A stretch of DNA of 23,101 nucleotides from a virus (lineage: Duplodnaviria; Heunggongvirae; Uroviricota; Caudoviricetes): positions 90,738 to 113,838 of IMG/VR virus record IMGVR_UViG_3300041955_001975; one strand, given 5' to 3'. The position numbers were made by a program, and so were the translations under genes. The notes under the pieces are model-generated. The model was given only the letters and a program-made list of their open reading frames with translations. It ran no database searches and was not told the origin of the DNA. This document shows positions 1 through 23,101 of the stretch, piece after piece. Position 1 is the stretch's first letter, and each line of letters opens with the position of its first letter.

Positions 1-49
1 ATTTAGGCCGACCCAACCGCCCTTCAACGTGGGCGGGGAGTCGTTCTTG

Positions 50-790
50 CTATGCCGTTTCAATCGGGGCGTCGGCAGGTGCGGGAGCCGGAGACCCCTC
101 GGCCGTGGGCTCCATGCTCGGACCCTGTTGGGCCGCGGCCGGGGCGTCGGCGAGTGCCGGGACCTCGGCGGGTGCTAGGGCGTCGGCGGGAGCCGGGGCA
201 TCGGCAGGTGTGGAAACCGGAGACCCCTCGGCCGTGGGCTCCATGCTCGGACCTTGTTCGGCCGTGGCCAGGGCGTCGGCGAGTGCCGGGGAGTCGGCGA
301 GTGCCGGGACCTCGGCGGGTGCTAGGTCGTCGGCGGGAGCCGGGGCGTGGGCAGGTGCCGGGGCGTCGGCGGGTGCCGGGATCTCGGCGGGAGACAGGGT
401 GTCCGCGGGAGCCCGGGCGTCGGCCTCGGCCTCGGCGGGAGCGGGCCAGGCGTCAGAACCGGGGCAGGTAGCCGGAACGTCGGCAGCAATCGGAAGCGGT
501 TCGTCGGCTGTGGCACCAGTCACGGTATCGACCACGGCATCGGCCACGGTCTCGATCGAGGGCACCTTCAGTGCTTTCAACAGGAACGGGCCACACCCGG
601 GAGCCGGAAGCTGATCGTTGCGGAGATAGATCGAGTAAACCTCGACCTGATCCTCGCTCACGCCATCCGGCAGTTGGTATTCGTAGGTCCGGTGCGTGTT
701 GTCCAGCTTCACGTTGAACTGCCCGGCCGGCGTGAAGATGAGAAGCATTATGGCGGGATACGCATCGTTACGTGGTACTCGAATCAGCAT
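50..790 (-). CDS. Hypothetical protein, about 75-aa globular N-terminus plus a long Ala/Pro/Asp repeat tail
   Basis: 246-aa ORF. The tail is built of PAxADA-like 6-aa units and a duplicated block (QGPSMEPTAEGSP twice). The start overlaps the upstream stop. Confidence 0.75.
   Translation of the reverse strand: MLIRVPRNDAYPAIMLLIFTPAGQFNVKLDNTHRTYEYQLPDGVSEDQVEVYSIYLRNDQLPAPGCGPFLLKALKVPSIETVADAVVDTVTGATADEPLPIAADVPATCPGSDAWPAPAEAEADARAPADTLSPAEIPAPADAPAPAHAPAPADDLAPAEVPALADSPALADALATAEQGPSMEPTAEGSPVSTPADAPAPADALAPAEVPALADAPAAAQQGPSMEPTAEGSPAPAPADAPIETA
62..440. repeat. Coding tandem repeat: 18-nt degenerate period plus a 129-nt-spaced duplication
   Basis: Identical 37-mer ccggagacccctcggccgtgggctccatgctcggacc at 88-124 and 217-253; recurring gtcggcgggagccggggc-like 18-mers. 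Confidence 0.9.
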
Positions 791-1043
791 GTCGTTTCTC
801 GCAGTTCTGAAGGACTTGGTTGAGCCTTTCCGACAGCCGACGAAGCTGAGCGGTCTGATCTCCCGCCACGCCGGTCAAGGTGTAGCCGTACATCATTTCA
901 ATGACACTCTGGCAAGTGAACATCGCCTGTCGCCAAAGTTGGGCACCGTGGTCAGCCGTTCCCGCTCGCGGTATCGGAATGACCTTAATGGGCTCGGGCT
1001 CATCGGGGCAGTTGCGGCACCGTTTTCGTTTGCGTTGAGCCAT
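768..1043 (-). CDS. Hypothetical protein (91 aa, basic N-terminus with CxxC)
   Basis: GAAGGA SD upstream of ATG; short overlaps with both neighbours; RCRNC motif. Confidence 0.65.
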   Translation of the reverse strand: MAQRKRKRCRNCPDEPEPIKVIPIPRAGTADHGAQLWRQAMFTCQSVIEMMYGYTLTGVAGDQTAQLRRLSERLNQVLQNCEKRHADSSTT

Positions 1044-1437
1044 GAGCGTCGTCCTTCAACCAGGTCATGCACCTGACCACTTCATGCACATCCTGTGTCC
1101 GCACCGTTGGCTTGCCGCAAATGTAGACAAAGAACGTCGGCACGCTGGTCACGCCGTACTGCCTGGCCAACTCCGGCTGCTCGTCGATATTGACGTGGAC
1201 CACTTGGATGCCCTTGGTCTCCAACCAGGCCAAGGTGGGCTGAGCCTGTTGACAGGGGCCACACCAGGGAGCACAGAAGGCAACCACCTTGGGAGGCTCG
1301 CAGCGGTGCGGATCGTGGTGCGGAACCGGCGCGAATGGCGTGTGCGGTGCAGGCGGTTCGCAGCCAAGAATCAGGACCAGGGACAAAACCAAACCCAGCG
1401 GGGCCAAGGGCAAACCAAACAAGCTGGCAAGACGCAT
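1000..1437 (-). CDS. Thioredoxin-family protein, probable lipoprotein
   Basis: WCGPC active site; VNIDE...YGVTSVPTF thioredoxin motifs with cis-Pro; hydrophobic N-terminus ending LILG-C; strong GAGGAGG SD. Confidence 0.9.
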   Translation of the reverse strand: MRLASLFGLPLAPLGLVLSLVLILGCEPPAPHTPFAPVPHHDPHRCEPPKVVAFCAPWCGPCQQAQPTLAWLETKGIQVVHVNIDEQPELARQYGVTSVPTFFVYICGKPTVRTQDVHEVVRCMTWLKDDAHGSTQTKTVPQLPR

Positions 1438-1507
1438 AGGAATCCTCCTCGTAGATCAGCGGTTCAGCAGAGGGCTCGCATCTTTGCAAGCGGGAGCCAT
1501 CTGCTGA

Positions 1508-1538
1508 ACCGCCCCTTCACCGTGAGCGAAGGGACGGT
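1508..1538 (-). other. Intergenic 11-bp stem-loop without a U-tract
   Basis: Minus-strand ACCGTCCCTTC-9 nt-GAAGGGGCGGT with one G-U pair, lying between two operon genes. Confidence 0.55.
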
Positions 1539-1556
1539 CCGAGATTCACGAAGTTG

Positions 1557-2027
1557 TTACCGGCCCAAGGGGACCGTGGGAGACGGCGCGCCCAGAACGG
1601 GAGCCGCCAGAAGGGCCGCGGCCGGAGGAGCCGCAAGGGCGGGCGCGGTGGCCGGAGCCGATGCTTCGACGACGGCAACCTTCGCCTTAATCAGGGCCAG
1701 GCCCTCGGGTGACGACAGATGGGCGTCCAGCATACTGTTCCAGGTGCCGCCCAGTTCCTTTTCGATGGCGTCGTTTCCGGCGGCGACCAGGCGCGAGAAC
1801 TCGTGGATATGGTCCACCATATCCTGCCAGTCGCCGATCACGAAGTCCTCCAGAATCGCCGGAATCTGCTTCAGGCCGGCATCACGCAGCTTCGTGGCCA
1901 GAAACTGAGCGGCCCGCTTCTTGCTGTCGAGCTTCTTGTTCGCACTGAGCGCCCACTTGGCCACATCGCGGCCGACGAGAACGGCAACGGCCAACGCCAA
2001 AATCCAGATCACAAAAGTCGGGGTCAT
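1557..2027 (-). CDS. Membrane-anchored hypothetical protein with Ala/Pro-rich tail
   Basis: N-terminal hydrophobic helix FVIWILALAVAVLV; GGGAGAG SD. Confidence 0.8.
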   Translation of the reverse strand: MTPTFVIWILALAVAVLVGRDVAKWALSANKKLDSKKRAAQFLATKLRDAGLKQIPAILEDFVIGDWQDMVDHIHEFSRLVAAGNDAIEKELGGTWNSMLDAHLSSPEGLALIKAKVAVVEASAPATAPALAAPPAAALLAAPVLGAPSPTVPLGR

Positions 2028-2109
2028 GGTATCTCTCCCAGAGGTTCGCCGCTCTTCGCGGCTTTGAGAACTGATTGAACGAAACGAGCAGAATGGATGG
2101 GTCGGTCGC

Positions 2110-2784
2110 CTAGCGGTGCTCGTCCTTCCAGCGTGCCTTGGTCGAACTCACAACGCCGATGGCACCGCCGGCCAGAAAACCAACGAGACAGAGCACCCCC
2201 AGAATCCAGTCCGGCGGCTCCGCAAGATCCTTGATAGCCGGCGCGTCGTCATTGGTGATCGGGCCGGGCTTCGGATCAGGGATAAGAGGCTCAGCGGGCG
2301 TGACCGGCGTAGCGGGCGTCGTATCGGGGCAGCGCCGCCGTAGCAGGCAACCGGTCTTGGGACCCGACTTCACGTCCTTGGCGATTTGATTGCTGAGTGC
2401 CTGGCCGGTCATGGGGAGGTCAGTGCCGCAAACCTGCGAATAGATGACACCGCCAGGGTTCTGCAATCGAACCATCGGCAGCATCGGCGTATTGGCGGCG
2501 TAGCGCTCCTTGTAGATGGCCGAGGCGGCCAGGACGATGTTGTAGTGGACGCTGTTTCGCAGCTTCAGAAGCTCGCCCGAGTCGAACCAGGTCAGGAGTT
2601 CACGGTATCGGGCGTCCTGCGGGTCTCCCACGACCGACACATACCACTTGCCCTGGTCTTGCGGCAGAGTAATCACACGCTCTTGGGCAATCGTGCCATC
2701 CGCGGTATTGGCGACACATGGAGTCGCCGCAAAAGCCGTAAGCAAGGCGGCCAACAGGCATAGAATCAGCAGGAAACGATTCAT
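2110..2784 (-). CDS. Exported protein with possible thioredoxin-like fold (no CxxC), Pro-rich linker and C-terminal TM anchor
   Basis: Signal peptide MNRFLLILCLLAALLTAFA; YKERY...LPMVRLQNPGG resembles the Trx cis-Pro strand; C-terminal WILGVLCLVGFLAGGAIGVV. The fold call is inference. Confidence 0.75.
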   Translation of the reverse strand: MNRFLLILCLLAALLTAFAATPCVANTADGTIAQERVITLPQDQGKWYVSVVGDPQDARYRELLTWFDSGELLKLRNSVHYNIVLAASAIYKERYAANTPMLPMVRLQNPGGVIYSQVCGTDLPMTGQALSNQIAKDVKSGPKTGCLLRRRCPDTTPATPVTPAEPLIPDPKPGPITNDDAPAIKDLAEPPDWILGVLCLVGFLAGGAIGVVSSTKARWKDEHR

Positions 2785-2812
2785 CGTTCACCCTTTCTTC
2801 GAGTGTTGTTGT

Positions 2813-3385
2813 TCAGGACGGAGGAAGCGGAGCGGCCGGTGCGTACAGCGGCGTCACGGCCCAACTGTCGCTCGCCAACCATTCGGCGATGAAGCGCTCA
2901 CGCGGAACCCAGATGTAGTGATCCGTCGCATTGTCGTCCAACAGACCCGCCCACCGGGCGTCAAGGTGGACCAATGCGATCATGTGCTGCCCGCCTTGGA
3001 TCGCCACGCCACAGCCCCGTCGCGTGCGGCAGGCCCATTCCAGAAAACCCACGTCCCTCTGTTCGGACGTGTAGGCGTAGCGGATATGCTCCTTGTCGAG
3101 CTTTGCGGCCAAGTCCTCTGGCCCTGAAGCATTCCCGTAGGTTCGCCGCCAATGGTCGGCCATTCCATAGCGGCCCTGCCAACGCAAGAGCGTGACCATC
3201 GTCGCGTGAACACAGGAACCCTCGTCCTTGTCCCCGTACCAGTTCCCTTGGCGGATGGCGGCCGGCGGGTTGACTACCGGACGCTCCCTGGTGAGCCCGC
3301 ATCCCCCGTGATCTTGGCCGGCACAGCCGGCACAGACAAAAGCCAAAAGGACAAGGATGAATCTCGTCGGCACTCTCTTCCTCAT
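2813..3385 (-). CDS. Papain-fold (C39-like) cysteine peptidase, probable lipoprotein
   Basis: Start re-called to ATG 3385 (GGAGG SD, ATGA overlap with the upstream stop); lipobox FVCAG-C; EGSCVHA (Cys), GQHMIALV (His), LLDDN (Asp/Asn) in papain order. Confidence 0.75.
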   Translation of the reverse strand: MRKRVPTRFILVLLAFVCAGCAGQDHGGCGLTRERPVVNPPAAIRQGNWYGDKDEGSCVHATMVTLLRWQGRYGMADHWRRTYGNASGPEDLAAKLDKEHIRYAYTSEQRDVGFLEWACRTRRGCGVAIQGGQHMIALVHLDARWAGLLDDNATDHYIWVPRERFIAEWLASDSWAVTPLYAPAAPLPPS

Positions 3386-3996
3386 TTCAACCTCCGCGAT
3401 CGGCAAAGAACACCATGAATGCGAAGGTGACGGAGCAGCTTGTTCGGATTCCAGCGTCCGAAGTTGGTAGCCGGCCAGACGCCGCAGTAAGAAAGGGCCG
3501 CCGCACACCACTCGCTGCAAAAGATTCTGTGCAAATCCGTTCCGTGAAGGAGCAACTCGAAGTAGGACAGGCCGTTGTCAGCGGACCGGAAGGCATCCAT
3601 CATCCCGTAAGGAACATGGATCGTCCCCATCAGGAACTCGGTGAGCCTTCCCCGCTCGAACCCGTAGAACGGACGGTAAAAGGGGTAATGCCAAACTTTG
3701 CCTCGATACCTTTGCAGGACGGCATCAAGCTGATGAGCTTGCGTTCCGTCGAACCGCGCCCCTGTGATCTCGCAGGGAAGATCGTCGAGAGTCGTTGACT
3801 CGAACAGTAGAAGGCGACCATCCTTTGCCTCCCCCATGATTCCTACATGGCAGATGCCCCATCTCGGTATCCCGTAGGTGCCGAGGTTGATAATGTCGCC
3901 GGTGAAACCCTCGCCGCTGAAGCCCATGAGGTCTCCGGGCTTAATGACCGCTGGATCGAAGAACTGCTGAGCGGGAAACTGGGGGTCCATCTTCAT
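3382..3996 (-). CDS. Permuted papain-like amidase, YaeF/YiiX (NlpC/P60, C92) family
   Basis: KPGDL...CHVGI (His first) ... PY ... IFCSEW (Cys last), the permuted order typical of YiiX/YaeF/LRAT-like enzymes. Confidence 0.85.
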   Translation of the reverse strand: MKMDPQFPAQQFFDPAVIKPGDLMGFSGEGFTGDIINLGTYGIPRWGICHVGIMGEAKDGRLLLFESTTLDDLPCEITGARFDGTQAHQLDAVLQRYRGKVWHYPFYRPFYGFERGRLTEFLMGTIHVPYGMMDAFRSADNGLSYFELLLHGTDLHRIFCSEWCAAALSYCGVWPATNFGRWNPNKLLRHLRIHGVLCRSRRLK

Positions 3997-4147
3997 CTCT
4001 CCGGCCGGCCACGGTTGTATTGGCGTTCAGGTACTTGTGGTTGCCGACATGAAACTTTGCCTGATCGGCGGCCCAGCAGTCTTCGCAACGGGTCTCGTTC
4101 GAGAACGTGACGAGTTTTCCGCAGGCACACCAGACTGGAAAGTTCAT
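3941..4147 (-). CDS. Small Cys-rich, possible Zn-binding hypothetical protein
   Basis: WCACG...RCEDC. It overlaps the next gene by about 50 nt and competes with ORF 3993..4205. Confidence 0.45.
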   Translation of the reverse strand: MNFPVWCACGKLVTFSNETRCEDCWAADQAKFHVGNHKYLNANTTVAGRRDEDGPPVSRSAVLRSSGH

Positions 4148-4210
4148 GCAGGTAGCTTCCGGGTGAGCGGGAATGCTTGAGTCCCCGACGCCTTCCTACT
4201 GCCACGAACG

Positions 4211-4792
4211 CTAAGCGTCGAAGGTGGCAGCGTCGTCGTGAGGCAACTGCGGGAGGGAAGTGCTCTTGGCAGCGCCGGGAGTCAGCGTGGCCATGACTCT
4301 CTTGAGAATGCGATCTGCGACGGGCTCGTGATTCGGAATGACCTCCAACTCGTCCATCACGATCTGCACGAGCAACTGGGCGAACGCGATTACCGACGTT
4401 CGGCTAAGCAGCGACTCAAGACTCTGTTCGATCGCGTGCGACGACTTGATGAGGCGTTCGATGGTCAGCAGCAGGGTGTTGATCGACGGGGCCCGACTGA
4501 TGTAGTCGTTTTCGGTCTTAATCATGTTCCAGTACCGCTCGACCATCATGCGAGCGATGCCGATCTCGTCACGGAGCGACTTGATGTCCTCGCTCTCAGC
4601 GAACCTGGCCAACGTGGCCCGATCCTGGGCCTGTGCCAGCCAGTAGCCCCGCAAGTGGATCGCCTCGGACCGATCGTGGCCGCTATGGGCCTCGCAGAAC
4701 TCCGAGCCCGTAGCCGCCTGGTTCCAGCACTGTTCGTGTCCACACGACCCTTTGCAGCGAGTTGGATCGGCAGGGTCGGTGACGCGGCGCAT
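4211..4792 (-). CDS. Terminase small subunit-like protein with N-terminal CCCH Zn finger
   Basis: C13-x8-C22-x10-C33-x2-H36 resembles the HGGxSTG-type finger, followed by helical SLRDEIGIARMMVERY as in many TerS proteins. No TerL in the window. Confidence 0.5.
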   Translation of the reverse strand: MRRVTDPADPTRCKGSCGHEQCWNQAATGSEFCEAHSGHDRSEAIHLRGYWLAQAQDRATLARFAESEDIKSLRDEIGIARMMVERYWNMIKTENDYISRAPSINTLLLTIERLIKSSHAIEQSLESLLSRTSVIAFAQLLVQIVMDELEVIPNHEPVADRILKRVMATLTPGAAKSTSLPQLPHDDAATFDA

Positions 4793-5056
4793 GTCGAAAT
4801 CCCTCTCTTGGCGGTGCTGTCATCTAACGGCCTACGTAAAGGCTTTCGGGACTGGCGGCAAGGAGCGCACCGCTCATACACATACAGGAGATGTCAAAAA
4901 CGCCGTTTTTTTTCAGAGATTACATAATAGTCTCAACAAAACGGCCGCACTCGACGCGGCAGGCAAAACTTCATGGCCCTCCTAACCAGATCGCAGCGGT
5001 TTGCAACTCTTAGTACAGGCAGACGCCTTCCAGTCACCGACACGAACGGGGAAACC
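4793..5056. promoter_or_regulatory. Divergent control region with an A/T-tract palindrome
   Basis: AT-rich; AAAAACG-C-CGTTTTT dyad at 4896-4910; minus-strand TTGACA at 4892-4897 without a well-spaced -10. Confidence 0.45.
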
Positions 5057-5368
5057 ATGAGCGACCAGACGCAGCCCGGCGAGCAGGCGGGGCCCATGCC
5101 GCGCCAGTACGTGATTTTCTATCGACGCGGCGAACAAAGCCGTTGGGGGCAACTGGAGCCGGGAGTCCACCAAAAGCTCTGCGAGCGGCCGGAACTGGCC
5201 TTCGGCATTGCCTTCATGCAGGCCAATCCCTTCGTCGAGGCTCTGTGCATCCGCCTCGGCGACGACCTGTTCAACGTCATGGCCCTGGTCGAAGGCAACA
5301 CCAATTCCAAGGCGTTCACCTTTGATGCGGCAACGACCAGTTGCCTGGTGCTGCCGGAGGGCGAGTAA
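5057..5368 (+). CDS. Hypothetical protein (103 aa)
   Basis: GGGGA SD before ATG 5057; 1-nt gap to the next gene. Confidence 0.7.
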   Translation: MSDQTQPGEQAGPMPRQYVIFYRRGEQSRWGQLEPGVHQKLCERPELAFGIAFMQANPFVEALCIRLGDDLFNVMALVEGNTNSKAFTFDAATTSCLVLPEGE

Positions 5369-5369
5369 C

Positions 5370-5912
5370 ATGGCGCTGATATGCCGACCGCAAAAGCGAC
5401 AGCCTCCCCGCCGACCGCCGGCCGGGCCAAAACCGGCCCTGCCAATGATCCAGCTTCCGATCTTTCGGGTGAAATCCTGCGACCTGGAAGACTACCTGTT
5501 CAAGGTGTACCGCATTAGCGGCTTTGACTTCCTGCTGGCCACGGGAATAAAAGCGGGCGAATGCCCCGAGTATGCCGTTCAGGCCACATTACCGCAGGGT
5601 CCCGACAGCGGGCGGCGGGCGGAAGAGATTCGTTCCGGCCGGCGAACAAAGAATGTGCCCCTGATCCTCAACGTCCTCTGCTTCGACGGCTACATCCCGG
5701 CCGGAAGGTATCTCGTCAGCACGCGCCCGGAGCCCAAGCCGATCGACGTTTACACGGCGCTTATGAAGAGCCGGCTCGACGTGCTGGACCCGGACTGCTT
5801 GGCCTTCAAAGAGGCCCATCGCTCCGACAGGACCTTCATGGCACAGGCGGTCGTAGTGGACAAGATGGTCGAGGATGCCGTCAAGCAAGAGCAAGAGTTG
5901 CTCGGGAAATGA
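5370..5912 (+). CDS. Hypothetical protein (180 aa)
   Basis: GGAGG SD before ATG 5370; globular-looking after a Pro-rich N-terminus. Confidence 0.75.
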   Translation: MALICRPQKRQPPRRPPAGPKPALPMIQLPIFRVKSCDLEDYLFKVYRISGFDFLLATGIKAGECPEYAVQATLPQGPDSGRRAEEIRSGRRTKNVPLILNVLCFDGYIPAGRYLVSTRPEPKPIDVYTALMKSRLDVLDPDCLAFKEAHRSDRTFMAQAVVVDKMVEDAVKQEQELLGK

Positions 5913-5937
5913 GGTCGCCTTGGCTCCGCTACGGGAA

Positions 5938-6270
5938 CTAAGACTTCTTCTTCGGCTTGGCGGCAGTCTTCATCTGGGCCGCAACAGAACGAGCTTCCGC
6001 CAGCAAGGCGCTCATGGCCTCGCCCCAAGTCTGAGCCTCGACCAAGTTCAGCGGGTCCGCAAAGGTTACGCCACTGAAACTGATCCTGATTTGCGAGCCC
6101 CGAGTCCCCTTGGGCACGGAAATCGCTGCCCGAATCTCCAGCGTCTTCGTACCGGAGAGCGGATTGACGGTTAGCTGAACGCCCCAGTCAAACTCCTCGC
6201 GCTGGATCATGCCTTCCTCCGTGGTCAAGCCTGACAAGACACGCTGCATCTTAGTCCTAGCTCTTGGCAT
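5938..6270 (-). CDS. Hypothetical protein (110 aa)
   Basis: GAGG SD; last gene of the leftward array, convergent with 5370-5912. Confidence 0.75.
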   Translation of the reverse strand: MPRARTKMQRVLSGLTTEEGMIQREEFDWGVQLTVNPLSGTKTLEIRAAISVPKGTRGSQIRISFSGVTFADPLNLVEAQTWGEAMSALLAEARSVAAQMKTAAKPKKKS

Positions 6271-6287
6271 TGGTCAACCTCACTTTG

Positions 6288-6497
6288 TCAAGGGTCAGGT
6301 ATCACCATGATCCTCCGGCCATTGCAAATGAACATCGCAAATTCATACTCGTCCCCGCCGTCCACACGCCCGAGCGTGTTGTCTTCATGCACGAACACGG
6401 TTGTCCCCTGTGGGAGCAAGTCCCGGACTTGTTCCTTCCGCTTGCGCCTGAAGATGAGCTTGCTGTGGTCATCCTGCCAAAAGGCCCTGTAGGTCAT
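6288..6497 (-). CDS. Hypothetical protein (69 aa)
   Basis: ATGA overlap with the upstream stop. Confidence 0.7.
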   Translation of the reverse strand: MTYRAFWQDDHSKLIFRRKRKEQVRDLLPQGTTVFVHEDNTLGRVDGGDEYEFAMFICNGRRIMVIPDP

Positions 6498-6862
6498 AGT
6501 CCGCGAGCCTCCCTCTCTTCCCTGATGCGAGCATCGCGCCGGGCATCTCGCTCGGCCTTAGCGTTCTGATACTCGATCCACGCCTGCTGGGTCGGATTGA
6601 ACAACAGACGAAACAAGACCCACACCAGGAAAGTCGGCACCAGGGCACGGCCCAATCCGATTCCCGCCGACTCCCCGCAATTCCACCAGGCGGCCAGGAC
6701 GAAGGTTGCCGCCGTGCAAACCGTCCACACGACTTTCACCCGTCGATAGCGTCTCCGCTCGGCCGTCGTCATCTGGTTGATGATGGCACTGCGTAGTTCA
6801 CCCTCGCTGGCGGACACGCTGACTCCACGAGACCTTGCCAGGTCGAAGTGCTCCCACAACAT
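6494..6862 (-). CDS. Two-TM membrane hypothetical protein
   Basis: Start re-called to ATG 6862 (GGAG SD); two hydrophobic segments. Confidence 0.7.
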   Translation of the reverse strand: MLWEHFDLARSRGVSVSASEGELRSAIINQMTTAERRRYRRVKVVWTVCTAATFVLAAWWNCGESAGIGLGRALVPTFLVWVLFRLLFNPTQQAWIEYQNAKAERDARRDARIREEREARGL

Positions 6863-6899
6863 TATGTCGGTCTCCGCACGCAGCGATAGCAAGGGATCT

Positions 6900-7418
6900 T
6901 CATCGGCGACCCCGTTGCAGGTAGACCGGATCGAACAAGCGTTTGAGGATCGTACATGCGTAGACCGAAGCGTCCCGATTTGGCCGGTAGACTACCCAAT
7001 CCGGCAGAGCGGCTGCTGGACACCACAGGTACGCCGGCGGATCAGCCGCCGACCAGGCCATGCCCTGCTCAGCCGCCGCAGCCTTCAGATGCCGTGTAGT
7101 AAAGTCTACAATCTCCTGGCTGTCCAGCAACCCCACCCAGACATGAATCTCCGGGAGATTGCCCAGGGCGACCGAGAGGGCGCTTTCATACGCGCCGGGC
7201 GTCCATTCATAGGCAAAATGCGTGTTTATCACGCCATCGTCTTCCTCGCGGCGAATCCGCGGCCACTGCAACGAGCCGGCCTGGATCACCGCCTTGTACC
7301 TGTGACGCCACAAGACCGAGGCCGCGTGGTGGGCAGAAAACAGGCAAAGTCCGGGCCGGTTCTCCAGCCGGCCGACCTCCCGTTCAATCTCGGCGATGAT
7401 CTTGCCTCGCTTACCCAT
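6900..7418 (-). CDS. Transglutaminase/papain-like Cys-His-Asp protein
   Basis: PGLC(25), EIH(92)VW, EIVD(105)F match the C...HxW...D transglutaminase-like pattern. Confidence 0.6.
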   Translation of the reverse strand: MGKRGKIIAEIEREVGRLENRPGLCLFSAHHAASVLWRHRYKAVIQAGSLQWPRIRREEDDGVINTHFAYEWTPGAYESALSVALGNLPEIHVWVGLLDSQEIVDFTTRHLKAAAAEQGMAWSAADPPAYLWCPAAALPDWVVYRPNRDASVYACTILKRLFDPVYLQRGRR

Positions 7419-7743
7419 GCTGGTGGACCGCCTTCAGCATGGGCTGCAATTTCCTGGTCGTGCCGTCATGGTGGCGGACGTAATTGTAGACCTTCAGCCG
7501 GTAGCCGCCCGTGGGCAGACGCTCGACAAAAGGATCGTCCTGCCGGTAGAGGCGGGCCCTGGCTGCCTGGGCCTTTTCGCGGGGTGACAACAGCCGAGTG
7601 TCGAGCCCAAACGACTCGACGCTCGCAATCTCGATGCCCTGGTTCTGGACCCTGGCCCACAGGTCGAGCACGGCGTAGCAGTAGTCCTGCTCACGGCGAT
7701 TTCGCTCGATGCGGTCCAAGATGTCAGTTGCGGTTTCGCTCAT
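7411..7743 (-). CDS. Hypothetical protein (110 aa)
   Basis: Start ATG 7743, just downstream of the promoter at 7762-7789. Confidence 0.7.
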   Translation of the reverse strand: MSETATDILDRIERNRREQDYCYAVLDLWARVQNQGIEIASVESFGLDTRLLSPREKAQAARARLYRQDDPFVERLPTGGYRLKVYNYVRHHDGTTRKLQPMLKAVHQHG

Positions 7744-7761
7744 GGGGTGCCTTGGTAATGA

Positions 7762-7789
7762 AGTATAATACAAATCTGGTGCAAGTCAA
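7762..7789 (-). promoter_or_regulatory. Sigma70-like promoter, element motif copy 1
   Basis: TTGACT-16 nt-TATACT. Confidence 0.8.
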
Positions 7790-7802
7790 TGGGCCGTAGG
7801 AG

Positions 7803-9236
7803 CTAGCCGAGAATCTCCACGATCATGCGGAAGGCGAAGTCCTGCAAGTCGCGGGAGCTGTCGCCGGCCTTCGTGATCCAGTGCAGGCACTCTTCCAGGG
7901 CCGTCTTCAGGACCGCCTTGTTCACGCCCTCGCCGCTGGCCTGATCGTCGGCGATGTAGACGCCGGTCTCGTCGCAGAACCCCATCGTCCGGCTGCCGGC
8001 GTTCATGGCGTCCCGGAAGCATCCGACCAGGGGCCTTTCCGTGCCGTTGGTCAGCTTGTAAGTCGTCAACCAGCCCCAGACCGTATTGACAGCCGCCTCC
8101 GCAGCCGGCGTTGCGGGCAACTTCTCGCGGCCCTTCTGCTCGTTCGCCGTGAGCACCTGGACGTCCGTCTTGATGCCGAAGCGGGCCGCCGCCTCAACGA
8201 AACCGGAAGCGAAGACCGGCCTGGCGACATGGCCCTTCCGCTCGACAAACTCGGCAATCGTGGCCGAGGGGCCGCACAACACGGCGTCAGAAGCCACAGC
8301 CTGCCACGCCTGTTGCCAGTTCTTCTGCTGCTCTTCCTTGGGCGTCTCCCATGACGGCAAGATATAATAGGAGTCCAGCACGGCCTCGAAGGCCGGCTTT
8401 TGATCGACCAGGGCCTTGAAGACCGGGACCAGCTCGGCCGCCGACGCCTTGTGGTACAGCTTGGCGACGGCCGCCTTGATCGCGTAGTCGCTGGAGTTGC
8501 GGCACTCGTCGATCTGCAACTCGGCCGCCTTGAAGTTGTAGTCGTAGACCGATTCATCCTTGGTCTCTTCGACCTCGCGGACGAAGACGCCCGCCCGGTA
8601 GATCACGGCCGTGCGAGTGCCACTGAGATTCCGGTCGCCCTTCGGCAGAAACGACTGGCGCACCTGCTCCGGCCGGTCCGAGAAGTGCAGGAAGCGTTTG
8701 GGCAACTCGTCGATGTACCGCTGCACGGTGGGGCTCAGTTCGACGTACACGCGGGTGTAGCCGTCCTTCGCCTTGACCTTCTCCTCCGAGACCGGGGTGA
8801 CGGCCAGCCGGCCGTCTTGCAAGGCGGGGATGAACTCGCCGTTCTCTTCCCGGACGGTCCGGTCGATGGCGTTGCTGATGAACTCGCGCAGCGCCATGCC
8901 CAGATCGGTCCAGTCGATGGCCCCGAAGTCGAGCACCCAGCCCAGGTCGATGGTCCGCGTGGACGTGCCGCCCATCTTGCACACGACGCGCTTGACCGGC
9001 TTGCGGACCAGGCCGTCGTCGATCTCGTCGTCCCGGGTCTGGAAGTCCAGACGGGTCTTGCCGCAGTAGACAAAGACCTTGAGGCCGGCGCGGAGCAGCA
9101 CGTTGATGGCGTGCTTGTTGCCGCTGCCGAATTGGCCGACCGTCCCCTCGACGCCGCAGTCGCGGGTCGTGCTGACGCCAAGCAAGGTAAAGCCTTCGAC
9201 GGGAGCCACGCCGGGATTCTGGATGCAGACGAACAT
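7803..9236 (-). CDS. Circularly permuted GHKL (HSP90/MutL/TopoVI-B-like) ATPase with C-terminal zincin-like motif
   Basis: G1-like IQNPG (5-9), G2 GQFGSG (34-39), then N-box ALREFISNAID (115-125); C-terminal TALEECLHWITKAGDSSRDLQ. Confidence 0.75.
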   Translation of the reverse strand: MFVCIQNPGVAPVEGFTLLGVSTTRDCGVEGTVGQFGSGNKHAINVLLRAGLKVFVYCGKTRLDFQTRDDEIDDGLVRKPVKRVVCKMGGTSTRTIDLGWVLDFGAIDWTDLGMALREFISNAIDRTVREENGEFIPALQDGRLAVTPVSEEKVKAKDGYTRVYVELSPTVQRYIDELPKRFLHFSDRPEQVRQSFLPKGDRNLSGTRTAVIYRAGVFVREVEETKDESVYDYNFKAAELQIDECRNSSDYAIKAAVAKLYHKASAAELVPVFKALVDQKPAFEAVLDSYYILPSWETPKEEQQKNWQQAWQAVASDAVLCGPSATIAEFVERKGHVARPVFASGFVEAAARFGIKTDVQVLTANEQKGREKLPATPAAEAAVNTVWGWLTTYKLTNGTERPLVGCFRDAMNAGSRTMGFCDETGVYIADDQASGEGVNKAVLKTALEECLHWITKAGDSSRDLQDFAFRMIVEILG

Positions 9237-9283
9237 GGAAGCCTCTCGGGTTGCAGATCAGTGTTGTGCTTCGACTATATTAC

Positions 9284-9311
9284 ACTATACCACCAAATTG
9301 GAGAAAGTCAA
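9284..9311 (-). promoter_or_regulatory. Sigma70-like promoter, copy 2
   Basis: TTGACT-TTCTCCAATTTGGTGG-TATAGT, with extended -10 TGn. Confidence 0.85.
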
Positions 9312-9521
9312 ATGCTGCCGCAAGGATTCCCGCGTGGCCACAGCCAGCAGCGGGCAAGGCATTTCCCATAGCGGTAGGTTGGACACGATTGGCTGGCGGG
9401 AAAGCGGGGCGGCTGCTATCTCAAATCTCTATGCCCGTAGTGGGGGAACGACGTGAACCTGAATACCCGGCGAATGTCCTTTCCCGTGGGAAAGGTCATG
9501 CGCATCCGCAAGAGGACGAAA

Positions 9522-10745
9522 ATGGGCACAGAGGCTCACCAGCCGTTAAAACCCGGAATCATCTTCCTGATGGCACTGGGATGCGGGGTAGACGTTGCCG
9601 ACAACTACTACCACCAACCCCTGCTGCCGCAGATGGCTCACGGAGTCCACGTCCCGGAAGAGTGGATAGCCTACCTCCCAGCCCTCAACCAAGCTGGGTT
9701 CGCCCTTGGTCTACTCCTCTTCGTTCCACTAGGCGATCTGTTCGAGCGGCGGCGGTTGGTTGTCCTCTCGCTAGGGGCAGCAGCGATCATGCTCGTCATG
9801 GTAGCGGTCGCCCCGACCTTCTCCATGCTTGCGGCGGCGATCTTCACCTTGGGGTTGCTTGGGGTCGGCGTGCAACTGCTCATCCCCTTCGCTGCCCATC
9901 TCGCCCCGCCCGCCGAGCGGGGCCGAGTCGTCGGGACCGTCATGGGCGGGATGCTGTGCGGCGTACTTCTCTCTCGCACCATTAGCGGTATCGTCGGTGA
10001 TTCACTCGGCTGGCGAGTGATGTACTGGATCGCCGCCGTCGCCACGTTTGGAGTGCTGCTGGTCCTCTGGGCTGTCCTGCCCAAGAGTCAGCCGTCTGCC
10101 CGCCTGCCCTACACGGCGTTGCTACGGTCGATGGTCGTTCTGGTCCGAGAGGAACCCACCTTGCGGGAGTCGTGCCTGTTCGGTGCGGCGACGTTTGGGG
10201 CGTTTAGTGCTTTCTGGGCGAACCTCGCCTTTCACTTGTCCGGCCCGCCGTTTAACTATGGCAGCGTGGTCGCCGGCCTGTTCGGATTGATCGGGGTGGT
10301 CGGGGTCGTCGCCGCCCCGTTGGTCGGACGAGCGGGTGACCGATTGAACGCCCGCCGCATGATCGGCGTGGGGATCGTAATTACCATCTTATCGTTCATG
10401 CTGTTCGGACTCGGCGGGCGGCAACTGTGGGTGCTGATGGGCGGGCTGGTCTTGATGGATTTGGGAGTACAGATAGTCCACGTCTCGAACCAGACCCGCA
10501 ATCAAGCCCTTCGGTCGGACGCCCGGAACCGCTTGAACACGGTGTATATGTTCTCTTACTTCGTTGGCGGCGTGGTCGGATCATCGTTGGGGGCCGCAGC
10601 TTGGGCGGCGGTGGGGTGGGCTGGTGTCTGTGTGGTCGGCATCATCCTCCCGACACTTGCGTTGGGCGTTTTTGTTTTCAACGCCCCGGCCCGACCCAAG
10701 AGTGATGTGACGGAAACGGAAGGCAGAGCCGTTACTGGGACGTGA
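9522..10745 (+). CDS. MFS transporter (cargo gene)
   Basis: About 12 hydrophobic segments; motif-A-like LGDLFERRR and GRAGDRLNARR; AGAGGA SD before ATG 9522. Confidence 0.92.
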   Translation: MGTEAHQPLKPGIIFLMALGCGVDVADNYYHQPLLPQMAHGVHVPEEWIAYLPALNQAGFALGLLLFVPLGDLFERRRLVVLSLGAAAIMLVMVAVAPTFSMLAAAIFTLGLLGVGVQLLIPFAAHLAPPAERGRVVGTVMGGMLCGVLLSRTISGIVGDSLGWRVMYWIAAVATFGVLLVLWAVLPKSQPSARLPYTALLRSMVVLVREEPTLRESCLFGAATFGAFSAFWANLAFHLSGPPFNYGSVVAGLFGLIGVVGVVAAPLVGRAGDRLNARRMIGVGIVITILSFMLFGLGGRQLWVLMGGLVLMDLGVQIVHVSNQTRNQALRSDARNRLNTVYMFSYFVGGVVGSSLGAAAWAAVGWAGVCVVGIILPTLALGVFVFNAPARPKSDVTETEGRAVTGT

Positions 10746-10800
10746 ACTCGAACCAGGCCGCCAACGACAATCAGTGTAACGGCGGGCCGGGCGGCGTGGG

Positions 10801-10908
10801 CTACAGCTTTGGGATGATGATCTTGCTGCCCTGATAGGCACCACGATGGTCCGGGGCTTCAGGCCCGAGGTCGATGACGATGCCGAAGCACGGGAGTGTG
10901 ATGGCCAT
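10801..10908 (-). CDS. 35-aa ORF, possibly a truncated phage gene
   Basis: Not in the ORF track. MAITLPCFGIVIDLGPEAPDHRGAYQGSKIIIPKL*, with GAAAGG SD, directly downstream of 10923-11120. Confidence 0.5.
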   Translation of the reverse strand: MAITLPCFGIVIDLGPEAPDHRGAYQGSKIIIPKL

Positions 10909-10922
10909 TTCTGGGTTGCCTT

Positions 10923-11120
10923 TCACTGAACGATCAGGCCGTCCTCCTGCATCCCCTCGACGATTTGGTCCAGACAGCGGGGTTCACAGGCGACGGAACA
11001 GCCGATCCATTGCCACGGCTCGACGTGAACGTTCTCTTCGATCCACTGGCGGGCGTCGGGCGTCATGGGCGTGAATAGGGCCACTGAGCCATGATTTTCG
11101 ACCAATACGACGGCAGCCAT
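10923..11120 (-). CDS. Small hypothetical protein of a mobile-element type
   Basis: VENHGSVALFTP...WIEENV...EPR...IVEGMQEDGL resembles small MGE proteins I recall; not searched. Confidence 0.75.
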   Translation of the reverse strand: MAAVVLVENHGSVALFTPMTPDARQWIEENVHVEPWQWIGCSVACEPRCLDQIVEGMQEDGLIVQ

Positions 11121-11297
11121 GCGTAAGACTTATGGGGAGGCTGCATTAACCGCACGATTCGAGCGTTCTCACGCCACGCTCCGGCCGAAAGATTGCCGCA
11201 AGTGACTGGTTGACAAGCGGTTAGAGACAGCATCCCCAGCGGGAGCAACCCCTGATGGCTTTCGAGGAGGGGGGATGTTCCCTGCCAGCTTCCAAAG

Positions 11298-11306
11298 TGT
11301 TATCAT
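11298..11306 (+). promoter_or_regulatory. Extended -10 candidate for the cargo gene at 11395
   Basis: TG-T-TATCAT. Confidence 0.45.
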
Positions 11307-11394
11307 ACGCGGGGCGGAGAATGCACGAACGTCGGGAGGATTTTCCGTGTTGATCCCGGTCAAGTATCGCACGCCTTCCAGGGAGGAACCCGTT

Positions 11395-12699
11395 GTGAAC
11401 GCGATAGCGCGCACCGCGATTTTCGTTTCCTGTTTTCTCTGCTTGATCGAGTCCTTTCCGTTGCCAGTGGATGGACAAGAGGGGAAGAAGGCGTCCAATT
11501 CACCACATCATCTCTTTCCCGATTCCCGCGATAAGCCTTTGGCGGGTTGGTCCGGCCCGGTATTTCAACTTAGCCAGGACTACCCAAGCGAGAAACCGAC
11601 AGCGGAAGAGTATCCTTGGAAGAAGTGGGATTTCAAGACGCAGTGGAAGGAGTACATGCGGAGTGTCTTGGACTATTGCCTTGAGGGTAACACCGAAGTC
11701 GATTGGGTCGTGCAGCACAATAAAGTTCGGCGGTGGTATCACGCCCCGTGGATGCACTGGGGACGGAACGGAAGAGAATTCATTCACGGCCTAACCTACG
11801 AAAGGGAGGCGCGGCCCGGCGAGTTATCACAGAGGCAAACTTCGGTATTCCAGAATTGGGCGGTTGGCATCTATAACGGTCCGGGCGGATACGTTATCGG
11901 CAAGGTGTGGAAAGATGCGGAGAATCCCGACCTAGAATCGGCCCGGTTCCCGGATGGAACCGTTAGCATCAAACTGCTTTTTACCCAAGCGCCGGTGGAC
12001 CAAGTTCCATACCTAAAAGCTTCAAAAGAATGGGACGCATACATCTATCTGACGACAACAATACCGCCCGATGCTCAAGGTTCCCGGATGGTCGCATCCC
12101 TGCGGCTGCTACAGGTGGATCTGGCTGTTAGGGATTCTAGGGCGGATGAGACGACCGGCTGGGTATTCGGCACGTTCACCTACAATGGCGAAATCAACGG
12201 CAGAACGCCTTATGATCGACTTGTGCCCGTCGGGCTGATGTGGGGAAACGATCCGCGTGTGACCGTTGCAATGGTGAGAAATGGGACTACCTTGAAGGAG
12301 ACTCGCATCAATCCCTCCACCGACTTACCATTCCAGCATCTTGGATGGGCTGGTCGTCTAAACGGCCCGGTTGATAACCCAATCTCCTCCTGCTTGTCAT
12401 GCCACTCGTGCGCACAATGGCCCGCTGCCGATCCGATTGTTCCTCCCCGGACAGCAAAGCCGGACGCGATCGAGTGGATGCGATGGTTTCGGAATATCCG
12501 GGCAGACGAACCCTTCACCAATGGGAGTCGTTCGCTGGGCTACTCGCTCCAACTCGCAGTTGGAATTCAAAACTTTTACGCCTGGAGAGAAGTGAGTATC
12601 ACCAAAGGTGGCCACTCCAACGGGCCAGGCGCGGTCCAGGATATGAGGCTGGAACACCTTCCTGTGAAAAACTTCCCCTTCAGCAGGTCAGGTGAATAG
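11395..12699 (+). CDS. Exported protein with a single CxxCH (putative mono-heme c protein)
   Basis: GGAGG SD before GTG 11395; signal-peptide-like N-terminus; GRLNGPVDNPISSCLSCHS. Confidence 0.75.
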   Translation: MNAIARTAIFVSCFLCLIESFPLPVDGQEGKKASNSPHHLFPDSRDKPLAGWSGPVFQLSQDYPSEKPTAEEYPWKKWDFKTQWKEYMRSVLDYCLEGNTEVDWVVQHNKVRRWYHAPWMHWGRNGREFIHGLTYEREARPGELSQRQTSVFQNWAVGIYNGPGGYVIGKVWKDAENPDLESARFPDGTVSIKLLFTQAPVDQVPYLKASKEWDAYIYLTTTIPPDAQGSRMVASLRLLQVDLAVRDSRADETTGWVFGTFTYNGEINGRTPYDRLVPVGLMWGNDPRVTVAMVRNGTTLKETRINPSTDLPFQHLGWAGRLNGPVDNPISSCLSCHSCAQWPAADPIVPPRTAKPDAIEWMRWFRNIRADEPFTNGSRSLGYSLQLAVGIQNFYAWREVSITKGGHSNGPGAVQDMRLEHLPVKNFPFSRSGE

Positions 12700-12835
12700 C
12701 GAGACAAACAGAGGACTGAAAATGCCCAACTGCACTGCTCGGCCTTTGCTTTGCACGGGACTCCTGTCCTCGATCGCCTTGATTCACCATTGCGTTAGCA
12801 TCGTCGCTGCTGAGACCAAGAGTGAACCTTGGCAA

Positions 12836-13078
12836 GAGTTGACTTACTTCTCGCGCTGCGTGCTTGAGGGCCGCGAGCCGCAGCCGTCCGGGGCGGAAGG
12901 GCTGGCCGACCTTCGGGTCCAGACGGCCATGCGCCGGTCGTTACGGTCCGGGAAGGTGGAGCAGGTGGACGCCCTCCCGCCGCCCCGGCGGCCGGAGCCA
13001 TCGCAAAAGGTCAAGCTGCCGCCCACTCCCGAGCCGGATTTAATCAAAGTCAAAGCCCCATTCGACCAGTCAAGGTGA
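12836..13078 (+). pseudogene. C-terminal remnant of a Gfo/Idh/MocA (glucose-fructose oxidoreductase-like) gene
   Basis: ELTYFSRCVLEGREPQPSGAEGLADLRV...SLRSGK resembles the GFOR C-terminus; no Rossmann domain upstream. Confidence 0.7.
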
Positions 13079-13083
13079 GACCA

Positions 13084-13106
13084 GCAAAGGGGTCGGACCC
13101 CTTTGC
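13084..13106. repeat. Perfect 10-bp inverted repeat (REP-like palindrome or terminator)
   Basis: gcaaaggggt-cgg-acccctttgc. Confidence 0.7.
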
Positions 13107-13260
13107 GCCGTTCCAGCTTCCACGGTGGTATTATGTGGCGGGTAGAGACTGCACGATCCTCGGGAGGATTACCACCCTTGTCGTCAGTCGCGTGAAGCGA
13201 TACCTTATCCTGTTGAGTTGGAAATGGCTCGGCTTTGAAACGAAGGAAGGCGGATGCGCC

Positions 13261-15009
13261 ATGTACGACCAAATCGTGAAGGAAATCGGCGAGAACAGCT
13301 TCTATCGGGACAATTTCCCAAACGACGGCCAGCGGTTCGTGGCGTGGTATTTGCACCGGGTGCTTCTCCTTGATGTACATCAGACGAGAGCCGCGATCAC
13401 GGATGGCCAGAACGACAAGCAAATTGATGCCATCGTGGTTGAGGATGGCGAAGATCGGCGTATCCGCGTACTTCAGGGAAAGTTTGTCAAGCCGGACGGC
13501 ATCGACGCGGCCCCTCTTCGAGAGGTATTGTCAGCCTGGACGCGCCTCAAGGACCTGCCGAATCTCCAGCTTGAATGTTCCGGCAAGCTGGCGGAGCGTC
13601 TGGAGACCATGCGTCTTGCCCTCGAAGACGAATATGATGTGCAATTCGAGCTACTGACTACGGGCACGCTTACTCCGGCGGCGTCCACGGACTTTGACGC
13701 CTTCAAGCAGGAGATGGCGGAGAACGCCGACTTCAGCGCGGGTCTGACTTTGGTGGACAGTGAATTGCTAGAAACCCGGTTGTCAGAGGCCGAAGAGCGA
13801 GACCTGCCGGAGCTGGCCACTGAAATTGTGGTCGATCCAGATAAGTGCCTCGTCTGCACGGAGGCGGGTGTCCGGGTGGTTCTTACGCTGCTGCCGGTTG
13901 AGCAGTGCCTCAAGCTTCCCGGGATCGTTGATGGGAAGCTCTTCCGGCGGAACGTTCGCCAGAGCCTCGGCACCAGCAACAAGGTCAACAAGGCCATGCG
14001 GGATACCCTGGTACATCCTGAGAAGGCGAAGTATTTCTTCTTCTTCCACAACGGGATCACGGCCCTTTGCCGAAGTTTCTCGCTGTCAGATGACAAGAAG
14101 AAGCTCCGGGTGAAAGCTCTCGCGGTTGTCAACGGTTGCCAGTCGCTTTCGACGATCTATGCGACTTCGGGCAAGGTGGCTAACAAATCGGCGGCTGGAC
14201 GTGGGTCGGTGCTGTTCCGCTTCTACGAAATTCCGCAGTACGACCTGGGCGAAGCGATCAGCATCAACACGAACTCCCAGAGTGCAGTCAAGCCCCGCGA
14301 TTTGCGCAGCAACGACAAGTACATGAGGGAGATTAAGAAGCGATACGAATCGCAGGTGTCCGGTGCGTACTTCATCACCAAGCGCGGCGAGTCGCGCCCA
14401 GCGGATAAAGAGGCTGCCAAGTGCGTCGATTCGCCTGATTACGCGAAGATGGTCGTTTCGTGGCAATGCCAGCGTCCGAATTTGGCGGCCAATGAGAAGA
14501 AGCTCTTCGACGAACTGTACAAGACGGTTTTCCAGCAAGACCTTGGTGCTCAGTCGATTCTTGCGCTCCGGTTGTGGCTGAATGAAATCGAAAAGCACTG
14601 GGCACAACTGGATATAAACGAAGCCATCAAAGCAGTCAAGGGTGCGGCTCGGTTCCACATGCTGTTTGTCATCTCGCAATTGGTGTCTCACGCCAGCAAC
14701 CAGTCCGATAAGGTGCCGCTTCCGGCTGCAACGATGGGTGCCTTGAAATACGCTGGGATGGTGCTGGCGCAGGCCAAGCAATGCTTGAACCAGGCGTTGC
14801 TTCAAGCTGTCAGTCAGAGTGCCGCGTCTGGGAAGGTTTTCAGCCCACAGAATTGGCTCAAAGGCACGAAGTCGGTCAATGACGAGCAACTGGTCGCGGG
14901 GACTATCCTGAGCGTTCTTAGGGGCATTAGCACACCGGAACTCGCTCCGGTGATTTCCAGCCTGACCATTCCACCTGACAAGTTCTATTTCCGTTGGACG
15001 GCGGAATGA
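13261..15009 (+). CDS. AIPR family protein (abortive infection / phage resistance)
   Basis: N-terminal DGQNDKQIDA...LQGK nuclease-like motif; NVRQSLG...VNKAMRDTL...FFFFHNGIT...VVNGCQS...NTNSQSAV...DLRSND. Start re-called to ATG 13261 (GAAGGAAGG SD). Confidence 0.88.
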   Translation: MYDQIVKEIGENSFYRDNFPNDGQRFVAWYLHRVLLLDVHQTRAAITDGQNDKQIDAIVVEDGEDRRIRVLQGKFVKPDGIDAAPLREVLSAWTRLKDLPNLQLECSGKLAERLETMRLALEDEYDVQFELLTTGTLTPAASTDFDAFKQEMAENADFSAGLTLVDSELLETRLSEAEERDLPELATEIVVDPDKCLVCTEAGVRVVLTLLPVEQCLKLPGIVDGKLFRRNVRQSLGTSNKVNKAMRDTLVHPEKAKYFFFFHNGITALCRSFSLSDDKKKLRVKALAVVNGCQSLSTIYATSGKVANKSAAGRGSVLFRFYEIPQYDLGEAISINTNSQSAVKPRDLRSNDKYMREIKKRYESQVSGAYFITKRGESRPADKEAAKCVDSPDYAKMVVSWQCQRPNLAANEKKLFDELYKTVFQQDLGAQSILALRLWLNEIEKHWAQLDINEAIKAVKGAARFHMLFVISQLVSHASNQSDKVPLPAATMGALKYAGMVLAQAKQCLNQALLQAVSQSAASGKVFSPQNWLKGTKSVNDEQLVAGTILSVLRGISTPELAPVISSLTIPPDKFYFRWTAE

Positions 15010-15034
15010 TTAGTAAGCACTCGTAGGTATTCCA

Positions 15035-15133
15035 TTACCTCGCACATGCAGCCGGAATGTCCGGCATGTTCCTGAAGTCATCCGGGTTATACTTGCCGCC
15101 CTGGGTCCGGGCGAGCTTCAGTAGGATCGTCAT
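15035..15133 (-). CDS. 32-aa micro-ORF, possibly truncated at the cargo junction
   Basis: ATGA overlap with the upstream 19-aa ORF. Confidence 0.35.
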   Translation of the reverse strand: MTILLKLARTQGGKYNPDDFRNMPDIPAACAR

Positions 15134-15189
15134 GGCGAGTCGATCTCGAAGGTCACCGTACCGCCTTCGCCAGGGTTTTCCAGCTTCAC
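15130..15189 (-). CDS. 19-aa micro-ORF (MKLENPGEGGTVTFEIDSP)
   Basis: AAGGAG SD; GTGA overlap upstream and ATGA overlap downstream. Confidence 0.35.
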   Translation of the reverse strand: MKLENPGEGGTVTFEIDSP

Positions 15190-15386
15190 CTTCCTCTCCT
15201 TGAATCCACACGATCCGGCGCTCCTGTGCCTCTTTCAAACCGCTCAAGGCCGCGCCGGTCGTCTTCCGCCTCGTCCTTCGTGTCGTAAGGGCCGCAGCCT
15301 GGCGGCTCCATGCCAGGCACACCAGTGATCCACCACTTGCCCTCGATCCTCTTGCACACCATCTTAGGCACTGCATCATTCTTCAT
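15186..15386 (-). CDS. Small phage-type hypothetical protein (66 aa)
   Basis: GGGAG SD; WWITG...CGPYDTKDEAEDDRRGLERF. Confidence 0.7.
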   Translation of the reverse strand: MKNDAVPKMVCKRIEGKWWITGVPGMEPPGCGPYDTKDEAEDDRRGLERFERGTGAPDRVDSRRGR

Positions 15387-15630
15387 GTGCCGTGCTCCCA
15401 GTCTGCGTGTGGCCAAGACGCTTCATGTGTTGCTCAACAAGGTGACGGATACAGTCCAGGCAATACGGCTTGCCGTTCGCCAGTCGCCATCCGTCCCTTT
15501 CCAGGTGGCAGTCCAGTTGACGCACGGCTTCACCCTCGGCCTCCGTGCTGGCATCCTCCACGGTGCCGCAGCCAGCACACGCGATCTTGGCCTTGCACTC
15601 CATCACGATATGGTCGAAGAACTTACTCAT
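15376..15630 (-). CDS. CxxC...CxxC zinc-finger hypothetical protein
   Basis: CAGC ... GW ... YCLDC; ATGA overlap with the upstream gene. Confidence 0.75.
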   Translation of the reverse strand: MSKFFDHIVMECKAKIACAGCGTVEDASTEAEGEAVRQLDCHLERDGWRLANGKPYCLDCIRHLVEQHMKRLGHTQTGSTAHEE

Positions 15631-15824
15631 TGGAAAATCTCCCCAGTGAGGTAGAAGTGGTTGCTGGTGTGCCGACTGAGTTGTTCTTTCAACTCGTTTA
15701 CCCGCCGATTGAGCCCCTCGATCCGGCCGACCAGCGTGTTGATAATGGCCTGGTCAAGCGGGCTGAGCAGCTTCAGATCGTCCTTGAAGGAACGGCCAGG
15801 CCGGGTATCGTCCTGGCTACTCAT
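15627..15824 (-). CDS. Small coiled-coil hypothetical protein
   Basis: GGGGA SD before ATG 15824; heptad-like IEGLNRRVNELKEQL. Confidence 0.7.
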   Translation of the reverse strand: MSSQDDTRPGRSFKDDLKLLSPLDQAIINTLVGRIEGLNRRVNELKEQLSRHTSNHFYLTGEIFQ

Positions 15825-16788
15825 GGCCGTCCCCATCGCTCAAGAAGTTCACGGTGTCGTCCCATCGCCGGGACACGAGGCCGAGTTGCCGGCGGCCGGT
15901 CTGTTGCCTCGACACCTGCGCTTCCCAGGCGTCGGCGTCGATCAATGCCTCGATCTCGCCGCGGATCAACTCGACGATGGTTCGCGGCTCCAGTGCGTCC
16001 AGTTCCCAGGATTCGTCCCCGAAGCGCTCCTGGTAAGACTGGTAGCGGGAGTCGGTGGCCTTCGCCGGGTTGGGCGGCGGACTGTACTGCTGGACCTGAT
16101 CCCAGTTCAGAGCGATGCGGCGGATCTTCGCCGTAGAGCCGAACAGGGCAAGCCGATCCTGAATGTCGCGGCTCATGTCAATGCCCGAGGGGTCGTGGTC
16201 ACCCAGGTGAATGATCGTGGTCGTCTTGTCGGCCCTCTCGCGTTCGAGCAGGCGTTGGGCCGCTCCCCACATTTCGCTCTGGCTCGTGTAGCCCCGGCAG
16301 GCGAAGTAGGGCACATCCCATTCCGTGCAGATGCCTTCCAAGACGCCGACCAGGGCATCCTTCTCGATCCATACTTCGACGTAGTTGTCCTGATTGGACC
16401 ACATATCCACGGCGAACTGGTCGGCACAGGCCCGGACAATGGCCCGCGGGCTGGACCAGTGGGAACCGCTTCGCAGGTTCCTCGTCCGGTCTTCAATGGC
16501 ATCCCAGTCGATCAGGCCGGCAAGCCGGGCGTCATTGACGACATCACCCAGCTTCTTGTAGTTCTTCACCGTGTTCTTCGTGTCGGCGGCGAGGCCGTTC
16601 CTCCGGTTGTACTCCTCGTCGATCCAGGCGTCGGGGAACAAGTCCTGGGCGATGAACTGGTAGTAAAGCTGACGCAAGGTCAACTTGAAGCCCTGGGCCT
16701 GGTAGTCCTCGATGATCTTGTTCGCACTGGCGATGATCGCCTGCGCCAGGTTGGCGAAGCGTTTGTGGATGTACGAAATCTTAGGCAT
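15817..16788 (-). CDS. Spo11/TopoVI-A-like protein (Mini-A type): 5Y-CAP + TOPRIM
   Basis: LTLRQLYY catalytic-Tyr motif; EVWIEKDAL (TOPRIM Glu); RGYTS; HLGDHDPSG (DxD); 323 aa. Confidence 0.85.
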   Translation of the reverse strand: MPKISYIHKRFANLAQAIIASANKIIEDYQAQGFKLTLRQLYYQFIAQDLFPDAWIDEEYNRRNGLAADTKNTVKNYKKLGDVVNDARLAGLIDWDAIEDRTRNLRSGSHWSSPRAIVRACADQFAVDMWSNQDNYVEVWIEKDALVGVLEGICTEWDVPYFACRGYTSQSEMWGAAQRLLERERADKTTTIIHLGDHDPSGIDMSRDIQDRLALFGSTAKIRRIALNWDQVQQYSPPPNPAKATDSRYQSYQERFGDESWELDALEPRTIVELIRGEIEALIDADAWEAQVSRQQTGRRQLGLVSRRWDDTVNFLSDGDGHE

Positions 16789-16933
16789 TGTTCAAGTCCG
16801 TCTCGATGGCGTCGATGTAGATGTCGATGGTGTCCCGCAGATCCTTGAGGTTTTCGAGCGTCACTTCCGCTGGGACGCTCCGGTCGGAGAACAGCCGGTC
16901 GATAGCTTTCCTGATTTCAGCTACGCTACTCAT
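16781..16933 (-). CDS. 50-aa helical hypothetical protein
   Basis: Start ATG 16933 (GAGGG SD); overlaps the Mini-A start by 8 nt. Confidence 0.65.
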   Translation of the reverse strand: MSSVAEIRKAIDRLFSDRSVPAEVTLENLKDLRDTIDIYIDAIETDLNNA

Positions 16934-17006
16934 GGAAGCCCTCAGAACTAAGGGAGATTGCCGGAGGCCGCTGCCAGCGCGGCGAGAGTAACAAAGAATC
17001 GCGCCG

Positions 17007-17621
17007 TCACTCGTCGCCGCCTTCCTCGTCGTCATCGTTCTCGACCATCTGGCCGCCGCAGGCGCAGGTCGGGCAGCCCACCTCGTCGATGGCCTTGCGG
17101 CTCATGCGGCAGATGCAGCCGCACGCCTGGCAGACAACCTTGAGTTGGCGACAGGTCTGCTTCTTGGGAGCATTGCTGCTCTTCAACTCGGCGTGCGGGT
17201 ACGGGCCGACCTCGGTAACGATCTCCTCGATCCGCTTGAGCAGCTCCGGCCCGGCGGTGGTGTCGGTCATCTTGCCTTCGAGGCCAATGGCGATGGCGAT
17301 CTTCTTGAAGGGCTTCTTGTGTCCGTTCTCGACACCGACCGCACAGTGGACGATCTCGTGGACCAAGGTCGCCAGCACCAACTGGGCATCTTTGAGCACC
17401 GGGCTGACGAAGACCTCAAAGGTCTCGTCCCCGCTGCACTTCGCCGACCACGCCTCGCCGATCCGCCGCTTCTTGGCCGCCAGGCCGCTCTTCGAGGGCC
17501 AGCCGCAGGAGGCACGAATCTTGTCGGGGACGCTCGTCCCAACCCTCTCGAAGTCGGGCCGCAGCAGATCGACGCAGGAGATAAGCCAGGCTTCACGGGT
17601 GTCAAAGGCAGTCTTGGTCAT
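17007..17621 (-). CDS. SprT-like zinc metalloprotease with C-terminal Zn ribbon
   Basis: TLVHEIVH ... GHKKPF; CQAC ... CPTC; acidic tail. Confidence 0.85.
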   Translation of the reverse strand: MTKTAFDTREAWLISCVDLLRPDFERVGTSVPDKIRASCGWPSKSGLAAKKRRIGEAWSAKCSGDETFEVFVSPVLKDAQLVLATLVHEIVHCAVGVENGHKKPFKKIAIAIGLEGKMTDTTAGPELLKRIEEIVTEVGPYPHAELKSSNAPKKQTCRQLKVVCQACGCICRMSRKAIDEVGCPTCACGGQMVENDDDEEGGDE

Positions 17622-17659
17622 GGGGATGTCTCATGGAGTCCGTCAACAGTTGCAAGTGA

Positions 17660-17687
17660 ACAATACCAGAGTCGTGGAGAAAGTCGC
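17660..17687 (-). promoter_or_regulatory. Sigma70-like promoter, copy 3
   Basis: GCGACT-TTCTCCACGACTCTGG-TATTGT. Confidence 0.7.
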
Positions 17688-17701
17688 ATGGAAATGAGAG
17701 A

Positions 17702-17968
17702 TCAGTCGGGCACAGGCTCCTTGCCGCCAACCATCAGACCCAGTGCGAACGCCTCAAAGGCCAAGAACGTGTCGTGATTGGCGTATTGCGACGGAACCCC
17801 ACGGCTGTAGGAGGGGTCCATGTGCCGCTCGCGTGCCCAGCGCTCGAACACCTTCCGCTCCTCATCATCTTGTCCGATGCCTGCCAGGCGTTTGGCGATG
17901 GCCGCGATGAGTACGCTTGTCCTCATTTTCTCGCTCCGTGTGTGCGTGATGATCGTCGTCGGCTTCAC
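17702..17968 (-). CDS. Hypothetical protein (88 aa)
   Basis: GTGA overlap with the upstream gene. Confidence 0.7.
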   Translation of the reverse strand: MKPTTIITHTRSEKMRTSVLIAAIAKRLAGIGQDDEERKVFERWARERHMDPSYSRGVPSQYANHDTFLAFEAFALGLMVGGKEPVPD

Positions 17969-18198
17969 TCTTCGGTCCTCCGAGCCAGGTGTAGTTCCTC
18001 CTCGATCAAGTCGGAGAGGTGGAAAGCGGCCGAGGCCAGGTCTGCCGCCAGCCGGGCGAGCCGCTGGACGGATTTGTGTGCCCGCCGCAGCCGGACAAGG
18101 TTGCCACGTCGGTAGTCCGAGACCGCCATTGACGACCGGACCCGTGCCTCGACGGCAAGTTGGTAGGCGGCCTCCAGGGCCTCGCTCGTTGGTTTCAT
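17965..18198 (-). CDS. Hypothetical protein (77 aa)
   Basis: ATGA overlap with the upstream gene. Confidence 0.7.
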   Translation of the reverse strand: MKPTSEALEAAYQLAVEARVRSSMAVSDYRRGNLVRLRRAHKSVQRLARLAADLASAAFHLSDLIEEELHLARRTEE

Positions 18199-18302
18199 GG
18201 CTTCCTCAAGGCCCTCCGGCCGGCCACCCAGTCGTTCACACCGATCATCAGGCGGGTGAGCAGCGCGGACAATGCGGCGATCATTACGGTGTCCCAGTGC
18301 AT
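18195..18302 (-). CDS. 35-aa single-TM peptide
   Basis: GGAGAGG SD before ATG 18302; MHWDTVMIAALSALLTRLMIGVNDWVAGRRALRKP. Confidence 0.6.
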   Translation of the reverse strand: MHWDTVMIAALSALLTRLMIGVNDWVAGRRALRKP

Positions 18303-18514
18303 GGTCCCTCTCCTAATTGCTTGCGGACCCGAGCAATGATCTCGTCCAAGGAGACCTGCGGGTTCTGGTCCTGGTTGCCGAGGCCGGCTTGCAAAAGTGC
18401 CAGGAGATTGCAATAGTCGGCCGATGCGGCAAAGATGCCCATGCTGTGCTGATACTGGTAGAGCAAGTGCAGCGCGAAGCGGGCGGCAAGGATCAGGGTT
18501 TGCTCTTCAATCAC
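18284..18514 (-). CDS. Hypothetical protein (76 aa)
   Basis: GTG 18514 with AAAGG SD, downstream of promoter copy 4. Confidence 0.55.
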   Translation of the reverse strand: MIEEQTLILAARFALHLLYQYQHSMGIFAASADYCNLLALLQAGLGNQDQNPQVSLDEIIARVRKQLGEGPCTGTP

Positions 18515-18555
18515 GCGACGGCCTTTCGTGCCAGGGAGTTTTTGTTTCGAGATGC

Positions 18556-18583
18556 GTAATACCATAACTGTGGAGACAGTCAC
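18556..18583 (-). promoter_or_regulatory. Sigma70-like promoter, copy 4 (its -35 overlaps the end of the upstream gene)
   Basis: GTGACT-GTCTCCACAGTTATGG-TATTAC. Confidence 0.65.
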
Positions 18584-19836
18584 GCGGACACTTTGGATTT
18601 CTTCACCTTCGGCAGGCCCTTGCTCACTCGCCTGAGTTCCGTTTGCAGCTTGCCGTTGTAGTCGCCATGCTTCTTGACGGTGCCGGTGATGTCCAGCACG
18701 TCGCCTTCCGTCAGCCATTCGGTGTTGCCGGAGGCCCACCAGATCAGCACGTTGCCGGCGGCATCCTCGAACTTGCACAGCGTCTTGACGCCGAACTGGC
18801 TCTCGAAGTATTTCAACATCGTGACCGTCACGGCGGGGAATCCTTGACGCTCGCCCTCGACGCCGACGTGGGCACTCACTCTCTTCGCTTTGAATCCCAA
18901 TTCCGCAACGCGCTCCTTTTCGCGGAGATAGGCCGCGATCACGCTGGCCACGATGCCGCTGGTTCGCCAGATCACACTGTCAAGACGGCAGGCCACACCA
19001 AGGTTGTAGATGTAGTCGGCCACACCCTGGGTGCCCAGGTTCCGCGCCCAGGCAACAGCCTCGGCCGCCAACTCCATGTCTCGCTCCTCCGCATGTAGAC
19101 CTGCGTCCTCGATCAGTTCCTTGGTCATTCGGTCCTTGCAGGTACAGACCTGCCAGGCGATGCTCGACGTGGATCGTGGGCCACCACCGTACTCGCCTCC
19201 CATCTCGGCGGCCTTGGTGCGGGAGAGCCAGCCAAGTCGGCGGACACAGATCGCCACGGTGGTGACGTACTCGAAGATTGCCAGGTGGACCTCGCCACGG
19301 CCCTCTCCGTAGCCCTCGTCTTCGGCGTTTTTCATCTCTTCGGCCAGGGCAATGTCCCACTGGGCCCGGCCGCAGATGGCCTCGACGCTGACATGACCGA
19401 GAAAATCGGCGATACACTGGCGGCCCACCTGGGCCCAGCGCCCGTCATCGTGACGCAGGATGAAGACCTCCTTGCGATTCCGCACGCTTTCACAGTGATC
19501 GCAATGGGTGTCGGTGGTCCGATAGGACTCGGGAACGGTCTCCCCGGGCACGCAACGGACCAGGTTTTCGCCGGACTCCTGCATTTCGATGGCTGCCGTC
19601 AGCTTCCAGCCGTTCATCTTCGGCGTTTGGCCGGTCACTTCGACCTTCAGGTAGCGGACCTTGTACTTGACCCGCGTGTGTTCACGGCGGCGTTCGACTT
19701 CGTATTCACCGACAACCGTCAACGTCGTCGGCTCGCATCCAAGACGTTTGCACCGCCGATTCATCTCGTCGAGCTTCTCTTGAAGCATGGAGAGAGTCGC
19801 GGCAGGGATTGCGTAGATCGGGCGTTCTGTGTCCAT
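18580..19836 (-). CDS. Phage-type protein with CxxC...C Zn site and C-terminal OB-fold
   Basis: HCDHC...R...FIL...QVGRQCIADFLG; C-terminal FEDAAGNVLIWWAS...ITGTVKKHGDYNGKLQTELRR is OB-fold-like. Confidence 0.8.
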   Translation of the reverse strand: MDTERPIYAIPAATLSMLQEKLDEMNRRCKRLGCEPTTLTVVGEYEVERRREHTRVKYKVRYLKVEVTGQTPKMNGWKLTAAIEMQESGENLVRCVPGETVPESYRTTDTHCDHCESVRNRKEVFILRHDDGRWAQVGRQCIADFLGHVSVEAICGRAQWDIALAEEMKNAEDEGYGEGRGEVHLAIFEYVTTVAICVRRLGWLSRTKAAEMGGEYGGGPRSTSSIAWQVCTCKDRMTKELIEDAGLHAEERDMELAAEAVAWARNLGTQGVADYIYNLGVACRLDSVIWRTSGIVASVIAAYLREKERVAELGFKAKRVSAHVGVEGERQGFPAVTVTMLKYFESQFGVKTLCKFEDAAGNVLIWWASGNTEWLTEGDVLDITGTVKKHGDYNGKLQTELRRVSKGLPKVKKSKVSA

Positions 19837-19842
19837 ACTTCA

Positions 19843-19870
19843 ACAATACCATAACTCTGGTGATAGTCAA
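19843..19870 (-). promoter_or_regulatory. Sigma70-like promoter, copy 5 (predicted leaderless mRNA)
   Basis: TTGACT-ATCACCAGAGTTATGG-TATTGT; ATG follows 6 nt after the -10. Confidence 0.8.
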
Positions 19871-20054
19871 ATGTGGTGCAAAAATTTGTGCCGTCGAGCC
19901 GGGAAATGACGGTTGAGAAGGCCGATTTGGCCGATTTTCGGCGTGAAATAGCCCGTTTGGACCTCGAATTCGGCCCAAAATCAGGACGATTCGGGACTCT
20001 CGGGCCTCAGATCATGCCGTCCGCGCCGGAGCCCGCACAGCATTGAAGCGGCAG

Positions 20055-20732
20055 CTATCGGCGGAACATCCGGTAGTTGGTGGCCTCGCAGACGTGCCGC
20101 GATTCGATCCGCTGGCAGTTATCCAGGTTCGCAATGGTCCTGGCAACAGCAATGATGCGTTGTCGCCCGTCAGGGTCGATTCCGAGTTCGACGCAGGCAC
20201 ACTTCAGAATGGCGGCAGAGTCCTGGTCCAGCGTCAAATCGGTGTAGGCAGATGCACGGGCGACCTGGCTCTGCATGTCCACGAGCGTGGTCCCAGGCCG
20301 CCCGTTCAACTCTCGCTGCGGCGGCTCCGGGACCTCGACAGTAATATCGGCCACCGGCCACGCTGCCAGACACCGGTCGATCTCGGCAGCCGTACAGTTG
20401 CACGACCGGATCGGGCTGCTCCGATGGCCACATGGGCAGGGAAGTGCCTCGAACGTGCTGCCCAGGCCAAGTTCCAAGGCGGCGGCTCGGAGCATGGTCT
20501 TGCCACAATTGTGGGGACCAACGAAAAGGATTGAGTGACCTCCGGCGGCGGCAACGACCAAGGCCCGCTTCGCCATTTCGTTGCCGCAGATGATGGCGGC
20601 GGCGTCCCGGCCGCAGGCGGCAGCCTTTGATCGCCGTGCCATTTCGTTGGCGGCCTGACGGTGCAAGGCCGCCAGCTTGCTATCGGTGAGGGTGAGAAGG
20701 CTCGATGTGGTGTCCTCAGTCATGTCTTTCAT
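20055..20732 (-). CDS. Miniaturised ComM/YifB (Mg-chelatase-related) ATPase-like protein
   Basis: ICGNEMAKRALVVAAAGGHSILFVGPHNCGKTML; PCPCG...CNC; RIIAVARTIANLD...I...HVCEATNYR. Confidence 0.8.
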   Translation of the reverse strand: MKDMTEDTTSSLLTLTDSKLAALHRQAANEMARRSKAAACGRDAAAIICGNEMAKRALVVAAAGGHSILFVGPHNCGKTMLRAAALELGLGSTFEALPCPCGHRSSPIRSCNCTAAEIDRCLAAWPVADITVEVPEPPQRELNGRPGTTLVDMQSQVARASAYTDLTLDQDSAAILKCACVELGIDPDGRQRIIAVARTIANLDNCQRIESRHVCEATNYRMFRR

Positions 20733-20734
20733 CG

Positions 20735-21244
20735 TCAGTCCGGGTAACCCCACTTCTTTCGGAACTCCGGGTCACGCCGCTTGACAGCCAGGACGGTATG
20801 CACGAGGCTCGATCCCTCGCAGCCGGCCAGGGCCTCGCGCCACTTGTTGACGACGTACTTGCTGACGCCCCAGTAGAAGGCAATGGCCAACTCCTCTTCC
20901 TCACACACGGCACGCACGAGATCGCCGCACAAAATCGGGATCAACTGCCGCCTGTGGGTCACCGCCGGCCAGGGGATCGGTGCCTTCGTCATGGCCTCGA
21001 CGATCACGTCGCCCAGCATCTCGCAATGCAGTTTGTTGCCGGCACTGACGCTGGGTGGCGCATAGGGGCCGCCCTTCCATCGGTGCTTAGAAACTGGCGG
21101 GTACGTCTTCGCACCAATCAGAGCCGATGCTGTACTCATTTTCTTCCTCCGGCTCTCCGCCGGCTTCCTTTTCAGGGGTTTCGTGCCCCGCGCAGCGTTC
21201 GTACCTCTCACGCCCCTTGTCGGTTTCCGTAGCTTCTGGCCCAT
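20735..21244 (-). CDS. Putative HTH DNA-binding protein with highly basic N-terminal extension
   Basis: GPYAPP...APIPWP...RAV...AFYWGVSKYVVNKWREAL, an HTH-like family I recall from planctomycetes; alternative start at 21139. Confidence 0.7.
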   Translation of the reverse strand: MGQKLRKPTRGVRGTNAARGTKPLKRKPAESRRKKMSTASALIGAKTYPPVSKHRWKGGPYAPPSVSAGNKLHCEMLGDVIVEAMTKAPIPWPAVTHRRQLIPILCGDLVRAVCEEEELAIAFYWGVSKYVVNKWREALAGCEGSSLVHTVLAVKRRDPEFRKKWGYPD

Positions 21245-21273
21245 TCAATCACCTCACTTGGTACTACACGCTG

Positions 21274-22026
21274 CTACACGATCGTAGTCTTTGGCCCTGC
21301 CAAGGCCCTGCCCAGGTAGCTCGCATCCAGGTAACGGCCGATCACACGGTGCAGAGCCGCCGCCGTGAAAAGCTTGCCGGCACTGGTGAGATGCCGTTCC
21401 TTATTCAGCCAGGCCACGATCTCGGCGAGCGTGTTGCCGTTCTCCCGCATCAACTTGATGCGGGGCAGCAAGTAGGCGTAGTGCTCCCGAATGGACTCCG
21501 ATTTGACCTTCGCCGCATTCTGCAAGCCTTCGTTCCAGCCACGCAGGTGCTCTCTGCCCTCCCAGTGACCGGGGCGTGCGGAGCCCAGCAGCTTGCCCTT
21601 CAGCCGAGCCGACTCCAGACCGGCCTTCGTGCGTGCCTGGATTGACTTCAACTCGGCCTGGGCCACGGCCGCCAGGACGTGAATCGTCAACTCGTTCGCC
21701 TGCGGGTTGTCGCAGCAGACAAAGCGGGTGCAGCTATTCATCAGGTTGGCCACGAACTCCACGTTGCGGGCGAGCCGGTCCAGCTTGGCGACGACCAGCG
21801 TAGCGCCGGTGGCCCGGCACTTGGCGATCGCCTGCTGGAGTTTCGGCCGGGTGACCGAGCTGCCCGTCTCAACCTCGGTGTACTGGTCGATCACCGGCAC
21901 ACCGAGTCGCTGACGCAGATAGTCCACGTCACGGACCTGGGCGTCAAGGCCCAGGCGGGTCTCTTCCTGCTTCCGGGTGCTCACGCGATAGTAAGCCACG
22001 ATGCTCTTGATCTGTTCGGCGGCCAT
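21274..22026 (-). CDS. Serine recombinase (resolvase/invertase catalytic domain + C-terminal DNA-binding domain), intact
   Basis: YYRVST (catalytic Ser), ETGS...RPKL, KLDRLARN; GAGGAAAG SD before ATG 22026. Confidence 0.92.
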   Translation of the reverse strand: MAAEQIKSIVAYYRVSTRKQEETRLGLDAQVRDVDYLRQRLGVPVIDQYTEVETGSSVTRPKLQQAIAKCRATGATLVVAKLDRLARNVEFVANLMNSCTRFVCCDNPQANELTIHVLAAVAQAELKSIQARTKAGLESARLKGKLLGSARPGHWEGREHLRGWNEGLQNAAKVKSESIREHYAYLLPRIKLMRENGNTLAEIVAWLNKERHLTSAGKLFTAAALHRVIGRYLDASYLGRALAGPKTTIV

Positions 22027-22057
22027 GTTGCTTTCCTCGGTGGTTGATTGTACTTCT

Positions 22058-22086
22058 AACATACACCACAGCCGAGGTAAAGTCAA
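22058..22086 (-). promoter_or_regulatory. Sigma70-like promoter, copy 6
   Basis: TTGACT-17 nt-TATGTT; shares agtcaaatgtg (11 bp) with copy 5. Confidence 0.75.
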
Positions 22087-22102
22087 ATGTGAAACAGCGA
22101 AA

Positions 22103-23101
22103 TCAGGCCAACTTCTGCCGCTCGGCCCTCTTCACGTAGCGCTTGCCAAGCGAGCGCACGTGCAGGCGGCGAACGAGCAGCATGTCAAAAGGCCGGCCGC
22201 CGGCCGTCAGGGAGCCCCGCTCATTGAGCTTGGTCGTGATCTCGTCATACGTGCTGCCCGCATCCCGCATTTGCGTAATCTCCCGGATCAAAGGGGCATA
22301 GTACGCTTCAACGTCAGACCTCTTCATGCCGAGTGCATCCCAGCGTTTCCGGCCGGGATTGCCACCGGGCCGAGCCCTTCCCAGGTACTCCTTACCCAAG
22401 TAGCGGCCGATCAGCCGGAAGAGGGACACTTGAGTGAAGGGCTTGCCGGCCGTCGTCAAGTGACCCTGCTGGTTGAGCCACTCCACGATCTCCGCGTAGG
22501 TGCCGCCCTCGTCCCGCCTCCGCTTGATTTCAGGGACCAGGAAGGCATAGTGATCCTTCGCACGGGCCATCCGCCGCGCCGAAGCACTGGCAACGGCTTT
22601 GTCCCAGCCGCGGAGGTGCTCGCGCCCCTTCCAGTGACCAGGGCGATTGGAGCCCAGCTTGACGCCGGCTTTCTTGAGTGCCGCAAGAGTCTCCTTCGTC
22701 CTTTGACTGGCCTGGCGTCCCTCGGCCTCCGCCGTCGCCGCCAGAATATGGATCGTTTCCTTGTTGGCAACCGGATTGTCGCAACAAAGAAACTCAATGC
22801 CGCTGTTCAGCAAGGCCAGGGTGACTCCCCGGTTCCGCACAAGCCGGCCGACACGACCAAACACCAGGCAGGCCCCCGACTCCCGGCAATGGGCAATGGC
22901 CTCAGCCAGCTTCGGGCGATTCCCCTTGTAGTCGCCGGTCTCCTGCTCCACATACTCAGCAAGGACCTTGGCCTTGATCCGGCCGCGAAGGTCTTCAGTA
23001 GCAGCCCGTTGGACCTCCATGCTGGCACACCCCTGCTTCATCCCCTGCCGGTAGTAGAGGATGACTTTGCTGATTACAGCGGCTTTGACGGTTGTGTCCA
23101 T
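22103..23101 (-). CDS. Serine recombinase paralog, catalytically degenerate, with duplicated C-terminal domain
   Basis: YYRQG instead of YxRVS; RVGRLVRN instead of KLDRLARN; shares RPGHWxGREHLRGW with its neighbour. ATG lies at the window edge, so the true start could be further out. Confidence 0.85.
   Translation of the reverse strand: MDTTVKAAVISKVILYYRQGMKQGCASMEVQRAATEDLRGRIKAKVLAEYVEQETGDYKGNRPKLAEAIAHCRESGACLVFGRVGRLVRNRGVTLALLNSGIEFLCCDNPVANKETIHILAATAEAEGRQASQRTKETLAALKKAGVKLGSNRPGHWKGREHLRGWDKAVASASARRMARAKDHYAFLVPEIKRRRDEGGTYAEIVEWLNQQGHLTTAGKPFTQVSLFRLIGRYLGKEYLGRARPGGNPGRKRWDALGMKRSDVEAYYAPLIREITQMRDAGSTYDEITTKLNERGSLTAGGRPFDMLLVRRLHVRSLGKRYVKRAERQKLA

Follow-up and report, generated by a model that had tools for sequence, protein, structure and literature searches.

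Serine recombinases are widely used genome-engineering tools, and several described systems bear on the gene pair analyzed here. At the res site of Tn3 and γδ, a catalytic resolvase dimer occupies site I while non-cleaving dimers sit on sites II and III, and TnpR also represses the divergent promoters of tnpA and tnpR. In SCCmec, the paralogous large serine recombinases CcrA and CcrB are both needed, and both possess the nucleophilic serine. Among phages, the large serine integrases and their RDFs (PhiC31 gp3, Bxb1 gp47, SPβ SprA/SprB) offer a further comparison; to our knowledge, none of the known RDFs is a homolog of its integrase. Likewise, we know of control by non-cleaving subunits only from studies with engineered S10 mutants of a single protein. 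A search of the literature, whose coverage is incomplete and which is therefore no proof of absence, returned no description of serine recombinase paralogs that lack the nucleophilic serine, or of the pair from planctomycete phages with which we are concerned.

The window, by which we mean the whole 23,101-nt stretch of viral DNA that was analyzed (positions 90,738 to 113,838 of the Caudoviricetes record IMGVR_UViG_3300041955_001975), contains two co-oriented genes for paralogous serine recombinases (Table 1). We refer to the upstream, Ser-less paralog as the dead copy and to the Ser-bearing paralog (database cluster P0045), whose stop codon lies at position 21274, as the active copy. Both pass the cut-off of the Resolvase family PF00239 (E values of 2.5e-13 for the dead and 1.8e-25 for the active copy), they are 45% identical across 248 amino acids (BLASTP, E 7e-74), and they have the motifs RPKL, CCDNP and RPGHWxGREHLRGW in common. 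Where the active copy reads YYRVS and DRLAR, the dead copy reads YYRQG and GRLVR. The open reading frames, their paralogy and these motifs are all as the original prediction, made from the DNA sequence alone, had described them. In a Pfam profile search, both proteins matched PF07508 over positions 6-58 of 102 only, the dead copy in two stretches, and neither matched the zinc-ribbon family PF13408 down to an E value of 1. With lengths of 250 and 332 amino acids, the two proteins fall outside the definition of large serine integrases, which have a complete recombinase domain plus a zinc-ribbon domain with coiled coil and usually exceed 400 amino acids.

Both the window and the IMG/VR provirus record stop precisely at the ATG of the dead copy, and this boundary splits the recombinase module in two. 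The N-terminus of the dead copy is nevertheless complete, because an in-frame TGA is located 9 nt upstream of the gene in three other contigs (L002-L004), together with a GAGG ribosome-binding site. The 332-aa frame, the preservation of which had been predicted, is whole in four independent contigs.

Table 1. Features of the recombinase module; coordinates are those of the window.
Feature	Position	Strand	Basis
Ser-less serine-recombinase paralog (P0001; dead copy), 332 aa	22103..23101	(-)	ORF and translation, Pfam, AF2 model
Codons 16-20, YYRQG: nucleophile loop, Gly20 replaces the catalytic Ser	23042..23056	(-)	Alignments; profile alignment to PDB 3guv and γδ resolvase
Codons 85-89, GRLVR: Gly85 replaces the Asp67 equivalent; Arg68 and Arg71 equivalents retained	22835..22849	(-)	Family alignment; alignment to Gin kLdRLgR
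DNA-binding unit 1, residues ~183-242, helical, HTH-like, ends RYLGKEYLG	22376..22555	(-)	Partial PF07508 and HTH_62 matches; AF2 helices 189-234
DNA-binding unit 2, residues ~258-322, lineage-specific internal duplicate of unit 1	22136..22330	(-)	Second BLASTP segment
Sigma-70-like promoter-like site for the active copy, TTGACT-17-TATGTT	22058..22086	(-)	Consensus scan; between the two genes
Ser-bearing serine recombinase (active copy), 250 aa from ATG, presumed catalytic partner	21274..22026	(-)	PF00239, E 1.8e-25
Protein X, 169 aa: basic tail, small beta domain, HTH-like helices	20735..21244	(-)	Alignment, AF2

This locus resembles Tn3 and γδ in the fold of the catalytic domain and in the position of a recombinase gene next to a divergent promoter region; that control at res requires DNA-bound subunits that never cleave is a further likeness, in this case to the role proposed below for the dead copy. 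In Tn3, however, one protein does both jobs, whereas two paralogs are present here, one of them permanently Ser-less. No res-like array of sites emerged when 15 intergenic regions were scanned; the DNA-binding part looks less like the resolvase HTH than like the first half of the recombinase domain of large serine recombinases (PF07508, positions 6-58), and the carrier is a phage of about 100 kb instead of a transposon. As with CcrA/CcrB, two co-oriented paralogous serine recombinase genes reside on one mobile element, but the two Ccr proteins are large and both keep the serine, while one partner is Ser-less here. With the large serine integrases and their RDFs the locus shares a phage-encoded recombinase and accessory protein(s) encoded nearby; both proteins, however, are without the zinc-ribbon and coiled-coil domains on which the directionality of those integrases depends, and the dead copy, in contrast to the RDFs, is a full-length paralog of its recombinase.

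In a profile alignment to solved resolvases and invertases, the Gly residues of the dead copy fall at the positions of Ser10 and Asp67; the nucleophile position is thus taken by Gly20, in agreement with the predicted catalytic death of the upstream copy. The Asp67 position is occupied by Gly in 60 of 61 Ser-less relatives and by Asp in all 39 Ser-bearing ones, and the Ser position of the Ser-less relatives is Trp in 41 cases and Gly or a gap in the remainder. In the dead copy, Y6, R8, R68 and R71 correspond to Y16, R18, R86 and R89, positions that are conserved in 57-61 of the 61 Ser-less and in 39/39 Ser-bearing relatives; in one Ser-less subclade, the R8 equivalent is missing as well (YYC, YHA). 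Not conserved among the Ser-less relatives are the equivalents of Q14, S39 and G40 (positions Q24, T55 and G56), and no loop residue that might act as an alternative nucleophile is conserved across the 61 aligned sequences. Because the nucleophile, the Q14/S39/G40 equivalents and Asp67 have been lost and no alternative nucleophile is conserved, the dead copy must, as judged from its sequence, be incapable of serine-recombinase chemistry. Its fold and helix E are retained, as are the phosphate-binding arginines, the RPGHWxGREHLRG linker and the DNA-binding unit. In Tn3 resolvase, cleavage is abolished by the S10A substitution (<1e-4 of the parental rate), whereas Asp67 is helpful but dispensable; binding to site I was lost in none of the active-site mutants tested, nor did any of them fully block synapsis (PMC2794168).

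The Ser-less copies are monophyletic (SH-like support 0.91) and account for no fewer than 34 separate clusters at 50% identity within the top 150 representatives; their Ser-bearing partners form a separate clade (support 0.82). Far from evolving neutrally, the dead copy is under purifying selection as strong as that acting on its partner: between the window and contig L004, dN/dS amounts to 0.18 for the dead and 0.12 for the active copy, it ranges from 0.16 to 0.33 and from 0.16 to 0.50, respectively, in ten other ortholog pairs, and the evolutionary rates of the two copies are equal. Identity among dead copies, when set against that among active copies, is 0.34 vs 0.78 in the nucleophile loop, 0.44 vs 0.61 in the catalytic domain, 0.65 vs 0.53 in the linker and 0.69 vs 0.50 in the HTH. 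In these alignments, constraint on the dead copy has moved from the active-site loop to the linker and the DNA-binding domain. Conservation within the Ser-less clade peaks in DNA-binding unit 1, whose AGKPFTQTAVWRLIxRYLGKE segment is near-invariant among phages whose other proteins are about 50% diverged.

An AF2 model of the dead copy (pLDDT 89.4) combines a resolvase fold with a long helix E and two helical units. In Foldseek, it comes closest to serine integrases, among them PhiC31 and Bxb1, and the catalytic domains of 3guv and 3bvp are matched as well; a phmmer search of PDB sequences with the dead copy alone gave no match, and solved structures were reached only via the family profile. 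The doubled C-terminal unit that had been claimed for the upstream copy is present, since residues 235-326 align a second time to the C-terminal unit of the partner (34%, BLASTP E 1e-10), but it is no defining feature of dead copies. Unit 2 scores 125 against its own unit 1 and 64-87 against the second units of other members, and the doubling is a lineage-specific internal duplication that is not general to the Ser-less clade. A doubled unit as the hallmark of dead copies was rejected, as Ser-bearing relatives have one too and that of the window's lineage arose independently.

The usual order of the module is a small, divergently transcribed gene designated c3, the Ser-less copy, X, an interval of 0-3 kb, and the Ser-bearing copy; in the lineage of the window, where c3 lies just outside the analyzed stretch, the order is dead, active, X. 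Synteny of c3, dead copy, X and active copy was found in 16-17 loci, and the pairing of an active with a dead copy recurs widely. A Ser-bearing copy is located downstream on the same strand in 16/19 genome and viral loci; in an independent metagenome set, by which the neighborhoods of P0008, P0049 and P0088 were covered, 72 of 80 loci were Ser-less, and of the 24 loci for which 3 kb or more of downstream sequence was available, 21 had a Ser-bearing copy on the same strand across a gap of 30-3334 nt. The tandem arrangement foreseen by the original prediction therefore holds as a pairing of paralogs but not as a general layout, as direct adjacency is confined to the window, L004, L063 and L220, with X and 0.5-3 kb usually in between. 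Within the available sequence, no Ser-bearing copy was found for the Ser-less loci L031, L049 and L094 or for the metagenome loci L217, L228 and L229. In four loci (L005, L074, L075, L076), the c3-adjacent copy still has its Ser, and there is no second copy within 6 kb.

Protein X is present in all 17 clustered pair-bearing loci (window included) and in 43/44 metagenome loci, with a mean column identity of 57% in its alignment (A3); fold searches with its AF2 model (pLDDT 79) gave only weak, generic HTH matches of the LuxR/GerE type (Z up to 3.7). The c3 gene was present in 49 of 49 metagenome loci. Neither c3 nor X matched Pfam or PHROG, and in a protein-atlas search, c3 had no match, while X matched only hypothetical clusters of viral origin. 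The distance matrices of dead and active copies are correlated (r=0.81), as are those of the dead copy and X (r=0.93), but such co-divergence, like the co-occurrence of the genes, would also be expected from plain vertical inheritance in one phage lineage. The HTH of the dead copy is slightly closer to that of its own partner than to those of other partners (0.533 vs 0.505, permutation p 0.0014); helix E is 46% identical between partners, and its own-partner similarity is not significant (p 0.09).

The promoter-like sites of c3 and of the dead gene are arranged divergently, back to back, in their intergenic region. A 28-nt look-alike of the active copy's promoter-like site is found ahead of the dead copy, shortly beyond the end of the window; in L004, the two form repeat family D17 (5928-5955 and 7013-7040, 82% identical). 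When 15 intergenic regions between c3 and the dead gene were scanned for k-mers and dyads, only promoter elements were detected; a diverged or half-site array could escape such a scan. The active copy had been credited with a promoter of its own between the genes; a promoter-like site is there, but it is not of the CCA-N6-TGG motif class. This promoter class is real (4 matches in the window vs 0.29 expected), yet the candidate role of its dyads as recombinase binding sites was rejected, as they are absent from both recombinase promoters.

The module belongs to a family of phages and prophages of Planctomycetota with a size of about 90-115 kb. In the 113.8-kb provirus G000, no tyrosine integrase, rve transposase, other resolvase or large serine recombinase was found. 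Because the active copy is the only recognizable recombinase of this integrated provirus, it probably performs both integration and excision, an assignment made by elimination. In the metagenome-assembled genome G001, the prophage runs into long host contigs on both sides, and the two flanks are linked by no significant match or repeat; no empty site was found in 41 relatives. The repeats of L004 comprise only chance-level pairs, the best inverted one (28 nt, 79%, 5398-5425 and 8079-8106) lying inside coding regions, with about 0.7 such pairs expected by chance according to our own estimate. Many long contigs stop 0-3 kb beyond c3. A fixed position of the module at the prophage edge was considered and rejected, since conserved phage genes continue beyond c3 in other family members.

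The existence of a Ser-less clade, the nearly constant presence of the partner, purifying selection and the conserved DNA-binding domain uphold the view of the upstream copy as a paralog that has lost catalysis but is maintained for a function, and we are rather confident that selection preserves it as a DNA-binding factor without catalytic activity, linked to the active copy. Decay, too, would lose catalytic residues, but the dead copy is neither a decaying pseudogene nor an artefact of annotating a recent duplication; both interpretations are refuted by its intact frame in four contigs, its low dN/dS values, the monophyly and breadth of its clade, and a rate of evolution equal to that of the active copy. 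It is also very improbable that the protein is still an enzyme that uses another nucleophile (Tyr16/17, Cys25 or Ser27) or works as a nickase or topoisomerase. The conserved Y6, R8, R68 and R71 equivalents would fit such an activity, as would the presence of Cys25 and Ser27 near the loop in the window's protein; the loop, however, is poorly conserved and contains no clade-wide residue, Trp prevails at the Ser position, a subclade dispenses with R8, and Y6 is conserved in all serine recombinases but never acts as the nucleophile.

More serious, although in our estimation still unlikely, is the explanation that the dead copy is a pure transcription factor that regulates the c3/early-operon or other phage promoters and takes no part in recombination. 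Its DNA-binding unit is indeed its most conserved part, its gene comes first after a conserved promoter that lies between divergent genes, and Tn3-type resolvases are textbook examples of recombinases that double as repressors at res. A simple HTH repressor, however, would have no need for the catalytic fold, helix E and the three phosphate-binding arginines, all of which are under selection; furthermore, the Ser-less copy almost never occurs without the Ser-bearing one, its HTH co-varies slightly with the partner, and operator-like repeats were not found in the 15 c3-dead intergenic regions. We consider it less probable again that the dead copy serves as a dominant-negative brake, in which mixed dimers or tetramers would bind and synapse but not complete double-strand exchange, so that integration or excision would be held off until its level falls. 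Serine recombination requires cleavage by all four subunits (textbook knowledge), the dimer/tetramer interface in helix E is conserved in both copies, and a promoter for each gene would allow the ratio of the proteins to be regulated. Yet an interface alone would suffice for a brake, whereas the strongest constraint rests on the DNA-binding unit; helix E is not significantly matched to the own partner, and a permanently encoded poison subunit, conserved for so long, would be costly. The four roles originally envisaged for a pseudo-enzyme (directionality factor, architectural subunit, dominant-negative inhibitor, repressor) are all kept as candidates, while the pseudo-enzyme itself stands.

With somewhat better than even confidence, and on the basis of sequence comparisons, we favor a reading in which the dead copy is the non-catalytic DNA-binding partner of a minimal serine recombinase, acting as an architectural or regulatory subunit and/or as a promoter repressor. 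After an old duplication, the c3-adjacent copy would have given up catalysis and specialized in DNA binding, so as to serve the active enzyme as a partner that does not cleave. Much like the resolvase dimers on sites II and III of res, it could sit on sites with an accessory or regulatory function and, by occupying them, control the timing and direction of the 250-aa recombinase; repression of the divergent c3/recombinase promoters, for which TnpR at res is a precedent, is a further possible function. A specific architectural or accessory-site role is a more tentative proposal, to which we give slightly less than an even chance. More speculative, and rather doubtful, is a split machine in which the 250-aa recombinase would integrate and excise these ~100-kb phages only when the Ser-less paralog, X and perhaps c3 supply the site selection and directionality for which large integrases use their own zinc-ribbon and coiled-coil domains. 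In such a serine-recombinase synaptosome, catalysis and regulation would be naturally divided between separate subunits.

Should the dead copy set direction or site choice, the module would provide a compact recombinase with a separable regulatory subunit and make the licensing of catalysis by accessory subunits directly accessible to study. The annotation "recombinase family protein" in Planctomycetota and their phages conceals a large clade of pseudo-enzymes, and the pair described here, which persists across a broad family of planctomycete phages, would represent a natural division of labor fixed in two genes.

The flagged interval, lying in the terminal 23.1 kb of a 113,838-bp IMG/VR provirus record, is taken up by two minus-strand ORFs whose products both match PF00239. 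One product lacks and the other carries the nucleophilic serine of serine recombinases; they share 45% identity across a 248-residue alignment (E 7e-74), which bears out the original prediction of a paralogous tandem pair. Alignment of the family profile to solved resolvases, invertases and integrases places Gly20 of the upstream protein at the nucleophile Ser position and Gly85 at that of Asp67 (Tn3 resolvase numbering), so that the predicted absence of the nucleophile is upheld. A TTGACT-17-TATGTT promoter-like site is present between the genes, where a separate promoter for the downstream copy had been proposed, and a GAGGAAAG ribosome-binding site lies 5' of the Ser-bearing ATG, the same start as in database cluster P0045. 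The provirus record ends exactly at the ATG of the Ser-less gene. The Ser-less protein is complete at its N-terminus, because three further loci (L002, L003, L004) carry the same gene with its upstream DNA and have an in-frame TGA 9 nt ahead of the ATG.

Positions of the recombinase genes, their module neighbors and one promoter class (window coordinates unless a locus is named)
Feature	Position	Strand	Description
Ser-less recombinase paralog P0001	22103-23101	minus	ORF, 332 aa
Ser-bearing recombinase	21274-22026	minus	ORF, 250 aa counted from ATG
X	20735-21244	minus	module ORF
c3	L004:5371-5817	minus	148 aa; just past window end 23101
GACTnnCWCCA-N6-TGG promoter	9290-9309	minus	
GACTnnCWCCA-N6-TGG promoter	17666-17685	minus	
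GACTnnCWCCA-N6-TGG promoter	18562-18581	minus	
GACTnnCWCCA-N6-TGG promoter	19849-19868	minus	

In the AF2 model of the 332-aa protein (pLDDT 89.4), the resolvase fold is intact and is accompanied by a long helix E and by two helical units; PhiC31, Bxb1 and related integrases match the model best by structure. The C-terminal unit is indeed doubled: residues 235-326 align a second time to that of the Ser-bearing partner, and PF07508 matches two partial stretches. The nearest sequences to this second unit are the protein's own first unit and its ortholog in P0004, and the second units of other family members are less similar. The doubling is an internal duplication specific to the window's lineage, and P0005 (69% identity) has none. 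It is no hallmark of the Ser-less clade, since several family members, Ser-bearing and Ser-less, have second units.

A search of 5.8 billion proteins yielded 474 relatives. In an alignment of the best 113, neither the Ser nor the Asp is present in 61, both are canonical in 39, and the remaining 13 are mixed. Twelve of the latter lack the Ser and keep the Asp; the other, P0112 (YYRRSR/RLGRLSR), aligns a Ser with the nucleophile and replaces the Asp by Gly. When 1.84 billion cluster representatives were searched with a profile, 449 matched at E<=1e-30, and the top 150 of these include at least 34 distinct clusters (at 50% identity) of Ser-less proteins. In their commonest form, the Ser is replaced by Trp (YYRxWxKK) in combination with GRLAR, and YYRQG with GRLVR is the form of the window's sublineage. 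A phylogeny of 132 sequences places the Ser-less proteins in a single clade (support 0.91), next to that of the partner actives (0.82), and both share one node (0.93) with a third, Ser-bearing clade as an unordered trio. The literature searched held no description of Ser-less serine-recombinase paralogs, and a search on Planctomycetes prophages gave nothing related.

Every family member was classified in 57 genome loci (nearly all from Planctomycetota MAGs), 80 viral and 80 metagenome loci, and the active/dead pairing proved to be conserved. A same-strand Ser-bearing copy lies downstream in 16 of the 19 Ser-less loci of the genome and viral sets; 72 of the 80 metagenome matches are Ser-less, and 21 of the 24 such loci whose sequence extends 3 kb or more downstream possess the partner, at a gap of 30-3334 nt. 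Clustering of all ORFs revealed a fixed module of c3, the Ser-less gene, X, 0.1-3 kb of variable DNA, the Ser-bearing gene and a SprT-like gene; the order is Ser-less, Ser-bearing, X in the window, L004, L063 and L220. The divergently transcribed c3 (130-150 aa; 49/49 testable metagenome loci) has no Pfam, PHROG or atlas match. X (140-175 aa; 43/44 metagenome loci), a member of a viral hypothetical family, combines a basic tail and a beta domain of the pattern PPxxFxWRAGPYxPP with a C-terminus that resembles an HTH. In four loci (L005, L074, L075, L076), the c3-adjacent recombinase keeps its Ser and has no second copy within 6 kb. Probably, a single ancestral recombinase beside c3 was duplicated, and catalysis was then lost in the copy left in place.

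Although c3 is a module member, it lies outside the provirus record, so the IMG/VR boundary falls within phage DNA, at the edge of a gene. Contigs of 22-182 kb stop 0-3 kb past c3 far above chance frequency (behind L169, L204/L063, L224, L071, L073 and L171/L080), which could reflect an assembly break, a genome terminus or an att site; in other phages, conserved genes run on past c3. Just outside the provirus, arrays of GC-rich ~20-nt repeats (CAGGCCAGCGGCCGG...; L004:430-960 and 3150-3380; G001:C5:608612-609279) flank an amidoligase (PF12224) and glutamine-amidotransferase gene pair.

In MAG G001, one part of the prophage lies at the end of a 699-kb contig and the other at the end of a 574-kb contig; both contigs run into other DNA, so the prophage is integrated. 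Past its other end, the genes at G001:C9:28000-44000 (DUF499, DUF1156, Schlafen/AlbA_2, SNF2 helicase with NOV_C) look defence-like, and a 3.4-kb insertion/deletion near the left end (G001:C9:24075-27509 versus G000:927/928) distinguishes it from the IMG/VR record. No tyrosine integrase, rve transposase, other resolvase or large serine recombinase was found in the provirus, nor any tyrosine integrase in two further near-complete relatives; the sole visible candidate for the integrating enzyme is the Ser-bearing copy. Among related phages, G045 has three tandem tyrosine recombinase genes (G045:C1:2858-5227) and G046 has one; G042-G044, like the window's provirus, have none. No recombination site was found: the prophage flanks share no significant repeat, and 41 relatives contained no empty site. 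The c3-Ser-less intergenic region has back-to-back promoter-like sites, one for each gene, a layout resembling the tnpA-res-tnpR region of Tn3; these regions have no common dyads except the promoter elements TTGACTTT and GTAGTGTAAG. Both recombinase promoters are a variant (TTGACTTT...CTGTGrTGTA) different from the GACTnnCWCCA-N6-TGG class, which occurs four times in the window versus 0.29 expected.

Neutral decay of the Ser-less copy is excluded by its dN/dS values (Nei-Gojobori): 0.18 against the 97%-identical MAG copy (active, 0.12) and 0.16-0.33 in ten deeper ortholog pairs (active, 0.16-0.50). That the gene is a decaying pseudogene is hence extremely improbable. Ser-less copy, partner and X evolve at about equal rates, and pairwise distances among the Ser-less copies are correlated with the distances among their partners (r 0.81) and among the X proteins (r 0.93). 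Mean identities within the Ser-less clade versus within partner actives are 0.34 versus 0.78 in the nucleophile loop, 0.44 versus 0.61 in the catalytic domain, 0.52 versus 0.56 in helix E, 0.65 versus 0.53 in the linker and 0.69 versus 0.50 in the DNA-binding unit. The clade lacks the equivalents of Ser10, Q14, S39, G40 and Asp67, with Gly near-invariant at the last position, and retains those of Y6, R8, Q19, D36, R45, R68 and R71, together with helix E, the RPGHWxGREHLRG linker and the HTH. Its DNA-binding units resemble those of their own partners slightly, yet significantly, more than those of other partners (0.533 versus 0.505; p 0.0014), which hints at co-evolution or gene conversion.

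Strand exchange needs cleavage by all four subunits of the serine-recombinase tetramer, and the Ser-less protein therefore cannot serve as a catalytic subunit. The S10A substitution in Tn3 resolvase lowers cleavage more than 10^4-fold, so that loss of the Ser by itself suffices for inactivity; D67 mutants are still active, and all the active-site mutants tested in that study still bound, with synapsis wholly blocked in none of them (PMC2794168). Residual catalysis by the Ser-less protein is very unlikely. Its whole fold, phosphate-binding arginines and strongly conserved DNA-binding unit point to a protein that would still sit on DNA as a resolvase-like dimer. That it serves purely as a transcription factor is conceivable, if rather unlikely, and a dominant-negative brake on recombination is more doubtful still. 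We favor the view that the Ser-less protein acts as a non-cleaving architectural or regulatory partner of the Ser-bearing recombinase and may possibly be an autorepressor as well.
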